Part shown: positions 1 to 64,000 of the stretch, one piece after another | Layout of the letters: the number at the start of each line of letters is the position of its first letter | How positions within the stretch are numbered: position 1 is the first letter of the stretch | Virus record (IMG/VR): IMGVR_UViG_3300022555_000045 | Location: 10,080-74,079 of that record | Length of the DNA stretch: 64,000 bases | Strand: one strand, 5' to 3' | Source of the DNA: a virus | Taxonomy: Duplodnaviria > Caudoviricetes | Made by a program: the position numbers and the translations under genes | Notes under the pieces: generated by a model | Seen by the model: only the letters and a program-made list of their open reading frames with translations | Databases searched by the model: none | What the model was told of the DNA's origin: nothing

Positions 1-1
1 T

Positions 2-169
2 ATGTTAAAAGGTTGGAAGGCTTGGAAGTGGAAAGCTAGGGGTGGTTATGGTAATAAGAGTGACGGTCGTGGTAGAGAGAACGCTAGTAGGGAGGTTGTT
101 TGGTTTTCTCCACACTGTCTTAATCTAAACTTCATTGACGGTAATAAGGCTAAATCATTGTTCTCTTAA
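2..169 (+). CDS. 3' end of an upstream gene, probably a phage DNA adenine methyltransferase (5' truncated by the window edge)
   Basis: Own translation of frame 2: MLKGWKAWKWKARGGYGNKSDGRGRENASREVVWFSPHCL...SLFS*, stop TAA 167-169. The W-KARGGYG...GRGRENA-RE--WFSPHC tail resembles my recollection of phage Dam-like methylase C-termini. Confidence 0.5.
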   Translation: MLKGWKAWKWKARGGYGNKSDGRGRENASREVVWFSPHCLNLNFIDGNKAKSLFS

Positions 170-183
170 AGGAACTTGTAACC

Positions 184-633
184 ATGTTTGATTATCAGTT
201 TACCCTGGTGGAAACTCCACATAAAGGGTTATTTACCGTTCTACTACCTGATTTTCCGGGAATTTGTTGTATTCGTAAGTCTAAAGAGGATGCCTTTAAT
301 AGTGCTGTAAAACAACTATCTATTAAACTACAAACACTTATGGCTAACAACAACTATTTACCTAAACCTTCACCAAACTCTTTTTCTAGCGAGCTAAAGC
401 TTCCTTTTGTCTTTAAGCTTAAACTAACGTTGTACGCTAGACTTAGAGCAGAGGGTTACTCTAAGAGGAAGCTTGAAGGTAAGCTTATTGACTACTTTGG
501 GTTTTCTAAACACGATGCGGAACAAGTACTTGATTTGTCGGCACCAGTTAATTTAGATTTTCTAAACTACGCTTTTGAAGTTTTAGGTACTACTATTGTA
601 CCGTTCTTGTCCGAAGCAAAGCCTACCACGTAA
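184..633 (+). CDS. hicB: HicB-family antitoxin-like protein with C-terminal HTH
   Basis: N-terminal FTVLLPDFPGICCIRKSKEDAFNSAV matches the HicB partial RNase H fold motif (V-FPD-PG---G-T-EEA). The C-terminal LKLTLYARLRAEGYSKRKL...VLDL is typical of phage HicB-HTH. Confidence 0.75.
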   Translation: MFDYQFTLVETPHKGLFTVLLPDFPGICCIRKSKEDAFNSAVKQLSIKLQTLMANNNYLPKPSPNSFSSELKLPFVFKLKLTLYARLRAEGYSKRKLEGKLIDYFGFSKHDAEQVLDLSAPVNLDFLNYAFEVLGTTIVPFLSEAKPTT

Positions 634-648
634 ATAGGAATTAAGAAA

Positions 649-2895
649 ATGGCGAAACCTAACGTTGTTCCAAACAAGTCGTTAAAAAAGGCTGACCTTG
701 CTAACGTCATCAATACTTTAGGTTTCCCGCCGTCTTCTTATCAACAATCTGTTTTTGACTATTACCTCAACTCAGATTCTCCTAAAGTTAGTCCTTTTCT
801 ACTAATTAACGCGGTTGCTGGGTCGGCTAAGACCACCTCTATCCTACAAGCGGTTCAGTTTATCCCGAATCGGAAAGCTAGAACAAGTTTTCTAGCTTTC
901 AATAATCACATTTCAAAGGAAATCAAGAGCAAGCTTGATGAGTTTGGTATTTCTACTGTTTTCCCTGGACAATCAGGCTTGTCAGTTCAGACCTTTAACG
1001 CTATGGGGTTTAGATCAGTATTATTAGTTCGGCCGGATACTACTTTGATACCTGAAAACAACACTAAAATTAGGGCTATTTTTCAACAGTTTAAGTCTCA
1101 ACCGTTAGAAGAATCTAAAAAGGAAAAGTACAAGGAGTTGCAAGACTTCGTTATTGACTTAGTTAATCTAGCTCGTAACTTTGGCTTGGCTCCTAAAGAT
1201 ATTGACGGTTATACTTTACGCCCGGTAGAACTTGACACGATCAAGAACTTGAAGGCTATAGTAGAAGAGTATGACCTTCGTCCAGAGAACGACATTGATG
1301 TTGCTATAGCTGTTGCTAAACGTAAAATTGTGGATGCCGCAATAGCTAAAGGTAAAGACCCTACCAAGGTTAAATTTGATCCTAAGACTTTGCCTACTCA
1401 GGCTGATCTTGACGCCATTATGATCAAAGAACTTAAACTAGCACGTAGGGTACTCCGTTCTAGTTTAAGACAGTCTATCTTTGGTTATGTCAATCCACCT
1501 AAGCCAGATTGTCCTTATGAGGACGCTGGTAAAAAGTTGATTGACTTTACTGATCAAGTTTATCTTGTTGCCGTTGATCCTGCTACTAGGCTTCCACAGA
1601 TTGATTACCTACTAGTTGATGAAGCACAAGATACTAACGCTATTCGGTTACGAATTATTGAGCGGTTGATTGAGAACAACCCCAATATTAGGATTACTTG
1701 TGTTGGGGACAAAAAACAGGCAATTTACGCGTGGTCAGGAGCAGATGATAACTCAATCGACACAATAAAGAGGACTTTGCAAAAATACGCACCTGTAACA
1801 GAGTTGACTTTGCCAATATCTTATAGGTGTCCTCAAGAGATAGTCAACCTAGCTAAACACTATGTACCGTACATTGAAGCGTCACCTGTTGCTGATATTG
1901 GTAAGGTAGATACTGTAACCACGTACAACAAGTTTACGTTTATGCAGCCCGACACTGCTGTGTTGTGTAGGTTCAACGCACCACTTATAACTTTAGCTAT
2001 GGAGCTATTAGCAAGACAAGTACCTATACTTATAGTAGGCAGAGAAATCCATAAAGGGTTACTAAAGCTTGTTAGTAAGTCTAAGGCTAAGACAGTTAAA
2101 GAGTTGCGGGACACTTTACAGATTATGTTGAGAGAGCCTAATCTCAAAGAAGGTTATGAAGATAAAATTCAATGTGTCATGGCAATCGTCTCCAATCTTA
2201 AACCTACCGATCCCACTGACCGGGTCGTTAACTTGATTGAGAGCGTGTTCTCAGACCGTAACAGTAAAAACGCAGTAAAGTTGTCGTCTATTCATCGGGT
2301 TAAGGGAATGGAGTTTAACAACGTATTCATCTTAGACACTCCGTTTAATCCCATCCTGTTGAAGTCTAAACAAGAAGACAACCTTAAGTACGTCGCTCTG
2401 ACTCGGACTAAGAAGTGGCTACGCTTTATTAAACCTGATAGCTGGAAAGATTACGGCGTATTAGAGTCACCGGAACCTCGGTACCATTACGACATGGCTA
2501 TTAGCGAACTTATCGCTAAGGACCGTAAGCGCGAACTCAGTAAGAAGATTGCTAGTGGTACGAAAGCGGTCAAATCTGGAGTTGTATCTAAAGGTTTAAC
2601 TAAGGGTATAGGTAAATTACCTACTAAAATTGACCCGGAGACTGGAGAGGTTTTAGAAGGTAATAACTACAGTAACTTATCAGGACAAGCTTTAGTTGAC
2701 TTTGTAGACTCTTATAGGACTAAAGCCCGTATGGAGCCAGTACCTTCTATAGCGTCGAGGCTAGTTAAAACTCCGAAACCCGTAGAACCTGTGTCAGTCG
2801 GTTCGTTGCTCATATATCCGTCCACTACTTTTGCTGACGCTAACGATGATAATGCTAATAATGCTGACGAAGACGACGATGAAGACGGCAATTAA
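649..2895 (+). CDS. UvrD/Rep-like superfamily 1 DNA helicase
   Basis: All SF1 motifs are present: AVAGSAKTT, LLVDEAQD, VGDKKQAIYAWSGA, LPISYRCP, SSIHRVKGMEF, YVALTRTKK. The C-terminal tail is acidic. Confidence 0.93.
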   Translation: MAKPNVVPNKSLKKADLANVINTLGFPPSSYQQSVFDYYLNSDSPKVSPFLLINAVAGSAKTTSILQAVQFIPNRKARTSFLAFNNHISKEIKSKLDEFGISTVFPGQSGLSVQTFNAMGFRSVLLVRPDTTLIPENNTKIRAIFQQFKSQPLEESKKEKYKELQDFVIDLVNLARNFGLAPKDIDGYTLRPVELDTIKNLKAIVEEYDLRPENDIDVAIAVAKRKIVDAAIAKGKDPTKVKFDPKTLPTQADLDAIMIKELKLARRVLRSSLRQSIFGYVNPPKPDCPYEDAGKKLIDFTDQVYLVAVDPATRLPQIDYLLVDEAQDTNAIRLRIIERLIENNPNIRITCVGDKKQAIYAWSGADDNSIDTIKRTLQKYAPVTELTLPISYRCPQEIVNLAKHYVPYIEASPVADIGKVDTVTTYNKFTFMQPDTAVLCRFNAPLITLAMELLARQVPILIVGREIHKGLLKLVSKSKAKTVKELRDTLQIMLREPNLKEGYEDKIQCVMAIVSNLKPTDPTDRVVNLIESVFSDRNSKNAVKLSSIHRVKGMEFNNVFILDTPFNPILLKSKQEDNLKYVALTRTKKWLRFIKPDSWKDYGVLESPEPRYHYDMAISELIAKDRKRELSKKIASGTKAVKSGVVSKGLTKGIGKLPTKIDPETGEVLEGNNYSNLSGQALVDFVDSYRTKARMEPVPSIASRLVKTPKPVEPVSVGSLLIYPSTTFADANDDNANNADEDDDEDGN

Positions 2896-2931
2896 GTAGA
2901 GTGGACGGACGCAATATTTGTACGAACTGAC

Positions 2932-2966
2932 AAACCCTGTTGACCAGTTTAAGGTCAACAGGGTTT
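2932..2966 (+). terminator. Intrinsic terminator hairpin
   Basis: aaaccctgttgacc-agttta/a-ggtcaacagggttt perfect stem followed by T residues, just after the helicase stop. Confidence 0.75.
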
Positions 2967-2995
2967 TAGGATGTTTATAATTTTGCAAGACGAAT

Positions 2996-3004
2996 CTTAA
3001 TTTT
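2996..3004 (+). promoter_or_regulatory. Candidate phage late promoter motif CTTAATTTT
   Basis: The same 9-mer recurs upstream of structural genes at 2996, 7341, 8193, 20126, 20287, 29057, 32486, 44238 and 59424, always intergenic and on the + strand. Confidence 0.6.
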
Positions 3005-3035
3005 TGACACCTGAGCTAATAAGGACTTTTAAACT

Positions 3036-6000
3036 ATGTCACGAATTTTTTTACCCAACAAAAAGCTAATTATTCCAGACGGTGTTAAGGTAACAAACTC
3101 CACAAGTAGTAATAACGTTGCTAAAGTTGTGAGTAAAGCCGATAAAGAAGCTGACGCCAAACGTAGGAAAGATGACTCGGAATCCCGTAAGACCGAAGCT
3201 AGGAAAAGTGAGCCTTTAGGTGAGGTAAAAATCAACAACAAGTACAAGCCCGCCAAGCCAGTTGTAGGAGTAGAGGGTAAATCTGAGAAGGTTAAGTCCG
3301 GTAAGTCGTCAGAGGGTAAGAAGATAGTGGCGGAAATTCTACCTCCGCTTCTTAAGCCTTCATCTATTGGACCCTCTAGTCCGGTTAGTTTAGGTGGGGT
3401 GGGGACGACAGGCTCGACCGGAAAGAAGGATAAGAAGTCGTGTTTGGGTTGCTCCAAGTTCATGACCTGTGTTGATATTAAAAAGGCGTTCAACTACTAT
3501 TGCAACAAGTTTGAAGTTCGTGGATCATCTATTGATTTGGACTCTTTTGCTAAGCAGAACACTGTAGCAGAAGAAGCTACCGTTTCGTCTAAGGTTAACA
3601 AGCACGTTAAGCGTGACACTACAGTTAAGAAGTACGAAGTTGATAACGTTGATTCTGATGTGGACCCTGGTGACTTTAACGTTCAGAAACTGATTAGGGA
3701 AGCCTCTTCGGATAGTCACAATGTTGCTAAAGCTGGTGGCATAAAAATTGACGATAGAGATTTATCGTACGCTCCAAACTTTGTTTCTTTTCTAATTGAT
3801 TCTTTCGGTGAAGTAGGTTATGAGCCATGGGCTAAGCAAATCATGTTTGGTTCGATGCTTTTTGGAGATTACTGCTGGAGCCCTACCTGTTCAGACGCTA
3901 GATATGCCAAAAACATACCAGTAGGTGACACTGTAGACCAAGTTCTTGAAAGGATTACATTCCTAGAATGGGGAAAATGTCCAACCTGTGGAAAAACTAG
4001 ACATGACTTCTGGAATGAGGGTAAACAGCACGATTACTATGAGTTTGTGGCACTCTTAGGACAGAGGTGCGGAAAAAGTAGTATAACTGCATTGATGTTC
4101 GCGTATCAGTTGCAACGTTTAATAAAATTGGGAGTTCCTGCAAAAGTGTACCCTGGTGTGTTACCTAGTACACCATTGGTAGCTACTTTTGTTGCAGTGT
4201 CCTTCAAACAAGCTAAAGACGCTTTATACGAACCCTTCTTGGGTATGGTGGAGAGTAGTAGTTTTTACAAGGAATACCATAAGATTCTTGACTACTACGG
4301 AAATAAGCACGGGGAGCAACTATATAAAGTTAGAGACACCTTTGTATGGTATTCCCCATCGAATTTAAGCCTTTTTCCCTCGACCACAAGCGGTAAGACT
4401 CTTCGTGGTTATACACGATGGGGAGCAGCCTGCTTGTCTGGAGATTCGTTAGTTTTGACAGATAAGGGTTTTATAGAAATTAAGAATAATCTTGTCGGGT
4501 TTACTACAAACACTACTACTAACGAAATGAAAACAATAAGCAATTGGGCTTATACTGGTAAGAAAGAAGTAAAGCGTGTGACATTAGCTAATGGCTTATG
4601 GTTAAAAGTTACCGATGATCATAAGATTCCTGTGTTGACTAAAACCTTGGACATTGAGACTAAACGTGTTGAAGATTTACAAGTAGGTGACTACGTTGGT
4701 GTAGCTTACAATACTCAAGTTTTTCCTAAAGTTAATCCTGAGTTTACGTTTAGTCATGCTTATCCAGTAAGGAAGTACGTTGAAATAATTAAGAAGGTTG
4801 GAGAACTAGGTACTTTTAGGCTTAGTGATTTAGGCATTTTAGGTAACACCTCTTCCGCTAGGAATACAGTGATTAAATTAGCTAAAGCTGGCATGGTGTA
4901 TGTGGATCATAGAGTGGGTAGGTTTAGAGTCTATAAAATTACTTCAGAATTTACTATTGACAAAGCTATAGCCAGTCAAACGTCTGGTAAATTTAAACGT
5001 TATGCCATAACATTTCCTGCTACTATGACTCCGGACCTAGCGGCGCTATTAGGGTGGTTTGTATCTGAAGGTACTTATAGTGAAATAGCTAGAGAGTTTA
5101 TGATATGTAATACTGATAAAGTGGCAGCTGATCATATTGTAAACTCTGCTGAAAAAGTTTTTGGTGTTGCTCCTCGTATAAATTTAGATACGCGTGGAGG
5201 AAATTCTCCGTATAAAAGTATATGGAGGATATTTTTTGCCTACGAGAATACTAAAAATTTTCTACGCTACGTAGGACTAACTCCATCTCTATCAAAGACG
5301 AAGACTATTCCTTGGAGTGTGCTTACCTCTACTAAAGACTGCCAAAAAGCCTTCCTTCAAACCTTATTTGAAGGAGATGGTTGCTGTTGCACTGTTGACT
5401 GTAAAGTGTCTTATGCTACTACTAGTAAAAAGTTAGCTTTACAGCTACAAATGATGTTGCTAAACTTTGGTATATATTCTAATCTTATAGTTTACGATGG
5501 AAGTAAACGCAGTGATAAGTATAATATTTCATACCATATTGAGTTACCAGTTATTGAAGGTATGAAGTTTATAAAGCGTATAGGATTTCTAACAAAAAAT
5601 AAAGCGTATCTTAAGGAAAGTACCAGTAATAGGTATACTCACTTTAGGCTACCCTACATATCTTTTACGGGTAAGTATCCTGATAAGAGTGGTGCTTTTC
5701 AAAAGGTAAAGACTCACGTGTACTCTATTGATTACGCTAACAGGAAGACTAAGAATAGAGGCTTAAACAAAGCAATGTTCGTACCTGGAATTCAGGACAA
5801 AATGGAGGCTTTGATTGATAACCATACTATATGGCAACCTATTAAGTCTATCAAGAAGTTAAAACCTGCTGTTAAGACTTATGACATAACCGTTGATGAT
5901 GCTACCCATAGTCTTGTTGCTCACGGTATGAGAATCAACAACTGCGACGAATTAGGACATCTTGCTGCTAAAGATAAAGGTGCAGTAAAGATGAACCCTG

Positions 6001-7286
6001 ATTTAGTAGTAGACGCTTTACGGCGCTCTTTGCTTACTGTAAGAGCAGGTGCTGATACGCTACATCGTAAAGGTAATTATGATGTACCTCATGTGTTGTT
6101 TGCAAACGTATCTTCTCCTATGCATTTAACGGACAAAATCGTACGTTTGTACGAAGAATCTAAGAACTCTGAGTCGATGTTGGGATACCACTATTCCGTT
6201 TTTGAAGTAAACCCTCTTATCACTGAGAAGGTGTTAGAAGCAGAACGTAGGTCTGACCCCGAAGGTTACAAGCGTGACTATTTAGCTATTCCTCCTCGTG
6301 CTACCCATGTATTCTTACCTTCTAAATCAGTATTGACTTCAGCTGTGGGTAAGCATAAGAATATTATAGCTTTAACACAGGAAACAGGTAAGTCTGCCGC
6401 AGGTTTACCGATTATACGAGCTAAGGCGAAAGTGTTAAAAAAGGACGCGGTTACTCCTCGTGTGCTTGCTATAGACGCGGGCCGGACAGATAACGCATTT
6501 GGAGGGTGTATCATGCACCTTAGGCAAACTACTGTAGGTAAAGATAAGGAAGGTAACGAGTTGATTGAGGAAATGCCTACAGTTGATGCCTTCTTTGAGA
6601 TTGTACCTGAACCTAAGAAACCTGTTAACTTCAATAATGTCTATGAAAAAGTCCTACGACCTATAATGATAGGACTTAACATAAAATATATTGTTGCTGA
6701 TCGTTGGAACTCTGCAAAAATTCTTGACGATTTAGAGGCCGAATTCGGGTGTGGGTGGTCGTTTTGGACGCTTCGATGGGAAAATTTTTTATTAGTAAAA
6801 AACTCCTTTATCAATAGTGAAGTTCTATTGCCTAAACCTGAAATTTCACTATCTGACGCTATGACTCTGAGTTCTAAAAATTACCCGTTTTCGATGATTG
6901 GAAAACCAGTTTCACACTTCATGGTTGAGGCTATGACTGTGGAGGAGAGCATGGGTAAAACTGTCGAAAAAGGGGACAAACGGACAGACGACTTATTCCG
7001 TGCGTTCTGCCTAGCGTACTGTGCTCTGCACGATGAGGAAATACGTGACGAGTACCTATTCGGAGAAGAGGAGCCACCAGCCAAAGCTATAGACACAGGT
7101 AGTCTATGTTTCTATGGTTCCTACGGTGGCGGGGGCTCAGCACCTACTAGCAGAGGTGGTGGAATAGGGTCAGGTGCTACAGGTAACTTTTTCTCTGGTT
7201 CACTGTCTGGTGGGTCAGGTCACAGTTCGGGTGGTGGTGCTTCTGGTGTAACAGGCAAAGTTTTCACTGGTGGTGACAAGAAGTAA
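3036..7286 (+). CDS. terL: Terminase large subunit containing an intein
   Basis: Walker A LLGQRCGKSS; Walker B reconstituted across the intein as RWGAA|CDELG; RNase H-like nuclease motifs VLAIDAGRTD, IVADRWNS and TDDLFRA. N-terminal Cys clusters and a Gly/Ser-rich tail. Confidence 0.9.
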   Translation: MSRIFLPNKKLIIPDGVKVTNSTSSNNVAKVVSKADKEADAKRRKDDSESRKTEARKSEPLGEVKINNKYKPAKPVVGVEGKSEKVKSGKSSEGKKIVAEILPPLLKPSSIGPSSPVSLGGVGTTGSTGKKDKKSCLGCSKFMTCVDIKKAFNYYCNKFEVRGSSIDLDSFAKQNTVAEEATVSSKVNKHVKRDTTVKKYEVDNVDSDVDPGDFNVQKLIREASSDSHNVAKAGGIKIDDRDLSYAPNFVSFLIDSFGEVGYEPWAKQIMFGSMLFGDYCWSPTCSDARYAKNIPVGDTVDQVLERITFLEWGKCPTCGKTRHDFWNEGKQHDYYEFVALLGQRCGKSSITALMFAYQLQRLIKLGVPAKVYPGVLPSTPLVATFVAVSFKQAKDALYEPFLGMVESSSFYKEYHKILDYYGNKHGEQLYKVRDTFVWYSPSNLSLFPSTTSGKTLRGYTRWGAACLSGDSLVLTDKGFIEIKNNLVGFTTNTTTNEMKTISNWAYTGKKEVKRVTLANGLWLKVTDDHKIPVLTKTLDIETKRVEDLQVGDYVGVAYNTQVFPKVNPEFTFSHAYPVRKYVEIIKKVGELGTFRLSDLGILGNTSSARNTVIKLAKAGMVYVDHRVGRFRVYKITSEFTIDKAIASQTSGKFKRYAITFPATMTPDLAALLGWFVSEGTYSEIAREFMICNTDKVAADHIVNSAEKVFGVAPRINLDTRGGNSPYKSIWRIFFAYENTKNFLRYVGLTPSLSKTKTIPWSVLTSTKDCQKAFLQTLFEGDGCCCTVDCKVSYATTSKKLALQLQMMLLNFGIYSNLIVYDGSKRSDKYNISYHIELPVIEGMKFIKRIGFLTKNKAYLKESTSNRYTHFRLPYISFTGKYPDKSGAFQKVKTHVYSIDYANRKTKNRGLNKAMFVPGIQDKMEALIDNHTIWQPIKSIKKLKPAVKTYDITVDDATHSLVAHGMRINNCDELGHLAAKDKGAVKMNPDLVVDALRRSLLTVRAGADTLHRKGNYDVPHVLFANVSSPMHLTDKIVRLYEESKNSESMLGYHYSVFEVNPLITEKVLEAERRSDPEGYKRDYLAIPPRATHVFLPSKSVLTSAVGKHKNIIALTQETGKSAAGLPIIRAKAKVLKKDAVTPRVLAIDAGRTDNAFGGCIMHLRQTTVGKDKEGNELIEEMPTVDAFFEIVPEPKKPVNFNNVYEKVLRPIMIGLNIKYIVADRWNSAKILDDLEAEFGCGWSFWTLRWENFLLVKNSFINSEVLLPKPEISLSDAMTLSSKNYPFSMIGKPVSHFMVEAMTVEESMGKTVEKGDKRTDDLFRAFCLAYCALHDEEIRDEYLFGEEEPPAKAIDTGSLCFYGSYGGGGSAPTSRGGGIGSGATGNFFSGSLSGGSGHSSGGGASGVTGKVFTGGDKK
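4431..5942 (+). mobile_element. Intein (504 aa) with LAGLIDADG homing endonuclease in TerL
   Basis: Block A CLSGDSLVLTDKG at 4431, block B VTDDHKI, LAGLIDADG motifs LLGWFVSEG and FLQTLFEGDG, block F/G TYDITVDDATHSLVAHGMRINN followed by +1 Cys. Confidence 0.92.
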
Positions 7287-7299
7287 CGGCACAATACAA

Positions 7300-7336
7300 G
7301 GGAGATTAGCTAGAAAAGAACTCTAGCTAATCTCCC
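7300..7336 (+). terminator. Intrinsic terminator-like hairpin
   Basis: gggagattagctaga-aaagaac-tctagctaatctccc, a 15-bp perfect stem after terL. Confidence 0.7.
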
Positions 7337-7374
7337 GATTCTTAATTTTAGAGATACAAGAATGGAAATCAAAA

Positions 7375-8121
7375 ATGAACTATACACAGGACTCCTCACA
7401 ACTAGCTATTAGAGACCATCAAGCCTTAGACTACTTGTACGGTACAACGACTAGTTGCCTAATAGATTCAGCTAAGCTGCTGTTTAACAGGTTTAAGCAA
7501 GAATCCCACTTAATCAAAACTAATAGTTTAGTAGTGTCTGAGCATACACCTTTTGGCATTACGCTACATCTTAAGATTATATACCATGAGCCAATTACAA
7601 ACTCAATAGCAGGCGTATATAATCACGATACGCACACAATTACTATCTACTTCTCATGCTTTGATGTTCATGGGCATCTTGAGACGATTGAACACATTAT
7701 ATACGAACGCTTCAGTGATTTTCTACTTCTCGCCTTCCAAGACTTGGACTTAACAGAGAGCTTAGGTCCGTTATTAAAGTCGTTTGTAAAATTGGAAAGT
7801 AAACACCGTATAGACTACTTGGACTTCATTAGTCACCTTGCCGGTTACTGTAACACGTTACCCAAGTTGTTATTCGTAGAGATGCTAGGTGAGTCTTACC
7901 TTAAACCTACAGGTAACCACTCAGTTGCTAGTAAACTTCAAAAATTAGCCTATATAGAATCTGATGACTACATGAATGACTTTAGAAAAGAAGACTTAAG
8001 ACAAGCTCACACTTGGCAAATAGTCAAGGCTCAACTACCAGAACGGTTAGTAACCTTTATGTTCCGTCTACTTTTTGAGTTTTTAGAACGGCAGGCCACA
8101 GAATTGGACAATTACCTTTAA
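7375..8121 (+). CDS. Hypothetical protein, degenerate paralog of the HEXXH protein at 30007
   Basis: Shares GVYNHDTHTITI vs GEYNYKTKTIEL and HTWQIVK vs HTWDFIK with 30007..30870 but has no HEXXH. Confidence 0.7.
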   Translation: MNYTQDSSQLAIRDHQALDYLYGTTTSCLIDSAKLLFNRFKQESHLIKTNSLVVSEHTPFGITLHLKIIYHEPITNSIAGVYNHDTHTITIYFSCFDVHGHLETIEHIIYERFSDFLLLAFQDLDLTESLGPLLKSFVKLESKHRIDYLDFISHLAGYCNTLPKLLFVEMLGESYLKPTGNHSVASKLQKLAYIESDDYMNDFRKEDLRQAHTWQIVKAQLPERLVTFMFRLLFEFLERQATELDNYL

Positions 8122-8230
8122 CATTTGTGTTGACTACCGTAGTAAAAATAGTTTAAAAATAGCAAAAAAGAATAAACAGCTTCTGGGAGAATCTTAATTT
8201 TGTTTGTAAGTCCCATAGGGAGATTTAAAA

Positions 8231-8452
8231 ATGACCGAAGTAACTTCAGCGTTTCCTCAGCGTAGGAATCCTTTATTCAACAGTTCGGCTGCTGCCGCTG
8301 CCCAGAACATCATAGATTCAACTAAACCTTTCCTTACTGCACCAAAGAGTCCTGTCACTGGTAAACTGATGGTTCGGTCTAGCATTGGTGACATTCCTGT
8401 TTGGTGGTGCCCTACTAGCCGTATTGTTCTACCTGTAGCCAAAGAAGAATAA
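8231..8452 (+). CDS. Small hypothetical protein
   Basis: SD ggag and a late motif upstream; 73 aa ending in VWWCPTSRIVLP, which looks like half of a Zn-ribbon. Confidence 0.7.
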   Translation: MTEVTSAFPQRRNPLFNSSAAAAAQNIIDSTKPFLTAPKSPVTGKLMVRSSIGDIPVWWCPTSRIVLPVAKEE

Positions 8453-8482
8453 CCCGTTAACCAAGTAAGAGAGCAACGAACC

Positions 8483-8674
8483 ATGCCAAGAATAATCAAT
8501 TCTGACGATTGCACTAGCTGTGGTGCCTGTGAAGCAGAATGTCCTACAGCGGCTATTTCTGCTGGGGACACCTCAAGTGTAATTGACACTGGTAAGTGTA
8601 ATGACTGCCCTGACCGGGATGACCTATCCCGTTGTGAGGAAGCTTGTCCAGCCGACTGTATCCACCGGGTTTAA
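8483..8674 (+). CDS. 2x[4Fe-4S] bacterial-type ferredoxin
   Basis: CTSCGACEAECP and CNDC-x8-CEEACP, two cluster motifs, the second with the insertion typical of Alvin/YfhL-type ferredoxins. Confidence 0.92.
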   Translation: MPRIINSDDCTSCGACEAECPTAAISAGDTSSVIDTGKCNDCPDRDDLSRCEEACPADCIHRV

Positions 8675-8707
8675 CTCAATAACTAATCTAACAAGAAAGT
8701 AATAATA

Positions 8708-8926
8708 ATGCCTACTATTCTTCATATTGAAGCCGGAACTGAAGACTGGGATCCTACTCCAGAAGACCTAGAAGGTCTGACCAAGCTGTTCTTGGAAGCC
8801 TCTAAAGAGCCTGACATTGCTGTAGTAGCCACTAGGGAGGGAGTTAAGGTTTCTGTTCTAACCGTACCTACAGTTGACTCAGTTAATGTTTCTGAAATCA
8901 AGTTGTATCACAACACAAAGGGCTAA
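8708..8926 (+). CDS. Mini-protein homologous to the portal clip domain (copy 1)
   Basis: ILHIEAGTEDWDPTPEDLEGLTKLFLEASKEPDIAVVATREGV aligns with portal residues 295-338 at about 22/44 identities by hand. Confidence 0.8.
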   Translation: MPTILHIEAGTEDWDPTPEDLEGLTKLFLEASKEPDIAVVATREGVKVSVLTVPTVDSVNVSEIKLYHNTKG

Positions 8927-8933
8927 TCCTCTC

Positions 8934-9155
8934 ATGACTCAGAAGATTCTCCACATTAAAGTCGGTTCAGCGTTTAAGGCTTTGGACCAAGCTACCATCC
9001 TAGACCTGTTCAACAAGTTTGTTGCTGACATGACCAATTCTGAAGTCGCTGTTCAGAGTGGATTAACCTCTGAGATTGTTGACCTTAACGAACTTATGTA
9101 CCTCTCCCCAACCTCCGTCATGGCTATTTTAACCATTGACACCGAGTCCGAGTAA
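8934..9155 (+). CDS. Mini-protein, diverged portal clip-domain paralog (copy 2)
   Basis: Probable ATG at 8934 after aaaggg. KILHIKVG matches portal GILHIEVG, and AVQSGL resembles ATRSGV. Confidence 0.6.
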   Translation: MTQKILHIKVGSAFKALDQATILDLFNKFVADMTNSEVAVQSGLTSEIVDLNELMYLSPTSVMAILTIDTESE

Positions 9156-9163
9156 CCTAACTA

Positions 9164-9195
9164 GGTAGGTCTAGAGTCGAAACTCTAGACCTACC
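9164..9195 (+). terminator. Hairpin / terminator
   Basis: ggtaggtctagagt-cgaa-actctagacctacc perfect 14-bp stem. Confidence 0.65.
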
Positions 9196-9256
9196 GTCGT
9201 GTTCTGAATTAAAAATAACAATCTAATCTTTTGTTCTTTTTGTATAAGAGGGTATT

Positions 9257-12200
9257 ATGATGCTTAAGGGTCTTGGACAGTATCAAGTTACTTCAACCAA
9301 TAATGGAGTTAAGATGACCCCACGTGGAGGCTTAACTACCTCTGAACGTGGACTAGGTTCATCTATGTCCATGACCCGTAGGGAAGTTACTGCTGCAGCA
9401 ACTGGGACAAGTAACTGTGGGCCAGGAGCTTCTGGTGGGGGTGGGGGGTTTGGAATTTCTGGTGGGGGTGTTAACGCCAATTATATTCGTTCCGTAGTTG
9501 AGGATTTTATTCCTCTTGGAAATGCTGACGCTTACCGCCGAATCTACCGCGATATTTATTACCATCAACCGACTGCTGGGTCTGCTGTTGATCTGCTATC
9601 AACACTACCTTGGTCAGATTTCGTTTTAACAGGACTTCCGTCCGCTGATCTTCTTAAGCAATATGCAAAGTCCATTGAAAACCTTAAGATCAAAACTCTT
9701 CTCCCTGAGATGAGCATTGATTATCTGGTAATGGGCACTTTTATTGGTGTACTCAATTTTGATGCTGCTAGTAAAGTTTTCGTCTCTATTGCACCACAAG
9801 ATGTTGAATATTGTACTATTAACCCGGTAGGTGTGTACGGTGAGGACCCTATCATTGACCTTCGTCTACCTCCTGAGCTAATGGAAATGCTTGACAAGTC
9901 TAAAAAGGACCCTCGTTACGATTCTGTTAAAGCTAAGCTTCCAGGGTTCCTAATTAACAATGTTAAGAAAAACGGAGTTATTAAGCTAAACCCGTCTAAC
10001 GTTCTTTATTTACCTCGTAGGACTTTTTCCACGAGCACAGTAGGTGTGTCTTGTTATCGGCGTTTGGTCGGTCTTTATCTGTTGGAAAAGGCGCTTATGC
10101 GCGGATCGATAGAAGCAAGCTATCGTCGGCAACGAGGTATCCTGCACATTGAAGTCGGTGATAGTTTTGATTGGCAGCCTACTCGTGAAGAGCTAAGCAC
10201 TGTTACTCAGATGGTAATTAACGCAGATCTAGATCCAACAGGTGCGGTTATTGCAACTCGCTCTGGGGTCCAGTTCAATGAAGTACGTTGTTTAGGCGGT
10301 AACACTTATGTGCATACCGAAAACGGGTTGATAAAGATTAAAGACTTAGTACCACACAACCCCAAGAAGATGATCGAAGGCACTATGTTACCTTTAGACC
10401 TTCAAGTTAAAGGTATGACTGGTAACTTCGTTTTAGCGACTCATTGGCACTACCAAGGCGTCAAACCTGTTAATAACTACTATACTGATTCCAATATAAA
10501 ATTGACTTGTACCGAGGAGCATAAGTTTTTAACTGTAGGAGAGTACGGTCAACTTGAATCTGCCAAGATAAAGGATATTGTTAAAGATAATCGTTGGCTA
10601 TGTATTGATAAGGCGGGGTTAGACTACAATGAGGTTGGAAAAGACTTGGAACTGAACTTACGTTTTCCAGATATTAAAGCTAGGTTTTTGACTAGAACTA
10701 ACACTGATATAACTTTACCAAAGCGTATGACTCCGCAACTGGCCTATATAATTGGAATTCTCATCAGTGAAGGTTACATTAACAAGCGCGGAGCGTATGT
10801 CAATAATACAGACTTAGAGCTAATTGCTGCTTACAGTGAAGCTATTTTAGATACTTTTGGTATGGAAACTAAAATAGGCGAGGGTTCTCCTATAGGAGAA
10901 GAAGTTGTAATATTAGGTAGACAGCAGACGCGTAAAAAGAAAATCTATCAATGTCGCTTGCATGGTGTTATAGTAGTAGATATTCTAAAACAGTTAGGAT
11001 TGGTTAACACCGCTGAAGTTAACAATCGTGAGAAGTCTCCTTCTTACTATAAGAAGGTTCCTTGGAGTATAATGCAAGCAGACCGTGAATGCAAGATAGC
11101 CTTTTTAGCAGCTTACATAGAAGGTGACGGTTGTATTGGAAAGTCTCCAAACAAGACAAGTGGGACTAAAACGGTCGATATTCGCATAGCTAGTAGGTCG
11201 GTGTATACGCTAAATTCAATAAAAATATTGTTACAAAGTCTTGGGTTTTTATCTAATACCTGTTACGAACCTAGGTATGAGCTAAAATTAACAAGAGCTG
11301 AAGGTTCTAGGTTGTATAACTTAATGTATAAGTATTTGGTACTTCCTTATAAGAAACACCATGTTAAATGTGATGATGTTTCTATGGTAAGGTACGGAAT
11401 ACCAGCTAGCGTATTCGTTTCGGTGTTAAAAGAGCGTAAAATAAAGAGTGCTATAGGTGGGGTGTGGTTTAAAAACGACGAAGGCTCCTCTGTCTTTGTA
11501 GAAGGCCCTGTTGGTAATATTTTTAAACACTACACTGCTGTAAAAGAAGCTATATGCTTACGCTATGAGCGGTTAGACACGGGTGACTATACTAAAGAAT
11601 TATCTATTATTAGGCAGGTTAGTCCAAAACTCTACTTCAATATACTAAAGCTTGCCTCTCTCAAATACAAGTTTGAGAAGGTTGTTAAAGTAACTAAAGC
11701 CAAAGATCAACCAACTTATGATCTTACAATAAATTCTGACTCTGCTCCACTATTTCTTATTGCTGGTGGCGTAGTAACTCATAACTCCGGCTCGGATTTC
11801 TGGAAAATCAGCGATATGAACGAGTTTTTAAATAGTTCATATTTGCGAGCATTAGGGTTAAGCGAGTCTTTACTCTCTGCGGAATCCTCCATTTCGACCT
11901 CTGAAGCTTCCATAAGTTCGTTCCTTGAGAGCCAAAGGGCGTACCGCGATTTGGTAGTACGTAAAGTCTTCACTAACCGGATATTCCCAGCTATTGCCGT
12001 ATCGAACTCATTCCTACGTACTAAAGCGGAAGAACGTAAGGAAGTAGCAGGATCATTAAATCATAATCCAGTAATGATTGACGGTAGGTACCGTGAAGTA
12101 CTGGCCTCAAACGGTGAGAAGTCCTACGAGGTAACGTGCGACGGTGAGATTAAATCTTATCAAAATGAAGACTTGACTCAGTATTATATGCCGCGTATAC

Positions 12201-12718
12201 AATGGCATAAACACCTTAAGCCTGAAGGTGACCGTGATTATCTGGACATGTTGAACGGCTTAGAGGATAAAGGTCTACCTATCCCACTTCGTATGTTAGC
12301 CGCTGCTGGTGGTGTGTCGTTAACAGAAGTAATGACTTCACTAGACGAAGATGTGAGGATACGCCAGCAAGTTGACAAGTATTTCAAAGCTCGGCCTAAA
12401 ACCCCCAAAGAACAAGCCGACGCGGCACAAGCAGGTGGTTCCGGTGGTGGTATGGGTGGTGGGTTAGGTGCTCTAGCCTCACTAGTTGAGCCCCCAGGGA
12501 ACTTCAAGAAGAACCGTAACTTCGAATCAATTGAGATGCGTGACCCTGACACTGGTAAAGTCCTCAGTAAAAAAGGCCGCAAAGTTCAAGAAGAGAAGTT
12601 AATCAAAAAGGCAGCTCTAGTCCTATCTAACGTAGCTCGTAAAGAGAACCACAAGATTAAAACTGACGAAACTATCAAACCTGTCGGTGAAGGTGTCTAC
12701 GGCGTTAGCGAGTCTTAG
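9257..12718 (+). CDS. Portal protein containing an intein
   Basis: Located downstream of terL. Motifs YRDIYYHQPTAGSAVDL, RRQRGILHIEVG and WKISDMNEFLNSSYLRALG give a portal wing/stem/clip pattern once the intein is removed. Confidence 0.85.
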   Translation: MMLKGLGQYQVTSTNNGVKMTPRGGLTTSERGLGSSMSMTRREVTAAATGTSNCGPGASGGGGGFGISGGGVNANYIRSVVEDFIPLGNADAYRRIYRDIYYHQPTAGSAVDLLSTLPWSDFVLTGLPSADLLKQYAKSIENLKIKTLLPEMSIDYLVMGTFIGVLNFDAASKVFVSIAPQDVEYCTINPVGVYGEDPIIDLRLPPELMEMLDKSKKDPRYDSVKAKLPGFLINNVKKNGVIKLNPSNVLYLPRRTFSTSTVGVSCYRRLVGLYLLEKALMRGSIEASYRRQRGILHIEVGDSFDWQPTREELSTVTQMVINADLDPTGAVIATRSGVQFNEVRCLGGNTYVHTENGLIKIKDLVPHNPKKMIEGTMLPLDLQVKGMTGNFVLATHWHYQGVKPVNNYYTDSNIKLTCTEEHKFLTVGEYGQLESAKIKDIVKDNRWLCIDKAGLDYNEVGKDLELNLRFPDIKARFLTRTNTDITLPKRMTPQLAYIIGILISEGYINKRGAYVNNTDLELIAAYSEAILDTFGMETKIGEGSPIGEEVVILGRQQTRKKKIYQCRLHGVIVVDILKQLGLVNTAEVNNREKSPSYYKKVPWSIMQADRECKIAFLAAYIEGDGCIGKSPNKTSGTKTVDIRIASRSVYTLNSIKILLQSLGFLSNTCYEPRYELKLTRAEGSRLYNLMYKYLVLPYKKHHVKCDDVSMVRYGIPASVFVSVLKERKIKSAIGGVWFKNDEGSSVFVEGPVGNIFKHYTAVKEAICLRYERLDTGDYTKELSIIRQVSPKLYFNILKLASLKYKFEKVVKVTKAKDQPTYDLTINSDSAPLFLIAGGVVTHNSGSDFWKISDMNEFLNSSYLRALGLSESLLSAESSISTSEASISSFLESQRAYRDLVVRKVFTNRIFPAIAVSNSFLRTKAEERKEVAGSLNHNPVMIDGRYREVLASNGEKSYEVTCDGEIKSYQNEDLTQYYMPRIQWHKHLKPEGDRDYLDMLNGLEDKGLPIPLRMLAAAGGVSLTEVMTSLDEDVRIRQQVDKYFKARPKTPKEQADAAQAGGSGGGMGGGLGALASLVEPPGNFKKNRNFESIEMRDPDTGKVLSKKGRKVQEEKLIKKAALVLSNVARKENHKIKTDETIKPVGEGVYGVSES
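10289..11785 (+). mobile_element. Intein (499 aa) with LAGLIDADG endonuclease in portal
   Basis: Block A CLGGNTYVHTENG, block B CTEEHKF, motifs IIGILISEG and FLAAYIEGDG, ending TYDLTINS...GGVVTHN followed by +1 Ser. Confidence 0.92.
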
Positions 12719-12729
12719 ACCGTAGTAAA

Positions 12730-12763
12730 AGGTGGTGGGGTTGCTAGTTAAACCCTACCACCT
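12730..12763 (+). terminator. Terminator-like hairpin
   Basis: aggtggtgggg...accctaccacct inverted repeat after the portal stop. Confidence 0.55.
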
Positions 12764-12795
12764 GAATACAGTTCACACCTAAAAGGTTTATTATT

Positions 12796-13608
12796 ATGTC
12801 CATTTTAGATGAGCTTGACCGCTATCTCGCTACTGCTAACGCAACCACGTTCCGTTGGAATTTTTCAGCCATAAATGCTATTAAGGTAAATAAGGCACCT
12901 CCTCCTAATCAATACTATGTAATAATTGCTACATATGCTAGTGATAACTTTTATTATCTTGTAATAAAGTTAGAATTACTACCGATAAAGGATAAACCTT
13001 ACAAAAATTTTGGTTACTTGTTGTCAGTAAAACCTGAAGGCTGTCCTATGATTGATATTAACGATGCTTTTACTCCTGAAGGTTTAGCTTTAAAGAATAA
13101 ATACATGCCTCATTCAGGAGATAGAGAGCAGGTTAAAGACACTTTAGTAAGTGTAGTAAAGCCTACTTTGGAGTTGGGTGGTAATCCGCCTCACGTAGTT
13201 CGTGAACCAATGACCGAAGCAAAACTTAATAGTGAGCGGTATCAAAAAATTACTGATGAGTTTTTGAAATTAGGGTATTCTTTTGAAAAAGTTATAGGCG
13301 ATGACGGAAAACTCTACTTTCATCATAAGTTAAAAGGATTCTCCGAGGCATCTCTTTCTTCAGAAGTTGAGGCTACTTATATTGAAGGAAGCACCAGTTT
13401 TGCTGAGCTTACTATTATGCGGAATCTCAATAACTACCTGTCTGAACACGGCGAGACTCTACGTAAACTTAATAATGATCTGTTTAACCACTATATGGAT
13501 CATGCTGAAATTGTAAGGCTACCTGACGGGAACATAGGACTATTAAGCTCTATATCCGGTGAGATTTTAGAAGTCCTTACAAACGCGCCAATAGTCCCTC
13601 CTACTTAA
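12796..13608 (+). CDS. Hypothetical protein (possible internal head protein)
   Basis: 270-aa ORF with SD aaagg in the head module; contains SEVEAT. Confidence 0.65.
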   Translation: MSILDELDRYLATANATTFRWNFSAINAIKVNKAPPPNQYYVIIATYASDNFYYLVIKLELLPIKDKPYKNFGYLLSVKPEGCPMIDINDAFTPEGLALKNKYMPHSGDREQVKDTLVSVVKPTLELGGNPPHVVREPMTEAKLNSERYQKITDEFLKLGYSFEKVIGDDGKLYFHHKLKGFSEASLSSEVEATYIEGSTSFAELTIMRNLNNYLSEHGETLRKLNNDLFNHYMDHAEIVRLPDGNIGLLSSISGEILEVLTNAPIVPPT

Positions 13609-13624
13609 TAAGGAACAATAACCG

Positions 13625-13939
13625 ATGTCTTCTAACATTATCATTGCTACAGACGAAACTTTTGAATCAATCGTTACCTCTGGCAACTACTTAGTTGACT
13701 TCTACTCACAACAGTGCCAACCTTGTAAGCAAATGGATCGTATATTACAGTCTTTGACAATTTCAAACCTAACAGTTGTCAAGGTTGACGTAAGTGCTAA
13801 TCCAATCATAACGTCTAAACATCACGTGCGTGGTGTACCTACCTTTATTCTATATAAAGACGGTATTATTCAAGACACTAAAAGTGGTTCTATCCCTCAG
13901 AGCCAGTTTATAAAGTGGTTAGAGGAATCTTTAGTTTAG
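13625..13939 (+). CDS. trxA: Thioredoxin
   Basis: LVDFYSQQCQPCKQM (CxxC), VVKVDV, VRGVPTFILYKDG (cis-Pro motif), 104 aa. Confidence 0.92.
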   Translation: MSSNIIIATDETFESIVTSGNYLVDFYSQQCQPCKQMDRILQSLTISNLTVVKVDVSANPIITSKHHVRGVPTFILYKDGIIQDTKSGSIPQSQFIKWLEESLV

Positions 13940-13964
13940 GAATTTTAAACCAGGACACCAAGCA

Positions 13965-15080
13965 ATGACGTTCACATTAGAGGACTTCACCAATATCAAT
14001 GCTAAACTAAAACAGATTCGTGCCTGCAATCAGCAGTTACTAGATGATGCTACCGTTACAGAGTCTGCCAACGAGGACCAAGGCGTAAAGGGTCTGTTTG
14101 GTTTAACTAAGAAAGCTAAACCTCCGGCTCACCATACCGAACATCACGTTTCACACTCTAAGCCTAAACTAGTTAACGCCCCTACACCACACTTTGATAA
14201 AGATGCTAGGTACGTTCAGCACCCTGAAGGTAAACTTCAACGGTACGGTTATCATGTTTACATTCATCCGGAAACTGATGGTACTCACAAAGTAACGGCG
14301 GGACGTAATAATACCTTAATGGCTAACGGTTTGTCGTTAGAGGACGCCAAGAAAGCTGCTGAACACGTTGTACGTCACATTGACCGCACGTCTGGTGTAG
14401 AGGTCAAGAAAGTAGCGGCGGCAACAATCAACGAGTACATTGACTCACCTGTCCTTACTACTATCATTGAGTCTAACACTGTACCTCAAGAAGTTAAAGC
14501 CTCTGGTGAAATTTACCTAGAAAAAGAACAAGTACCACCCCAACTTCGTGGGTCGTACACAGGTTCTAAGTTCAAGGTTAAAGTTACTGACTCAATGAGT
14601 ATTCCTATTGACGCGGGTCTGTGGTCCTCCGGTAGCAAAGATACTTACTTGATTATTAGGTTAGCTGACGGTAAAGCAATTTCTCCTCCCGGACAGTCGT
14701 CATCTCCGTTTTCCGGTACTCGCCAAGAGGTCCCTGTCAAATTGGAACCTGGAATTGCTGTAGTTGAGCATACTATCTTCCGTGGCAAAGACTTAGGTTT
14801 AACTTTCTACGTTCATCCCAGCGATGTTGCCAAGTTACTTCCCGACAACTCAACTAACGATCTATCAGATGATGAAAAGTTAGTGCTACACTGTATTAAG
14901 TCATTTACCTCTAGTTACCGTAAACAAGAGTTTTCTAGACTTTCCAACAAGAGTGAGAAGGTCTGGAACAACCTACTTGACGACTTGAAAGCCAAAGGTC
15001 TAGTTGCTAAAAACGGTTCCATCACTATGTCTGGTAAAAACGCTATTATTAACTACCATCCACCGCTACAATACACCTGA
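13965..15080 (+). CDS. Hypothetical multidomain protein (possible internal head protein)
   Basis: 371 aa; N-terminal TLEDFTNINAKLKQIRA is shared with the 15905 ORF; contains VAAA and VKAS motifs. Confidence 0.7.
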   Translation: MTFTLEDFTNINAKLKQIRACNQQLLDDATVTESANEDQGVKGLFGLTKKAKPPAHHTEHHVSHSKPKLVNAPTPHFDKDARYVQHPEGKLQRYGYHVYIHPETDGTHKVTAGRNNTLMANGLSLEDAKKAAEHVVRHIDRTSGVEVKKVAAATINEYIDSPVLTTIIESNTVPQEVKASGEIYLEKEQVPPQLRGSYTGSKFKVKVTDSMSIPIDAGLWSSGSKDTYLIIRLADGKAISPPGQSSSPFSGTRQEVPVKLEPGIAVVEHTIFRGKDLGLTFYVHPSDVAKLLPDNSTNDLSDDEKLVLHCIKSFTSSYRKQEFSRLSNKSEKVWNNLLDDLKAKGLVAKNGSITMSGKNAIINYHPPLQYT

Positions 15081-15115
15081 GCTTTAAGTCTTCTTCAAAC
15101 AGAGGTACGTTAAAA

Positions 15116-15496
15116 ATGGTCCATTTTGTCAAACAGACTAAACTGTACAATCCACCGGATGCTCCAGGAGGGTTGAAACACGGTAATTGTCAACGGGCAG
15201 CTATAGCTTGTTTGTTAGACTTGGCTATTGATGACATACCGCCGTTTGAAGAAGCAAAAACTACAGCTGAGTTCTGGGAACAAGTTGAAGAGTGGTTGTT
15301 TGATCGACGGCTACAAATAAAATACTACTTGCCACATAAACCGCCTGATGGTTATTCTATTGCTTGTGGGAAAAGTTCCCGTGGAGTTAACCACGCTGTT
15401 ATAGCCTTGGATGGTAATGTAATTTGGGATACTCATCCCAGTGATGAAGGTTTGTTGAGCATTATTCGCTACGAGGCGATTGTTCCTATTGAGTAG
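15116..15496 (+). CDS. Papain/C39-like fold protein (putative)
   Basis: GNCQRAAIACLL ... NHAVIA ... VIWDTHP gives a Cys-His-Asp arrangement typical of C39-like phage proteins. Confidence 0.5.
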   Translation: MVHFVKQTKLYNPPDAPGGLKHGNCQRAAIACLLDLAIDDIPPFEEAKTTAEFWEQVEEWLFDRRLQIKYYLPHKPPDGYSIACGKSSRGVNHAVIALDGNVIWDTHPSDEGLLSIIRYEAIVPIE

Positions 15497-15506
15497 GTCC
15501 TAAACT

Positions 15507-15812
15507 GTGAGTAACGCTTTTTATCACAAAGGTTTAACCGTGGAATGTTACCTTAATTTAGTTAAACCTTTAAGAAAATCTTGGCCTAATGTGTTTTACT
15601 CTCCTATAGAGTTTATTGATTCGATAACTGGACTGCGGTTAAGACTTATCAACATACCTGAAGCCGTTTTAGACTATAGTCATTATGAGCCAACGGTTAA
15701 TCTATTAACCCTCTATCATAACTATGAACCTATGATAGAAAAGCGTAGACTAACTCGAGGTAAAATTCTTATGATAGAACGACTCATTAGAGAACACTTG
15801 CAAATCAGTTAG
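15507..15812 (+). CDS. Hypothetical protein
   Basis: 101-aa ORF with GTG start, co-oriented and closely packed. Confidence 0.55.
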   Translation: MSNAFYHKGLTVECYLNLVKPLRKSWPNVFYSPIEFIDSITGLRLRLINIPEAVLDYSHYEPTVNLLTLYHNYEPMIEKRRLTRGKILMIERLIREHLQIS

Positions 15813-15904
15813 GTCCTAGATTATGATCAAAGACATGACAATAATCATATTGTTATCAGGATTGTTCCGCCTATCATATTGTCTGTTTGGTTAGGAGATA
15901 TATT

Positions 15905-16960
15905 GTGACTACTACGTTAGAAGATTTTCACCGAATTAACTCTGCTTTGAAAGAAATACGTGCTAGCAATATACAACAGCGACTAGTTAACTTACACCAA
16001 CGTCGGACTGGTTGCGAGATTGATACTTGTGATGGTCAACTTTGTGGTGTAGTTGAATCGTACCAACTTCGTTCATCTACTCAGGACTCTATTAACAAAT
16101 ACGATCTAAAACGGCTAACCAAAGCGTTCTTAAACCATTCAGAGCTTAGTCAGTTTAAAGATCATCCAGACTGCCTTAAGATTGAAGAAGTTGAACCTGG
16201 CTATATTGATCTAAAGCTAACTAACTTTCCAGGATTAAAAACCAACGTTTTGCACCAGAGGCTCTTTCGTACTCTAGAGCTACCTAATATCAAACTAACT
16301 CACGGGCATATTTCATCAGGCGGTCCAGAGGGTATAGTTGTCCGTTACGGCTACACCTTCTTGAATGATATGTTAGACGAACCGGTTACGGCCAACACCA
16401 AGGATGGTCCCGGAGAACACTTTACCAAAACTGAAGCCTACAAAGAAGCCTATAAATCTCAAATAGGCCGTTCCTGGAACTCAACCGAAGGTAAGAAGAC
16501 TATTACTGATGTTACGGTAATTGAAGGTAAGCCTAGGTTAGTAGTTTCTGTGGAAGGCTCTAGGATTAAGACATTCTATCCACCAGAAGAAATTGAACGT
16601 ACTATTCTAGTGGACGAAAACTGGTACTCTCACGATATTAAATCTAAGCAAGCTAAACTTGAACAAGACTCATTGACTAAACAAGCTAAGGCTAAGAAAC
16701 AAAACCTCAACGGTTTCATCACTAATATGCCTGCTATTAAGCAGCGTAAGGTGGAAGAGGTTTTAGACACATTGGTTCGGTATAAGGGTGTACCGATTAC
16801 CCGCCGTGAGTTGATTGAGCGTAAAGTTAAGGAAGGTTGGACTATAGAACAGCACAAAACTGGACGCCGTTTCAATAGCCCTGACGGCTATTTCCAGGAC
16901 GAGAAAATGCTCACAAAGACTGGCATGGATTATGCCGAGTTTCTGTTGAATCACAGGTAA
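15905..16960 (+). CDS. Hypothetical multidomain protein (possible internal head protein)
   Basis: GTG at 15905 after SD aggaga. N-terminal TLEDFHRINSALKEIRA; the C-terminal half is paralogous to 16966..17523. Confidence 0.7.
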   Translation: MTTTLEDFHRINSALKEIRASNIQQRLVNLHQRRTGCEIDTCDGQLCGVVESYQLRSSTQDSINKYDLKRLTKAFLNHSELSQFKDHPDCLKIEEVEPGYIDLKLTNFPGLKTNVLHQRLFRTLELPNIKLTHGHISSGGPEGIVVRYGYTFLNDMLDEPVTANTKDGPGEHFTKTEAYKEAYKSQIGRSWNSTEGKKTITDVTVIEGKPRLVVSVEGSRIKTFYPPEEIERTILVDENWYSHDIKSKQAKLEQDSLTKQAKAKKQNLNGFITNMPAIKQRKVEEVLDTLVRYKGVPITRRELIERKVKEGWTIEQHKTGRRFNSPDGYFQDEKMLTKTGMDYAEFLLNHR

Positions 16961-16965
16961 CGAAA

Positions 16966-17523
16966 ATGGACAACTCAACCAGTAAAGACGTGCTTGCCAC
17001 CAAAAACGTACTTAGCAGTATCGATTCTTATCTAAAACAGTACAATGTTTCGGCTAATACACCATTTGACCGGTATCTTGGCAAGACTTGGTCATCAAAT
17101 AGAGGCAGTAGGACAGTAGTAGGGGTTAAGTCTCACAAAGGTGAGCTTTGTTTACAAGTCGCTACAAATAACTCTATTGAGTTTATACGTCCTGTTGACC
17201 TTGATATGGTAATTAAGCTGGATTCTGAGAACTTAGTAGAGAAACCTCATGAACCAGCATTTAAAGGAATATCTAATTTTCTTAGTAAGCTGACTCCTGA
17301 TAAGCGAGCCATAGTAAAAAAGATGCTTAATGAAGTAATTAAGTTTAAAGAGCATACAATTACTAGGCAAGATTTGATCGAACAGCTAGTTTTGAGTCAC
17401 GGTTACTCGGTTAAAAAGTTTGGACAAGACTCTTTAGTCCTAGTAAACCCTGAATTACAGTCATTGGAAGAGTCCCTGACTCCTGTCGGACTGTATTATG
17501 CGTACTATTTGCACTCCACCTAA
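16966..17523 (+). CDS. Hypothetical protein, paralog of the C-terminal half of the 15905 ORF
   Basis: LGKTWSSNRGSRTV vs IGRSWNSTEGKKTI; ITRQDLIE vs ITRRELIE; LTPVGLYYAYYL vs LTKTGMDYAEFL. Confidence 0.7.
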   Translation: MDNSTSKDVLATKNVLSSIDSYLKQYNVSANTPFDRYLGKTWSSNRGSRTVVGVKSHKGELCLQVATNNSIEFIRPVDLDMVIKLDSENLVEKPHEPAFKGISNFLSKLTPDKRAIVKKMLNEVIKFKEHTITRQDLIEQLVLSHGYSVKKFGQDSLVLVNPELQSLEESLTPVGLYYAYYLHST

Positions 17524-17558
17524 CCACTCCTAACCTACCCAAGAAGGAAAAAGTTAAA

Positions 17559-17816
17559 ATGGCTTCTGTTCCCGTTCTCGACCTTACCGCTGATAAGGTT
17601 TCCTATGGCAATGACGACAGCACTCCTGGTGCAACTGCTACTATGTCTGGTGACAAGCCTAAGCAGGAAGCGTCAGGTGTTATCCCAGGCTCTGATATTA
17701 AAGTGATGGTTGACCCGTCCGGTCGTGTCCACATGTTCAACGCCTTTACTGGCAAGCCGATTGAAGTAAACAACGGTGGTGGTCAGATGCCGCCTGGATT
17801 CAAGATGCCTAAGTAA
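17559..17816 (+). CDS. Small hypothetical protein
   Basis: SD aaggaa; 85 aa; followed by a terminator. Confidence 0.7.
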   Translation: MASVPVLDLTADKVSYGNDDSTPGATATMSGDKPKQEASGVIPGSDIKVMVDPSGRVHMFNAFTGKPIEVNNGGGQMPPGFKMPK

Positions 17817-17823
17817 CAATTTG

Positions 17824-17868
17824 TACAGGGTGGGTTATATACGCTAATAGTATATAACCCACCCTGTA
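17824..17868 (+). terminator. Terminator hairpin
   Basis: tacagggtgggttatatac-gctaata-gtatataacccaccctgta, a 19-bp perfect stem. Confidence 0.7.
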
Positions 17869-17905
17869 TTTGATAGATAATTGTATCAAAGAGGAGTGAC
17901 TTGTA

Positions 17906-18670
17906 ATGTTTGAAGTTCTTGGCGATTGTATGTCAGTGTCTAATAATCATGTTATTGAAGGATATTCGTTAGAAGAACAAAAACACCGTGTAGTAGCAGC
18001 TTACGATTCGCCCAAGGCGATTAGTGATATGCGTAACGTGCTTGACATGTCAACTTCTTGGTTAGAGCCAGTTTCTGAGAAGTATAAGATCAGTTCTAAC
18101 ATTAAGGATTACATTTTCGTACCAGTGGTGATATTCTCAACTAATTTACCTAACCGTAACGGTGTAGGTTTTCCAGTTGAACCTTTATTAGAGTTTAATC
18201 CTGAGACTGGTTGTTTAGGTTACGAATCATGGAAGCGTAAGTGTCTCCACGTGGAACATGATAATAAAGATATCACTAAGTCTAAAGGTACAATTTTTGA
18301 TTCTCGTATTTTCCCTATGCGTAACGCTAAAGGAAATCTGTTCAAAGTTGTACTTCTCACGGGCTGGGACCGTAGTAAAGACCCAGTTTTGGCAAACCAG
18401 ATACTATCTGGAGAGCGAACAAATTACTCAATGGGTTCTTGGTCTAGTGATTTTACCTGTTCAGTTTGTGGTAGTGCTTTTTCCAAGAACCAAAACGGGT
18501 GTGGTCACCTTTTCGTGTTAGGAAAAGAACCTCCCAAAATGCAAGAAGTTAACGGGCAGTTGGCTTTTTGGAAAGTTACATCAGTTCTCGGCTTCGAATG
18601 CTCTAGCGTCCGCGTTGGTGCCTATAGCTTGTTCAGTGAGACCCCAACTGACCGAATCTTCCAATATTGA
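17906..18670 (+). CDS. Prohead protease (with C-terminal Zn finger)
   Basis: NRNGVGF, HVEHDN, YSMGS, CSVCG...CGH and GFECSSV follow the herpes-fold prohead protease pattern; it lies upstream of scaffold and capsid. Confidence 0.75.
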   Translation: MFEVLGDCMSVSNNHVIEGYSLEEQKHRVVAAYDSPKAISDMRNVLDMSTSWLEPVSEKYKISSNIKDYIFVPVVIFSTNLPNRNGVGFPVEPLLEFNPETGCLGYESWKRKCLHVEHDNKDITKSKGTIFDSRIFPMRNAKGNLFKVVLLTGWDRSKDPVLANQILSGERTNYSMGSWSSDFTCSVCGSAFSKNQNGCGHLFVLGKEPPKMQEVNGQLAFWKVTSVLGFECSSVRVGAYSLFSETPTDRIFQY

Positions 18671-18719
18671 GATTTGTGAGAGTTGGTAACGTTTAATAAA
18701 AAAGTAAGGAAACTGAATC

Positions 18720-20084
18720 ATGCCAGTCTACGCTAATCATGCCAAGGAACTACTTTTTCTTAAAGCTAGGAAAGAAGGTAGGATAATTGTTAACAGGGAC
18801 GGTACCGTCGATACGCCAGATAAAAAGAATATAGGGCGTAAAGACAAAGACGGTTACGTTGTAATAACTTTAACAATTAACGGAGCTACTAAGAACATAC
18901 GGCGCGGTCGTCTAGTTTATTTAGTCTATATTGACAAAAACCTTGATCCTGTTTTGCAAATTAACCATAAGAACGGGATCAAGGATGATGATTGTGTAGA
19001 AAACATTGAGTCTATGACTGCTAGAGATAATATCTTACACGCTCATAGGACAGGTTTAGCCGACAATCGTCGTGCTCATGATGTAACCGACGATGCTACA
19101 GCTGCTAAGATTAGGAAAGTTTACTCTTACGGTTTTGACACATACGAGTCGGTTGGTAAGAAGTTTGGTGTGTCCGCAGGAGTAGTTGGACCTATAATTA
19201 AAAATGAACACTATATTGATCCTAACTACGATCCCTCTATTACCGCTGATATACGTAGTGGACGCTCCTTTGTTGACGAACAAGAGATGTACGATATGTA
19301 CATTTCTGGTAATTTCACCCACGCCGAGATAGGCAAGAAGTTTGGTGTTAGCACCAGAATAACACAGCGTGTAATTAACGCTTTTAACGCTGCTAAAGAG
19401 TCTTTTAACACTTCATTTAAACCTAACGACTTAGCTACGTGTAAGCATAATCGTAAGTTCACTGATGATGAGGTTCGTTACATTTTTAAACTTATAAATA
19501 CTAATAGGTATACCGATAAAGAAATTGGTGCTATGGTAGGCGTGTCTCGTCAAACCATTGGTGACTTACGTCTACGCAATACGTATAAATACGTTGATCT
19601 GTCTATTGAACCTCCTCGTACTATCGACTTGGTTAACCTAAAAAAGAAAATGTCAGCTACTAATATTGACAGGGATAAAGACGATCCCTTACCTGCGTGC
19701 CGAAAGTTCACTGACGACGAGATATACGATATTCTTGATCTGTACGCTACTGGTAAGTATGCCCATAGGAAAATTGGTGCTCTATACGGAGTGTCGTGCC
19801 CTACTATCGGTGCTATACTTCGTGGACAGTCTTACGCGCACCTCGTTTCTAACTATGTGCCAGGTTCTAGAAAGACTACTAATTCAAAACTACCGGAAGT
19901 TTTAGCACTGTTTTCTATGCCTATTAAGCAAACTACCCCTGTTAAATCTGTAACGAAAACTGCAAACGTCACTAAAATCGAGTCCAAGAGTAATAGGCAA
20001 GTTAAGCCTATTAAGACGGCTAAATCTGCCAAGTCAAGTAAAAATCCAGGAAAGGTTCTTAAACTCAAGAATCTTTTCGGTTAG
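18720..20084 (+). CDS. HNH homing endonuclease with multiple C-terminal HTH repeats
   Basis: INHKNGIKDDDCVENIESMTARDN (I-HmuI-like HNH), followed by repeats such as RKFTDDEV...EIGAMVGVSRQTI and RKFTDDEI...KIGALYGVSCPTI. Confidence 0.8.
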   Translation: MPVYANHAKELLFLKARKEGRIIVNRDGTVDTPDKKNIGRKDKDGYVVITLTINGATKNIRRGRLVYLVYIDKNLDPVLQINHKNGIKDDDCVENIESMTARDNILHAHRTGLADNRRAHDVTDDATAAKIRKVYSYGFDTYESVGKKFGVSAGVVGPIIKNEHYIDPNYDPSITADIRSGRSFVDEQEMYDMYISGNFTHAEIGKKFGVSTRITQRVINAFNAAKESFNTSFKPNDLATCKHNRKFTDDEVRYIFKLINTNRYTDKEIGAMVGVSRQTIGDLRLRNTYKYVDLSIEPPRTIDLVNLKKKMSATNIDRDKDDPLPACRKFTDDEIYDILDLYATGKYAHRKIGALYGVSCPTIGAILRGQSYAHLVSNYVPGSRKTTNSKLPEVLALFSMPIKQTTPVKSVTKTANVTKIESKSNRQVKPIKTAKSAKSSKNPGKVLKLKNLFG

Positions 20085-20299
20085 AAAATTTTAGCACTAA
20101 TAACAGGAAAATTTTTTGGGTTAATCTTAATTTTGAGTAATCCAGTTTTCTAAAAGTTATTTCGTGTTTTAAGATTTTCTAAAACCCTACGTAAATTCTA
20201 CCACTAAGTTGTCCTAGTTACCCTACTAAACACAGCACAATAACCCACTCTCATCAAGATGATTTATAATCAAAAATTGGAATCATCTTAATTTTGATA

Positions 20300-20630
20300 A
20301 TAGAGTTCCTAAGGAGTCTTTAGGATCCTCCGACTCCACCCGATAGGTTAGTAAGTCCTTTCCTTGAGGTATGAGGGGATCAGACCACGTGAATGAAAGA
20401 TTCCGTAGACGATACTGAAGAATATATAGGCACCGTAGGTTGTCGCCTCAGACCTACGCTCTGCGGTTGGGGACTAAACAGTCGTATAAGGTGTTAAGGA
20501 CAGTGAACCCAGCTCAAAACCTTCGGATATCAGGTCGAGAGGAAGACCAAAACCAAGGACAACTTGGCGGAGGCACAACAGTTGACACACTGCTAGGCTT
20601 CGTTTCTTGTAGCCTATACAAAGTGTCGCC
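20300..20630 (+). ncRNA. omega-RNA (HEARO-like) with 5' guide
   Basis: The conserved HEARO core is recognisable: gaatatataggcaccgtaggttgtcgcctcagacctacgctctgcgg...taaacag...gacagtg...aaaacc...gtcgagagg. P1 helix gatcctc (20324) pairs with ggggatc (20375-20381). Exact ends are inferred. Confidence 0.82.
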
Positions 20631-22002
20631 CTAAGAAAGTTATTACCATGGCTGAAGTCAAAGAATCTAAACCAAAGAAACCACCTGTTATCGTTTTCGT
20701 GTTAAATGTGAACGGTAAACCTCTGATGCCTTGCAAATCCCAAACTGCTAGACATCTCCTGAAAGACGGTAAAGCTAAAGTTGTTTCCAAGTTACCTTTC
20801 ACTATCAAACTGCTACAACCTACCACTAACTATACCCAGCCTATCTCTGCTGCTTTGATAGTAAATTCTACTGCGGTTAAGACCGCAGCAGTTAGAATCG
20901 ATTCTGAAGAGTCTACTCCGATTCCTCTCTATGTTTCTGTAACTGTTCTCCGTAATGACATTTCTGGTAAACTAGAGCAACGAGGTAACTATCGTAGAAC
21001 GCGGCGCTCTAGGAAGACACGTTATCGCGAACAACGGTCTAACAACCGAGCTAATTCCTGTAAGAATGGTAAGATACCGCCTTCCATTAGGTCTAAACTA
21101 GAATCTATTGAGCGTATAAAGAAGAAGATTAACCGTCTACTTCCTAACGTTCAGTGGAAAGAGCAGCTTTCCTCCTTCTCCAAGAAACGGTTAGAGAACC
21201 CTAAGTCTAAAAACTGGAAGACCGCTAACGATAATAATTCTGACTGGCTTAACATTAAAGGTGCAGTGTTAGCTAGAGACAGTTACCGTTGTCAGATGGT
21301 AAAAGGCGGCAAGCATTCTCACGAGCTTCACGTTCACCACAAGATTCCTAGGTCAGACGGCGGTACTAATGAGTTAGATAACCTTATTACTGCTTGTAAG
21401 GATCACCACGTAGCCTATCATAAAGGTAAGTTGAAGTACAACGGTACTAGAGTTTCTACTAAACGTACGACCCATATGGATATAATACGGTCTCAGAGAA
21501 TTAAGAAAGGTTGTAAACAAACCTTCGGTTACCTTACCAAAAAGAAGAGGATTAAGTGGGAAGTAGAAGGTGCTGATCACGACGCCATCCTAGCTGCTTG
21601 TGGCTTGAAGAATCATAAGCCTGAACTGAACTATGTTACCTATCAGGAACGTCATGTTGCTCACGGGGATTATCAACAGACGTGGGGTAAACACTCAGAG
21701 AAGGTGTATCAAACAGGAAAATTGTTTGACTTACGGAAGTTTGATCTAGTTAGAATAATGTATAAAGGCAATCTCTTAACTGGCTTTGTTAAAGGCAAGC
21801 GCGCTACAGGTTATTTTGATATAATGGGAATAGACAATAAGACTATTCTTACTAAAGAGGGTAGAAAACTTAGCGGAGTTAATGTTAAAAAATACAGCGT
21901 TAGGTTACAAGCTAGGTCAACTACTTTGATTCAACCATTAGCATAAGAAAGGGTCGCTTTATTCTTCACTAAAAGTGTTGAAGTATATAGCGATAAACAT
22001 TA
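20324..22002 (+). mobile_element. Non-autonomous IS200/IS605-family IscB (OMEGA) element
   Basis: HEARO/omega-RNA, then iscB, then a right-end hairpin (tcgct...cactaaaagtg...agcga, 21954-21993), followed by ATGA. No tnpA in the window. Confidence 0.8.
20648..21946 (+). CDS. iscB: IscB RNA-guided nuclease, RuvC-inactivated variant
   Basis: PLMP domain (VFVLNVNGKPLMPC), Arg-rich bridge helix (QRGNYRRTRRSRKTRYR) and HNH (LHVHHKIPRSDGGTNELDNLITACKDHHVAYH). RuvC-I reads ISAALIVNS instead of LGxDxGS. Confidence 0.9.
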   Translation: MAEVKESKPKKPPVIVFVLNVNGKPLMPCKSQTARHLLKDGKAKVVSKLPFTIKLLQPTTNYTQPISAALIVNSTAVKTAAVRIDSEESTPIPLYVSVTVLRNDISGKLEQRGNYRRTRRSRKTRYREQRSNNRANSCKNGKIPPSIRSKLESIERIKKKINRLLPNVQWKEQLSSFSKKRLENPKSKNWKTANDNNSDWLNIKGAVLARDSYRCQMVKGGKHSHELHVHHKIPRSDGGTNELDNLITACKDHHVAYHKGKLKYNGTRVSTKRTTHMDIIRSQRIKKGCKQTFGYLTKKKRIKWEVEGADHDAILAACGLKNHKPELNYVTYQERHVAHGDYQQTWGKHSEKVYQTGKLFDLRKFDLVRIMYKGNLLTGFVKGKRATGYFDIMGIDNKTILTKEGRKLSGVNVKKYSVRLQARSTTLIQPLA

Positions 22003-23961
22003 ATGAAGTTTGAAACCACTGCTGCCATTCTGGCATCTGCTGACAGGCCGGTGCTAGCAGGGCATGACAAGGGGCAACTCCGTAGCGTTACGCTTGCCCT
22101 TTTACATTGCTCTGATTGTGATACTAACATCCTTACAAACTACTCTCTACATGCAGGTTGTGTAGCTTGTGGAAGTACTTTAATTCCGTCAGAATCGATT
22201 GTCCAGAAAGATACCGCTGGCAATCCACTTACTGATAAAGACGGTGATACAGTAATTGCTACCATCGACGTTGATAAGTCGGCTTTAGCTAACTTAGAAA
22301 TCGTCGCTACTTGCACAGAGTGTGATACTACTTTCCGTAGCGATGCAGTATTTGCGTCGTCCCTTTCTAACGAGCAGATTTATTGCCCAGTATGCTCTTC
22401 AGTTTTGGAGATCGCTGCTGAAGCTACTCCTGATGCCACCCCAGAAGCAGCACCTGCTGAAGAAGAGGCTCCCGCAGAACCTTTGAACGACAACGCAGGT
22501 GATGAACCTTCTACTGCTATGACTGATGATGACGTTAAGGCTGACGGTCAGTTGATTACTTCTAACGCTAAGCACACTAAAGAGCATCACGATAAGCACA
22601 AGCCTGAACACAAGGCTGAAGAGCCAAGTGAAAAGAAGCCTGATCATAAAGCCGAGCACGAGGAAAAGAAGCCGGAACACAAGCCAGAAGATAAGAAGGT
22701 TGAAAAGACTGAAGAAGTTAAAGCAACCTCTGAAACCCCAGTTGTTGAAGACGAAGGTCTGAAAGACACTGGCGCTACTGGACCCAAGGTTGTTAAGATT
22801 ACAGCCAACGAACTTCTTGAAGCCCCGAAGGCTGCCGAGCACAAGCACGATGAAAAGTGTGAAGGTAAAGGATGCAAAGACGTGACCGCTGCTGAAGATG
22901 CACCCAAAGCTGACGAGACTAAAGCAGAAGACACCAAGACTGACGCTAAAGGTGATGAAGGTTCTGAAGAGCATCACAAGAAGCACCACGACAAGCACAA
23001 AGAGCATGCTAAACACGAACATAAAGAGCATGCTAAACACGAACATAAAGAGCATGCTAAACACGAGCACAAGAAGCACGCTGAAAAGACTGACGACGAG
23101 TCTGCGGAAGCCACTAAGAAGACAGACGAAGCTCCCAAGGCTGAAGAGACCAAGGAAGTTAAGGCTATTCTTGAGGTTGACGCTTCGGTAATGTTGCTTG
23201 GTGGTAATGCTACTAGCTACAACTTTGTTATGTCAAGTGCTGATAAACCCACTTGGTTCTTGTTTGCTGACAATCGTCCAGTTGCTTGGTCAGATAAGAC
23301 TGCCGTATCTGCTAACTTAGCTAAGCATTATGACAGTCAAGCTTTTGGTAAAGCGTTTGCTGCCGCTGCTGCAGACGGTATTACTCCCGAGCTTATTAAG
23401 GAATTTGGTCTAGCTGCTTCAACAATTCGGTTTGAAACCGACGAAGTTACCGCTTGTGCTATTAAGACTGCGGTAGAAGCTAAGACTAAAGAACTTAATG
23501 ATCGGTTAGTACAGGTTAAGTCATCTTTTGAACAGGCTGTTGGTATTGCTGCCGTTGGTGTTAACAAGAACTTCTTTGCAGACGCTCCAAATACTCTGCG
23601 TAAGGCTCTTGTTAGTGTTCTTAGTAGCATTAACGTCAATCATCCTGAACACCTAGTTGATTCAGTACTTGCTCAGCACGGTCAGGATTATCTGAAGGCT
23701 ATTATTGCTAAGGCAATGGACCTACAGACTAAATCACCTGATATGCTTAATGAATACGCTAATTTAGTTGAGTCAGCACCGTACACTTCTGGCGTTGTTT
23801 CTACTCCGTCCAGTGCTGGTGAACGTCATGCTAACGAATTAGCCGCTGGTAGCATGCCTCTTTCAGTCTCTGCCTCTCTGATGGAAGACAAGCCCGTTGC
23901 TCCACAGGACAATATTCGTCGGTTGTTCAAGGACATTGGCCGTACCCCTCGTCGTATTTAA
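22003..23961 (+). CDS. Probable capsid scaffold protein with N-terminal Zn fingers and a His/Lys/Glu-rich linker
   Basis: Located between the protease and capsid genes; four CxxC pairs, a charged low-complexity middle and a helical C-terminus. Confidence 0.7.
   Translation: MKFETTAAILASADRPVLAGHDKGQLRSVTLALLHCSDCDTNILTNYSLHAGCVACGSTLIPSESIVQKDTAGNPLTDKDGDTVIATIDVDKSALANLEIVATCTECDTTFRSDAVFASSLSNEQIYCPVCSSVLEIAAEATPDATPEAAPAEEEAPAEPLNDNAGDEPSTAMTDDDVKADGQLITSNAKHTKEHHDKHKPEHKAEEPSEKKPDHKAEHEEKKPEHKPEDKKVEKTEEVKATSETPVVEDEGLKDTGATGPKVVKITANELLEAPKAAEHKHDEKCEGKGCKDVTAAEDAPKADETKAEDTKTDAKGDEGSEEHHKKHHDKHKEHAKHEHKEHAKHEHKEHAKHEHKKHAEKTDDESAEATKKTDEAPKAEETKEVKAILEVDASVMLLGGNATSYNFVMSSADKPTWFLFADNRPVAWSDKTAVSANLAKHYDSQAFGKAFAAAAADGITPELIKEFGLAASTIRFETDEVTACAIKTAVEAKTKELNDRLVQVKSSFEQAVGIAAVGVNKNFFADAPNTLRKALVSVLSSINVNHPEHLVDSVLAQHGQDYLKAIIAKAMDLQTKSPDMLNEYANLVESAPYTSGVVSTPSSAGERHANELAAGSMPLSVSASLMEDKPVAPQDNIRRLFKDIGRTPRRI
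22999..23070 (+). repeat. 24-bp coding tandem repeat x3 (KEHAKHEH)
   Basis: aaagagcatgctaaacacgaacat repeated three times, the last copy with two substitutions. Confidence 0.9.
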
Positions 23962-24046
23962 TACCCGGTTGGCTTCCAACCACTGATTAGTAATCAACGC
24001 CTCTGGGGTTTTTAAAGAAAACAACCCCGAATTAGGAGACCTTTAG

Positions 24047-24751
24047 ATGTTTGATTTTGCACGTACTCGTATCGAAGCCAGCCGTGAGATCCCTACTTCT
24101 CCTCTTTATCAGATCACTTCTGAAGGCTTGGCCCTGGTTTCTGACCTGTACAATGGTCGTGGTGTAGTTCGTCCGTCATCTGGAACTAACGCCAACGAAA
24201 TCTTTGCCGGTTTCTCACTGGCTCAGAACATTGCCGGTACCGCCGCCATTCAGGTTGAAGACCTGCTTGTTCCTGCTAACGCTCCTTACACTGTTGCTCT
24301 GCAGCAGTCGCCGGACGCCGCTGCTAACACTCTCGTCAAGACTTCAGGTACTGGGGTTCTTACCTACAACGTAGCCGTTGGCGCTGGTCAGTTCAATCTG
24401 GTCAACAACGTTGTTACTTTCAACGCCGCTCAGGCTGGTCAGTCAGTTAAGGTTGTTTATCGTTATAACCTTTCAGCCCTCGCTGCTGAAATGCTGTATG
24501 GCGATCAGCCGATTGGTAAGACTGCCGCTTCTATTCTCAATTCAGTTTCTGTTATTACTAAGGGTGTTGTTTTCACTGACAATTACAACACTTCTGACGA
24601 TTATTCTACTGCAGTTGATGGTTCAGTTCCGGTCATCGCTGGAGCCAACGGACAGATTCAGCTTGGTGGGACAGGCGCTCGGGTCACCGGTCGTATCGTT
24701 CACGTTCCTACTGCTGACGTTCCTTTCCTTGGCGTTTACATTAACGTCTAA
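24047..24751 (+). CDS. Head structural / capsid decoration protein
   Basis: Beta-rich 234-aa protein immediately upstream of the major capsid gene; SD aggag. Confidence 0.6.
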   Translation: MFDFARTRIEASREIPTSPLYQITSEGLALVSDLYNGRGVVRPSSGTNANEIFAGFSLAQNIAGTAAIQVEDLLVPANAPYTVALQQSPDAAANTLVKTSGTGVLTYNVAVGAGQFNLVNNVVTFNAAQAGQSVKVVYRYNLSALAAEMLYGDQPIGKTAASILNSVSVITKGVVFTDNYNTSDDYSTAVDGSVPVIAGANGQIQLGGTGARVTGRIVHVPTADVPFLGVYINV

Positions 24752-24849
24752 CAGGCGTTCGCTGTGCTATAACAGCAATGTCTAACCGTTGTTTTTACAA
24801 CAGTACACCATCTCAATCTATAGACAACAGGTTTTAAGAGGATTATACA

Positions 24850-25947
24850 ATGACCGGATTTAATCTATCTCTGCGTAGTCAGAAGGGGCGTAACGCTGCT
24901 GCCGTTCCTGGTGTTCATTTTAAGCGCCCTGGTTCTAAAGAACGTCTCGTCGGTGCTAACGGTGAAATCAACGCCTCCAGCCGTACAGACCTTATTGTTC
25001 AGCTTGCTGCTCTTATTGATTCTAATAACCAAGGCATGATTGATGAAGGTGCTGGTGAAGTAACAGCTTCTGCTAAAGAGCGGAACGAAGTTCTTTCAGC
25101 AGCTTTCGCTGATAAGTCTGGTAGCCGTTGGTCCGAGATCGGTGCTGGTATGGCCGGTACCCTTTCTGAAGCCGCCGACCGTGACGGTTTCATGCGTAAG
25201 ATCCTTATTAAGGAAGAAGTCGCACAGGGTAACGTTCCCCGTATCCGCGTTCGTCGTAAGCGGGTCACTGCTATTATATCAGCCGGTAACGGTAGTATTT
25301 ACCCGACCATCGCTCGTGACGATTACTACTATCCGCCAGAATTCACCATTTCTGCTAACGTTCGCGTTGAAAAGCGTGAACTGAATCAGGGGTCAGGTGA
25401 CATTCTTGCTGACAAGTACCAGGAAGCCGCTGAGCAGGTACTCAAGACTGAGGATTTACGCTTAAAAGAATTGCTTGATGCCACCGTTGGTATTGCTAAC
25501 CCGCTCGTCGCACTTGTTGGTGGTTTGACTGTTAGTACTTTTACCCACATGCGCCAGCAGATTTCCGCTTATAATTTGCCAGTAAGCAAGTGCCTTTTTA
25601 GTAGCTCATATTGGAACGATTTGATCTCTTCTTCATCATTCGGTTCTTACTATGATCCAGTTACTAAGTATGAACTTCTTCAGACAGGTTACCTCGGTAA
25701 CATTCTTGGCGTAGACTTGATCAGCGATGCTTATAGGCACCCAAATCTTCGCGTTTTAGGCCAATCGGACTTCTACATGTTGGGCGACGGCGCGAATCTC
25801 GGGGCATATTGTGATCGAGGACCGATTGAGTCAGTGGAGGTATCTGAGGCTACTTTGGGTTCCAATTCACGTGGTTTCTTCTTAAGTGAGGATCTGGCTA
25901 TGTTACTATTTAATGCCAGGGCCGTTGTTCGTGCCGTTCGAGCCTAA
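24850..25947 (+). CDS. Major capsid protein
   Basis: 365 aa; RDGFMRKIL...QGNVPRIR and GYLGNILGVDLISDAYRHP are HK97-fold MCP segments typical of this jumbo phage type; highly biased codon usage. Confidence 0.85.
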   Translation: MTGFNLSLRSQKGRNAAAVPGVHFKRPGSKERLVGANGEINASSRTDLIVQLAALIDSNNQGMIDEGAGEVTASAKERNEVLSAAFADKSGSRWSEIGAGMAGTLSEAADRDGFMRKILIKEEVAQGNVPRIRVRRKRVTAIISAGNGSIYPTIARDDYYYPPEFTISANVRVEKRELNQGSGDILADKYQEAAEQVLKTEDLRLKELLDATVGIANPLVALVGGLTVSTFTHMRQQISAYNLPVSKCLFSSSYWNDLISSSSFGSYYDPVTKYELLQTGYLGNILGVDLISDAYRHPNLRVLGQSDFYMLGDGANLGAYCDRGPIESVEVSEATLGSNSRGFFLSEDLAMLLFNARAVVRAVRA

Positions 25948-26062
25948 TTCGCTAGTGATTGAGCCTGTTTGCTAGATTCTGTAGTAATCTGTTTCCTCTC
26001 AAGGTTGTATAACTGCTTAACCTTTGGTTGCAAACTTTCTTCACCAAGGTCTAAGATTTTTG

Positions 26063-26091
26063 TTGACTTCAGAATTACCTTGTGGTATACT
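26063..26091 (+). promoter_or_regulatory. sigma70-type promoter for the endonuclease gene
   Basis: TTGACT-17 bp-TATACT, flanked by the inverted repeat accaaggtctaa (26043) / ttagaccttggt (26108). Confidence 0.7.
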
Positions 26092-26138
26092 CTAGTTAAC
26101 GCTTAAATTAGACCTTGGTTTAGAGAAAGGTTAAGAAA

Positions 26139-27536
26139 GTGGCACGCGATTCCTCGGTTAAGAATTCTAAGTTCCCGTATAGCGACTCCTACTTAGCTAA
26201 GAATAATCTTACTAGAAACTCTTCTGGTTACTTAATAGACGCTTCTACTGGAAGAATAGCTAAGAAAACCACTAAACTATTTAAGTACGAACTGCATCAA
26301 AATTTTGGTAATGACTACCTCCTAAAGGGAGAATATTTAGGATCGAAAGTAGTTCATACGTTCACGCATTCTTGTGGCCTAGACTTTCAAGCTAAAGCTA
26401 ACCTATTGTTATTAGGCCGTGCTAAGTGCCCGTGTAGCACACAATTACATGTACACACTTTCGAAACTCACTCTAAACAAATTTTAGAGCTTTGGGGTGG
26501 AAAATACCTTTTAAACATTTTTAATGGTGGAGATAAGTACACTAATAACTATAAGCATAACCCAGAAGTTGGTGGGTGTGGCGGTGACTTTGATGCTTAT
26601 TTTGGTACAATGGCTTATAGAAAGGTGTGTCCTAAGTGTCCTTGTTGCGATACTATGATTGGGCGTACTGTAACTTGTGAAATAGCTAACGATCGCCTTA
26701 GCCAACAGACTAATGACTTCTACTTTGTAGAAGAGTCTTACGTTAACATCCATACACCTTGTAAAATAATACATAAAGGGTGTAATAAACCTTTCGTTAG
26801 AAATCCTAGCGAGTTTTTAAGGTACAAACACAAGTTTTGTCCAGGTTGTCATGGAGAACACGGCACGGATAGGATGTTTCTTGAGGAAGACCTAGTCAGG
26901 CAACGAGTAAAAGACAAAGACTCTGACTGGGATTTAGTATCTGGAACGTTTAATGGTATAAACAGGAACGCTACTTTTGTTCATAAGTGTGGCAATACTA
27001 TAACTCGTCGTCCAGCAGGATTTTTTAAGAATCCTGTATACTGTATAACTTGTGACGGGGGTAAAGGTCCAGGTGCTAAACACATCATGACCTATGAAGG
27101 TGTTGACTATTTATACCAAGGGTTTGAAGATCAAACCCGCTTGGAACTTTTCAAGAAATACAAACCGTCATCTATTATTTCTGGACATGAACTTGGAAAA
27201 CGGTTAACTGTAAACTATATGTTTAAAGGTGAGACGTTAACTTACTTTCCTGACTTTCATGTTTGGCGTGCTAACCTTGTAGTAGAAAGTAAGTGCTTAG
27301 CTACATTAGGTATTGTAGATAAAAACCATTTGTTTGGTGGTCATGACTTGTATAGTAAAAATCAAGCTAAGGCTGCCGAAACATTAAGGTTAGGTTACAA
27401 GTACGAATTTCACCTCTATGATGAAGTTAGTAGGTTACGTCTTTGGTCTCTACCTAACAATTGGTATAAATTACCAATTCTAGAGTTGGCAAAAATACTG
27501 GTACTAGATATCAACATGTCTACTTACTTTAAGTGA
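26139..27536 (+). CDS. Putative free-standing homing endonuclease: Zn-ribbon repeats plus a C-terminal PD-(D/E)XK domain
   Basis: Repeated HxCG/CPxC modules; C-terminal YFPDFHV...VVESKC. Confidence 0.7.
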   Translation: MARDSSVKNSKFPYSDSYLAKNNLTRNSSGYLIDASTGRIAKKTTKLFKYELHQNFGNDYLLKGEYLGSKVVHTFTHSCGLDFQAKANLLLLGRAKCPCSTQLHVHTFETHSKQILELWGGKYLLNIFNGGDKYTNNYKHNPEVGGCGGDFDAYFGTMAYRKVCPKCPCCDTMIGRTVTCEIANDRLSQQTNDFYFVEESYVNIHTPCKIIHKGCNKPFVRNPSEFLRYKHKFCPGCHGEHGTDRMFLEEDLVRQRVKDKDSDWDLVSGTFNGINRNATFVHKCGNTITRRPAGFFKNPVYCITCDGGKGPGAKHIMTYEGVDYLYQGFEDQTRLELFKKYKPSSIISGHELGKRLTVNYMFKGETLTYFPDFHVWRANLVVESKCLATLGIVDKNHLFGGHDLYSKNQAKAAETLRLGYKYEFHLYDEVSRLRLWSLPNNWYKLPILELAKILVLDINMSTYFK

Positions 27537-27560
27537 AAACTTAACAAACTGATTGATACT

Positions 27561-27788
27561 TTGGACCCTGTTAAGTTACCTCCTTTGACTGAGACGCAAA
27601 AGTTATTTCAGTCTATCAGGAAGGAAGTTTTACGTGGTACAAACATACGAGTCAAAAATCTCTATAACTTAATCAGTGAATCTGTAGGCTGGAATTTTGA
27701 CCCGATTACTAACCTAATGATAATAACTACTTTAGACCCTAGAACAAAACACCCTATAGAGCACTTAGTAGAGTTTGTTAAAGACTAG
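27561..27788 (+). CDS. Small hypothetical protein
   Basis: 75-aa ORF with TTG start; weak support. Confidence 0.4.
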   Translation: MDPVKLPPLTETQKLFQSIRKEVLRGTNIRVKNLYNLISESVGWNFDPITNLMIITTLDPRTKHPIEHLVEFVKD

Positions 27789-27903
27789 AGTTCTTAACCG
27801 AGGAATCGTGTGTCATCTCAACTTGCAACCTTGAGAGACCCAGGCTTAAAACCCATCCTAACCACACCATAAGATACCCGCCGAGAGTAAGGAGTTTTAA
27901 TAA

Positions 27904-28866
27904 ATGGCTAGAAATAATCTCTCTCGAGGCACGGACGGTTTTTCACTAGCGAGAATGCGAGACGTAGTAACTGATTCTGTAGACAAGTTAACTACAGCTA
28001 TGTCTAAACAAGGTGCTGTTTTTGACACAGACGCTTTTGAAAACGATCTACGTGCTCTCGTCCTTAAGTATTTTGGAAAACCAACAGCCTCATCCAGTTC
28101 AATCCCAGATCCCTACTTTTCTTCAGCCTCTGCTGTTGAATCAGCAACAGTACCGCCGCGCCCTAACTACAATTTAGCCGCTGATATCTTAATCTCTGCT
28201 CACCAGCTTTACGTTGACAACAACGTTAAAGAAGCTATTCAGATGATGGCTAATGTTCTTGAAGCAGACGGTATTCAAGAACTGATATCTGCTCTTGAAG
28301 AGACCAATCTTAACACAGACGTATCGGTACTAGCGGCTCTTGCTGCTGACGAACAGCCTATTGCGGAAGTGTCGGACAGTCACTCAACTGAAGCTTCTTC
28401 TGACGATGCAGACGATTCAACAACTGACGGCTCGGAAGACGACGAACCTCCAGTTGAAGAGCATGAACCTTCTGATGAAGATGATATTGACACTGGTTCT
28501 CTTAACGAAGAGGAAGGTGAACCAGAAGTTTCTGATTTTGAAGACGAAGACGGAATTTCAGAAGCTGATATTCATACAGCCCCGGAGGTTTCTTCCGCTT
28601 CGTTAACCGATCCAGTTTCTGACGAAGAAATGGACGATATCGTTTCTGAAGTTGCCGCTAAAGCAACCCAGTTCCGTACGAATAAAACTACTGCTAATAC
28701 TACTCCTGCCGCTCAGCAGGCCAAACCAGCAGCTAAGCCGGTAACTGCCGCCGCTGCCCCTAAGCCTCTGTCTCGTGAAGAGCGTGCGTTCCTCAACAAG
28801 ATTTCTTTGTCAGGGGACAAGCAGTATCGTACTATCGCTAAGTCAATGGAAACTGAGGCTGCTTAA
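27904..28866 (+). CDS. Acidic hypothetical protein (probable head-associated)
   Basis: SD aaggag; D/E-rich linker; highly expressed-type codon bias; located after the MCP. Confidence 0.7.
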   Translation: MARNNLSRGTDGFSLARMRDVVTDSVDKLTTAMSKQGAVFDTDAFENDLRALVLKYFGKPTASSSSIPDPYFSSASAVESATVPPRPNYNLAADILISAHQLYVDNNVKEAIQMMANVLEADGIQELISALEETNLNTDVSVLAALAADEQPIAEVSDSHSTEASSDDADDSTTDGSEDDEPPVEEHEPSDEDDIDTGSLNEEEGEPEVSDFEDEDGISEADIHTAPEVSSASLTDPVSDEEMDDIVSEVAAKATQFRTNKTTANTTPAAQQAKPAAKPVTAAAAPKPLSREERAFLNKISLSGDKQYRTIAKSMETEAA

Positions 28867-28873
28867 CACTACT

Positions 28874-28957
28874 GGACAGGATGGTAAGTGGGTGAAATCA
28901 CGGGACTGTAAATCCCTCGCTTCGGCTATGAATGTTCAAATCATTCCCTGTCCACCA
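28874..28957 (+). tRNA. tRNA-Tyr (GTA) with encoded CCA
   Basis: Acceptor GGACAGG/CCTGTCC plus ACCA; anticodon arm cggga-CTGTAAA-tccct; T arm gaatg-TTCAAAT-cattc; long variable arm. Confidence 0.9.
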
Positions 28958-28987
28958 CGCCTAACAGTTAACAACAAAACACAATGA

Positions 28988-29040
28988 GAATAGGGGCGCT
29001 CAGAGGTTGATAGCCTCCAAGCGCCCCTATTCTTGTTTTC
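28988..29040 (+). terminator. Intrinsic terminator
   Basis: gaataggggcgct...agcgcccctattc stem followed by a T-rich tract. Confidence 0.8.
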
Positions 29041-29126
29041 ATTTTTGATTCAATAACTTAATTTTCCTTATAGCTAAGTAGTAAGAAATTTTTAGAAGTA
29101 ACTTTCAAAAATGAGGAGCATAAATT

Positions 29127-29501
29127 ATGTCAAGATCATGGCCTATCGTACCGTCACCTAATGATCCATATTTAGACGAGTATATCAAACGTTACAATCA
29201 ACCCAAGTCCTATGATGTTATGCCTAAAGTAGCGTTTGCCGATTACGACAAGATTCCACTAACTAACCCGATGCCGGGGAACGTCCGTAAAGTATTCACT
29301 ACTAAGCTGTCTAGGATTGAACAACAGGTTAACAAAGACGTTAATAACCTTAAAGCCTTCTGCCGTATTTGTAACTGTGAATTACCTAGCCACGAGTTTT
29401 ATACTGACCATTACCGTTGGCCTGACCTGATGAAACATGCTATCCTAGAACACGGTTGTACACCAGATCAAGACTTCTTACGGTATATTATTCGACTTTA
29501 G
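29127..29501 (+). CDS. Hypothetical protein (CxxC...H Zn-binding)
   Basis: SD gaggag; CRICNC...HYRWPD-MKHAILEHG. Confidence 0.7.
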   Translation: MSRSWPIVPSPNDPYLDEYIKRYNQPKSYDVMPKVAFADYDKIPLTNPMPGNVRKVFTTKLSRIEQQVNKDVNNLKAFCRICNCELPSHEFYTDHYRWPDLMKHAILEHGCTPDQDFLRYIIRL

Positions 29502-29533
29502 GCATTTTGGGCGTAAAACTAAGGAGTAACTCA

Positions 29534-30028
29534 ATGTCAAAACTTGCTAGAGTTAATGACTATAATGACTATAATGACGTTGACATTACTTCAAAGCTAG
29601 TGGCTAATGAGAACACAGACTTTTCATATGTCCCTCCAGAGCTTTTAGACCAAGTAGTAGAGTGCGTTAGGGCTCTTCTCCTCTTAGAGAAAGAACGGAA
29701 TATTACTGTTGAAGACATTAACAGAATTTTTGAACCTATTACCTATCATATCTCTGGGGAAGTATTTGTTAAGATAGTAGCAGTACCTTACTCTCAGTAT
29801 ACTGGTAAGTTTAACAAGATTTTCTTTCACACTTTTATCTTAACTAGGCGAATGGTAACTAGATCAGTAGATTGGAGTAAAATTTGTAATCATATAATGG
29901 GTTTTAACCAATATATTATGCAGGCATTAGAACTTACTGATGCGGTTAGCACTATAGCTACTAAAGTAGAACAATTTTTGTTTGATAGTCAAGTTGGAGA
30001 CAGACCGTGGCAACTAATTCAGCGTTAA
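29534..30028 (+). CDS. Hypothetical protein
   Basis: Probable ATG at 29534 after aaggag, inside the longer called ORF 29456..30028. Confidence 0.6.
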   Translation: MSKLARVNDYNDYNDVDITSKLVANENTDFSYVPPELLDQVVECVRALLLLEKERNITVEDINRIFEPITYHISGEVFVKIVAVPYSQYTGKFNKIFFHTFILTRRMVTRSVDWSKICNHIMGFNQYIMQALELTDAVSTIATKVEQFLFDSQVGDRPWQLIQR

Positions 30029-30870
30029 GAATAAACACTTACTTTAAAGTGTCAGGGCACGTCGTTTTAGCTATGAACGTTAAGTTGAATGATATCTCTG
30101 TGTTAAATAAGATAATGACTGAGATTACAGCTAATGGCCCTTTAAGAAATTCTAATGATAGTTTTAAAGAGTTTAAGCATCCTTCCAGTTCCGTGATTAT
30201 TATACTTTATGCCTACTTTGATCCTAACGCCTCTCCCACTCTTGGAGAGTATAACTATAAGACTAAAACTATCGAATTAGGATATAATAACGTATTTCCT
30301 TGGATTGAAGCCCAAAAGCATATTTATAGCCGGTTATGTCACGAGTACCTTCATTACTTGCAACACGTCTCTGATGACTCTTCGTCTAAAGCTAATATAA
30401 AATTAAGTGAGGTTAATAAGGTTTTAGATGATTATGCTAAGATATTAGAAGCACGTAATAATATGCTAAAAATGAAAGAGGCTGGTGTACCTCCTATGAC
30501 TGAAGCTATGAATAAGAGGTTAGAGTTATTAGAGAAAGTTATAAAGAATAAGACTCCTCAATATATAGCAAAATACGCTAGGTATTTCTATCATACATTA
30601 GAGACCTGTTCCCACGCGGGACAAGCAATTGCTGAACTGCTATATCCGCAGACTAAAGATAATCTGTTGGATATGACTATGATACACCAAGCTTGTCAAG
30701 ACCTATTGAATGATAGGCAACTAAATTCTAAACTTAAAGGTACGCATACCTGGGATTTCATAAAAACTCATACGCCAGACACTGTTCATGATGAATATTT
30801 TAAATGGTTAGCTAAAGAAGCTCGTCGTTTATTAGCTACTATTGTTAAAAGCTTTGTTAAGACGAATTAG
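30007..30870 (+). CDS. Zincin-like protein (HEXXH)
   Basis: LCHEYLHYLQH motif, downstream E (LETCSH) and the preceding GEYNY strand. Confidence 0.65.
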   Translation: MATNSALRINTYFKVSGHVVLAMNVKLNDISVLNKIMTEITANGPLRNSNDSFKEFKHPSSSVIIILYAYFDPNASPTLGEYNYKTKTIELGYNNVFPWIEAQKHIYSRLCHEYLHYLQHVSDDSSSKANIKLSEVNKVLDDYAKILEARNNMLKMKEAGVPPMTEAMNKRLELLEKVIKNKTPQYIAKYARYFYHTLETCSHAGQAIAELLYPQTKDNLLDMTMIHQACQDLLNDRQLNSKLKGTHTWDFIKTHTPDTVHDEYFKWLAKEARRLLATIVKSFVKTN

Positions 30871-30912
30871 ATACGGTATTCTTTTTAACTAGGTGTTTTA
30901 TGGGACGTTACC

Positions 30913-31140
30913 ATGAAACTAAGCGAAATTCAAGCTGATCCAGAAGAGTTTTTACGACGCTTGCGTGAATCCTACGAGTCTCATAGTACTACTCTGACTA
31001 AAGCTGATATTGAAGACTTTGTGTGTCTGAAGAAGTTGCTTTGTGGGTTGAACAGACCAAAACTGGAACCCGTCCTAAATTGGAAATTGATTGGTTGGAC
31101 TTGTACAACGCAGCTGCTGACTTTGACTAACCTTCCCTAA
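30913..31140 (+). CDS. Small hypothetical protein
   Basis: 75-aa ORF, co-oriented. Confidence 0.5.
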   Translation: MKLSEIQADPEEFLRRLRESYESHSTTLTKADIEDFVCLKKLLCGLNRPKLEPVLNWKLIGWTCTTQLLTLTNLP

Positions 31141-31182
31141 AGGTACGTAAGTCTATTTTCTTCGAAAGAGGGTGCCTAACCC

Positions 31183-31878
31183 ATGCACAACAAGATACCA
31201 GATTTTACAGATATATACCAAGCGTCGTTGTTCGGTGCGGCTAAGCAATTTGAGTATTTCTTTGATACTGAACCTACTCGGGTTGTGTCGGTAGCTAATA
31301 ACTGGCACATGCGGGAAATGGTTAAGAAGTATAAAGAAATGGAGTATCCGTATTTTGCGGTGCAACGGACGGCTGTAGCTGTTCAAGACGGTGGATTGGC
31401 TGCTAAGAATACTAGACGAACCGGAATTCGTGGTGGACGTACTTCAGGTTTCTATGATTCTTACGTTTATAATATTTTCCCGGTGCAGGTTACGTTACGT
31501 GTATTGTTTGTTTGTCAGACTGAAGCCGACCGTATGGCTTTTGAGCAACAATGGATGTATATAGCAGTAGGAGGAGATTTGAAATTCTATCTTGATACTA
31601 CTGACAGTTCCTTTAAAGCACCGATTAACATGGTTATGGATAAAAATCTAACATTACCAGACTTTGAAAATGATGATATAGGTGAACAATTCACAATTGA
31701 AACCTCTGTACAATTAAACACGTACCTAGGGAAAATCAAAGTTATCAAAGCAGTTGTTACTCCAGCAGGTACTTTTGAAACTCAGAATGCTAACGGCGAT
31801 TTCGTTACCGACACTCCACTAAACTTGAAAAAGGGTACTACGACTAATAAAGCTAAACCTGATGTTGAATATCTGTAA
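31183..31878 (+). CDS. Virion structural protein (possible tail terminator / head-tail joining)
   Basis: Located before the sheath; beta-rich pattern YPYFAV...PVQVTLRVLF...FTIETSVQLNTYLG. Confidence 0.5.
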   Translation: MHNKIPDFTDIYQASLFGAAKQFEYFFDTEPTRVVSVANNWHMREMVKKYKEMEYPYFAVQRTAVAVQDGGLAAKNTRRTGIRGGRTSGFYDSYVYNIFPVQVTLRVLFVCQTEADRMAFEQQWMYIAVGGDLKFYLDTTDSSFKAPINMVMDKNLTLPDFENDDIGEQFTIETSVQLNTYLGKIKVIKAVVTPAGTFETQNANGDFVTDTPLNLKKGTTTNKAKPDVEYL

Positions 31879-31904
31879 CACCGTAACCACGTGAGGGTGA
31901 AATT

Positions 31905-32285
31905 GTGACTAATCTAGCAGACACTCCGTCTACAATTATTACGTTAGTAGCAGACGGTAACTTGTATCAGGTTACCCCTAATTCTACGATAAACATCCAT
32001 AAATATAGAGCATCTATTATGCTAGATCAGAACGGGATTTCCTCTATTGTGAAAATAATGAATCCTTCTAGTGTAATTACAATCAATGAAGTTTCTAATT
32101 TGGTTCATGTTTATACAACTGGTACACTATCAGCCGTGTTCTCAAGTCTCAACCCTATAACTTCAATGGCTGAAGAGCATACGGTTAACATTAGTAGTTT
32201 GTTCATGGCTACAGCCGCCTATACGTCTATAGTGCTAACCAACACTAACACTGTCCAGGTAGCCGTCAGGATTTACTACTCTTAG
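31905..32285 (+). CDS. Hypothetical structural protein
   Basis: GTG start after gaggg; 126 aa, beta-rich. Confidence 0.6.
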   Translation: MTNLADTPSTIITLVADGNLYQVTPNSTINIHKYRASIMLDQNGISSIVKIMNPSSVITINEVSNLVHVYTTGTLSAVFSSLNPITSMAEEHTVNISSLFMATAAYTSIVLTNTNTVQVAVRIYYS

Positions 32286-32536
32286 TAGCGTTACCTAAGT
32301 AATCCTACTCGTAAAGACCTATCTGGCGTAGTCTTGAACTCCGTTACTAAAGTTCTACAAGTTAGTTGTAAAAAGTTTAATCAAACTTGGGTTGTTACAT
32401 ACATTATATTGGTTAGTTTTTACCTAAAAGCTCTGGTTATACCTATGTTAACAGGGTATCCTTGCCGAGTAGTTTCTGGTAAAAACTTAATTTTAATCAA
32501 GACATTCAGAATGCTAAATATAAAGGACCTTAGCAA

Positions 32537-32842
32537 ATGCTCGTATTAAAAAATATCTCTAAATTTTCGGTTGTAGTTCATTCAGCAGACGGAGATGCAA
32601 TAATCATTCCACCGAAAGCAGCAGTTGCTACGGATGATAAATTTCTTTGGCAGCTTGATGACACCCAAGTTCGTATTGTAAAGCGTACAGACGACGGTAC
32701 CCATCACCGAGTAGCTGTACCTAATCCTGTGTCTATTCCGTTACCCACTCCTGCACCAGTACTAGACAAGCTGAAAAACTCTCACGCTTCTCACACAGCT
32801 AATTCAGAGTTTAATTCTGCTAATCCTAAAGGTGTGCAGTAA
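32537..32842 (+). CDS. Small hypothetical protein preceding the sheath
   Basis: Late motif at 32486 and SD aagga upstream. Confidence 0.65.
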   Translation: MLVLKNISKFSVVVHSADGDAIIIPPKAAVATDDKFLWQLDDTQVRIVKRTDDGTHHRVAVPNPVSIPLPTPAPVLDKLKNSHASHTANSEFNSANPKGVQ

Positions 32843-34971
32843 CTGTTTACAGGTGCTTCTCGGCGTAGGCTCTCAACATAGTCCATAGCTTTGTCAATTA
32901 GATCATTGTTATCTTTAAAGTGACCAATACTGTGGTTGCAGGATTGACATAGTAAACCACGAATCAAACCAGTCTCGTGACAGTGATCTACCACTAACCT
33001 TTCACTGTCACCACAGATTGCACAGCACAGGTTGTCCTCAGTGAACGCTTCAATTAACCACTTTACTAGCATACGAGAGTGGTACACTGTAGTGTTAAAC
33101 GGATAGCCTTGAATTGTATGTAATACTTCCCGGATTCCCAAACGTAGTAAATTCTTCTCTTTTAGGAAATTATTCGTTTGGTTGGCGAATAAAGAACGCG
33201 TAGCACCTTTCACCGGACGATCTACTGTTAACCTATAAGCCACGTGGAATGGAGTAATCTCCAGCTTCTCGGCAATTTTGAAAATTAACTGGTCAGGACT
33301 TACATTTAATTTGTACTTGTCCCACAACCTGAGAATTGCAACTTTAGAACCACGCCAGTCTTCTGAGTCTACACGGTACTCTGTTAACTTAGGGGCAGGC
33401 GCTATATCAGCTAAGGCGTCACGAGTAAAAGTCAAGTAATCAATTGCTCGTTGGAATTGTTCCCTATCTTCACCTAGTTTACCTAGACCAACATTGCAGT
33501 TGTTACAAATTAAACCTCTAATTAGCCCGGTTTTGTGACAGTGGTCAATAGTTAAGTTAACCTCTGACCCAGACACCCCACACAGTTCACAACAATTACT
33601 AGCCGGGTCGTGAAGCTTACGGAACTTGTGTAAAGTGTAGATGAATTGAGAGTTTTTACTCTTGTCGTAAACCTGACCTTCCACTTTGGTTAAAAGCAAC
33701 TTAACCATTTTTAGAATCTTAGGTGAGAAGTCTCGGTGTTTAACTATTAACGCTCCGACACGGTTACGATTGATTCCTAGCTTACGGGCAATGTACCTAG
33801 TGGACTTACCAGCGTCCCAGAAGTCTAAGATTTTCTTGTAGTCAGCCGGATTGGTACCGAACTGTTTTAACCTAGCTTCAATGTACGACTTACATTTACG
33901 AGGGTTGTACTGGACACCGTACCGTTTCAGGGTAAAAATAATGGTCGATCCGTGAGTGTTGTACTTTTTAGCAATAGAGGGTATTGTGTAGTTTCCGGTT
34001 TTTAAGTCTTCAATCATTTGCCAAGCAGTTTCGTCATTGAAAGTGTAGTCAGTAGTTTGGCGTAAGGTAACCTTATGTTCTAGCAGCACACGACGTATAT
34101 CCATGTAGAAGGTGTTAAACTTCCTAGCAACTTTGTCTATGTGTTCACCACTACGGTACAGTTTACAAATTTCTCTTTCTTGCTTGTTAGAGAAGTTCTT
34201 GGGTTCTAAGATTCTCATTGGGTTGGCAGTAGTCAGTCCTAATTTTGTACTGGATTTCCTATCCTCACCACGACGAACTTCTGTTAGGCAAGTAGGACAG
34301 ATTAGTCCACGGATCAAACCTGTCGTGTGGGCATGATCAATGACTAAGTCATCAGTCTTTTTGTGGCAGAGGTAACAGGCACACTTGTTAGGAGCGTGAA
34401 CTTCCTGATACTTGTGTAGGTCAGTAATGTACTCTCGGTTCTCTACATAGTCTAGCTCGGCTATTTTTAGTAGAGCATCGTTAACCATTACAGTTATACG
34501 GGGACACGGTTCACGTTTATCTACTATTAGTGCAGCCGTTCTCATTAACGGAGCTTTTACACTTTTCGCTATAGTGGTTACATTCTGACCTTTATCCCAC
34601 ATTTCTAAAGTAGGGTGTAGCGTAGTGTTACCTAAAGCTCTCACCTCACCTCTTGTACCGGCGTGACGGTGTTTGAACTCGTCTCTAGGAACATTGTGAC
34701 GTTTCATAATTGAAATAAAAGTAGCGTACTCTATTCCGTACTTATTACATAAATCTGTTATATAGGCATTAGGCCCTAGGTTGTGATACTCTTCAATTAA
34801 CTTCAACTCCTCGCCGTGTGATAGTTTAAACGGTGACCTTTCTACAACGTCTATACCTTCATTGTGAAGAACTTCCCTAATGTAGTGTTGAGTAGTTCCG
34901 AAGTTCCTAGCAATGACTTGTAGGTACAGCTTCTCAACAGTGTAAGCATGAATTACTTCTAAAATGTCCAT
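32791..34971 (-). CDS. Protein with three endonuclease VII (His-Me finger) domains and interspersed HTHs; putative homing endonuclease
   Basis: Three CxxC...DHxHxTGLIRGL[IL]CxxC modules; SD aggag; the only long minus-strand gene in the window. Confidence 0.85.
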   Translation of the reverse strand: MDILEVIHAYTVEKLYLQVIARNFGTTQHYIREVLHNEGIDVVERSPFKLSHGEELKLIEEYHNLGPNAYITDLCNKYGIEYATFISIMKRHNVPRDEFKHRHAGTRGEVRALGNTTLHPTLEMWDKGQNVTTIAKSVKAPLMRTAALIVDKREPCPRITVMVNDALLKIAELDYVENREYITDLHKYQEVHAPNKCACYLCHKKTDDLVIDHAHTTGLIRGLICPTCLTEVRRGEDRKSSTKLGLTTANPMRILEPKNFSNKQEREICKLYRSGEHIDKVARKFNTFYMDIRRVLLEHKVTLRQTTDYTFNDETAWQMIEDLKTGNYTIPSIAKKYNTHGSTIIFTLKRYGVQYNPRKCKSYIEARLKQFGTNPADYKKILDFWDAGKSTRYIARKLGINRNRVGALIVKHRDFSPKILKMVKLLLTKVEGQVYDKSKNSQFIYTLHKFRKLHDPASNCCELCGVSGSEVNLTIDHCHKTGLIRGLICNNCNVGLGKLGEDREQFQRAIDYLTFTRDALADIAPAPKLTEYRVDSEDWRGSKVAILRLWDKYKLNVSPDQLIFKIAEKLEITPFHVAYRLTVDRPVKGATRSLFANQTNNFLKEKNLLRLGIREVLHTIQGYPFNTTVYHSRMLVKWLIEAFTEDNLCCAICGDSERLVVDHCHETGLIRGLLCQSCNHSIGHFKDNNDLIDKAMDYVESLRREAPVNSYCTPLGLAELNSELAV

Positions 34972-35021
34972 AGTAAAGACTCCTAAGTTTTAGTAGAACT
35001 ACTAAATTCTAATCATAAGTA

Positions 35022-35050
35022 ATAGTAACACACTAAAGATTGAGAGTCAA
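35022..35050 (-). promoter_or_regulatory. sigma70-type extended -10 promoter for the EndoVII gene
   Basis: On the minus strand TTGACT (35050-35045), 17 bp, TGn-TACTAT (35027-35022). Confidence 0.65.
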
Positions 35051-35283
35051 GAAAAATCTTAAGAAAGTTTAAAATTCTTCAGATTCTATACCGTGCCGCT
35101 TGAGGGCAGTAAGTTCACATCATAATACAATAAACATATTATTGATATTCTTAGTGATTTTGATCCGTTGATAACGATTTATGCTAAGAATACAGTGATT
35201 TGAGGATTTTAATATGAAAATACTATGTCGGTTTTATACGTAAAACAGCGTTTGACGCTCATTACATAGGAGTTGACCCCGCC

Positions 35284-37584
35284 ATGCCCACGTTTGCACT
35301 ATCTCCTGGATCTTATCTTCGAGAAAATGATATATCTATACGTGTATCACCTATAGCTACTTCAATTTCTGCGCTAGTTTTAGCATCGGACAAGGGATCG
35401 TTAGATCTCTTTTTCAGCTCCAGTAATACTAATTTCCTAGCACAATACGGGAATCCAGATACTAAGCTAGGATTTGGTCATCATTCAGCACTAGCGTTCC
35501 TCACAGTAGGCACTAATCTGTGGTCTACTCGGGTGGTAAACGGTGCTCAGTGGGCTAATTTGACCTATGTCACAGATCGTGAAGGTCCGCTTAGCAAACA
35601 TAATACCCCTATTCCGGGTACCGTCGGGTTAACTAATGACTTCAATAACGGTGCTCCTGACGTTCAGGGTATCATTTTTGATGGTCCGTTTATCACCAAT
35701 AACACAGTCAATGTTGAGGTTGTGGTAACTGGTGAAATTCACGGTCTTCCAGTAAACGCTGATCTTATTGCTTCAGTACCGTTTAACACTACTAGCGATC
35801 AGACTTTACTTGACTTAGCAAATGCTATTCATAGCACTCTTAACTCTGTGGCAACAGGGGCTATTGTTAATGTTATGCCTGCTACAGTAGTTAATGGTTC
35901 TAACAATCGTATTGTTCGGTTATTCTCTCCGTTAAATGTTCAAGTAGCCATCATTAACGTTGATGTTACCGGCGGTACCACTCAAGCTAACGGCTCTGTA
36001 GAAGACCTTAAGCTGTTTGACGTTCTTGGTGTTGACCCTGGTTCGTGGGCTAATAATATCGGTGTGCAGATTGCGGCTATTGACAAAGGCATACCTCAGA
36101 TATTACAGATTTCGTTTAGTAATATGTTAATGGCGAATAACGTTGTTAACATGTCTATTAACGGTAACGCTCTGCCTACTGTTCCTTATAACTCCAATAA
36201 CGATCAAACTCTAGATGATATTGCTACAGCAATTGTTACTTACTTAGGTACAGGTAGCACTGCTGCTCCAGTGGTTATTGGTGGTGGTAACAATAATGAT
36301 CGTCAGATTATTGTTACTGCTCCTGACGCAACCGCTGATATTATCATCAATAATGTTATCGTTAGCGGTGGTACTAACCAAGTATCTGCTACTATTACTC
36401 AAATTGTTGATAGAATTCCTCCTGATAATACCTTCCTGTTTAACGTTTATGATATTACTAAAAGTGTGGTCGCTCCTGTTGAACAGTTCACCGTTAGTTT
36501 GGCTATGCAGAATGACGGTTACGGTGCTCAGCAGAATATTATGTACGCCGTTAACCAAGGACCTAATTCGTCTAAGTACATTAGGATTTATCAGCCTGAG
36601 TGGAGTCAAGACGTAATTCTTAAAAACACTCAGATTCAGATTACCCTTCTTACTTACGGTTATAATGGCCTAGCCCCAACGGCTAACAATTATATGGCTG
36701 GGTCTTCCATCAACGGCGCTATTGTTAACGGTGGTTGGGCTCTGTTCTCTGACCGTGAAGCAGTTGACATTCGTATCCTTATTAACGGTGGTGTTACTAT
36801 TCCAGCCGTTCAAAAGTATATGACACAGTTGGCTCTCACTCGGCAAGACTGTATTGCTATTCTTGATATGCCTAGTAATTTCCAGTCGCCGCAGAAAGCT
36901 TTAAACTATCGTCGTAACACGCTTAACATCAACAGTTCCTACGCGGCTATCTATACTCCTGATCTTTATATTCAGGACACTTTCACCAATAGTCAATTCT
37001 ACGTGCCACCTAGCGGGTACATGGCTGCTATTTATGCTTATACTGATAAAAACGCAGCAACGTGGTTTGCTCCAGCCGGTCTGAATCGGGCTAATCTGAG
37101 CACACAAATCCTTGGGTTGCGGTTTACCTATAATCAAGGCGACCGTGATCTTATGTATCCTGCTCAAATTAACTTCATTCGCAACATGCCAGGTATCGGT
37201 TACCCTGTTTGGGCGGCAGTTACTTTGCAGAGTGCAGCGTCAGCTTTGAGTAATATCAACGTACGTCGTTTGATGATCTATATGGAGATATCCATCCTCA
37301 ATTACCTGATTTATGAAGTCTTCGAGCCGAACGACGATTTTACAAGACAGGCGATTGTGGACACGGTGACCCAGTTTGCTAACCCCATCATGCACAAGAG
37401 GGGATTGTTGGATTTCATGGTGGTTTCGGATAAAAGGAACAACAGCGCAAGTGACGAAGATCAGGGGATTCTGAACGTAGAATTCCTTGTAAAACCCACC
37501 ATTCCGGCAGTCTTTTTACTCTTAACTTCGACAATTACCTCGACTAGTGCTTCTTTCTCAGAATTAGTGGTTTCAGGCGCTTAG
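35284..37584 (+). CDS. Tail sheath protein
   Basis: MPTFALSPGSYLRENDIS; PGSWANNIGV; RQDCIAILD; YVPPSG; WFAPAGLNR; INVRRLM. These are contractile sheath motifs. Confidence 0.93.
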   Translation: MPTFALSPGSYLRENDISIRVSPIATSISALVLASDKGSLDLFFSSSNTNFLAQYGNPDTKLGFGHHSALAFLTVGTNLWSTRVVNGAQWANLTYVTDREGPLSKHNTPIPGTVGLTNDFNNGAPDVQGIIFDGPFITNNTVNVEVVVTGEIHGLPVNADLIASVPFNTTSDQTLLDLANAIHSTLNSVATGAIVNVMPATVVNGSNNRIVRLFSPLNVQVAIINVDVTGGTTQANGSVEDLKLFDVLGVDPGSWANNIGVQIAAIDKGIPQILQISFSNMLMANNVVNMSINGNALPTVPYNSNNDQTLDDIATAIVTYLGTGSTAAPVVIGGGNNNDRQIIVTAPDATADIIINNVIVSGGTNQVSATITQIVDRIPPDNTFLFNVYDITKSVVAPVEQFTVSLAMQNDGYGAQQNIMYAVNQGPNSSKYIRIYQPEWSQDVILKNTQIQITLLTYGYNGLAPTANNYMAGSSINGAIVNGGWALFSDREAVDIRILINGGVTIPAVQKYMTQLALTRQDCIAILDMPSNFQSPQKALNYRRNTLNINSSYAAIYTPDLYIQDTFTNSQFYVPPSGYMAAIYAYTDKNAATWFAPAGLNRANLSTQILGLRFTYNQGDRDLMYPAQINFIRNMPGIGYPVWAAVTLQSAASALSNINVRRLMIYMEISILNYLIYEVFEPNDDFTRQAIVDTVTQFANPIMHKRGLLDFMVVSDKRNNSASDEDQGILNVEFLVKPTIPAVFLLLTSTITSTSASFSELVVSGA

Positions 37585-37665
37585 AGGGCGGTTTGAGGCT
37601 AAAACGAAGAAAACTGACTACCTATACTGAACCAACGAGGTCTGAAAAGAAAAAATTAACCTATA

Positions 37666-37710
37666 AATAAGGGTTGTTTACTACTTAAATCTTATAAAAC
37701 AACCCTTATT
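37666..37710 (+). terminator. Hairpin / terminator after sheath
   Basis: aataagggttgttt...aaacaacccttatt. Confidence 0.6.
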
Positions 37711-37720
37711 TCTCTACTAA

Positions 37721-37756
37721 AAATCGTATAAAAATTTGCAAATTTTTATACGATTT
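37721..37756. repeat. 36-bp perfect palindrome
   Basis: aaatcgtataaaaatttg|caaatttttatacgattt with no loop. Confidence 0.95.
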
Positions 37757-37759
37757 CTC

Positions 37760-37788
37760 TTGACAACAAATCTTAGTTGTGATAGACT
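37760..37788 (+). promoter_or_regulatory. sigma70-type extended -10 promoter
   Basis: TTGACA-17 bp-TAGACT with TGn. Confidence 0.7.
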
Positions 37789-37825
37789 ACAAAAATAATA
37801 ACATTTCACTAAGAAAGTCAAGACC

Positions 37826-38014
37826 ATGGGTTCCTATAAAATACCTCCTCGTACCAGTATTGGTATTGAGCTTCCTGATGACTTTCAACGTCTTTTTAAA
37901 TTAAAAGACTTAAAGGGTACTACTGCGTTAACTCAAGACGGGTTACCTATAGCCATCTCATCCAAGCTCATTAAGGAAGCTATTACCGATCATCATAGGT
38001 TTGATGATCGGTAA
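37826..38014 (+). CDS. Short ORF, probably the N-terminus of the downstream HNH/HTH gene split by a 1-nt frameshift
   Basis: The -1 frame is open from 38008 into the 38200 ORF and encodes an HTH-like segment with no canonical start. Confidence 0.5.
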   Translation: MGSYKIPPRTSIGIELPDDFQRLFKLKDLKGTTALTQDGLPIAISSKLIKEAITDHHRFDDR

Positions 38015-38199
38015 TAGCTCAAACTTACATCAAACTTGCTAAAGAAGGTTGGCCTCTATCTAAAATTCAAAGGTTATCTGGGTGCAACAACGAGCGTACC
38101 AAGAAATACGTTGAGGATATTCTCAGGGCTGAAGGTTTAGTAATTGAGGACAAGGTCGAGCGTGATTACTACTACGTAGAAGATGATCTAGTAGACTCT

Positions 38200-39837
38200 A
38201 TGTCTGTAGAAGAGAAAATAGACATACTCTACTACGAGTTTGGATTCGGTGTTAAAGAAATAGCACCCTATACAGGTTTTAGCGTTCAGAAGATTTACCC
38301 CAGGATGCCGGAGGCGTATAGCAAATCTTTAGCTTCAGGGTTTAAGTGGGATACTGACTGGACCTACGAGTTAGAATGTCAAGCTGTAGAACTTTCGGAA
38401 AAATACTCGTACAAGTACGCGGCCAAAAAGATTGGCTGCTCTGTGTTTGAAGTAGTAAGTTTATTAGTTCGTTTAGGTAAGACTAAACATCGTACACATG
38501 AGTATGAGCGTCGGAAGTTGCCTTACACGTGTCACCAAAAGAAAATTGTCATCGACCTTTTTAATGATGGTGTACATGAATACTACAAACTAGGAGAAAA
38601 GTCTGGAATTACTAGACACTCTACTTTAGTAGAAGTTTTGAAGGGGGTGGGTGTATATAAGACTCGCGAGGAAAAGTTTCAAGACTATAACGATCCTTTA
38701 CGTCACATGGAAGTTGTACGCTTGCATAATTCAGGAATTACTTACAGGGAAATTTCTGAAATTATTGGAGTGTATAGCCCAGTTAAATGTCATCGTATAG
38801 TTGAAGAGTCGGGAGAGAAACTAGACACTTCTACGTTTAGGAGTTCAGTCCGTAAACGGTTACTAAAAGGTGATCTCACAGTAGAACACCGCGACGCTTA
38901 CTATGAAATGGTTAAGGCTATAACGAACTCGGTGTATCGTCGTTATAAAGACATTATTGATCCTTGTGGTCTGCGTAGTAAAGAGTACCATATAGATCAT
39001 ACACTGTCTATTTTCGATGGAATCACTAGGTACGGTGCGCCTATAGGATTCAAAAAAGTTTGTCACCCCGCTAATTTACGCCCGTTCTACTATAAGGACA
39101 ACTTGTACAAGAGTGTCGAGTCCAACTACACCTACGATCAGCTTAACGAAGCTATTAAAGCTTGGGAATCTAAGCACTGCGTTGTGGACTGGAACAACAT
39201 TATTCGTCCAGGTACTTTGGCTAGGAAAGCTTTGGACGATTACCATGAACTAGCAGCTTCTAGAGGTTTGGACACCTTTCGTCAAGCCTTGTTAAAGGTG
39301 GAAGGGACTCATGAGGAAGAGTTTATAACGGAAGTGGCAAACTCTGATAAAACTACCAGAGAGAAAGTTAAACTTTTATATCTGGAGTTTGGTCTATCTG
39401 CTAGAGAGTTGTGCTCTTATCTTAATATAAGTGCCTACTTATTAGTTAGGTACATTAAGGAGATATATCCTTTGTACGTTAATGTAAGCAGGACTAGGAC
39501 TTGGGAATTTAAGTGGACTTATCTAAAAGAGTCTGTAGCTTGTCTCCTAGTTAAGACTAAATCGTACCGATGGATAGCAAAGCTTCTAGGATGCTCTGTG
39601 TTTGAGTTGGTATACTTGCTACTTATGTTGAAAGCTACTAAACATGTGGCAGGTGTATACGAAAAACGTATAAGAATGTTTACTCAACATGACAAAGCTA
39701 AAGTTCTCAAACTCTATAACAGTGGAGTCACCGAATACTATGCTCTAGCTAGAGCTACACGCACTAATTACACATTTGTAGCTTCTGTGCTTAAACAAGC
39801 TGGTTTGTTTGAACCTCGTCGGCCACCACGCCTGTAA
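38200..39837 (+). CDS. HNH-like endonuclease flanked by duplicated HTH modules
   Basis: Central YHIDHTLSI...HPANLRPFYYKDNL; about 140-aa N- and C-terminal modules are homologous (GCSVFEVV vs GCSVFELV). Confidence 0.7.
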   Translation: MSVEEKIDILYYEFGFGVKEIAPYTGFSVQKIYPRMPEAYSKSLASGFKWDTDWTYELECQAVELSEKYSYKYAAKKIGCSVFEVVSLLVRLGKTKHRTHEYERRKLPYTCHQKKIVIDLFNDGVHEYYKLGEKSGITRHSTLVEVLKGVGVYKTREEKFQDYNDPLRHMEVVRLHNSGITYREISEIIGVYSPVKCHRIVEESGEKLDTSTFRSSVRKRLLKGDLTVEHRDAYYEMVKAITNSVYRRYKDIIDPCGLRSKEYHIDHTLSIFDGITRYGAPIGFKKVCHPANLRPFYYKDNLYKSVESNYTYDQLNEAIKAWESKHCVVDWNNIIRPGTLARKALDDYHELAASRGLDTFRQALLKVEGTHEEEFITEVANSDKTTREKVKLLYLEFGLSARELCSYLNISAYLLVRYIKEIYPLYVNVSRTRTWEFKWTYLKESVACLLVKTKSYRWIAKLLGCSVFELVYLLLMLKATKHVAGVYEKRIRMFTQHDKAKVLKLYNSGVTEYYALARATRTNYTFVASVLKQAGLFEPRRPPRL

Positions 39838-39862
39838 TAACAAAAAACTAATGGAGACCTCT

Positions 39863-40123
39863 ATGTCTACGCCTACGCTTAAACCTTCTGTTAAACACGG
39901 CAGTGCCTTACCTACAGACTTGCAGTTTAATGGTAAAACTTACCGTAACCGTTTTGAACGGCTGCCTAGAGTTTTTGAACTATCTCACATTCTCTACACT
40001 GTAGAGAAGTGGCCTTTAGACAAGATATACAAATTTTTCTCGTCTACTGATGAGTTGCGCCAAGCTCTTATCAAAGAGAGTCTAGTAAAAGTGGAGCTAT
40101 TAAGTCAAAAGACGCTAAGATAA
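39863..40123 (+). CDS. Small hypothetical protein (HTH-like)
   Basis: Probable ATG at 39863 after ggag; EKWPLDKI resembles EGWPLSKI in the 38008 frame. Confidence 0.55.
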   Translation: MSTPTLKPSVKHGSALPTDLQFNGKTYRNRFERLPRVFELSHILYTVEKWPLDKIYKFFSSTDELRQALIKESLVKVELLSQKTLR

Positions 40124-40354
40124 CTTTTTAAAAAGAACGTCTGACTTAATAGCACCAACTCTACAACACCTAGAGTAAACAACTCAGCCTTGTTACCCTA
40201 GGTGTTGTGTTAGAATAAAAAATACTAATTTAATAAAATACCAAACGGGCTAAAAATAAACGGTTTTAACAAGCCCTGTCGGATATAATACTTTAATATG
40301 GAATATACTAATAGCATCTTTCAACGAATATCATATTCTTGAGGAGTACGGATT

Positions 40355-40876
40355 ATGAGAGTCAGCCTAACTGACGTGCTTTCGGTGCCAGACATTCTCA
40401 GTTTAGATTCATTCTACATGGTCATTTCTAGCTGCCCCGGAACAGGCAGTTTGCAGAATTTGGCCCTAAAATGTTTGAACGTCTCTTTGGCCGGTTTCAG
40501 CACGGAAAAGTATACCGTAGCCGTCCATTCGCATCAGGTGAATTTTCGCGGCAGAGGTATTCAGCCACAAACTTTAAGTGTCACGTATTATGAAGATCAG
40601 ACTATGGATACGTGGCGCATATTCAAAACCTGGAAGGAGTATATTGTTGGTACTGTTTCTGGTAATTCGCAAAGCTTTAAGGCTGGTTATTCTACAATCG
40701 GTACACTGCAAATGTTTAACCACCCAGGCGATGTTATTCACACTATGACTTTCTACAATATCTTCCCTACTGACGTGGGTGATGTATCCTTAGACGGTGG
40801 CTCTTCTAACGCTGGTCAGATTCCCGTAACATTCAGTTATGACTACACCTATTCTGATATTGCGCCTAACACCTAA
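40355..40876 (+). CDS. Tail tube protein (T4 gp19-like)
   Basis: 173 aa; VNFRGR, LSVTYYED, FYNIFPTDVGDVSLD, VTFSYDY. Confidence 0.85.
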   Translation: MRVSLTDVLSVPDILSLDSFYMVISSCPGTGSLQNLALKCLNVSLAGFSTEKYTVAVHSHQVNFRGRGIQPQTLSVTYYEDQTMDTWRIFKTWKEYIVGTVSGNSQSFKAGYSTIGTLQMFNHPGDVIHTMTFYNIFPTDVGDVSLDGGSSNAGQIPVTFSYDYTYSDIAPNT

Positions 40877-40920
40877 CCCACTAGAAGTCTTTAATACGCG
40901 TAATACACTAACGCTAGTAA

Positions 40921-40967
40921 AGACCAAGTGGTTATGTAATACTAATTAACCCATAACCACTTGGTCT
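40921..40967 (+). terminator. Hairpin / terminator after tube
   Basis: agaccaagtggttatg...cataaccacttggtct, a 16-bp stem. Confidence 0.65.
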
Positions 40968-41057
40968 ACTCTACGCCGTCTAAAGCCTAAAGCCTGTATA
41001 CTCATCTAACTATACAAATAACCCAAGTTAATCTTTAAAAACAGTCAGGCTAGTAAA

Positions 41058-42221
41058 ATGTCTAATATAACATTAAACACTGTTCTAGCTATGGCTGATC
41101 CAGCCCCAAGTTGGGATTGGGTTGTATATTTTCCCTCTATTATGGGTGTGTCGCTACCAATAACTTATGTGGAAGAGATAGAATTTACTTTAATGGATAT
41201 TCCCGCTAACGGTAAGCCGATGGCAGGTACTCAAATATATTTTCCAGGAGCTAATAGCGTAGGCGGTGTGTCTGTAACCTTTTATGAAGATGTAAATTAT
41301 CTAACAACTAACTACTTAGCTTCTTGGCGCGCTTTAATAGTTGATCCTGCTACTGGTTATTATGGTCTTCCTAGAGGTGGCGTAGGTGGTGGCTACAAGA
41401 AAGAAGTGTCCTTTCAAGCGTTCAACGGTTTAGGTGGCGTTGCTTTTAAGGGCGTATTCACTGGTATGTGGCCTACTCAACCTTCAGGATTAAGTTTTCA
41501 ATCTCAATCTTCTGACCGTGTTAGGATAACCTGTAACTTCTCTGTGGACGATACAGATATTCAAACAGGCGGTGCAGATTCTTTTTCATTAGGTGCTTTA
41601 AACACTAATAGTATAGGTTCTAGTCTTGGATCGTTAGGTTCCGGCTTAGGTTCCCTAATGCCAGATATTACTAATACTGTTAATTCAGGTTTTGACTCAA
41701 TTGCTTCTGCTGCAAATACGTTATCAGGACTAGCAGGTACGGTAACTAATGTAGTACAAACAGTTCAGCAATTTGCATCTAATCCTATTGCAGCAGCTAC
41801 TGGGTTAGCATTAAGCAGTCTAAGTGGTTCTGTCAGTGGAGCTACAACTATATTAGGAGCAGCAGCACAAACGGTAAATACAGCTAGAACGTTAATTAGT
41901 GCAGTTTCTCCAAGATCCTCTAACTTCCAGACTGGTGGGCTATTACAAGGAGTAGCTTCTGGTATAAATACTGTTACATCAGCTACTAATAGTTTAGCCA
42001 TGTTAGCTAATGGTCAGGCGGCGGTGTTACGAGGTATGAACAATCTTATTAACAATAATGCTAATAATCAGATTACCTGGAATAACGCTATGACTAATAC
42101 TACAAATTCAGCTACTAGTATGCAATACAATCTAAATACCTCCGCAAACACTGTACTTTCAGCTAACAATCTGTTATTAGACCATATGCAGTCAGCACGC
42201 ACTAATATTTTTGGTGACTAG
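41058..42221 (+). CDS. Tube-like protein (tube initiator, gp48/gp54-like) with a low-complexity extension
   Basis: N-terminal tube fold (VSVTFYED, GMWPT, ITCNFSVD) followed by an S/G/A/T/N-rich tail. Confidence 0.7.
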   Translation: MSNITLNTVLAMADPAPSWDWVVYFPSIMGVSLPITYVEEIEFTLMDIPANGKPMAGTQIYFPGANSVGGVSVTFYEDVNYLTTNYLASWRALIVDPATGYYGLPRGGVGGGYKKEVSFQAFNGLGGVAFKGVFTGMWPTQPSGLSFQSQSSDRVRITCNFSVDDTDIQTGGADSFSLGALNTNSIGSSLGSLGSGLGSLMPDITNTVNSGFDSIASAANTLSGLAGTVTNVVQTVQQFASNPIAAATGLALSSLSGSVSGATTILGAAAQTVNTARTLISAVSPRSSNFQTGGLLQGVASGINTVTSATNSLAMLANGQAAVLRGMNNLINNNANNQITWNNAMTNTTNSATSMQYNLNTSANTVLSANNLLLDHMQSARTNIFGD

Positions 42222-42275
42222 AATCTAATTTTAGTTAAGAGAGTTTTTAAATTAAAAGAAACTGGAGTCTTAAAA

Positions 42276-43823
42276 ATGGCTATACCTTCTAGAGCAGCAG
42301 AAATTCTTAAAAACGCCAAGTTTGAAGACGTTAACGGTAAGGTGTACACACAAGAAGAAATAATGCAACGTGGCAATAAACCACCTCCCGGTATGAGAAC
42401 ACACAATCCCCACAATACTCAAAATACTCAATCGGTTCCTGCACCTGTTCCCCCTCGGTCTACTAACGGTCTAACACAAAATCCACCGTCTGTACAGCCT
42501 AACCGTACTGGTAAAATTGACCCTAAAAACCTTCCTGTTCACGAAATGGGTGGGAAAACTGCTAAAGAAATTTATGATGAGCAGGCTTCTAAAAAGGCCA
42601 AAGACCAAACAATAACCAAGCAATTTGAAGCGTTAGCTGGTGGCCCTCCTCCAGGACCCGTTAGCAATTACGCTGAAGTACGGGCCGCTCAAGAGAAAAT
42701 GCGTAAGCAGGCTCTGCAAATGAGTGGTACCGGTGACGAATTTGACGATATTTCTAGCCTTACTGACAGCCTTACCCAGAATTTAAATTCCTCTGCGGAT
42801 ACGTCAGATCAGGCTGAATATCAGGATATTGTACCTTTACGTCAAGTACAGCAGCCTCCTGTGCAACCGCAGAAAGCTAAGCCTAAATTAGATTCTCAGG
42901 AAGATATTCTAAAAGAGCAACGTAAAAATCAACCGCTTAACGTGTCTCCCATTTTGTTAAAAGCACGTAGTACAATAGACCCTAAAATGCAGCGCATTTC
43001 ATTACCTAGTAAGTGCAATTTTTATAATTTCGATGAAGTGTTTGTCCGTCCGTTTGGTATACCTGATATGTTTAAGGTGGCTCAGGTTCAAAATAGTAAG
43101 AACTTGACCTTGTTGATCGACCTTATTGATAACACATTATCTGTAGACGCTCGTGACCTATCTCGGCAAGACTTTTACTACATGCTGTATACCCAACGGT
43201 ATTTGAGCTATCCTCGTACACCGTTCAATATTACTTGGACATCTAAGTACGGTAATAGGGGAAATACTGAAGTTCGTCGGTCAGAGCTAGACATTATCGA
43301 AGCTACTCTCTCTAAAGAAGACTTCAATACACAGTTTCGTAGTAAGGGGTTTACAATTCCTACAGTTAGGGATTGGGAGCTTCTTGAGACTGAGAACTTA
43401 GACGAGGAAGTACGTTGGACTTACGAACGTGCTCAATATGTTATTGGAGATACTCTAGAAGAGAAAATAGAGAATCTCTACAAAATGGACGTTGGTGATC
43501 TAGCCCTAATACCTGAGCTAATAGATAAATGTGATCACGGTGTTAGTGAAATGGTCAAGGTTACTGACCCAAGTTTCAACGCGGTCTTCTGGTTAGAGAA
43601 CCTTAAACACCAATATATTACTACAGCTAAGGCTTTTGAATCGGCCACAACCAGTAGTGATATTGACTCTGACCTAATTGAAACCTTGACCGAGAGTCTT
43701 ACTTCTTTGGATAAAGAAATCCAGCAGATTGAACGTGACCTTAGCCTCGGTAATCCGGTAGCCGCTGACCCGGAGACTGTGAGGCTGAAGATCAACATCT
43801 TCTCATTCTTTCCAACAATATGA
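42276..43823 (+). CDS. Baseplate hub / tail assembly chaperone (T4 gp26-like) with a long N-terminal extension
   Basis: ISLPSKCNFY...VRPF...DFYYML, ends in FFP; located between tube and tape measure. Confidence 0.65.
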   Translation: MAIPSRAAEILKNAKFEDVNGKVYTQEEIMQRGNKPPPGMRTHNPHNTQNTQSVPAPVPPRSTNGLTQNPPSVQPNRTGKIDPKNLPVHEMGGKTAKEIYDEQASKKAKDQTITKQFEALAGGPPPGPVSNYAEVRAAQEKMRKQALQMSGTGDEFDDISSLTDSLTQNLNSSADTSDQAEYQDIVPLRQVQQPPVQPQKAKPKLDSQEDILKEQRKNQPLNVSPILLKARSTIDPKMQRISLPSKCNFYNFDEVFVRPFGIPDMFKVAQVQNSKNLTLLIDLIDNTLSVDARDLSRQDFYYMLYTQRYLSYPRTPFNITWTSKYGNRGNTEVRRSELDIIEATLSKEDFNTQFRSKGFTIPTVRDWELLETENLDEEVRWTYERAQYVIGDTLEEKIENLYKMDVGDLALIPELIDKCDHGVSEMVKVTDPSFNAVFWLENLKHQYITTAKAFESATTSSDIDSDLIETLTESLTSLDKEIQQIERDLSLGNPVAADPETVRLKINIFSFFPTI

Positions 43824-43845
43824 AGCTCAAGTAATCTATGACCGC

Positions 43846-44037
43846 ATGTACAGTTTAAGTATGCACCTTAGCAACTTGAACTACGACACCATGACGTGTA
43901 TGGATTTTATCTACTTGAGCAATATGCTGTACAAAGACATCCGAGACCGTCGTGCTTCAGACCAACTTGGTCAACAGCAAGCTAAAGGTGTTAACCAAGT
44001 CAAACAAAGTTTGATGAAACGGTTCAATCGTCGTTAA
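43846..44037 (+). CDS. Small chaperone partner (gp51/GT-like)
   Basis: Directly follows the chaperone; its frame is open from 43789. Confidence 0.55.
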   Translation: MYSLSMHLSNLNYDTMTCMDFIYLSNMLYKDIRDRRASDQLGQQQAKGVNQVKQSLMKRFNRR

Positions 44038-44166
44038 CCTTTGTTAGCAGTAAGACTGAGTTCTTATATAAGCCTTTTGGAACTACCTTAGGAAACCTCT
44101 AGCTCTTCAAACTTTGGGTTCTCAGTCCCCTTAGTTGATTGCTATGTTTGCCTATCTAACTATTAA

Positions 44167-44210
44167 AGTGCCGGGCTTTTCGTAATGGAAGCCCGGCACT
44201 ATTTTTTATT
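44167..44210 (+). terminator. Intrinsic terminator
   Basis: agtgccgggctt...aagcccggcact followed by attttttattttt. Confidence 0.85.
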
Positions 44211-44310
44211 TTTAGGCTTTCAGTTTGTAATCTGAATCTTAATTTTGTTTGTAGCGTAAGTTCTGTTGTAAAAATTCTTTTCTAATAGCTAAGAAGAAAA
44301 GGTTAAGGCA

Positions 44311-45123
44311 ATGTCTATCCTTTATCCCAGTTGTTACCGGCTATATGATTTCAAAGCTGCAACAATAAAGCCGTTCAAAATTGTTCATCTGACTCAGATT
44401 GTTGCAGTGCTGAGCAACAATGACTTGAAATTGATGTTCAATTTGTTTGACGACGTTCATTCGGTTAAAACAGGCAATTTGACACTAGCTGACTTTGAGT
44501 TTTTGCTTTATTACCAGTGGTTCAATACGTTCAAGAAGCCTTTAGAGATTACCTGGACCTCTAAGTACGGTAACGATAACATTGCCAAAGTTGAAATGAG
44601 CGACTTCAAAATCAAACGTTTGGAGACTCTGGACCTTACTGATTATACAAACTTTGTTGTCCCTCGTGCCGAAGAAATGTTACTACTGAACGGTGAATTG
44701 AAGCCAGAAGTCAAGTGGGTCTACGACCGAATTCAATATTTGCCTGGCAACAGTATTGCCGATAAAGTAGCAACCTTTGCTGACGGCGACCCTAGCGTGC
44801 TGGACACAATCCGTAAGTTTATCAAAGCTACCAACCACGGCTTGGATAAAACTATCTCCCGCACCGATGAGAAATTTGACAGTGCGAAATACCTGTTCAG
44901 TCTGTACGAAGACCGTAACCGTTTAAAGTTTCATTTACAACACACCAATGATTTAGTGGTGTACGGTAACGTCGCTGACGGCTTGTACACATTGGACCAA
45001 GAGATTTCTAACCTGGAAATCTTGACTGGCCGCAAACAAGTTGAATTCAACAAACCTGTCAAAACTTACCCCGAAGCCGAGATGTTAACCATTGACCTTG
45101 ACTTGACTGACTACGTTGAGTAA
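44311..45123 (+). CDS. Paralog of the gp26-like chaperone domain
   Basis: ITWTSKYGN is identical; YPSCYRLYDF vs LPSKCNFYNF; HGLDKT vs HGVSEM. Confidence 0.75.
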   Translation: MSILYPSCYRLYDFKAATIKPFKIVHLTQIVAVLSNNDLKLMFNLFDDVHSVKTGNLTLADFEFLLYYQWFNTFKKPLEITWTSKYGNDNIAKVEMSDFKIKRLETLDLTDYTNFVVPRAEEMLLLNGELKPEVKWVYDRIQYLPGNSIADKVATFADGDPSVLDTIRKFIKATNHGLDKTISRTDEKFDSAKYLFSLYEDRNRLKFHLQHTNDLVVYGNVADGLYTLDQEISNLEILTGRKQVEFNKPVKTYPEAEMLTIDLDLTDYVE

Positions 45124-45156
45124 TACCCAAGCCTAGTAGAAAAACGGTGACCTCTA

Positions 45157-48100
45157 ATGTTAAACCTGTCAGAAGCTCAGAACTACGTTAACGGCCGTGC
45201 TCAGATGTTCCGTCCTAGGGATTCCTTAGGACGGTTTGTTGGTGGTGCCCAACCCAAACAATCAAAGTACGATGAGACTGTTGAACTTCAACAGATCAAA
45301 TCAACGTTGCTCCGTCTTGAGAAACTGATGGGTAAGCAGGTTACTACTGCTACCTTGAATAAGGCAGGCTTGTCTCCTCTTGGCCCACTTAATACTCCAG
45401 CTAACGGTAACGCTCGCGCCAAACAGACGGCCAAAGAAGACAAAGACATTGCTGACAAGAAGCGTGACTTCATTGCCAACGAGCGTCGTGAACGTCGTGA
45501 AATTGACAAAGTTCGTCTTGAGAAGCGGGAAGTTATAGACCTTCGTAAAAACCGCAAAGAAGTTCACAAGGATTTCCAAGAGGTTGACAAGCGGTTAGAT
45601 CAGATAATTAAACTGCTCAATAACGCTAACGGTACGTCTATTCTCTCTACGGTTGAAAACTTACTTAAAGACGTAGTTGAAGGTTACTTGTTAAAGAAAT
45701 TTTTTGATATGTTTAATAAGAATAAGCCTACGAAGGAAGCTACTAAACCTACTAAGGCGGAACCTAAAGAAAAGCCTACTAAGACTGAACCTAATGAGAA
45801 GCCCTCTAAGAAGACAACTACTCCAGAAGAAAGAACTAAAGGCGCTAAGCCACAAAAAGGTGGAATAGGCGAAAACTTAAAAACCTGGATGGCGTCTAAA
45901 GGATTCCTTGGTAACAAAGCTAAGGCAGAAGCTGAAGCTAAGATTGCCGGTGAAGTTGCTGAAAAGGCAGAACTAGACCGTTTAGCCAGAGAAAAAACCG
46001 CACTAGAAGCCAGGACCGAAGCTAATAATAAATTAGCAGAAGTAGCAGAACTTGATATTAAAGCCTCTAAGGAAGCTATAGAACTAGCCAAAGCTCGTGA
46101 AACCGAAATTACAAAAGAGCAAGAGGCTAACAAAGCTCGTGAGCAGGCTAAGACTTCCGGGCTTAAAGAAGACAATGCCGCTCTAGAAGCTAAAGAACGT
46201 GAACTGGACAAAGCTCGTGCTGATAGAAAAGCACTTGAGCTGAAGGCTGCTGACTCCAAAATCCAAGCCGAAAAGGCAAAAGCTGACACTGCCCGAGCTG
46301 AGTTAGCCGCTGCCGAACAAGAAGCACGCGTAGCTAAAGACAAGCAGAACAAAGTTGAAGCTGACGCAAAGGCTCAATTAGAAGCCTCTAAGAAACCTCC
46401 TACAGAGCCTGTTAAGCCTGTAGAAGAACCGCATGTTCCTACTAAAGGTCTTACTAGTGAAGAGCATGTTGGTGGTGTAGGTGGAGGTAAGGTAGCCGCT
46501 GTAGCGGCTGCAGCAACTATAGCGTTAACGGCACTTGGCCTTGCTAAGGAACAGTCCAAAGTAGATGATGAGCGTATTAACGGTGCTCTATCGGAAGAAC
46601 AAGCTTTAGCTAAAAAACAAAAAAATCAGGCAGAAACTATTTCAGGGTTAATAAACGATGTTTCGGCATGGCAAGCTATAGAAATGGGATTAGCTGTTGC
46701 TATGGGGGCAGTAGGAACAGTAGCTGCTGCACCTGCTGTAGGTATAGGAGGAGTATCTGCTGCCGTCATCGGCGGCGGCGTAATTGCTGCAGGAATGGCT
46801 TATGATGTTGTGGCGCCGTCATTAGGCTTGCCTACTATTACAGGCCCTATCACTAAAGGTTTTGAGGGTATTAAAGGTTTACTAGGGAAAGGTGATAACT
46901 CTGATAAACCTAAAGAAGGTGAAGTTACTACAGCAGTACCTGCTACTACAGGAACTCAAGCTGCACCTTCAGCTCCAGCGGCTCCTGTATCCGCTATACC
47001 AGTAGCGGAACCTACACTTGTATCTTCTACGACTCCTGGTACAAGTAGTAAAGACAACAAGGCAACAACTCCTTCCCTCTGGGACAATATAAGTGGGTTT
47101 TTTGTATCAGAAGCTCACGCTGATACGTTACCTCCTGATTTTGATCCTAAGGCGCTTACAGCAGGTTCTACTCCTAGCAAGGAAGACATTAGTTTATTCA
47201 ACTATTATTCTGATGGTATTAAGCAACTTGAAGTCTCTAAGATTATAAAGGAAAACGGTCTTATAGACAGTTGGAGCTTAGAGACTTGCTTAATTAAAGT
47301 AGAGCAAATCAAAGAGATAATAAACCAGTTAAACGAGATTTTGACTTATTTTGACTCCCGTGTTGACGGGGACAGCCAAAGTTTAGCTAAGCGTACTGAT
47401 AAACTAATTTACGCTTTTAAAGCACGCTTAGAGAGTATTAAAAAGAGGATAGAAGACTTAAAGAAATCCTCGGAAGCTACTGCAACAATTACGGCAGCGG
47501 CTGCTAAAGTTATAGACACTGTTGTAACAGTTGGTTCACAAGCTGCACCAGCAATCACCACTCCTGCCGTAATTTCTACCCCTACGGCAGAAAGCAAACC
47601 TTCTTCTATTTTAACTAGAGGCTTATCTTCAGCCGGAGCCTCTTTGGCAGCCGGAGCTACAGCAGTTGGTGATTTTATAATGCCTAGTGCTAACGCTAAT
47701 GAGATAGGCGCTGTACCTCCTGTACCTATGGCAGGGAACGCTCCGTCTTCAACACCTCCTACAGCCCAACCTGCAATAGACCGAGCAATAGGAGTTAATC
47801 CGTCAGTAGCTGATCAAATACCTTCTAGTAAACAACCTGTTGCTGCTACCCCTTCACAGCCTCCCCCGCCACCTCCTAGAGAGCAGCCTCCTACAGCCGG
47901 AGGTAATGAAGGCAGTTTATCGGCGTCTCTGTCTTCTACTTTAATTACTAATGTTAAAAAATTAGAGGGGTTTACCGCAGTAGCTGCAGCCGACTACAAA
48001 CAACTATCTAATGGTTACGGTACTAAATCTAGGTATCCTGGTGAAGAAATAGATAAAACTGAAGCAGAGAAGCGATTAAAAGAAGAGTTAGCTAAAGCCA

Positions 48101-50553
48101 AGTATTCAGTTTCTCATGCAGTAAATATAAGTGGTCTTCCTATTGGGGTAGTAGACGCATTAACTAGTATGACCTTCAATCTAGGTCCTGGTGCAATGAG
48201 TCAGTTGTACCAAACAGCAAATGAGTGTGCTTCTACTGGAGACTATAAACCTTTAGCTGACCGTATGCAGCTTTACAATAAAGCCGGAGGCACTATAAAC
48301 GGCGGGCTAGTTAAAAGGCGGAAAGAAGAAGCTTCTTGGTTTATGGGTGCTGGTTATGATCCAGGAACTTCCGAATCAGTAATGACTAGTCTAGGTAAAG
48401 GTGTACACTCTGCTGCTGCTGGTGTAGGTAGTGCTATAGGCACAGCAGTTGGTGCAGTTGGTGATTACATGTCACCTATTTTTAGCTCTATGCTGAGTGG
48501 TGCTAAAGATTTTACCTTAGCAGCTTTAGGCGATAATGCTGTTAAGGCTATGACTGATATGGGCATGAAGATTGAGACGGGGCGTAAAGATTATAACGCT
48601 CCTTTAGATAAGTGGGCTGCTAGCGGTCAGAAAAGGCAAAGTGCCGGTGGCGCAGGCGGAAGAAGTCGTATGCCTGCCTCTGTTGGTATGGATTCGTTTA
48701 ATGCTCCTTCAGAAGCAAGTGCTGTAAGTGGAGGAGGTAGCGGTAGAACTATTTCTATGGGAGGTAACGGTATAGGGGATGGTACTCCGCCTGACAATAT
48801 ACCGTTGACAGAAATAAAAACTAAGTCTGGCAAAACCGCTAAAGTGAACTCAGCCTATGCACCTAATTTCCAAGGTTTTATAAATGATTTAGAAGCTACA
48901 GGGTATCAAATAACCGATCTTGGTGGGTACTCTCCCAGAAAGAACGCTAATAACTCAAGTAGGTGGAGTACTCATGCTTGGGGTGCTGCTATTGATATAA
49001 ATCCTGATCAAAGTCCTAATAGGTCTAAAACAACTGACTTGCCTCCGTCAACTGCCGAGTTGGCTGCTAAATGGGGGTTAGGATGGGGGATGAATTGGAA
49101 AAGTGTACAAGACCCAATGCATTTTTCTTCAGCGTCTAGAGAAGGTGGCTCTGAGGCATCTGTAGCTAAAGGTCCAGGTACACAACCTCCTACTATGACT
49201 GCAGGTTCCAATCAACCTGCTACTATGCCTACTCCACAAATTACTTCTCCTGGTAATATATCTTCTCCTGTAGCGGCACCTGCCTCTCCTCCTGCTACGT
49301 CGCCACCTACTTCTATTATTCCTAAAAACCCTGTTCAGCCAGTACCGCCAGTAGCTACCCCTTCACCTTCCACGCCTACCCCAGCAGCAACTACTGCTAA
49401 GCCATCAGGTCATACAGGTACTATAACTACTGTTGCTCCTGCATCACAGTCGTCTAATACTCCTACTGCTGGTGGGCCAGCGTCAATACCTGCACCTTTA
49501 ACTGACAAACAAATAGCTAAACAAAAATTTGACGCTATAGGTAAAGATACTACCGCTAAATTAGAGGCTTTAACAGCTAAAGGTGCTGGTATACTTGAGG
49601 CAGCCAAAGAAGGTAAAATTTCTATGGCTGACGCACATAAACAAATGGATAGTATATCTGCTCAACACGCTGCTATTGAAAAAGGTGCTAAAGAACAGCA
49701 ATCTGCTATTGTTAGAGATTTTACCTCTAAGCATCCTGAAGCTACACCAGCACCAAGCACACCTCCAACTTCTTCTGCTCCGGCAGTTACAACAGGCTCT
49801 AGCAGAGGTTTATCAAGCGGTGCTCCTTCTGCTCCAGCGGCAACTACGCCTACAGGATCAGTTACAGGTACTCCTATTTCACGGTCTACTGGTTTACCTA
49901 TGCATGTTGATGACAAAGGTAGCTTAACCTCAGCACCTACTGCTACACCAGCACCAGCAGGCAAGAGTTTAGGAGACCTTAGTAAAACGGCTGCTCAGAA
50001 TCGAGCGGACAATAACGCCGCAGCTAAAGCTAAGTCAGAGGCTACTCAAGCACCGGCTACATCTCCAGCTTCTACAGCAGCAGGTTCGCCTAGCTTACAA
50101 GCTCAAGACGCCGCGACTAAACAGTCGTTTCAAGCAGCTTTTGATAAAGCTCCTAAAACTGAGGCTGGTAAAGCAGCAGAAGCTCAGCAGGCCGAGGGGT
50201 TAAAACAAGAGCTAGCTAAAGCTCAAGCAGCTAAGGCTCCTGAAGCTCAAGCACAAGCTCAACAAAACGCAACCGAAGCTCAAATGACTCCGGAACAACG
50301 GTCTGCTGCCGGATTACGTCCAAGTTTTGGAAAAGCAAAGCCTGCTGCAGGAACTTCTACTCCTACACCGCCAACGAGTCAACCTCGAGACACGCTACAA
50401 GAAAAAGCACCTCCACCTCCAGCACCTCCACCTCCAGCACCTAAAGTAGTACCTCCAGCACCATCACCCTCGGTTGGTCCTACAGTAGACCCTAAGGACA
50501 TTAACTTTCATCCCTCTGATGCTGATCATAATACTCCTCAACAGCACTCTTAA
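45157..50553 (+). CDS. Tape measure-like protein with GH24 lysozyme and M15 peptidase domains
   Basis: Coiled-coil N-terminus; LEGF...D...GYGT, MTFNLG and YNKAGG...GLVKRRKEEA (GH24); STHAWGAAIDINP...DPMHFS (M15); Pro/Ala/Thr-rich tail. Confidence 0.8.
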   Translation: MLNLSEAQNYVNGRAQMFRPRDSLGRFVGGAQPKQSKYDETVELQQIKSTLLRLEKLMGKQVTTATLNKAGLSPLGPLNTPANGNARAKQTAKEDKDIADKKRDFIANERRERREIDKVRLEKREVIDLRKNRKEVHKDFQEVDKRLDQIIKLLNNANGTSILSTVENLLKDVVEGYLLKKFFDMFNKNKPTKEATKPTKAEPKEKPTKTEPNEKPSKKTTTPEERTKGAKPQKGGIGENLKTWMASKGFLGNKAKAEAEAKIAGEVAEKAELDRLAREKTALEARTEANNKLAEVAELDIKASKEAIELAKARETEITKEQEANKAREQAKTSGLKEDNAALEAKERELDKARADRKALELKAADSKIQAEKAKADTARAELAAAEQEARVAKDKQNKVEADAKAQLEASKKPPTEPVKPVEEPHVPTKGLTSEEHVGGVGGGKVAAVAAAATIALTALGLAKEQSKVDDERINGALSEEQALAKKQKNQAETISGLINDVSAWQAIEMGLAVAMGAVGTVAAAPAVGIGGVSAAVIGGGVIAAGMAYDVVAPSLGLPTITGPITKGFEGIKGLLGKGDNSDKPKEGEVTTAVPATTGTQAAPSAPAAPVSAIPVAEPTLVSSTTPGTSSKDNKATTPSLWDNISGFFVSEAHADTLPPDFDPKALTAGSTPSKEDISLFNYYSDGIKQLEVSKIIKENGLIDSWSLETCLIKVEQIKEIINQLNEILTYFDSRVDGDSQSLAKRTDKLIYAFKARLESIKKRIEDLKKSSEATATITAAAAKVIDTVVTVGSQAAPAITTPAVISTPTAESKPSSILTRGLSSAGASLAAGATAVGDFIMPSANANEIGAVPPVPMAGNAPSSTPPTAQPAIDRAIGVNPSVADQIPSSKQPVAATPSQPPPPPPREQPPTAGGNEGSLSASLSSTLITNVKKLEGFTAVAAADYKQLSNGYGTKSRYPGEEIDKTEAEKRLKEELAKAKYSVSHAVNISGLPIGVVDALTSMTFNLGPGAMSQLYQTANECASTGDYKPLADRMQLYNKAGGTINGGLVKRRKEEASWFMGAGYDPGTSESVMTSLGKGVHSAAAGVGSAIGTAVGAVGDYMSPIFSSMLSGAKDFTLAALGDNAVKAMTDMGMKIETGRKDYNAPLDKWAASGQKRQSAGGAGGRSRMPASVGMDSFNAPSEASAVSGGGSGRTISMGGNGIGDGTPPDNIPLTEIKTKSGKTAKVNSAYAPNFQGFINDLEATGYQITDLGGYSPRKNANNSSRWSTHAWGAAIDINPDQSPNRSKTTDLPPSTAELAAKWGLGWGMNWKSVQDPMHFSSASREGGSEASVAKGPGTQPPTMTAGSNQPATMPTPQITSPGNISSPVAAPASPPATSPPTSIIPKNPVQPVPPVATPSPSTPTPAATTAKPSGHTGTITTVAPASQSSNTPTAGGPASIPAPLTDKQIAKQKFDAIGKDTTAKLEALTAKGAGILEAAKEGKISMADAHKQMDSISAQHAAIEKGAKEQQSAIVRDFTSKHPEATPAPSTPPTSSAPAVTTGSSRGLSSGAPSAPAATTPTGSVTGTPISRSTGLPMHVDDKGSLTSAPTATPAPAGKSLGDLSKTAAQNRADNNAAAKAKSEATQAPATSPASTAAGSPSLQAQDAATKQSFQAAFDKAPKTEAGKAAEAQQAEGLKQELAKAQAAKAPEAQAQAQQNATEAQMTPEQRSAAGLRPSFGKAKPAAGTSTPTPPTSQPRDTLQEKAPPPPAPPPPAPKVVPPAPSPSVGPTVDPKDINFHPSDADHNTPQQHS

Positions 50554-50575
50554 TTCTTAGTAAAGGTACCCTTCC

Positions 50576-51256
50576 ATGGTTACTACTCCTAGTATGACTT
50601 CTCCAGAGTACTCCTCTCTTGACTCTTACATAGTAATAATTACAGCTAATGGGGATAATCCTGCCTTTGCTGGAGTAGGTGGGCATATTAAAGCATGGAT
50701 GCCGGAGAGCTTACAACTTAGTCTATCTGCTCAGTATGAGACTACGTTAGGAGGAGGTATATCCGATGCCGCTGTTGGTAGTGTAGGACAAGTGGCTGGT
50801 GGTCTAGCTAGAGGAGCTAATGGTGGTACAATAGGTGGTATGACGGGACAACCTGTAGGTATTCAGCAAATGTCCCTTCAAACCTGGAAGAGTAGCGATC
50901 CTATTAGGCTTACATTATCTCTAGTTTTTATGGCTATAGAAGACCCTATGGAAGAGGTAATGAAGCCTGCTGTTGCACTAATGAGTACTATTCTACCTAA
51001 GGGTACTAATGTAGGTGGGGCTATAATATTAGAAGCTCCTGGTCCCACCTACAACGATTCTAAACGTGGAACGTATCAAATTCAGTACGGAGATATCATG
51101 AATATCCCCAACGCTATCATAAACTCAGTTAATTTAGTAGCTGACAGTCTAATTTACGATAGTGGTAAGTTAATAGGCTGCACAGTGGATGTTAGTGTTG
51201 AAACTTCTATGATTACTACGATTCAAGACTTTTTACAGATATTCATGATTAATTAA
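50576..51256 (+). CDS. Baseplate/tail structural protein
   Basis: Follows the tape measure gene; the beta-rich pattern resembles tube-initiator-type proteins. Confidence 0.55.
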   Translation: MVTTPSMTSPEYSSLDSYIVIITANGDNPAFAGVGGHIKAWMPESLQLSLSAQYETTLGGGISDAAVGSVGQVAGGLARGANGGTIGGMTGQPVGIQQMSLQTWKSSDPIRLTLSLVFMAIEDPMEEVMKPAVALMSTILPKGTNVGGAIILEAPGPTYNDSKRGTYQIQYGDIMNIPNAIINSVNLVADSLIYDSGKLIGCTVDVSVETSMITTIQDFLQIFMIN

Positions 51257-51270
51257 AAAGGGGCATTACT

Positions 51271-51645
51271 ATGGCTGCAATGTCAACTTTTTACAGGTCT
51301 AACTACGCTAGGTCAACTTTTGCAGCAACTATTACAATGATTAACAAGTTTCAGTCAGAGAACCAGATTGACTTGTTAAACCCTAAGATTGTTAAACTAT
51401 TTGACTACATCACAAACTATAATACTCATGTGTATCAAGCTCATGAGAAAATAGTGACGCTATCTTACAATTACTACGGTACCACTAGTCTGTGGTGGTT
51501 AATTATTCTAGCCTCTGGTCAAATCCACCCCTACGAGATACAGCCAGGGACCACCTTACTGCTGCCGTTTCTCAATCAGGTATCTGACGGTATAAACGCA
51601 CTAAACGCCGCAAACAATACTGTATCAAAAGTAGTCATGATCTAA
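51271..51645 (+). CDS. Baseplate wedge protein, gp53/LysM-like
   Basis: LSYNYYGTTSLWWLIILASG...IQPGTTLLLP. Confidence 0.75.
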   Translation: MAAMSTFYRSNYARSTFAATITMINKFQSENQIDLLNPKIVKLFDYITNYNTHVYQAHEKIVTLSYNYYGTTSLWWLIILASGQIHPYEIQPGTTLLLPFLNQVSDGINALNAANNTVSKVVMI

Positions 51646-51774
51646 CAATCGTGTACCATGATCTAACAATCGTGTACCATGATCTAACAATCGTGTACCA
51701 TGATCTAACAATCGTGTACCATGATCTAACAATCGTGTACCATGATCTAACAATCGTGTACCATGATCTAACAA
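51636..51774. repeat. 21-bp tandem array, 6.6 identical copies
   Basis: catgatctaacaatcgtgtac at 51636, 51657, 51678, 51699, 51720 and 51741, plus a partial copy at 51762. Confidence 0.95.
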
Positions 51775-51805
51775 CCTAACAACCTAAAAATAAAGGTTAA
51801 CTACG

Positions 51806-52963
51806 ATGTTTATCGTTAAAGATACTGCCAAAGTTGACATAACCATTGACTCTGATGATAACCAGTTACAGATGACTTTAGGCAATCTTAAACATTGTAT
51901 TATTGTGGACAACATTCAGTATCTAGTCCCTATGATTGACATGCGGTTTATTGACGCTACTGGTGTTACTATTAAAGATGTTACTATTGGTGACGGTACG
52001 GTAATGCAAGTAGGTATAGGTAAAGATACTGACTCTGGCACCTTCCTGAAAAAGCTGTACCGTATTTCCTCGGTTAAGGAACACTCTCAAGTACCTGCTG
52101 GTTTAATGTACCGGGTAATAGGTGTTCTTGATGAGTATAAGTACATGCGCGGTCAGGTACAGAAGTCTTATGGTAACATGACCTCTTCAGACGCAATACA
52201 GCAAGCAGCTACCGACGCTGGTATAACTAACATTGTGTTACCTGACACTACCCCTAACGATAAAATGAATTGGCTGCCTGCTGGTAAAAGTTACGGTAAT
52301 TTTTGTCACCACGTTGCTAACCACGGTTGGATTGATGACAAATCTTGCATGGTTTTAGGAGTAAGCTCTGATACGCAAGAGACTCAACTATCCTACTTAG
52401 ATATGACTATTCAAGCCCAAAAGTCACCTACTGCAACTTTTGCTAACAATCCAAGCGACGGTGAGATACGCGTTCATCATTTTGAGATGAAGAATCTGGG
52501 CGGAATGATGAATAGCTTCGTTAACTACGGACATGTTGCTACTGAAGAGAGTATCTACGGGTCTAATACCTATACCCAAACAGCAGCCACTAAAACAAGC
52601 ACATTCATTAACATTAACGAAAGTGTAAAAGGTGACGTTGGTAACACGCGCCGAACCTTTTTACCCTTGAACTGTGGCAACGTTAGTGAAAAGTACACGG
52701 TAGCTAAGTATCAGAATGATAAACTTTTAGCCTCTTACTCCTACATCCTAGTAGTTATTGTGTCTACGTTTACAAGTGTAAAACTGTTTGACGTGGTTAA
52801 AGTCCGTATCGCAGACATCAACAATAATGACAGCCGTCAAGATGTTTCTGGTATCTACGTAGTAGCGGCTAAGATAAAAATTATAGCTAATAATACGTAC
52901 TACGAAAAGTTCCGCCTTGTATCAACTGGTCCTAACCAGAACGTATCCAACGAGTTCTTTTAG
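51806..52963 (+). CDS. Baseplate hub protein (gp27/late control D-like)
   Basis: 385 aa, located between the gp53-like and gp5-like genes. Confidence 0.65.
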   Translation: MFIVKDTAKVDITIDSDDNQLQMTLGNLKHCIIVDNIQYLVPMIDMRFIDATGVTIKDVTIGDGTVMQVGIGKDTDSGTFLKKLYRISSVKEHSQVPAGLMYRVIGVLDEYKYMRGQVQKSYGNMTSSDAIQQAATDAGITNIVLPDTTPNDKMNWLPAGKSYGNFCHHVANHGWIDDKSCMVLGVSSDTQETQLSYLDMTIQAQKSPTATFANNPSDGEIRVHHFEMKNLGGMMNSFVNYGHVATEESIYGSNTYTQTAATKTSTFININESVKGDVGNTRRTFLPLNCGNVSEKYTVAKYQNDKLLASYSYILVVIVSTFTSVKLFDVVKVRIADINNNDSRQDVSGIYVVAAKIKIIANNTYYEKFRLVSTGPNQNVSNEFF

Positions 52964-53061
52964 ACTGATACTCCTACTCTCCGATAGCTCCCTGATAACC
53001 ACGACTAGCCCCTAACTAACGGCCACTGCTCTGACCTTTCTGTTAAAGAGGACTATCTACC

Positions 53062-53823
53062 ATGGCCTTATTCGTTACTCAGTCCAAGATACAACCTGAG
53101 AGCTTTAAAGGTAAGATGTTTGTTGGTATCGTTGTTGATAACAATGACAATAACGATCCTAATAAACCTAAAGATAAACCACCTCTACAACGGTGTAAGG
53201 TTAGGTGTCGAGGGGTCCATGAAGGCATGGATGACGCGTCTCTACCTTGGGCTATGAAAGGTCAGCACGCCGGAGGGGATCAGAACAAGGTAGATGTTCC
53301 TCCTTTAGGTACTGAGGTTATGATTGAGTTTCAGGATGACACAATATATCATCCTATTTGGCACGGGTCAAGACAAACTTACGATAATGCTAATCCAGAG
53401 TTAACTAGTACAAACTATCCTAACCAGATAGGAGAAATCGACCGTTCTGGTAATAAGTTTGTACGAGATACTAAGACCGATGCTTGGGAATTTACTCACG
53501 TTAGTGGAAGTCAAATAACCTTTGACGGTTTTGGTCACATTAAGTTGGTAGTAGCTGACGGCAAAGTAGGCCCTGACGCTACTACCACTGTACCTAAAGG
53601 CATAACTATTGAAATACAAGGTCCTTGTAGCATACTTGCTAAAGAAGACATAAACATAAAGACACAAGGAACTACAAACATCGAAGCTGTTGGTCAAGTT
53701 AACATTAGAGCTGCTAAAATCAACTTGAACGATCAAGGCCCTAATGTATCAGCGCCTGCTGTGCCACCAGCTAGAACTAGACCTAAAGAGACTCCGTTCT
53801 TGAATCAAATCAACTACGCGTAG
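53062..53823 (+). CDS. Baseplate spike protein (gp5/gpV-like)
   Basis: VGIVVDNND...QRCKVR...LPWA...VPPLGTEVMIEF OB fold, followed by beta-helix repeats. Confidence 0.85.
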   Translation: MALFVTQSKIQPESFKGKMFVGIVVDNNDNNDPNKPKDKPPLQRCKVRCRGVHEGMDDASLPWAMKGQHAGGDQNKVDVPPLGTEVMIEFQDDTIYHPIWHGSRQTYDNANPELTSTNYPNQIGEIDRSGNKFVRDTKTDAWEFTHVSGSQITFDGFGHIKLVVADGKVGPDATTTVPKGITIEIQGPCSILAKEDINIKTQGTTNIEAVGQVNIRAAKINLNDQGPNVSAPAVPPARTRPKETPFLNQINYA

Positions 53824-53831
53824 GGTCAGCC

Positions 53832-54263
53832 ATGGCTACTTTTCAACCTCCTCAAATAATGCCTGCTGCTAACGCTACTTTTCTTTACTACACAGATATC
53901 AATTTTCAGTATGGTGTAGGAGGAAACACTGCTGAAAAGGTATCCAACATAGATGTAGTTAATCAAGAAATAATGTATCTAATAACTACTGTACGTGGTT
54001 CTCGTGAATTTGAACCTACTTTTGGTTCTAAAATACCTAAGTTGCTGTTTGAACCTTGTCTGTCATCTACTGCGCGACTTTTAAAAATGGCTGTAATTGA
54101 AGCTGTAGGTGAATGGATACCTCGTATAACTCTATCCATACAGAAAACCAACTTCTACCCTATGCCAGAAGACATGGCTTTCTTAGGTATTATATCGTAT
54201 AACATTCCTATTATGAGCACTTCAGCTTCGTTAACCTTAAAACTACCTTCTCTATTTATGTAG
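53832..54263 (+). CDS. Baseplate wedge protein gp25-like
   Basis: LITTVRGSREFEPTFGSKIPKLLFEP...EWIPRI. Confidence 0.88.
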   Translation: MATFQPPQIMPAANATFLYYTDINFQYGVGGNTAEKVSNIDVVNQEIMYLITTVRGSREFEPTFGSKIPKLLFEPCLSSTARLLKMAVIEAVGEWIPRITLSIQKTNFYPMPEDMAFLGIISYNIPIMSTSASLTLKLPSLFM

Positions 54264-54300
54264 CCTGTATCAAGTAATTTCTCTTAATAAAGGTGCTCTA

Positions 54301-55710
54301 ATGCCTCAGGTTAATTTATCTAATTTAACTATTGATTACGAGCAATTTACACAGCAGTTCGCCTCTGATCTATTAACTAGAGACCAGTGGACTGACTTGT
54401 CTCCTACAGGTACTGGTGTAACTATCATTCAGTGGTTGTCTAGTCTAGGTGCTTATGAAATTATGGCTATTGAGCGTTCTCTTCAAGAGACTATGCTCGA
54501 TACCGCACGTCAACCTAATTCTATATACACAATAGCCCGTATGTTAGGGGTCCATGTCTTTCGTAAAGTTCCAGGTAGCTGCACTGTGTCCTTAGCTAAT
54601 TCCTCTGCTGGAACAGCAGTTAGTATAGCAAGTTATAGCCAGTTTATGATTCAAGGGCGTTACTACTTTAATCGTGAGCCCTTCATCTTCAACATAAATG
54701 ACACTAACGCTCAAGTAGTTACTTTATATCAAGGACAAGTACAGTTTGAACAAATTGTAGCTCAAGGTGGAGACTTTCAACGCTATTACATAGGAGGTCC
54801 TGGTATAAACATAAGCGATCAAGACGTATTTGCTACTTTACAAAACGGTACAATTTTAGTCAAAAGCACTACTGACGCTTTGTGGACATTCCCCTATAAT
54901 TCACCGCAGTTTTTCGAGAACTCTATGCCAGACTTTACCGTTGAGTGTGCCTGGGGGAATACAACATACGGTATAGTGCCTGCTATAAACGACGTTATTA
55001 CGTTTTATTACACAGTCACAAACGGCTTGTCTGGCAACTATGCAGTGTCTGGAGAGAACGTAACAACTCAGAACTACCCAACTATAACAGGGCTTACGTT
55101 GTCACCAACCGTTGGTGGGGCTGATGAGAAGACAATAGACTTCTATCGCGTCTTTGGTCCTATGTTATTCTCCGCTAACCGTAGAATGGTTACACGTGAC
55201 GATTACCGAGCTACTACGCTAACCTACCCCGGTGTACTGGATTGTTTTTTCTTAGGGCAGGCCGACGTTGATCCTACTAGACTTGAGTGGATGAACGCGA
55301 TTCAATATACAATATTGGCAGTACCTGCTTGGACGGATGCTCAACATGCTACATTCGTACAGTGGGTGAAGACCGTAGGTATATACCAGACTCGATTACA
55401 AAGGCAAGACCCGGTTGCTGTGCCTGTAGATGTTATTGCTACCGTATCCTGTACCAATAGAGCTAACCTTTCTAGTATTCAAAAACTGATAATTCAAGCG
55501 ATCAATAGTCTATTTATTCTACAGCCAGGTTCTCTAGGTTATAGCATGTATCAATCTGATATTACCACTGTTATCTCCAATGTAAGTCAGGACATAGAGT
55601 ATATTGATTTACAATCACCCTCTATGAACGTAATAGTAAATAGCCTCCAGTACGTTACTTTGAACAGTGTTACTATAACTATGGCTTATACGGATCGTGT
55701 TCCGCACTGA
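54301..55710 (+). CDS. Baseplate wedge protein gp6 / baseplate J-like
   Basis: DTARQPNSIYTIARMLG, GGADEK, RMVTRDDY. Confidence 0.85.
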   Translation: MPQVNLSNLTIDYEQFTQQFASDLLTRDQWTDLSPTGTGVTIIQWLSSLGAYEIMAIERSLQETMLDTARQPNSIYTIARMLGVHVFRKVPGSCTVSLANSSAGTAVSIASYSQFMIQGRYYFNREPFIFNINDTNAQVVTLYQGQVQFEQIVAQGGDFQRYYIGGPGINISDQDVFATLQNGTILVKSTTDALWTFPYNSPQFFENSMPDFTVECAWGNTTYGIVPAINDVITFYYTVTNGLSGNYAVSGENVTTQNYPTITGLTLSPTVGGADEKTIDFYRVFGPMLFSANRRMVTRDDYRATTLTYPGVLDCFFLGQADVDPTRLEWMNAIQYTILAVPAWTDAQHATFVQWVKTVGIYQTRLQRQDPVAVPVDVIATVSCTNRANLSSIQKLIIQAINSLFILQPGSLGYSMYQSDITTVISNVSQDIEYIDLQSPSMNVIVNSLQYVTLNSVTITMAYTDRVPH

Positions 55711-55785
55711 TCACAGCCACAGTAAACGTGTCCCGCACTCCAATACCGCCAATAACTGAATAGCGTTTTCAGAAGAGTAAAGTCA

Positions 55786-58700
55786 ATGGAATACACACTA
55801 TTAGACTACGGCGCTGACTTAGTTAACCAAGCCATTGTTAACGGAGCTACTATTGTAATTGACGGATTCCAAATTGGGTACGCCGTCAATCCGTCTGTCT
55901 CAGGCTCTATAGTTTCACCGGTAAACCCTGTCTATATAAGTGATGAAACTAGTCAGCTTAACGTTCAACTAAGTTACGATCCTAATGTTCTTGGTATTAG
56001 TTGTGTATTACCTGTTAATGCTGATGACGACTTTGACATTGGTAACGTGTTATTGACATCAAGTAGTGTTCTGTACAATATTGACACGTCTAAAAAAGCT
56101 AATCAAATAATAGTAACTCCTGGTGTTAAGCTCTCATCGTATACTGCAGGCTACTACATTCTAGTACAAGTAGCTAATAGTAATAACAATGTTGGTAAGA
56201 CGGTTATAACTTTTAGTATTGATTCTATTAACGATATTGGCAGTCCAAATTCTATAATAATAAACCCACCTATCCCTATACTAGCCTTAACTATAGGGTA
56301 TAATGTTTTAGTTAACATTGCTAATACAAATACCAAGTCAAACTGTACTGTTTCTATTTACGGTTTACCTAATGTTTACCCTATAGTTGACATAAATGGG
56401 TATCCGTTAGCTCCAGGAGTGCTACAAAAAGACAGCATTTGTGAGTTTATATTTACAGGTACTTCTTTTCAGTTAAGTGGTAATACATCAATAGAAGTAA
56501 CAAATGCTGACTTTACCTCTTTAGCTCCAGGTTCTCTTATTGCAGGTCAAGTTTACAAGCTTACTTGTATATATAATACTACTATTAACAGTATTTCAGG
56601 TAAACCTTGTAATACTTACTCATTCACCCCAGAACTTTACTCATTTTTAACACCAACACCTTTTGCTTTTGGAGCTTTAGGTAAAGCAGTAGTTAAGACC
56701 ACCAATAAGTTAACTATCTGGGGTACTTTATCAAACTCTACCACGGATATTTCTACACAAGCTAACCAAATTACTGTACTTCCTGGTATCAAACTATCCA
56801 ATTTAGTCATCGGTTATACTGCTATAGTGAAAGTGGCTAATACTAACACAGGAGTCACCACTCTTACCTTTAGTAATGGTGAAATTCAAGATATTGGTAC
56901 TGTCAACGCTTTACTGGTTAACCCTACTCACCCTGTAGCCTCATTAACTGTTGGTTATACTTTAGTAGTTAAAGCTGGTAACACCAACACAGGCCCTTGC
57001 ACAATAACTATATATGAGTTAGTTCCCGTAGACATTGTAGATATCTACGGTAATCCTTTAGTTGGGGGAGCGATACAGAATGGTGCTACTTACGAGCTAA
57101 TATTTGACGGTGTTGAGTTTGTAATAACCTCAGAGCCTATTATTACTATTAGCGTAACAGTTACTAACATAGACAGAACACCGTTAGTCCCTAATACACT
57201 AGTAGCAGGAACAACCTATCAATTTTCTTGTATTTACGCAGACACTAACAACAATGTTTACTACTTCACACCAGCACCTTATACAAGCAGTATTTTTAAT
57301 ATCATTGACAACACAGTTGTTGTTGATTACCGACAAATGTTGCCAAACAGTTTTAATGATGTTCCTGTTTGGCAAGATATGGCAATATCAGCTTCGTTGA
57401 TCTATAGGCAAAATATAGTAAGTCCTCGTAACCAATTACGTAATATACGAGACCCTCAAGGACGCCAGCGTCAACAGATGGTTGATACTGCTCGTATGTT
57501 GGGACTTAACTACTACATTGATCAATTGCCTGATGCTGGTATAGATAGGTTAAGTAGGTATATAGCCCAATACTACCCTATGAAGGGTACACCACAGTTC
57601 GGCGATTTAATGAGCTTCCTTGAGAACTCAAGGATTTCTGTTAATCAACTTTGGTCACAAGACTACCAAGTATTTTATGAACAAAGTGAGCTATCTTCTC
57701 GTAACCTTACTACTATCTTTGATACTCCTCCTGGACCTTTTTACTTAACGTCTCACGTAGCGTTAGATTATGATGCTGAAAAATTTCCTATATCAAGTGA
57801 GCAAAATTTAGCTGATCTGTTCTATAAGCTTGCCCCAATTCACCTTGTTCTAAAGTATATTGACGGTGCCTTCTATCCTATCCCTGCTGTTATATACTTA
57901 ACTGGACGAGGTTACACAGAAGAAGAAATTATTAGCTCTTTCGGCTCTGATCCAGTAGAAGTAATATACTTGTATTACGAAGCTGGTATGATGGAAGAAG
58001 CTGTCTATGATTCTGTCAGCAATAAGCCTCCTGATGAAGCTGCTATTTATACATCAATAACTACTATAGACGAATCCGTCTACAAAGATCGTAGTGACGA
58101 GCCTGAGAACAAAACTACTATCTATAGCGTACCTGTTACTGTAGATGATGAAATCTTTGACTCTGTAAGTAACGAGCCACAAGACGGATTCGCTCTTTGC
58201 ACTTTTATTGGAAACGTAGATACCACTACTTATAGTTCGGTTAGCGATCCCGCTCCTAACAGTACAGGTGTACAGTCCTTACTAGTTAATATGGACGAAA
58301 GTTGCTATGACGATGTAGGTATAGAGCCTCCCTATGAGAGCACATTATACACAGGTTTGACTAATACTGATAGAGAGGTTGATGTTTCAGCACCTGATAC
58401 TGGGTTCAGGTTAACTACTGGAGAAACATACATAGTAATTAACGAACTGTTTAGTAATCAAACTTTGGGACCGCAAGCTGATTTTGTAAGAAAGTCTCCG
58501 GCTTGGTACTACGATGACTTTTTGAACCTAGCACCAGTAGGTATTGATAAGGTTAGGTTTGATTATAATCCCATTACTGGTAATTTTGCTGGGTTACTAA
58601 TTGAGCAAGCTTCTAAAAACTTAATTCCCGATCCTACTACTATAGAGTCTAAGACTCTCTCAGTAGACTACGGCACCTATACAGTATCTATGTTAGGAAC

Positions 58701-59352
58701 AGGCTCCTTAACAGTTTCTTTACTCTCTAGTTCTATGTTAGTAACCTCATCTACTCCGTTCACTTTTTCAGTAACCTCGTCAACAGCAGTAACTATTGTT
58801 CCTATCAGCGATGTAGACTTTATGCAGCTTGAACCTTTAGCTTTCGCTACGTCACCTATCATTAACACCTCGGTTCACAACTACAGAAAAGGTGACGATC
58901 TAACTTACGACGTAGCTTATTGCTTGTTCTATGAAGCAGGGTATATTTTTACGAAAGCTAATTTTTCTTGTGAGAACCGTTCTGGGAAAAGTACAATTTT
59001 TACAGTAGGCTCTAGTCATATAAATTGCTTGCACCTTTACCGCAATAATGTTAATGGAAACGTGTTCCTTAGTGTTGAGTTTTGGGATAACGATACCTTT
59101 GAGATTTTGTTAGGTAATTGGCAAGTTAATACTGTATCTTCTTTCTATGTAAGTTGGGAGCTTCAAAAAGAAAACGAAATTCAGTACTATGTGCTAACCG
59201 CTACTATGAATGACGCTACAGTAACTACTAACTGTCTGTACTTCCCAGAGTTCTTTGATAAACTGTTAGTAGGTCGTTATTGGGAAGACACTAATTATTT
59301 TAATGGTCACTTTTTGCAAATATCCGCCTTTTCTGATCACCCTCCTCCTTAA
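55786..59352 (+). CDS. Baseplate wedge gp7/tail protein I-like fused to duplicated beta domains and a C-terminal lectin-like domain
   Basis: Central DTARMLGLNY...YYPMKGT...APIHLVL; two about 130-aa N-terminal repeats (VANxNT...IVDIxGxPL); C-terminal GLLIEQASKNL. Confidence 0.6.
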   Translation: MEYTLLDYGADLVNQAIVNGATIVIDGFQIGYAVNPSVSGSIVSPVNPVYISDETSQLNVQLSYDPNVLGISCVLPVNADDDFDIGNVLLTSSSVLYNIDTSKKANQIIVTPGVKLSSYTAGYYILVQVANSNNNVGKTVITFSIDSINDIGSPNSIIINPPIPILALTIGYNVLVNIANTNTKSNCTVSIYGLPNVYPIVDINGYPLAPGVLQKDSICEFIFTGTSFQLSGNTSIEVTNADFTSLAPGSLIAGQVYKLTCIYNTTINSISGKPCNTYSFTPELYSFLTPTPFAFGALGKAVVKTTNKLTIWGTLSNSTTDISTQANQITVLPGIKLSNLVIGYTAIVKVANTNTGVTTLTFSNGEIQDIGTVNALLVNPTHPVASLTVGYTLVVKAGNTNTGPCTITIYELVPVDIVDIYGNPLVGGAIQNGATYELIFDGVEFVITSEPIITISVTVTNIDRTPLVPNTLVAGTTYQFSCIYADTNNNVYYFTPAPYTSSIFNIIDNTVVVDYRQMLPNSFNDVPVWQDMAISASLIYRQNIVSPRNQLRNIRDPQGRQRQQMVDTARMLGLNYYIDQLPDAGIDRLSRYIAQYYPMKGTPQFGDLMSFLENSRISVNQLWSQDYQVFYEQSELSSRNLTTIFDTPPGPFYLTSHVALDYDAEKFPISSEQNLADLFYKLAPIHLVLKYIDGAFYPIPAVIYLTGRGYTEEEIISSFGSDPVEVIYLYYEAGMMEEAVYDSVSNKPPDEAAIYTSITTIDESVYKDRSDEPENKTTIYSVPVTVDDEIFDSVSNEPQDGFALCTFIGNVDTTTYSSVSDPAPNSTGVQSLLVNMDESCYDDVGIEPPYESTLYTGLTNTDREVDVSAPDTGFRLTTGETYIVINELFSNQTLGPQADFVRKSPAWYYDDFLNLAPVGIDKVRFDYNPITGNFAGLLIEQASKNLIPDPTTIESKTLSVDYGTYTVSMLGTGSLTVSLLSSSMLVTSSTPFTFSVTSSTAVTIVPISDVDFMQLEPLAFATSPIINTSVHNYRKGDDLTYDVAYCLFYEAGYIFTKANFSCENRSGKSTIFTVGSSHINCLHLYRNNVNGNVFLSVEFWDNDTFEILLGNWQVNTVSSFYVSWELQKENEIQYYVLTATMNDATVTTNCLYFPEFFDKLLVGRYWEDTNYFNGHFLQISAFSDHPPP

Positions 59353-59497
59353 CTTTGAGTGGTTAACTTCGCCTTTTCATAGCTTTTTGACAACGGTCCT
59401 AATTTACACAATACTGGTAAGAACTTAATTTTAATCAATAAGGACCGTTTGATCTAAAAAGCAAAATTTAAAATAAGGCTTGTTTAAGGAATTTAAA

Positions 59498-61369
59498 ATG
59501 AGCACAACCGTCATTACTACGGCTGGTATAGCCGCTGCTAATAACGCAGGAATCTATGGTCCTCAAATCAGTATAACATCGTTCAAAATTGGCGATGCTA
59601 TCATCAATCCTGTGTCAAGTATGACCTCTGTAGTAACTACAGCGGCAATGCCTACGCCTTACATCGGTGTTACTAGTCAGATTACTTATCAAGTTATAGA
59701 CGATAGCAATGTTCTCTTTAAGATTACGTTAGATGATTCTGTAGGTACGTTTAACATTGGTAACATTGGTCTCTACTTGTCTGATGGTACCTTGTTCGCT
59801 ATTACTGCGTTGCCAGGGGTTACTCAAAAAATAGCAACAAATTATCCTGCTACAATCGGTAATAGGCGTATCTTTAATATTATTATTCAGATGAGTGGCG
59901 TAGCAAACGCTACCAACTTAACTGTACTAATTCAAGACGAAGCTGCCTTACCTGTCGTACAATCAGAATTAGTGTTACCGCCTCCGGCTGTAGCACCTTT
60001 TCCTGTTTATATGATCAATAATCACTCAGTTTACGGTAGACCTGCTTTTGGTTTACGCTACAACGACTCTTGGTACTTCGTACCTGCTGATACAGATGAT
60101 GGTTACGGTACATACATATCATCTGCTTATTTTGATTCAAACGTCCTAGTAGGTCAACCAGTTGCTTGGTCTGCACCTAACAAAAAGTTTGTTGCTGGCG
60201 ACGGTACAAACTACTCAATAGGTGCAGTTGGTATTCGTGGTCCTGGTGACAAAATACTAACATTTGGTGACGTTTACATTATTCCTGCCAATACTCCGGT
60301 GTTTGTCCACTCTTTTGTTCCTGGACAAACTTATTACGCAGGCTCAGCAGGATCATTAGTAACAACTCCCAATGACTTTGAAATTGGTGTGGCACTTAAC
60401 ACTAACGCTTTGTTAATGACTATTGGGCGTAATCAGGTAGGTCAACAGTACATTGACGCTAAGGATAACTTACGGGTTTTGAAATCCGGCGATATCATGT
60501 CGGGTGAACTAATCATAGCAGCCGGAAGTTCTACATCCAACACTGATTTTTTAGCGTTAACCCCTACTGACGCAGGCTTTGGTATCCCCTCGTTGAAGTT
60601 CCACAAAGAAGCTCAATTAGCGACTTGGGGAATCTCAGTAACTGATGGAGCTACTCCTGGAAATTTAAACATTACAGCAGCTGCTGTTAACGTTTCTTCC
60701 ACTGCGTTAACCTTGACTAGTTCTAATGCGGCTACTATAAACGCTAGTAGTTTAACCGTCAATTCTCCTGTATCATTAACTGCTAAGGCAACTGCTCCTA
60801 CAGTAGTGGTTTCTGATAGCTCTAGTAATATTGCAACTACTGCTTTCGTACACAGTCAAATTGGTACAGGTCAAAGCCAAGTACCTACTAATTTGATTAT
60901 GGACACGTTAGTTGCTAGTATTACTCTTAACCCTCTTACATTACGTTCTAACAGGTTTACTAAGTATGTAAGCGGTGACACTATTCTAATTGACGATGAT
61001 CGTGGTAGTTTAATTATAGCTATCGCTAGCGGTATTACTATTAAGCTTCCAGTTACACAGCCTTCTATAGTTGATCACGCTATTGACGGTTGGGAAGTTA
61101 ATTTTTATAATCGAAGTGGTGGCGTTGTCTACATAACAACACAAACCATTCATGATACTATTGTAGAGTTTCCTAATTTACCTTTCATCCTTCCTGATAA
61201 GTCTTCAGTAACTATAAACCGTGGTGATATCTCTGTTAGAGCTTACGAGCTTTATAATTACAACGGTGTTGTGGTTGCTTCCATGCCTACTATGACAGCG
61301 TTTACTGAAGCAGAGCAAGAGTTTAACGACTTCTTCTTGTTAGAGTACCCAAACAACCCGGCGTTCTAA
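59498..61369 (+). CDS. Tail fibre protein (DUF3751-like N-terminus)
   Basis: Probable ATG at 59498; TTVITTAGIAAA...ITSFKIGD...FNIGNIGLYLSDGTLFA. Confidence 0.75.
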   Translation: MSTTVITTAGIAAANNAGIYGPQISITSFKIGDAIINPVSSMTSVVTTAAMPTPYIGVTSQITYQVIDDSNVLFKITLDDSVGTFNIGNIGLYLSDGTLFAITALPGVTQKIATNYPATIGNRRIFNIIIQMSGVANATNLTVLIQDEAALPVVQSELVLPPPAVAPFPVYMINNHSVYGRPAFGLRYNDSWYFVPADTDDGYGTYISSAYFDSNVLVGQPVAWSAPNKKFVAGDGTNYSIGAVGIRGPGDKILTFGDVYIIPANTPVFVHSFVPGQTYYAGSAGSLVTTPNDFEIGVALNTNALLMTIGRNQVGQQYIDAKDNLRVLKSGDIMSGELIIAAGSSTSNTDFLALTPTDAGFGIPSLKFHKEAQLATWGISVTDGATPGNLNITAAAVNVSSTALTLTSSNAATINASSLTVNSPVSLTAKATAPTVVVSDSSSNIATTAFVHSQIGTGQSQVPTNLIMDTLVASITLNPLTLRSNRFTKYVSGDTILIDDDRGSLIIAIASGITIKLPVTQPSIVDHAIDGWEVNFYNRSGGVVYITTQTIHDTIVEFPNLPFILPDKSSVTINRGDISVRAYELYNYNGVVVASMPTMTAFTEAEQEFNDFFLLEYPNNPAF

Positions 61370-61413
61370 CAACTTGACTTAACAACAGATACCTTAAAAG
61401 TGAGGAACTTTTT

Positions 61414-62070
61414 ATGACCATTCAGGCCAGAAATAGTGGATTGGTGGTAACTAACACAGCTCAAATAGTTTGCACGGCTTCTTCTGGCAACGCTTCTTTA
61501 GCTAAGCTTTGGATTGCAAATTCTGACGGTGTTAATACTCATCCAGTTAACTTAAGTTTTTATGATAGCAGTGCTGGGTTAACTTACAACCTTTTGACTC
61601 ATGTACCTATTTACGGTAGGCAGATGCGTCAGTTTGTTATGCCTCTTGCTTTAGAGAGCGGCGATTATATTACAGCGTCTTCTGATTCTTCTAACAGTTT
61701 ACATATTACATCAGCTATCTATGACTATATCAATGTTAGCAACCTATCAATCAAGAACGCAGCAGTTACTCCTAATGATAATCAGTCTCATGTGTTCTAT
61801 GTTTGCCCGCACTTGACTACCGCTTCGGTACGCCTTTTGGCAGCTAACAACGATCAAATTAACCGGCAGACGGTTACTATTACTTGGAATGATTATAGTC
61901 ACTCCACTTCTTACCTTGCTGCGTTAAACATTCCAATTGATCCTATGGTTACTTACGAGTTTGACATCCCGCTTATCCTTGAAGCACAAGATTCAATCGC
62001 CTTAACTGTCAGTAACGCTAACACACTTACCGTATTCGCATCTATTGAAGTCATGACCCCGTCGTCGTGA
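61414..62070 (+). CDS. Tail-associated protein of two homologous beta-sandwich halves
   Basis: LWIAN...PLALESGDYI in the first half vs LLAAN...PLILEAQDSI in the second. Confidence 0.65.
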   Translation: MTIQARNSGLVVTNTAQIVCTASSGNASLAKLWIANSDGVNTHPVNLSFYDSSAGLTYNLLTHVPIYGRQMRQFVMPLALESGDYITASSDSSNSLHITSAIYDYINVSNLSIKNAAVTPNDNQSHVFYVCPHLTTASVRLLAANNDQINRQTVTITWNDYSHSTSYLAALNIPIDPMVTYEFDIPLILEAQDSIALTVSNANTLTVFASIEVMTPSS

Positions 62071-62094
62071 GCTTAGAAAGAAGGAGCTTTTTGA

Positions 62095-63849
62095 ATGTCT
62101 TCCTTTGGAACTAGTTTAACCACGGCACCGGCTGACTTCCAATTAGTACGCGCTGTTGGTGATGGTAGCACTACTACTTTCCCTATCCCGTTTGTTCCGG
62201 GTAACTACGCTTCTGTATTCGTTGTTGTTGACGGTAAAGTTCTAAGTGCTAACGGTGTTGATTATTTTTTCACCGCGCAAAATAATAGTGGCGGCTGTAA
62301 TATCATTCTAGCTTCCGCTCCTGGTCCTACTGTTGAAGTAGAAATTCGTCAGATAGGGCGCACTTTTAATATGTTGGTTCCTGGTTCCGGTACTGTAGGA
62401 ACCAACCAGTTAGCTTACGGTGCAGTTACTGGTGATAAGATAGCGTCACATTCAGTATCAGTTTCTAATTTGTCTCCGAATGCTTTAAACGCAGTTACCG
62501 GCGCTCCTTTATATTCACCTTCTTTTTCGGGAGCACCTACCGCGCCTACACCTACCATTACTGATAACTCAACTTTAATTGCAACAACCGCTTTCGTTCG
62601 TGAGGTTGTAGCTACAGGTGGACTAGGTACTACGTCCTACGCCCCGCTCGATAGTCCAACTTTCACAGGTAATCCCCAAGCACCAGTTGTGACTGCTACT
62701 GATAACTCTGCCACTTTAGCCACTACAGCTTTCGTCCAGGCGGCTATTGGTAATGGTATCAACGGTCAAACCGTTATGGCGTCACCAATTCTTACTGGTA
62801 CACCAACGGCTCCTACACCAACTTCTACCGATAGTTCTAACCAGATTGCTACTACAGCTTTCGTAACTAACTACGTTTCTACTCACGGAGGTGGCGGTGG
62901 AGCACCTCTTAATTCTCCTAATTTCACAGGTACGCCGACAGCACCTACCCCTTCGGTTACTAGTAACTCATCTCAGTTAGCTACAACTGCTTTCGTTCAG
63001 TCAATTATCACTCCTGGTAGTTCTGTAGCTCCAGTAAGTTCTCCTAACTTTACTGGTAACCCCACTGCACCTACACAGGCTACTGCTGACAGTTCCACCA
63101 GAATTGCAACAACTGCTTTCGTACACAACGTTGTAAATTCTGGTGGTGGAGGTGGCGGAGCACCTTTAGATTCTCCTAACTTTACCGGTAACCCCACTGC
63201 ACCTACTATTACAGTAACGGATAGCTCAACTACTCTGGCGACTACTGCTTTCGTCCACAGTTTAGCTAATCCTAATTCTACTTCGTATAGCGGGACTTCT
63301 ATTTATTTCGCTCGTTCTGATCACTCGCACTCTGGTGGTGGCGGGAGTGGAGCACCTCTTAATTCTCCTAACTTTACCGGTACTCCTACAGCACCAACAG
63401 TAACGGTAACGGACAACTCTACTACTTTGGCGACTACTGCTTTCGTTAAAGCCGCTATAAACGCTGGTGGTTTAGGCGGTGGCGGATCAGCACCTCTTGA
63501 TAGTCCTGCCTTCACTGGTAACCCAACGGCCCCTACGCCTACAGTTACTGACAAATCTACTTCGCTTGCTACAACTCAGTTTGTTAGTAACGCCATCGCT
63601 GCTAAGTTTACCCAATCATTCAATAACAGTTCTGATTGGAATCTTGCTAGCGACTACTACACCATTACTTTCCCAGCTTCTAGTCACTCTAAAGGAAGTA
63701 CTCCTGCTGTTCAAGTGTACATGTTTAATGGCACAATGTATCAGATGCTCTTAACCGATTCTATCGGTATTTACCCTAACGGTGACGTAGTAATTAGCGT
63801 TACTAGCTCCATTGATAACCGGTTCACTGGCAGAGTCTGTATCTTCTAA
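62095..63849 (+). CDS. Tail fibre protein with 8 APLxSPxFTGxPTAPT...ATTAFV repeats
   Basis: Eight copies of the common phage fibre repeat, separated by Gly-rich hinges. Confidence 0.85.
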   Translation: MSSFGTSLTTAPADFQLVRAVGDGSTTTFPIPFVPGNYASVFVVVDGKVLSANGVDYFFTAQNNSGGCNIILASAPGPTVEVEIRQIGRTFNMLVPGSGTVGTNQLAYGAVTGDKIASHSVSVSNLSPNALNAVTGAPLYSPSFSGAPTAPTPTITDNSTLIATTAFVREVVATGGLGTTSYAPLDSPTFTGNPQAPVVTATDNSATLATTAFVQAAIGNGINGQTVMASPILTGTPTAPTPTSTDSSNQIATTAFVTNYVSTHGGGGGAPLNSPNFTGTPTAPTPSVTSNSSQLATTAFVQSIITPGSSVAPVSSPNFTGNPTAPTQATADSSTRIATTAFVHNVVNSGGGGGGAPLDSPNFTGNPTAPTITVTDSSTTLATTAFVHSLANPNSTSYSGTSIYFARSDHSHSGGGGSGAPLNSPNFTGTPTAPTVTVTDNSTTLATTAFVKAAINAGGLGGGGSAPLDSPAFTGNPTAPTPTVTDKSTSLATTQFVSNAIAAKFTQSFNNSSDWNLASDYYTITFPASSHSKGSTPAVQVYMFNGTMYQMLLTDSIGIYPNGDVVISVTSSIDNRFTGRVCIF

Positions 63850-64000
63850 GACGCGAGCTTAGGTGAATATCTTCTAAGACGTGAGCTTAGGTGAATATCT
63901 TCTAAGACGTGAGCTTAGGTGAATATCTTCTAAGACGTGAGCTTAGGTGAATATCTTCTAAGACGTGAGCTTAGGTGAATATCTTCTAAGACGTGAGCTT
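63841..64000. repeat. 28-bp tandem array, at least 5.7 copies, runs off the window
   Basis: atcttctaagacgtgagcttaggtgaat at 63841, 63869, 63897, 63925, 63953 and 63981; only the first copy differs (C for T at unit position 14). Confidence 0.95.

Follow-up and report, generated by a model that had tools for sequence, protein, structure and literature searches.

Why does a jumbo phage carry, ahead of its portal gene, two small free-standing proteins that resemble one short segment of that same portal? The question is raised by mini1 (P0001) and mini2 (P0002), two open reading frames of the window, by which the whole stretch of 64,000 nucleotides analysed here is meant. This window belongs to an IMG/VR contig of 74 kb, which corresponds to about one third of a jumbo phage.

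Organization of the terL-portal locus

The plus strand of the locus carries, in this order, terL with its intein (3036-7286), a 248-aa ORF, a promoter-like motif at 8190, a micro-gene, a ferredoxin gene, mini1, mini2, a hairpin, a second motif at 9220 and the portal gene. The pattern AATCTWAWYTTT was matched five times in the window against 0.27 matches expected, at 2993 (upstream of terL), 8190 (small-gene operon), 9220 (portal), 20123 and 44235. The match at 8190..8201, AATCTTAATTTT, is a candidate late promoter motif of the small-gene operon, and a variant promoter-like motif, AATCTAATCTTT, was found by the same kind of pattern search at 9220..9231, ahead of the portal. The micro-gene (8231..8452) encodes 73 aa with an NPLF motif, aligns with small ORFs of relatives and is not clip-like, and mini1 (8708..8926, 72 aa) encodes a canonical stand-alone clip module with a C-terminal beta-hairpin-like tail. 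A degenerate second module is encoded by mini2 (8934..9155, 73 aa), which begins 7 nt past the mini1 stop in a different frame. The series closes with a 14-bp perfect hairpin (9164..9195; -25.2 kcal/mol, z -4.9, equalled in stability by 0 of 200 shuffles), which lacks a U-tract and is a putative terminator-like end of the operon. The portal (P0003, 9257..12718) counts 1153 aa including an intein and belongs to the PaBG/Lu11/BcepSauron type (phrog_16240, E 2.8e-116); the segment that it has in common with the mini-proteins, as placed by the alignments and by the topology of a modelled relative (P0007), covers residues ~291-345 (10127..10291), and the LAGLIDADG intein covers residues 346-843 (10292..11785; Pfam LAGLIDADG_3, E 2.7e-14, and Intein_splicing), with both of its ends matching the Mxe GyrA intein.

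Two further features of this region were observed. Each of the two packaging genes, terL and the portal, is interrupted by a LAGLIDADG intein, and a 63-aa 2x[4Fe-4S] ferredoxin (8483..8674; Pfam Fer4, E 2.3e-10, with Fer4_10 and Fer4_7) is sandwiched between the portal-linked micro-gene and the clip mini-genes in the same putative late operon.

Both mini-genes exhibit the phage codon bias in their own frame only, with values of 0.48 for mini1 and 0.36 for mini2 in the annotated frame; 72-codon pieces of long genes give 0.40 +/- 0.14 and off-frame readings -0.63, and the other five frames of both ORFs give off-frame values. The identical mini1 protein is also present on a 254-kb contig, and mini1 and mini2 are real genes of a freshwater jumbo phage of about 254 kb. 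Three contigs from different samples (L003, L004 and L005) are base-identical to the window over positions 4708-12926 (8.2 kb), and 31 contigs encode the exact mini1 protein; this suggests a freshwater phage population that is widespread and very uniform.

Relationship of mini1 and mini2 to the resident portal

An earlier note had aligned mini1 by hand with portal residues 295-338 at about 50% identity (22/44) and had described the ORF at 8934 as a more diverged second copy, of which the first is confirmed and the second modestly supported. BLASTP aligned mini1 with portal residues 295-341 with 22 of 47 positions identical (47%), 68% positives and an E-value of 3e-11, and mini2 aligned colinearly with residues 295-338 at 14/44 identities (32%; pairwise E 0.023). 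A family profile built from 42 members, with both window ORFs left out, was searched against the 902 six-frame ORFs of the 74-kb contig, where mini1 ranked first (80.5 bits, E 3e-24), the portal second and mini2 third (13.2 bits, E 0.0027), and no further clip copy was detected in the contig. In comparisons with PHROG profiles, mini1 matched the portal profile phrog_16240 at positions 292-340 (E 1.3e-7) and phrog_11049 at profile positions 100-164 (E 2.9e-5).

The two proteins match the portal profile only at approximately 279-325 of its about 650 positions. The module occupies residues 3-49 of mini1 and 3-47 of mini2, each protein starting within a few residues of the domain boundary. They are not portals themselves, since with 72-73 aa they hold only the clip positions of a polypeptide that runs wing-stem-clip-stem-wing-crown. 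All of the family core residues (H, G, W-x-P-T, F, A and T-R-x-G) are present in mini1, and its tail of alternating hydrophobics (V-K-V-S-V-L ... V-N-V-S-E-I) aligns with the tail of the family; the ESM Atlas model of mini1 has a pLDDT of 0.45. Structural look-alikes of mini1 in the ESM Atlas were limited to low-scoring, thioredoxin-like chance matches. The H, G, F and S-G residues and the hydrophobic pattern are kept in mini2, which lacks A, W-x-P-T (a 3-residue gap) and T-R, and it is considered a degenerate copy because the latter two motifs are lost. Its membership in the family is modestly supported by a modest score together with its tandem position, size and N-terminal start, and the gene may be decaying.

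Assignment of the shared segment to the portal clip

When the portal or its profile was used as the query, the PDB yielded no portal. The relative taken for modelling was P0007, which lacks an intein and is 36-37% identical to the window portal. For the alignment, 80 related portal loci were gathered from IMG/VR, and P0007 was modelled with AF2 from a 61-sequence alignment of these loci (mean pLDDT 71.6, pTM 0.59), the clip region reaching a moderate pLDDT of 60-84. The best Foldseek matches of the model were the portals of phiKZ, T4, lambda, 812 and G20C, all with probability 1.0. The module of P0007 (residues 287-349) is predicted to consist of a strand (298-302), a helix (311-326) and a second strand (339-343), flanked by long helices at 273-292 and 353-367, with a 38-residue helix after them. 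In T4 gp20, the clip (residues 279-358) is composed of beta-strands and one helix and joins the two stem helices, lies outside the capsid, where gp13 and gp17 dock on it, and provides the only beta-sheet that is built from the main chains of different subunits (PMC4493910). The clip assignment is accepted because the topology of the P0007 module equals that of the T4 gp20 clip. The claim of the earlier note that the shared segment is the clip is thus supported by a strand-helix-strand unit predicted between stem helices, a correspondence of topology with T4 rather than a residue-level superposition.

The intein of the window portal is inserted directly after the last clip strand (...E-V-R) and before a conserved S-G-x-D-F-W, and intein-less relatives read straight through this site. 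The intein of another portal (P0012, L008) occupies the identical site. Since the intein follows the last clip strand and the P0012 site is identical, the end of homology near the intein is taken as a domain boundary and not as a by-product of homing. Free modules are also carried by Lu11, BcepSauron and Motura, whose portals of 663, 652 and 619 aa are open frames without an intein. An origin of the mini-genes as intein or homing by-products was considered and rejected, as free modules occur in phages with intein-less portals and a dN/dS of 0.10 was measured in the family. In a further portal (P0010, L006), an intein lies upstream of the clip.

A family of free-standing clip modules

Among cultured phages, tblastn of mini1 matched portals plus small non-portal genes. 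These include Lu11_0130 (196 aa) and HRDY3 XDJ15160 (196 aa, labelled 'portal protein'), the two-module proteins BcepSauron gp210 and its BcepSaruman homologue (154 aa, labelled 'portal protein') and Motura QDH83427 (189 aa, two modules). A search of 1.84 billion representative proteins with a profile of six free modules recovered 592 clusters at E<=1e-3 and 92 at E<=1e-10. The best 150 of the 592 comprise 3 of portal length, about 50 single modules of <=100 aa, 28 two-module proteins and about 55 in which a module is joined to other sequence, and more than 130 of these 150 match the full-length portal profile only at about 277-325. Most of the free proteins begin with the module and have a tail pattern in common, a putative C-terminal strand-turn-strand recognised as a sequence pattern that runs through the free modules and is absent from portals. 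No Pfam family was found on the module in any of 149 members (0/149), of which 138 match the portal PHROG family and 75 match phrog_11049. Fusion partners are rare and include DUF1653, HTH and WYL_2.

Differential conservation was observed along the module. In portals and free modules alike, H, G, W, P, F, A and T reach a conservation of >=85%, and the W and P of the surface loop are kept at 96-98%. The near-invariant A-D-x-D-P-x-G loop of the portal is relaxed in the free modules, with D falling from 93% to 19% and P from 99% to 54%, so at least one portal surface is left unmimicked. In a tree of 230 modules the free and portal labels cluster, with 10 changes compared with 60 for shuffled labels, the 49 columns being too few to tell one origin from several. 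The nearest relative of mini1 is a free protein (P0085, 57% identity), compared with 47% to its own portal, and the view of the earlier note that the mini-proteins are local copies of the portal is not supported. As judged from sequence, mini1 and mini2 belong to a large undescribed accessory family and are not recent duplicates of the portal next to them. Their tandem resembles the two-module proteins of BcepSauron, Motura and the 28 clusters, split over two genes. Co-evolution of free modules with their own portals was also considered; it is clear for BcepSauron and Motura only, whose free modules have the lineage-specific D-P-L/N-G-G-W residues of their own portals, and it fails for the window, Lu11 and HRDY3.

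The architecture of some members deserves separate mention. The module is joined to a partner domain of about 100 aa (phrog_872/9467-like), which is N-terminal in Lu11 (L001:5662-6252, Lu11_0130) and HRDY3, and a similar-looking stretch, judged by eye, is C-terminal in G018 (L134:4430-4882); at L137:5741-6240, an 87-aa ORF that possibly represents the same partner domain (no PHROG hit) is followed by a 79-aa module ORF. The two modules of one protein (P0020) have the same strand-loop, I-L-H-I-T-V-G-I-D-N-V-W-E-P-T, at which its close relatives P0165-P0169 differ, a pattern that looks like gene conversion between the modules; most of the differences within this two-module cluster (P0020, P0165-P0169) fall in the strand-loop. 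Signal-peptide-like leaders (R-R-S-F-L-V-G; L-L-A-S-A-L-G-I-L) or lysine/arginine-rich tails were observed in P0019, P0029, P0085, P0093 and P0147, and such N-termini hint at different locations or additional nucleic-acid binding in sub-families.

Distribution, neighbourhood and selection

A free copy was detected in 3 of the 29 near-complete IMG/VR genomes with the same portal type, and no free module was found within 4 kb of the portal in 83 related portal loci. The portal-adjacent mini-genes of the window are therefore unusual, because free copies are rare (3/29) and none of the 83 loci has one next to the portal. That a position upstream of the portal is typical is thus not supported, and the free modules of the cultured relatives lie elsewhere in the genome. 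A conserved clip copy upstream of the portal was accordingly rejected; the ORF that relatives carry there is the NPLF micro-gene (58-73 aa), directly upstream of the portal at L006:4690-4887, L007:4822-4998 and L008:1379-1588, in loci whose portal N-regions are 38-43% identical to that of the window. Its N13-P14-L15 residues are invariant and a V-x-P lies near the C-terminus, and the micro-gene may encode a portal-linked factor. In the window, the ferredoxin gene, mini1 and mini2 intervene between the micro-gene and the portal. A similar-sized small ORF occurs at the corresponding spot beside the P0007 portal.

The free modules of cultured phages lie far from the true portals, adjoining primase and resolvase genes in Lu11 and HRDY3 (as also in L137) and near GroES in BcepSauron and Motura. 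The free module of G002 is located two genes downstream of a major head protein homologue, and other members lie in arrays of small genes, with a NUDIX hydrolase, a large DNA methyltransferase and, at a locus edge, a NADAR-domain gene as neighbours. Synteny with an upstream gene of about 365 aa was considered and rejected, as the neighbours are unrelated (Lu11_0132, phrog_21298; the major-head-protein homologue of G002; a peptidase in Motura). All the cultured carriers and the 3 IMG/VR genomes with a free copy also encode a portal of the PaBG/Lu11/BcepSauron type.

Scans of IMG/VR with mini1 and the portal N-extein yielded no close relatives of the window genes, and no polymorphism was observed in these genes among the available assemblies (3 identical over 8.2 kb, the cluster members providing only alternative starts). 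Selection was therefore measured on another member of the family, the two-module orthologues P0166/P0167, for which dS is 0.238 and dN is 0.025 (dN/dS 0.10; 20 synonymous and 8 non-synonymous changes), and purifying selection on this member is indicated by the one orthologue pair. On the contigs of these two genes (L138 and L139), a homologue of Tad3, of the Type I Thoeris inhibitor family (PF25185, E 1.7e-22, 79.9 bits against a cut-off of 27), lies 3-4 nt downstream of the two-module gene, an arrangement seen in one lineage only. Upstream of the clip-Tad3 pair, a TnpB gene (OrfB_IS605 / Cas12f1-like_TNB) is located at differing positions (L138:185-1471; L139:2617-3903), with a resolvase beside the L139 copy, which points to recent mobile-element activity in this accessory region.

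Proposed function and rival explanations

The ligands of portal clips fall into three kinds, namely TerL, the neck proteins together with neighbouring clips, and host sensors. In T4, gp17 is bound, and packaging inhibited, by a 24-residue peptide taken from the gp20 clip (288-311; PMC4493910). Among host sensors, SpbK recognises the assembled YonE ring by docking on its clips, with clustering as the activating step, and Avs4 also senses the portal clip. The clip is not involved in the targeting of the stringent response by portals (PMC13483052). As possible roles of the mini-proteins, the earlier note had suggested regulation of terminase docking, chaperoning of the ring during assembly, or decoys for sensors of the Avs4 type. 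The explanation we favour is that the mini-proteins act as soluble clip mimics occupying a clip-recognising protein, and as a whole we hold it to be evenly poised between right and wrong. On this explanation, mini1 and mini2 would be co-transcribed with the micro-gene and the ferredoxin gene from the late-type motif, transcription stopping at the hairpin before the motif of the portal; a clip without stem, wing and crown could not enter the ring normally and would still present the same surface, and the free clip would then occupy the protein that recognises the portal clip. The candidate partners would rank as a clip-docking host sensor (a counter-defence decoy), then the large terminase, then neighbouring portal subunits.

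The accessory behaviour of the family and the Tad3 neighbour may tilt the choice slightly in favour of the counter-defence decoy. The wider proposal, that free clips are widespread decoys which saturate SpbK-, Avs4- and Avs11-like sensors and thereby blind portal-triggered abortive infection, is tentative and seems to us rather unlikely. It would require that the sensors cluster on, or wrap around, the portal clip, so that monomeric copies could saturate them, and the tandem modules and fast turnover would represent an arms race with the sensors. Against a decoy, the window genes, with terL on one side and the portal on the other, are part of a putative late operon and not of an accessory island, a position that would fit a role in packaging or assembly at least as well. 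A mimic that binds an Avs4-type sensor might trigger rather than block it, and the signal-peptide-like or very basic N-termini of some members are unexplained by a cytoplasmic decoy.

Regulation of the terminase is a reading that we consider unlikely, in which the free clip would bind the portal-docking surface of TerL and either keep its nuclease/ATPase inactive up to the point where the portal, with the avidity of its twelve-fold ring, displaces the free clip, or poison the packaging motor of a co-infecting related phage. The blocking of packaging by the gp17-binding T4 gp20 288-311 peptide (PMC4493910) argues for it, as does the G-x-x-x-W-x-P-T strand-loop, which is the best-conserved part of the free modules and has a similar linear offset from the start of the clip; in addition, the mini-genes are flanked by terL and the portal and preceded by the same promoter-like motif. 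A core packaging factor, however, should be conserved and syntenic, and the family occurs in 3/29 genomes and is portal-adjacent in 0/83 loci. Much the same patchy distribution speaks against a portal-assembly factor or cap, a distinctly improbable reading in which the free clip would pair with the open clip edge by beta-sheet augmentation and either chaperone monomers or block aberrant rings. The two-module fusions (28 clusters) could imitate two adjacent clips, and the modules of BcepSauron and Motura, encoded near GroES, share the D-P-L/N-G-G-W residues of their own portals, but such resemblance is absent for mini1, Lu11 and HRDY3, and the sheet may be completed in cis by the additional, putative hairpin at the C-terminus.

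It is also conceivable, though quite improbable, that phages reuse the clip fold as a generic small domain for interaction or nucleic-acid binding, functionally unconnected with the portal and its partners. The fusions with HTH, WYL_2 and DUF1653, the lysine-rich N-tails and signal-peptide-like leaders of some members and the relaxed A-D-x-D-P loop, invariant in portals, are consistent with this; the presence of the matching portal type in all cultured carriers and in the 3 IMG/VR free-copy genomes, and the retention of the W and P of the portal surface loop at 96-98%, argue for a link. Hardly credible, finally, is non-functional debris, that is, portal fragments left by recombination or by intein/homing-endonuclease activity. 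Features that would fit debris are the end of the homology, 4-5 residues short of the site where the intein is inserted, the degeneracy of mini2 and the different frames of the two ORFs. More than 130 family members, however, have their domain boundary at this very end point, and most of these come from intein-less contexts. Both genes show in-frame codon bias and have their own start codons at the domain boundary, mini1 is closer to other free proteins than to the resident portal, and purifying selection is seen in the family; for mini1, the debris reading is largely refuted.

Comparison with known systems

The packaging motor and the neck dock at the portal clip, as do at least two immune sensors of bacteria, which makes it a hub. 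If the decoy reading were true, the free clips would be the first counter-measure against structural-protein sensing that works through mimicry of the sensed epitope, and if regulation of the terminase or of portal assembly were true, they would add a new layer to jumbo-phage morphogenesis. Cultured carriers are available for direct tests, namely Lu11 (Pseudomonas putida), BcepSauron, BcepSaruman and Motura. For annotation, the analysis defines the domain boundary cleanly and supplies a seed alignment from which a new family could be built, and some 'portal protein' labels in RefSeq are wrong. What distinguishes the case of the window is a split tandem pair beside an intein-bearing portal.

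No description of stand-alone clip proteins was found in the literature searched, including the jumbo-phage comparative survey PMC7824862. The earlier note had known of no such system, and its impression is borne out in that neither a publication nor a Pfam family was found for these proteins. No clip mimic was found among the anti-defence proteins in the literature searched. Nip reportedly acts by binding the TIR domain and not by portal mimicry.

The closest known counterpart is the portal clip itself (T4 gp20 279-358; the phrog_16240 portals of PaBG, Lu11, BcepSauron and Motura), which is homologous, has the same strand-helix-strand order and shares the H, G, W, P, F, A, T and R residues. 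The free genes differ from it in encoding 65-260 aa without stem, wing or crown, in their added, putative C-terminal hairpin and relaxed loop, and in the tandem modules of many members. The T4 gp20 288-311 peptide is a laboratory reagent, whereas the mini-proteins are encoded by phage genes. The same module as in mini1 is present in phrog_11049 (the Lu11_0130 family), which models the Lu11 form with an extra N-terminal domain of about 105 aa, whereas the window proteins are bare modules in two ORFs; database labels for such proteins read 'hypothetical' or, wrongly, 'portal'. Counter-defence proteins that work by occupying an immune sensor or the signal of one, such as Tad3, or Nip acting against SpbK (PMC11984713), are likewise small, patchy and variably placed accessory genes, and SpbK-YonE and Avs4 provide documented cases of immune targeting of the very surface that the mini-proteins appear to mimic.

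What the first reader, a model, noticed from the sequence alone, without database searches (positions are those of the whole stretch)
20287..22008. Element inserted exactly between the scaffold Shine-Dalgarno and its ATGA start: the guide targets empty alleles
Deleting 20324-22002 gives cctAAGGAGtctttag|ATGAAGTTT, an SD with 7-nt spacing. This closely resembles the next gene's own initiation region (ttAGGAGacctttagATG, 24033-24049). In IscB systems the guide is the 5' flank and the TAM comes from the other flank; ATGA is a known IscB TAM. The predicted guide (about tagagttcctaaggagtctttag) therefore targets the scaffold translation-start site of element-free relatives, while self is protected (next bases GATCC). 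The late motif at 20287 would transcribe the guide-bearing RNA. This suggests RNA-guided homing or inter-phage exclusion aimed at an essential capsid gene.
Basis: partly seen in the sequence, partly recalled or inferred. Interest (0 to 1): 0.88.

Follow-up and report, generated by a model that had tools for sequence, protein, structure and literature searches.

The report
RuvC-dead IscB element at phage start codon
A jumbo phage carries a small mobile element encoding IscB (the RNA-guided ancestor of Cas9) wedged between the ribosome-binding site and start codon of a head gene, so its guide RNA spells the uninterrupted site; one of its two cutting centres is dead, so it probably nicks element-free relatives, but no such relative was found.

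Summary
An IscB gene (20648-21946) and its omega-RNA (HEARO match 20325-20550) lie between an orphan Shine-Dalgarno (AAGGAG, 20311-20316) and the SD-less ATG (22003) of a head-module gene. Both proposed boundaries fit family rules. The left one is the first base of the omega-RNA. The right one abuts ATGAA, the flank seen in 14 of 14 sister-clade IscB elements (NTGAA) and the published ISC target (N|ATGA) and GstIscB TAM. More distant relatives have protease directly followed by the head gene, one with AGGAG-7 nt-ATG.

- All four RuvC catalytic positions are replaced while HNH, PLMP, the Arg-rich helix and the C-terminal domain are conserved. The enzyme is therefore predicted to nick, not cut both strands.
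- Placement at the start codon follows from the ATGA target preference, not from aiming at an essential gene.
- No empty allele exists in any collection searched. All 27 contigs of this phage carry the element, or begin inside it, so homing or exclusion remains an inference.

This scan has noted similar phage IscB elements on other DNA. I rate it a new variant of a known kind, of moderate interest.

The parts
18720..20084 (+). Free-standing HNH homing-endonuclease-like gene (454 aa), context: a second selfish insertion between protease and head gene
   Evidence: PHROG 59 HNH endonuclease, 3.4e-33. Absent between protease and the head gene in relative L015.
20285..20297 (+). Promoter-like motif ATCTTAATTTTGA (second of two copies; the other is at 20124)
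   Evidence: CTTAATTTT occurs 9 times on the + strand, all intergenic; seven of the nine lie 34-74 nt before a start codon. Promoter function is inferred.
20308..20323 (+). Predicted guide (16 nt, CCTAAGGAGTCTTTAG), containing the orphan SD AAGGAG (20311-20316) and the 7-nt spacer
   Evidence: It lies directly 5' of omega-RNA position 1. It is unique in the window. It is the only intergenic AAGGAG without a start codon.
20324..20647 (+). Omega-RNA scaffold; the HEARO-matching part is 20325-20550
   Evidence: Rfam RF02033, 65.5 bits, E 2.7e-12, model 1-211. The first helix GAUCCUC/GAGGGGAUC replaces GUCAAC/GUUGAC of sister-clade copies.
20648..21946 (+). iscB, 432 aa: PLMP, Arg-rich helix, HNH and C-terminal domain conserved; RuvC catalytic residues replaced (I71, Q173, D310, A313)
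21947..22002 (+). 3' terminal region of the element, with a 15-bp imperfect hairpin (21953-21994)
   Evidence: RNA fold, centroid structure. The z-score of the 101-nt stretch is not significant. Subterminal hairpins are typical of IS200/IS605 ends (PMC4810608).
22003..22008 (+). ATGAAG: start codon of the head gene and predicted TAM / transposon target (N|ATGA)
   Evidence: Sequence. NTGAA follows the 3' end of 14 of 14 sister-clade elements. Literature.
22003..23961 (+). 652-aa head-module protein (scaffold-like by position; Zn-ribbon N-terminus, charged low-complexity middle), now without an SD
   Evidence: It lies between the prohead protease (17906-18670) and the major head protein (24850-25947). 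Homologues in L015 and L016 align from M1. There is no SD.

Best explanation
Shown: this is a non-autonomous ISC-type (IS200/IS605 superfamily) IscB-omega-RNA element of 1679 bp. It sits at an N|ATGAA site that happens to be the start codon of a head-module gene of an uncultured jumbo phage of about 250 kb. The gene's promoter-like motif and Shine-Dalgarno now lie 5' of the element, and its ATG lies 3' of it. The IscB has lost its RuvC active site but keeps the HNH site, all RNA-binding parts and the C-terminal domain.

Inferred: transcription from the gene's own promoter-like motif produces an RNA whose first 20 nt or so (the old 5'UTR) act as the guide, followed by the omega-RNA scaffold. 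The RNP recognises CCTAAGGAGTCTTTAG followed by ATGA(A). That sequence exists only in genomes without the element, because the resident copy is followed by GATCCT. The RNP would nick the target strand, which is the template strand, a few bases before the start codon. In a replicating phage genome a nick becomes a break. Repair from the element-bearing co-infecting genome would copy the element and neighbouring markers, or the rival genome would be lost. This is the way the nicking HNH homing endonucleases of SPO1-like phages work. The element is fixed in all sampled genomes of this phage.
For: - Identity.
- Boundaries: HEARO position 1 at 20324/20325. Sister-clade copies begin at the omega-RNA start after variable flanks and end just before NTGAA, in 14 of 14 informative loci: 9 ATGAA, 4 CTGAA, 1 TTGAA. 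Published N|ATGA target, GstIscB TAM TTCAT, which equals ATGAA, and DtIsrB NTGA.
- Insertion: the orphan SD is the only intergenic AAGGAG without a start codon, and ATG 22003 has no SD. In relatives L015 and L016 (major head protein 53-54% identical) the protease is followed by the homologous gene with no IscB. L016 has AGGAG-7 nt-ATG, and its M1 aligns with M1 here.
- Nickase: 119 of 120 best homologues have D, E, H, D where the phage protein has I, Q, D, A; the one exception is this phage's own cluster representative. HNH H230, H231, N245 and H254 are kept.
- Loss is confined to RuvC: 23 of 52 highly conserved columns are kept in RuvC segments against 78 of 86 elsewhere, Fisher P 4e-9. This points to relaxed selection on RuvC only.
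- Engineered RuvC-I Asp mutants of IscB are used as nickases (PMC9755519).
- The gene is intact, and its GC and codon usage match the phage.
- Promoter-like motif.
- The guide is unique in the window.
Against: - No element-free allele was found. All 27 contigs carrying the head gene have the element upstream or begin inside it. Junction patterns gave only chance hits.
- All contigs are one nearly identical strain, so selection on the element cannot be measured within the phage.
- The TAM of this particular IscB is inferred from relatives about 45% identical.
- No RNA data could be obtained, so the 5' end of the guide is unknown.
- The HEARO score is below Rfam's gathering score.
- The IscB sits on a long branch (0.93 against about 0.25), which also fits partial decay.
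- One HNH zinc-ligand position that is Cys in 118 of 120 homologues is His here (C253H); a neighbouring position that is Cys in 86 of 120 is Val.
- No TnpA is present in the 74-kb contig, so how it arrived is open.
Confidence: 0.55

Rival explanations
1. Stranded passenger. The element transposed once into N|ATGAA, using a host TnpA on single-stranded phage DNA, and became fixed. It is now inert, and the dead RuvC is the first stage of decay. It is tolerated because the head gene is still translated.
For: All RuvC catalytic residues are lost. The branch is long. No TnpA is present. No empty allele exists for it to act on. An HNH zinc ligand is changed. The insertion costs the head gene its SD.
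Against: The 432-codon frame is open. Of the highly conserved columns outside RuvC, 91% are retained against 44% inside it (P 4e-9). HNH catalytic residues and a full-length omega-RNA match are kept. Composition has converged on the phage's, which suggests long residence without loss of the frame.
Confidence: 0.25
2. Exapted RNA-guided binder or weapon kept for the phage's benefit without copying itself. Examples are exclusion of related phages by nicking or blocking their head-gene start region, or a regulator of the head operon.
For: The pattern is the same as above: RuvC lost, the rest kept. It lies inside a late structural operon behind a promoter-like motif. RuvC-dead TnpB relatives became transcription factors (bioRxiv 10.1101/2023.11.30.569447, listed).
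Against: HNH catalytic residues are fully kept, which a pure binder would not need. The only guide match in the window is the self site, which lacks the TAM. No target is known in the remaining ~180 kb of the genome or in a rival phage.
Confidence: 0.15
3. Fully active double-strand nuclease, with RuvC working through other residues.
For: Acidic residues lie near the lost positions (E172 before Q173; D310 and D312 in 'ADHDA').
Against: The RuvC-I Asp is Ile, and the surrounding GxDxG motif is gone (AALIVNS against AGMDTGS). RuvC-II Glu is Gln. In total 29 of 52 conserved RuvC columns are changed. Single D-to-A changes at RuvC-I suffice to make IscB a nickase.
Confidence: 0.05

Closest known systems
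ISC transposons with N|ATGA target (Kapitonov, Makarova & Koonin 2016, PMC4810608), and the Methanosarcina-type IscB clade fetched here (L022-L045)
   Same: Non-autonomous element of about 1.7 kb encoding only IscB. The omega-RNA/HEARO lies at the 5' end in the same orientation. There is no target-site duplication. It is inserted immediately 5' of ATGA(A), often a start codon.
   Different: The host is a jumbo phage. The 5' terminus reads GATCC... instead of GTCA.... The 3' end has 56 nt and a hairpin after the stop codon, against 6 nt in the archaeal copies. RuvC is dead. It is single-copy, with no TnpA in the 74-kb contig.
GstIscB / ISGst element of Geobacillus stearothermophilus (Meers et al. 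2023, bioRxiv 10.1101/2023.03.14.532601)
   Same: The guide is the flank next to the omega-RNA end. The TAM on the other flank is TTCAT 5' of LE, which equals ATGAA in IscB orientation. The donor joint or empty site is the target, and the self copy is protected by lack of a TAM.
   Different: GstIscB has an active RuvC and acts with TnpA to restore excised copies on sister chromosomes. Here there is no TnpA, RuvC is dead, and the only possible targets are other phage genomes.
Nicking HNH homing endonucleases of phages (I-HmuI and I-HmuII of SPO1/SP82; cited from my own knowledge, and Goodrich-Blair & Shub 1996 as listed in PMC13565253)
   Same: A phage-borne HNH enzyme expected to nick one strand of the element-free allele, giving biased inheritance and marker exclusion in mixed infections.
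   Different: Those enzymes read DNA by protein contacts and sit in group I introns. Here recognition would be by a 16-nt RNA guide plus TAM, and the element interrupts a 5'UTR, not a coding sequence.
IsrB (HNH-less OMEGA nickase; Hirano et al. 2022, PMC9581776)
   Same: A natural single-strand-cutting member of the IscB family with an omega-RNA and an NTGA TAM.
   Different: IsrB lacks HNH and nicks the non-target strand with RuvC. This protein is the mirror image: HNH kept, RuvC dead, so a target-strand nick is expected.

Membership tests
IscB (OMEGA RNA-guided nuclease) | PLMP N-terminal domain, Arg-rich bridge helix (RRXRR) and inserted HNH domain; curated family model | tested here: met
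   Pfam RRXRR 1.1e-38 and HNH 6.3e-9. NCBIfam NF040563 guided_IscB, 211.4 bits, cut-off 175. PLMP and all Arg columns are kept. Solved IscB structures match at E 2e-21.
IscB (OMEGA RNA-guided nuclease) | RuvC catalytic residues (D, E, H, D) | tested here: not met
   I71, Q173, D310, A313, where 119 of 120 best homologues have D, E, H, D; the RuvC-III pair depends on the alignment. It is a sequence member of the family but not a two-site nuclease.
IscB (OMEGA RNA-guided nuclease) | HNH catalytic residues | tested here: met
   H230, H231, N245, H254 and H258 are identical in 120 of 120 homologues and in the phage protein. One zinc-ligand position that is Cys in 118 of 120 homologues is His here (C253H); a neighbouring position that is Cys in 86 of 120 is Val.
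IscB (OMEGA RNA-guided nuclease) | Omega-RNA (HEARO) directly upstream on the same strand | tested here: met
   RF02033 full-length match at 20325-20550, E 2.7e-12. The 65.5 bits are below the gathering score of 83.
IscB (OMEGA RNA-guided nuclease) | Guide- and TAM-dependent DNA cleavage | not testable with these tools
   This needs biochemistry or interference assays.
ISC / IS200-IS605 element with N|ATGA target | 3' end abuts ATGA; no target-site duplication | tested here: met
   ...ACATTA|ATGAAG, with no repeat of the flanks. NTGAA lies at the 3' boundary of 14 of 14 sister-clade copies. Kapitonov 2016.
ISC / IS200-IS605 element with N|ATGA target | 5' terminus is the first base of the omega-RNA (5'-GT...) | tested here: inconclusive
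   HEARO position 1 maps to 20324/20325. The terminus reads GATCC rather than GTCA, and helix 1 is kept by changed pairs. Accuracy is about 1 nt.
ISC / IS200-IS605 element with N|ATGA target | Subterminal imperfect hairpins | tested here: inconclusive
   A 15-bp imperfect hairpin lies at 21953-21994, 8 nt from the 3' end. The fold is not better than shuffles (z -0.41).
ISC / IS200-IS605 element with N|ATGA target | Y1 transposase TnpA in cis or in the genome | tested here: not met
   PF01797 is absent from the 74-kb contig, which is about a third of the genome. Most IscB elements also lack it.
ISC / IS200-IS605 element with N|ATGA target | Empty orthologous site in a relative | tested here: not met
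   None was found in the 27 contigs of this phage or in the viral and metagenome collections. Only distant relatives show the uninterrupted gene order.
Homing endonuclease (functional class) | Cuts the element-free allele and is copied into it | not testable with these tools
   Inferred from the anatomy only.

The most novel reading that the evidence does not exclude
A jumbo phage maintains a naturally RuvC-dead, HNH-only IscB as an RNA-programmed nicking homing or exclusion element. Its guide is the ribosome-binding region of an essential head gene and its TAM is that gene's start codon. The element's terminal hairpin has been co-opted to bring a substitute SD (AAGAAAGG) next to the displaced ATG. 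This would be the first natural target-strand OMEGA nickase with a defined biological target, and a working example of 'non-restorative' transposon homing between phages.
Probability: 0.3. Interest if true: 0.8.

Novelty: new variant of a known kind. Interest (0 to 1): 0.55.

Why it matters
IscB elements are known to protect their own copy in bacterial chromosomes. A 2026 review (PMC13565253) still calls spread into co-infecting phages or plasmids by cutting the orthologous empty site theoretical for phages. This locus gives a precise, testable case: a 16-nt guide, a predicted ATGA(A) TAM, a defined self/non-self difference and a promoter-like motif. It also offers a natural IscB in which only the HNH site survives under apparent selection. 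That is of interest for the biology of nick-driven homing and as a compact natural nickase. Finally, it shows how the ATGA target preference places such elements between SD and start codon, which forces the host gene to find another way to initiate translation.

Tried and rejected
- DNA search of the phage collection with 5.8 kb around the locus found no match.
- Relatives of the 652-aa protein: IMG/VR gave none, the phage collection gave only matches at or below 35% identity, and the 5.8-billion-protein search returned only its own cluster, probably swamped by low-complexity words.
- Empty-junction patterns: two exact or degenerate patterns found nothing in IMG/VR. The metagenome scan gave three chance hits, MKFETTAIHAG... 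PLP enzymes. A 19-nt guide+ATGA pattern hit one unrelated myovirus contig, L020, at the RBS of a tail-tube-like gene. About 0.4 hits were expected by chance, and the contig shares no homology with this locus.
- The AlphaFold2 model of IscB from a 16-row alignment had mean pLDDT 46, so it was too poor for fold comparison and was not used.
- I tested whether the RuvC-dead state is an old shared trait. Another RuvC-dead representative, P0154 (L021, with HEARO and a tnpA remnant), falls in a different clade, so the losses look independent.
- Other phage IscBs (Staphylococcus JDF86, Clostridium c-st) keep RuvC.
- Comparison of 14 kb among the phage's contigs gave no substitutions, so dN/dS is impossible.
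Full report
**What is there**

The window is part of a 74-kb IMG/VR viral contig, estimated at about a third of a genome; an essentially identical phage occurs on a 254-kb contig. The finding lies in the head module:
- prohead protease, 17906-18670
- a free-standing HNH endonuclease gene, 18720-20084
- a 563-nt gap
- a 432-aa ORF, 20648-21946
- a 652-aa protein, 22003-23961
- a virion protein, 24047-24751
- the major head protein, 24850-25947
- another HNH endonuclease gene, 26139-27536

The 432-aa protein is an IscB. It matches Pfam RRXRR (1.1e-38) and HNH, the NCBIfam equivalog guided_IscB (211 bits, cut-off 175) and solved IscB structures (E 2e-21). Directly upstream on the same strand, Rfam HEARO (the IscB omega-RNA) matches over its whole length at 20325-20550. 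The score is 65.5 bits with E 2.7e-12, below the gathering score of 83.

**The observation**

The sequence reads ...TTCCTAAGGAGTCTTTAG | GATCCTCCGACTCC... on the left and ...GATAAACATTA | ATGAAGTTTGAA... on the right.
- AAGGAG (20311-20316) followed by 7 nt is a typical initiation region for this phage. 31 of 42 genes have an SD core.
- The word AAGGAG occurs four times in + strand intergenic DNA. Three copies lie 7-9 nt before a gene's ATG, and this fourth one is followed by the omega-RNA instead.
- ATG 22003 has no SD.
- The start is genuine. The homologous proteins of two more distant phages align from M1 with conserved N-terminal residues, and one of them (L016) is preceded by AGGAG-7 nt-ATG.
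- In those relatives (major head protein 53-54% identical) the protease is followed by the homologous gene without any IscB.

**Boundaries**

Both proposed boundaries follow family rules that I could test.

I fetched 72 loci of the sister IscB clade (about 45% identical; Methanosarcina and others) and aligned the ends of 15 full copies. Homology begins exactly at the omega-RNA start (GTCAAyTACCCC...), after unrelated flanks. It ends a few bases after the stop codon, always followed by NTGAA. The count over 14 informative copies is 9 ATGAA, 4 CTGAA and 1 TTGAA, and beyond that the flanks diverge. Several of these ATGAA words look like start codons of the next gene.

This agrees with three published results:
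- ISC transposons insert at N|ATGA without target duplication (PMC4810608).
- The GstIscB TAM is TTCAT written 5' of the left end, which is ATGAA in IscB orientation (bioRxiv 10.1101/2023.03.14.532601).
- DtIsrB uses NTGA (PMC9581776).

In the phage, the first omega-RNA helix (GAUCCUC/GAGGGGAUC) replaces GUCAAC/GUUGAC of the sister clade. This places the first scaffold base at 20324, give or take one. The element is thus 20324-22002, the guide is the 5' flank, and ATGAAG (the start codon plus the Lys codon) is the predicted TAM. The exact position between SD and ATG is a consequence of the ATGA preference. It is not evidence of targeting an essential gene.

**The nuclease**

Among the 120 best homologues, 119 have D, E, H and D at the four RuvC catalytic columns. 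The phage protein has I71, Q173, D310 and A313, and the one exception is its own cluster representative. The HNH residues H230, H231, N245, H254 and H258 are identical in all homologues.

The loss is confined to RuvC. Of the columns at least 95% conserved among homologues, the phage protein keeps 23 of 52 in the three RuvC segments. It keeps 78 of 86 in PLMP, the Arg-rich helix, HNH and the C-terminal domain (Fisher P 4e-9; the segment limits are my own approximation).

This pattern argues for continued selection on RNA binding, target or TAM reading and HNH chemistry, with RuvC released. Engineered RuvC-I Asp mutants of IscB are used as nickases (PMC9755519). The expected activity is therefore a nick in the strand paired with the guide.

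Further context on this trait:
- Two other phage IscBs (Staphylococcus JDF86, Clostridium c-st) keep RuvC.
- An exhaustive profile search found no relative closer than 47% identity.
- That search found one more RuvC-dead representative (P0154), with a HEARO and a tnpA remnant. It sits in a different clade, so the losses appear independent.
- The phage IscB sits on a long branch.

**Expression**

The motif CTTAATTTT occurs nine times on the + strand, and all nine are intergenic, although about 85% of the window is coding. Several follow terminator-like hairpins. Seven of the nine lie 34-74 nt before a start codon (six before listed genes, one before a short ORF near 8233); the other two are the copies at 20126 and 20287. 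The copy at 20287 would lie 37 nt before the ATG in the reconstructed site. If it is a promoter, transcripts start some 20-25 nt before the scaffold and carry the guide. No RNA data could be obtained, so this step is inferred.

**Self and non-self**

The 16-nt guide sequence is unique in the window. Its resident copy is followed by GATCCT, not ATGA. This is the standard self-protection of OMEGA elements.

**What could not be shown**

No element-free allele was found.
- All 27 contigs that carry the head gene have the element upstream or begin inside it.
- They are one strain: 14 kb are identical except for a 24-nt indel in the low-complexity part of the head gene.
- Junction patterns found only chance matches in IMG/VR and JGI metagenomes.

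Homing or exclusion is therefore a reasoned inference from family behaviour and anatomy, not an observation. The 'scaffold' label for the 652-aa protein rests on gene order. Its only family hit is a PHROG annotated 'ATPase'.

**Verdict**

The proposed mechanism is the standard OMEGA logic moved to a phage, with the important change that the enzyme is a predicted nickase.

I put about 0.55 on an active RNA-guided nicking homing or exclusion element. The rivals are an inert passenger (0.25), an exapted binder or weapon that does not copy itself (0.15), and a true double-strand nuclease (0.05).

Earlier notes of this scan describe similar IscB and IsrB elements in front of phage start codons, and RuvC-dead IscBs on other DNA. 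Those notes gave me the lead to Kapitonov et al. 2016, which I read and then tested on fetched loci.

Against the literature I could search, this is a new variant of a known kind.

Noticed in passing
window 21797 (L003:1, L005:1): Two contigs of 103 and 110 kb, from different assemblies and assemblers, both begin at exactly this base inside the 3' part of iscB. That suggests a branch in the population, for example a variant whose homology starts here. No repeat in the window explains it.
   Followed up: partly
window 21945-22005 and 20626-20650: AAGAAAGG, then a 15-bp imperfect hairpin (21953-21994), then 8 nt, then ATG 22003. This mimics the AAGAAAG + 8 nt + ATG arrangement in front of iscB itself. 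The terminal hairpin might bring a weak substitute SD next to the displaced start codon.
   Followed up: partly
window 20124-20141 and 20285-20302: Two copies of the promoter-like motif ATCTTAATTTTGA lie 161 nt apart, with 143 nt of non-coding DNA between them. They sit just after the HNH endonuclease gene, which may reflect a promoter duplication linked to one of the insertions.
   Followed up: no
window 18720-20084 and 26139-27536; L016:6075-6683: The head module holds two free-standing HNH endonuclease genes besides IscB. A relative has an endonuclease-VII-like gene (Phage_gp49_66) at the same protease/head-gene junction, so this junction collects nuclease genes.
   Followed up: partly
window 51646-51750: About five tandem copies of a 21-nt unit (caatcgtgtaccatgatctaa) lie in the intergenic region before gene 51806.
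   Followed up: no
L020:2925-2943 (-): An unrelated IMG/VR myovirus contig carries 15 of the 16 guide bases plus ATGA (19 nt exact) at the RBS and start of a tail-tube-like gene. This is probably chance, since RBS-like words are common, but it is a formally cleavable site.
   Followed up: partly
L021:1397-1534: The independent RuvC-dead IscB (P0154) is followed by a 45-codon remnant resembling the N-terminus of an IS200-type TnpA (...HLIFVVKYRKKLL...).
   Followed up: no
window 22003-23961: The 652-aa head-module protein has two pairs of CxxC...CxxC motifs at its N-terminus, conserved in relatives. Its His/Lys/Glu-rich repeat region varies by a 24-nt indel between otherwise identical genomes.
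   Followed up: partly

Follow-up and report, generated by a model that had tools for sequence, protein, structure and literature searches.

Cas9 descends from IscB, a compact protein, and IsrB is the known natural nickase among the related proteins, acting on the non-target strand. TldR proteins have no nuclease left, and their guides match conserved promoters. Phages also carry HNH homing endonucleases of the I-HmuI type, whose single-strand nick has been put forward as the driver of homing and of marker exclusion; with the nicking HNH homing endonucleases of SPO1-type phages, the nick triggers repair from the element-bearing genome. IshB, a protein of about 180 amino acids made of PLMP and HNH domains, lacks the RuvC fold, the bridge helix and the TAM-interacting domain (TID) (Altae-Tran et al. 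2021, summarised in PMC11610941). In GstIscB, nuclease-domain point mutations abolished activity, and the protein was inactivated by D87A together with H238A/H239A, which replace the Asp of RuvC-I and the two adjacent His of HNH (Meers et al.). The literature covered, with few subscription papers among it, holds no description of a natural RuvC-inactive IscB and no biochemistry on one.

Here we describe an IscB in which the RuvC-I Asp is naturally an isoleucine. The window, 64,000 nt of a 74-kb virus contig with an estimated completeness of 33%, comes from a freshwater jumbo phage that is also carried on a 254-kb contig. We computed the anatomy of the unit, its residue changes, domain-specific conservation, kinship to a related clade, insertion site and fixation, and we give about an even chance to the reading in which the locus is a homing or exclusion element whose RNA-guided IscB nicks the target strand with HNH. 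The neighbours of iscB are the portal, prohead protease, scaffold-like and major head protein genes, and these head genes together with the 254-kb contig bear out the label of jumbo phage capsid operon given in the initial annotation. Other homing elements lie close by: a free-standing HNH endonuclease gene adjoins iscB, and an intein with a LAGLIDADG endonuclease sits within the portal gene. The sole PHROG match of the gene at 22003 is a family labelled 'ATPase', and its position between the protease and head proteins suggests that it encodes the scaffold. Megablast of positions 19500–24000 gave no match among phage GenBank records. Relatives of the prohead protease in IMG/VR are 40–42% identical, of high GC and not comparable in gene order, and the contigs of those 54% identical stop at the protease.

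Table 1. Features of the iscB locus, in positions of the window.
Feature	Position	Strand	Remarks
Promoter-like phage motif ATCTTAATTTTG	20285–20296	+	Lies 27 nt ahead of the omega-RNA scaffold
Presumed guide, about 16 nt, CCTAAGGAGTCTTTAG[G]	20308–20324	+	Abuts the first helix of the omega RNA on its 5′ side
Omega RNA core (HEARO)	20324–20550	+	Rfam RF02033 match at 20325–20550, full model 1–211
Putative omega-RNA 3′ extension and iscB leader	20551–20647	+	From reading and folding the sequence
iscB ORF	20648–21946	+	432 aa, uninterrupted; PLMP, dead RuvC-I/II/III, bridge helix, HNH, TAM-interacting domain
RuvC-I motif ISAALIVNS	20843–20869	+	Catalytic Asp replaced by Ile71; GMDTGS in relatives
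RuvC-II motif WKEQLSSFS	21155–21181	+	Glu replaced by Gln173, SFD Asp by Ser178; WKVELASFD in relatives
HNH core	21284–21421	+	Cys215, His223 (KHS), His230-His231, Asn245, Cys250, His253-His254, His258 in place
RuvC-III motif GADHDA	21569–21586	+	Replaces K-T-H-x-x-D-A; canonical HxxD spacing gone
TAM-interacting domain	21653–21943	+	36/42 family-conserved residues kept
Element distal end	21947–22002 (56 nt)	+	No hairpin like the omega-RNA 5′ hairpin; no Shine-Dalgarno (SD) for the next gene
Scaffold-like head gene	22003–23961	+	Ribosome-binding site (RBS) and ATG split by the element

The unit had initially been read as an IscB/omega-RNA system in a phage, and Pfam, PDB, structure-model and HEARO matches agree. 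Pfam finds RRXRR (PF14239, 1.1e-38, residues 16–191) and HNH (PF01844, 6.3e-9), and the PDB sequence matches are to IscB and IsrB (e-21 to e-11). The AlphaFold2 model is confident throughout (pLDDT 89.3, pTM 0.87), and its best Foldseek matches are again IscB/IsrB structures (E 3e-21; 8csz, 9liq, 9k30, 7utn and 7xht at the top). An N-terminal PLMP and arginine-rich bridge helix (RRXRR), a split RuvC fold with an inserted HNH, and a C-terminal TAM-interacting domain follow the domain order of OgeuIscB and GstIscB (ISGst5), with the same fold. Every motif quoted in the initial annotation is present in the translation: GKPLMPC (residues 23–29), the RRxRR bridge helix, ISAALIVNS (66–74), WKEQLSSFS (170–178), CQMV (215–218), HVHH (228–231), DNL (244–246), CKDH (250–253), AYH (256–258) and GADHDA (308–313). 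Protein libraries of 5.8 billion and 1.8 billion sequences contain no relative above 47% identity, and single-sequence patterns found no close relative in IMG/VR.

Conservation is uneven along the protein. PLMP (18 of 19 family-conserved residues), the bridge helix (24 of 28), HNH (19 of 27) and the TAM-binding domain keep 70–95% of conserved positions, versus 36–43% in RuvC-I (5 of 14), RuvC-II (11 of 29) and RuvC-III (9 of 21). In total, the protein departs from the family at 86 of 206 conserved positions, insertions or deletions among them, and this count speaks for a trapped relic, a nuclease functionally dead or dying whose ORF stays open only because it lies inside an essential operon. 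The distribution of the changes speaks against it, since the RNA-binding, HNH and TAM-binding parts have been spared and the structure model remains confident; an ORF kept for translational coupling alone would not preserve catalytic His and Asn or TID residues. We regard the relic as rather improbable.

Canonical IscB keeps the RuvC Asp and Glu, whereas here both are replaced, in a protein whose nearest relative is 47% identical. These residues are near-invariant: Asp is found at the RuvC-I position in 230 of 241 relatives (Ile71 here) and Glu at the RuvC-II position in 238 of 242 (Gln173 here). Because Asp has become Ile and Glu has become Gln, the RuvC site is predicted to be unable to bind metal; the catalytic set of Asp, Glu and His/Asp that marks IscB is missing. 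The initial annotation had described all three RuvC segments as eroded. This stands for RuvC-I (Ile71) and RuvC-II (Gln173, Ser178), and the claimed loss of the RuvC-III His is ambiguous, given that three alignments disagree on His311/Asp312 (His replaced by Asp and Asp by Ala; His kept and next to Asp; His replaced by Asp, with Asp kept), the HxxD spacing being gone. Acidic and His residues do remain near RuvC-III (DHD) and beside the lost Glu (Glu172), and a fully active double-strand nuclease could be imagined with its RuvC site rewired onto, for example, Asp310, His311, Asp312 and Glu172. Such rewiring is highly improbable, as a hydrophobic Ile occupies the RuvC-I Asp position (GMDTGS to ALIVNS), the SFD Asp is Ser, and the sister clade described below has deleted most of RuvC-II.

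The HNH site is catalytically complete. HVHH, DNL and AYH are all present, as first read, and the catalytic residues H230/H231, N245 and H258 are intact, with C215, H223 (KHS), C250 and H253 as zinc ligands. Two altered zinc cysteines had been counted as erosion, a view that fails because the same forms occur in canonical or active IscBs: C-x-x-V with the 'KHS' His is also found in the RuvC-intact relatives P0108, P0299, P0317 and P0333, and the CxxHH zinc form is that of active OgeuIscB. Between positions 105 and 281, nine derived residues occur elsewhere only in the RuvC-dead clade described below; 100 canonical relatives lack them. The initial annotation offered either an HNH-only target-strand nickase or a nuclease-dead binder, and the residues favour the former as the better fit. 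With a RuvC site unable to bind metal and HNH kept, the ribonucleoprotein (RNP) would cut the target strand only.

This architecture sets the protein apart from the described single-site systems. IsrB, a natural OMEGA nickase, also has a single active site, and its fold (8dmb match) and omega RNA are related, yet it is the mirror image: without HNH, it nicks the non-target strand with RuvC only, whereas the present protein has an HNH domain and a dead RuvC and so should nick the target strand. As in IshB, HNH is the only nuclease site, but the 432-aa protein keeps a predicted RuvC fold, the bridge helix and the TID as a scaffold. With TldR it shares descent from a transposon, RNA guidance and an inactivated RuvC, and differs in retaining a second, intact nuclease site and in a guide that is the insertion flank. 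A domesticated, TldR-like regulator, in which the phage would keep the RNP to bind and not to cut (for example to repress late or host genes or set their timing, or to block rivals at the scaffold promoter region), is in keeping with the dead RuvC. We consider it unlikely: a pure binder needs none of the HNH catalytic residues and zinc ligands, all of which are kept.

As in canonical OMEGA systems, a HEARO omega RNA with a 5′ guide from the flank lies upstream of the gene. The covariance-model search proposed in the initial annotation returned a match on the same strand as iscB (E 2.6e-12), with a score of 65.5 bits, under the gathering score of 83. This is the lowest score of 14 complete phage IscB loci tested (75–123 bits in the other 13), a point for the relic. 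The three helices initially quoted all pair, namely P1 (GAUCCUC/GGGGAUC), a central helix (GAUACUGAAG/CUUCGGAUAUC) and a hairpin (CCGUAGGU/ACCUACG), and the pseudoknot GACC/GGUC is retained. Extra hairpins follow at 20551–20647 (CCAAG/CUUGG, UAGGCU/AGCCUA, GACAC/GUGUC), and IscB structures suggest that this segment may belong to the omega RNA. For 20324–20647, minimum free energy folding is uninformative (z = −1.08), and the evidence to go by is the covariance-model match.

Because the element sits between a promoter-like motif with an RBS on one side and the scaffold ATG on the other, the presumed guide is, as read from the sequence, that RBS region, the Shine-Dalgarno and spacer that formerly preceded the scaffold ATG. 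It shares its RBS-spacer form with AGGAGACCTTTAG-ATG of gene 24047. No convincing second target was found in the 74 kb, about one-third of the genome, at up to 3 mismatches, and the nearest matches share the SD core only. A guide left as flank by insertion, with no target-like match elsewhere in that record, runs against a TldR-like binder, and the analogy to TldR repressors drawn in the initial annotation gains no positive support from this locus, in which HNH is conserved.

The boundaries of the element are the SD on one side and the scaffold ATG on the other, and it lies downstream of a recurrent motif. A second exact copy of ATCTTAATTTTG lies at 20124–20135, and good matches stand 24–64 nt before the ORFs at 2994, 7339, 8191, 29055, 32484, 44236 and 59422, which suggests a late promoter. 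The gene at 22003 is now without an SD, its ATG lying 56 nt after the iscB stop. This arrangement is compatible with the relic, as ribosomes translating iscB could deliver translation to the SD-less ATG. The ATGAAG... of that gene would form the TAM side of the empty site, making it a putative TAM.

Neither mark of an IS200/IS605-type (ISC) transposon, TnpA (the Y1 transposase) or matching end hairpins, was found: the 74-kb record, about one-third of the genome, has no PF01797 match, and the element end carries no distal repeat, as a matching subterminal hairpin, of the omega-RNA 5′ hairpin. The element thus looks immobile as a transposon and, unlike canonical OMEGA elements, is fixed in a phage late operon. 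Immobility, a single copy fixed over years, and a position among the late head genes, downstream of a promoter-like motif, are all points that a TldR-like binder would explain.

The identical element is present in at least 23 contigs and across three lake studies (2016–2020) and is fixed in the phage population. The loci L004, L096 and L097 are 99.9–100% identical. Lake runs add two variants only: a synonymous change in the adjoining endonuclease gene, and I314V in iscB. None of the public runs listed as carrying the element is an RNA run. The pattern of guide plus ATGAAGTT, searched as an empty allele, had one match in IMG/VR (L106) and none in JGI metagenome contigs; L106 is antisense inside a 1680-aa ORF, and we therefore treat it as chance. 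Four lake runs likewise contained no joint across the element. The insertion geometry, SD, element and ATG in this order, fits a homing element, with no empty allele in IMG/VR, JGI metagenomes or the four lake runs.

RuvC loss in IscB is not unique to this locus. About 30 protein clusters (P0123, P0270–P0297 and P0302, with loci L003, L005, L006a, L016 and L018) share this RuvC loss with HNH kept intact, and the contigs that carry them are viral or phage-like. Their HEARO RNAs score 99–113 bits and their dN/dS is 0.19–0.29. The protein described here is probably the sister of this clade (support 83/73), a moderately supported placement that long-branch attraction could have helped, its terminal branch being very long (1.53). 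In both, HNH is intact, an omega RNA lies upstream, the contigs are viral, and the RuvC-I Asp is replaced (Ile/Val in the clade, Ile here). The clade has lost the RuvC-III His, and the RuvC-III here is non-canonical (DHDA). The clade differs in a deletion of about 10–25 residues of RuvC-II, in a more diverged TID (17 of 42 conserved residues kept versus 36 of 42), in a distal hairpin that matches the 5′ hairpin of the omega RNA (at L006a and L016, the two checked) and in a TnpA gene near L005. A search for the empty site of L016 returned only L016 itself.

Kinship with this clade also bears on whether iscB is maintained. Residue losses coincide with those of the clade (odds ratio 7.9, Fisher p 5e-8). 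Because the losses are concentrated in RuvC and overlap with losses in the related clade, and the predicted fold is confident, sequence and model support selection on iscB rather than decay, as the initial annotation had supposed. It had also suggested dN/dS among relatives as a check; this yields the low values of the clade, while copies of the present gene (99.9–100% identical, the nearest relative being 47% identical) are too alike or too distant for an estimate. A long branch is what a relic would show, and no relative is near enough to reveal purifying selection; against this, purifying selection acts on the related clade, which has lost RuvC in the same way. The same long, fast-evolving branch would equally suit a TldR-like binder. 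Overall, both the binder and the relic are less likely than the HNH nickase.

For the HNH nickase, the following course may be proposed. The 1.68-kb unit at 20324–22002 is an OMEGA element (IscB plus omega RNA) that entered the jumbo phage exactly between the head-scaffold RBS and ATG, is fixed there, and is now presumably transcribed from the late promoter of the scaffold gene. Its IscB appears to keep the full fold and the parts for holding the omega RNA, reading the TAM and forming the HNH active site. The RNP would open an R-loop at DNA matching the ~16-nt guide beside a TAM, and HNH would cut the target strand. The target would be the uninterrupted scaffold RBS-ATG junction in a related phage without the element, where, in a replicating and recombination-prone genome, a nick may suffice for repair from the element-bearing genome. 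The outcome would be homing with co-conversion of head genes, or a handicap to a co-infecting rival. This resembles the I-HmuI type in being a phage-borne HNH, and a free-standing HNH homing endonuclease adjoins iscB, but those enzymes recognise DNA by protein whereas this element would use a guide RNA. We also entertain, as an unlikely possibility, that the phage has made the element a tool of its own: a late-expressed HNH-only or binding-only RNP programmed by the scaffold leader, which would recognise that leader in co-infecting relatives without the insert and disable or convert their head-gene module (RNA-guided superinfection exclusion), or would tune late genes as a TldR-like factor of the IscB/Cas9 lineage; in that case the nine shared HNH-region changes would adapt the protein to act without RuvC.

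If the nickase reading is true, a lineage using the whole IscB body with HNH only would be the missing mirror image of IsrB, a target-strand nickase, and a single nick would be all that a selfish RNA-guided element needs for persistence in phages. These natural nickase scaffolds, with the HNH-region substitutions that accompany RuvC loss, may interest engineers of IscB base-editing nickases. The locus clearly illustrates the insertion of an element between an RBS and its start codon, and for phage biology it would add an RNA-guided member to a head-module homing cluster that includes an intein and a free-standing HNH endonuclease.

The window encodes an IscB of 432 uninterrupted codons, in which Pfam recognises RRXRR (1.1e-38) and HNH (6.3e-9). 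Solved IscB and IsrB proteins match it in sequence, and IscB and IsrB complexes are the top structural matches (E 3e-21 to 1e-14) of a confident AlphaFold2 model built from 86 homologues (pLDDT 89.3, pTM 0.87). Upstream lies a HEARO omega RNA covering the full length of the Rfam model (65.5 bits, E 2.6e-12); the 74-kb virus record holds no other HEARO RNA and no other IscB.

IscB has two nuclease sites, and IsrB RuvC only. Comparison with 119 close relatives and about 120 others at greater distance bears out the RuvC-I and RuvC-II substitutions of the initial annotation: GMDTGS has become ALIVNS (Asp to Ile71), and WKVELASFD has become WKEQLSSFS (Glu to Gln173, Asp to Ser178), at positions that hold Asp or Glu in 230–238 of about 241 relatives. 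With two metal-binding carboxylates gone, the RuvC site should be inactive, and a rewired, active RuvC is very unlikely; GstIscB was inactivated experimentally by mutating the RuvC-I Asp together with the HNH His pair. The RuvC-III motif is indeed altered (GADHDA, against K-T-H-x-x-D-A in relatives), but the His loss claimed for it is ambiguous: His311/Asp312 line up differently across four alignments, which agree only that the canonical spacing is gone. The HNH catalytic set is complete (His230-His231, Asn245, His258). Two zinc cysteines are changed, as first noticed, though not through erosion: the C-x-x-V form is accompanied by a KHS histidine slightly further along, exactly as in four RuvC-intact relatives (P0108, P0299, P0317, P0333), and the C-x-x-H-H form is shared with OgeuIscB, which is active and has been solved structurally.

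Since the nearest relative is no closer than 47% identity and copies of the window phage are 99.9–100% identical to one another, dN/dS is not measurable on this iscB, and we therefore tested the pattern of change across 180 columns in which 100 canonical relatives show at least 90% conservation. Conserved residues are kept at 18/19 positions in PLMP, 24/28 in the bridge helix, 19/27 in HNH and 36/42 in the TAM-interacting domain; RuvC-I keeps 5/14, RuvC-II 11/29 and RuvC-III 9/21. Such sparing of the RNA-binding, HNH and TAM-reading parts would not be expected from random decay, and the ORF is still open although its branch is very long, at 1.53 changes per site. A trapped relic, to which that branch and an omega-RNA score of 65.5 bits, the lowest among the complete loci tested (the others reach 75–123 bits), might point, is quite improbable given this domain-specific conservation.

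The Asp-to-Ile change in RuvC-I recurs in P0123, a 50%-cluster representative, and a search with this protein returned about 30 clusters at 90% identity (P0270–P0297, P0302). In this RuvC-dead clade, encoded on viral or phage-like contigs, the RuvC-I Asp is replaced by Ile, Val or Thr, RuvC-II is mostly deleted and the RuvC-III His is lost, while all HNH catalytic and zinc residues are retained. HEARO RNAs lie upstream of four genes for which DNA was available (99–113 bits for the complete matches at loci L005, L006a and L016, 78.9 bits for the 5′-truncated L003); the L018 contig begins at the iscB gene and fell outside this check. Pairs with unsaturated dS show purifying selection (dN/dS 0.19–0.29). 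Guides are local flanks that differ from locus to locus, L006a and L016 carry a distal hairpin similar to the omega-RNA 5′ hairpin, and a Y1 transposase gene lies near L005. At L016 (2602–2674) the element sits 27 nt past a tRNA gene, the guide spanning the spacer just after the tRNA. Another member, on IMG/VR contig L017, has a single in-frame TAA (about 679) at the conserved GYKQ position, which may reflect recent pseudogenisation, a sequencing problem or recoding.

In a maximum-likelihood tree the window protein is sister to this clade with moderate support (ultrafast bootstrap 83, SH-aLRT 73; 100/99 for the clade itself). The two share nine derived residues outside the RuvC motifs (I105, W200, L201, E226, L243, K251, V255, Y257, R281), each present in at least 60% of the clade and at most 10% of 100 canonical relatives, seven of them at 0–1%. 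Their lost family-conserved positions also coincide (odds ratio 7.9, p 5e-8). From these sequence comparisons we take the window protein to branch deepest among the known members of the RuvC-dead lineage, spared the RuvC-II deletion; convergence along its long branch may instead explain the likeness. In a sample of 80 IscB loci from IMG/VR, 75 score as fully canonical and 3 more differ only trivially, so phages commonly carry IscB, with the dead form in the minority. One phage-like contig (L006) carries both forms, 8 kb apart and 35% identical. A separate small lineage (P0139, P0266), with RuvC-I Asp changed to Lys, the RuvC-III His lost and RuvC-II Glu and HNH retained, looks like an independent inactivation, and RuvC would thus have been lost more than once.

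Coordinates of features in the window and on contig L006
Feature	Position	Strand	Details
Portal gene, 1153 aa	9257-12718		intein with LAGLIDADG, roughly residues 360-843
Free-standing HNH homing endonuclease	18720-20084		phrog_59 at 3e-33; between prohead protease and IscB element
Promoter-like motif ATCTTAATTTTG	20285-20296		13 nt before AAGGAG
AAGGAG then TCTTTAG(G)	between motif ATCTTAATTTTG and omega RNA		RBS region
First omega-RNA helix	starts 20324		directly after TCTTTAG(G)
HEARO match	20325-20550	+	same strand as iscB
iscB	20648-21946	+	432 codons
iscB stop	21946		56 nt before scaffold-like ATG
ATG of scaffold-like gene	22003		no Shine-Dalgarno sequence of its own
Recurrent motif (A/T)(T/A)CTTAATTTT(G/A/T)	2994, 7339, 8191, 29055, 32484, 44236, 59422	+	intergenic
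Two IscBs of L006	10001-11083 and 19051-20181 (L006)		own strong HEARO RNA each, 100 and 104 bits

The element lies among portal, prohead protease, HNH homing endonuclease, scaffold-like, virion protein and major head protein genes. This head module holds three selfish elements: the portal intein (LAGLIDADG, PF14528 at 2.7e-14; weak Intein_splicing match), the HNH endonuclease, in which helix-turn-helix modules are repeated several times, and the IscB element. The scaffold-like protein (22003–23961) has a long Lys/His/Glu-rich repeat region of KEHAKHEH units, and samples differ by 24 nt in the length of its gene (644 aa in L096, compared with 652 aa). The virus record is rated 33% complete, and an identical protease gene on a 254-kb contig shows this to be a jumbo phage, as initially proposed. 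The public runs in which the stretch occurs are metagenomes of lakes and fresh water, drawn from three studies, and the arrangement recurs on at least 23 contigs across several ENA assemblies; contigs of a 2016 lake study cover both element junctions, and none of that study joins across the element.

The motif before the element recurs, exactly or with at most two changes, at seven other window sites 24–64 nt before ORFs, and is a candidate phage late promoter. The site at 8191 has the same layout (motif, 13 nt, AGGGAG, 8 nt, ATG), and AGGAGACCTTTAG-ATG leads into gene 24047. The arrangement is most simply explained by insertion of the element (20324–22002, to within about one base) between the scaffold gene's RBS and its start codon. 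The omega RNA would then be made from that gene's putative late promoter, the guide would be the RBS region, roughly CCTAAGGAGTCTTTAG at its presumed length, and an allele free of the element would be expected to run RBS-spacer-ATGAAG, its ATGAAG lying on the predicted TAM side. A second exact copy of the motif, ATCTTAATTTTGA, lies ahead at 20124, and the intervening stretch of about 150 nt (20124–20284) has no ORF and no Rfam match. The 21-nt repeat TTGG..ATCTTAATTTTGA suggests a duplication tied to one of the insertions.

With guide-binding, TAM-reading and HNH parts conserved and RuvC probably inactive, an RNA-guided target-strand nickase is the most economical function. Guided by the RBS region, the IscB RNP would target the scaffold leader in related phages that lack the element, where HNH would nick the target strand only, with homing or marker exclusion as the outcome; we give this an even chance. 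A TldR-like binder or regulator would suit the fixation of the element, its lost transposon features and its placement in a late operon, but is rather unlikely with HNH intact, a guide derived from the flank and a second guide target absent from the 74 kb searched (about one third of the genome). Phages have nicking HNH homing endonucleases, and the proposed nickase would be their RNA-guided counterpart and the mirror image of IsrB.

IshB is summarised as HNH only, without the RuvC fold (Altae-Tran et al. 2021, as summarised in PMC11610941), and TldR is known on the TnpB side. A full-text literature search, with many journals outside its coverage, turned up no account of IscBs whose RuvC is naturally inactive. 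What the window contributes is a RuvC-dead IscB that branches deeply, is divergent and fixed, and has a clearly readable insertion site.
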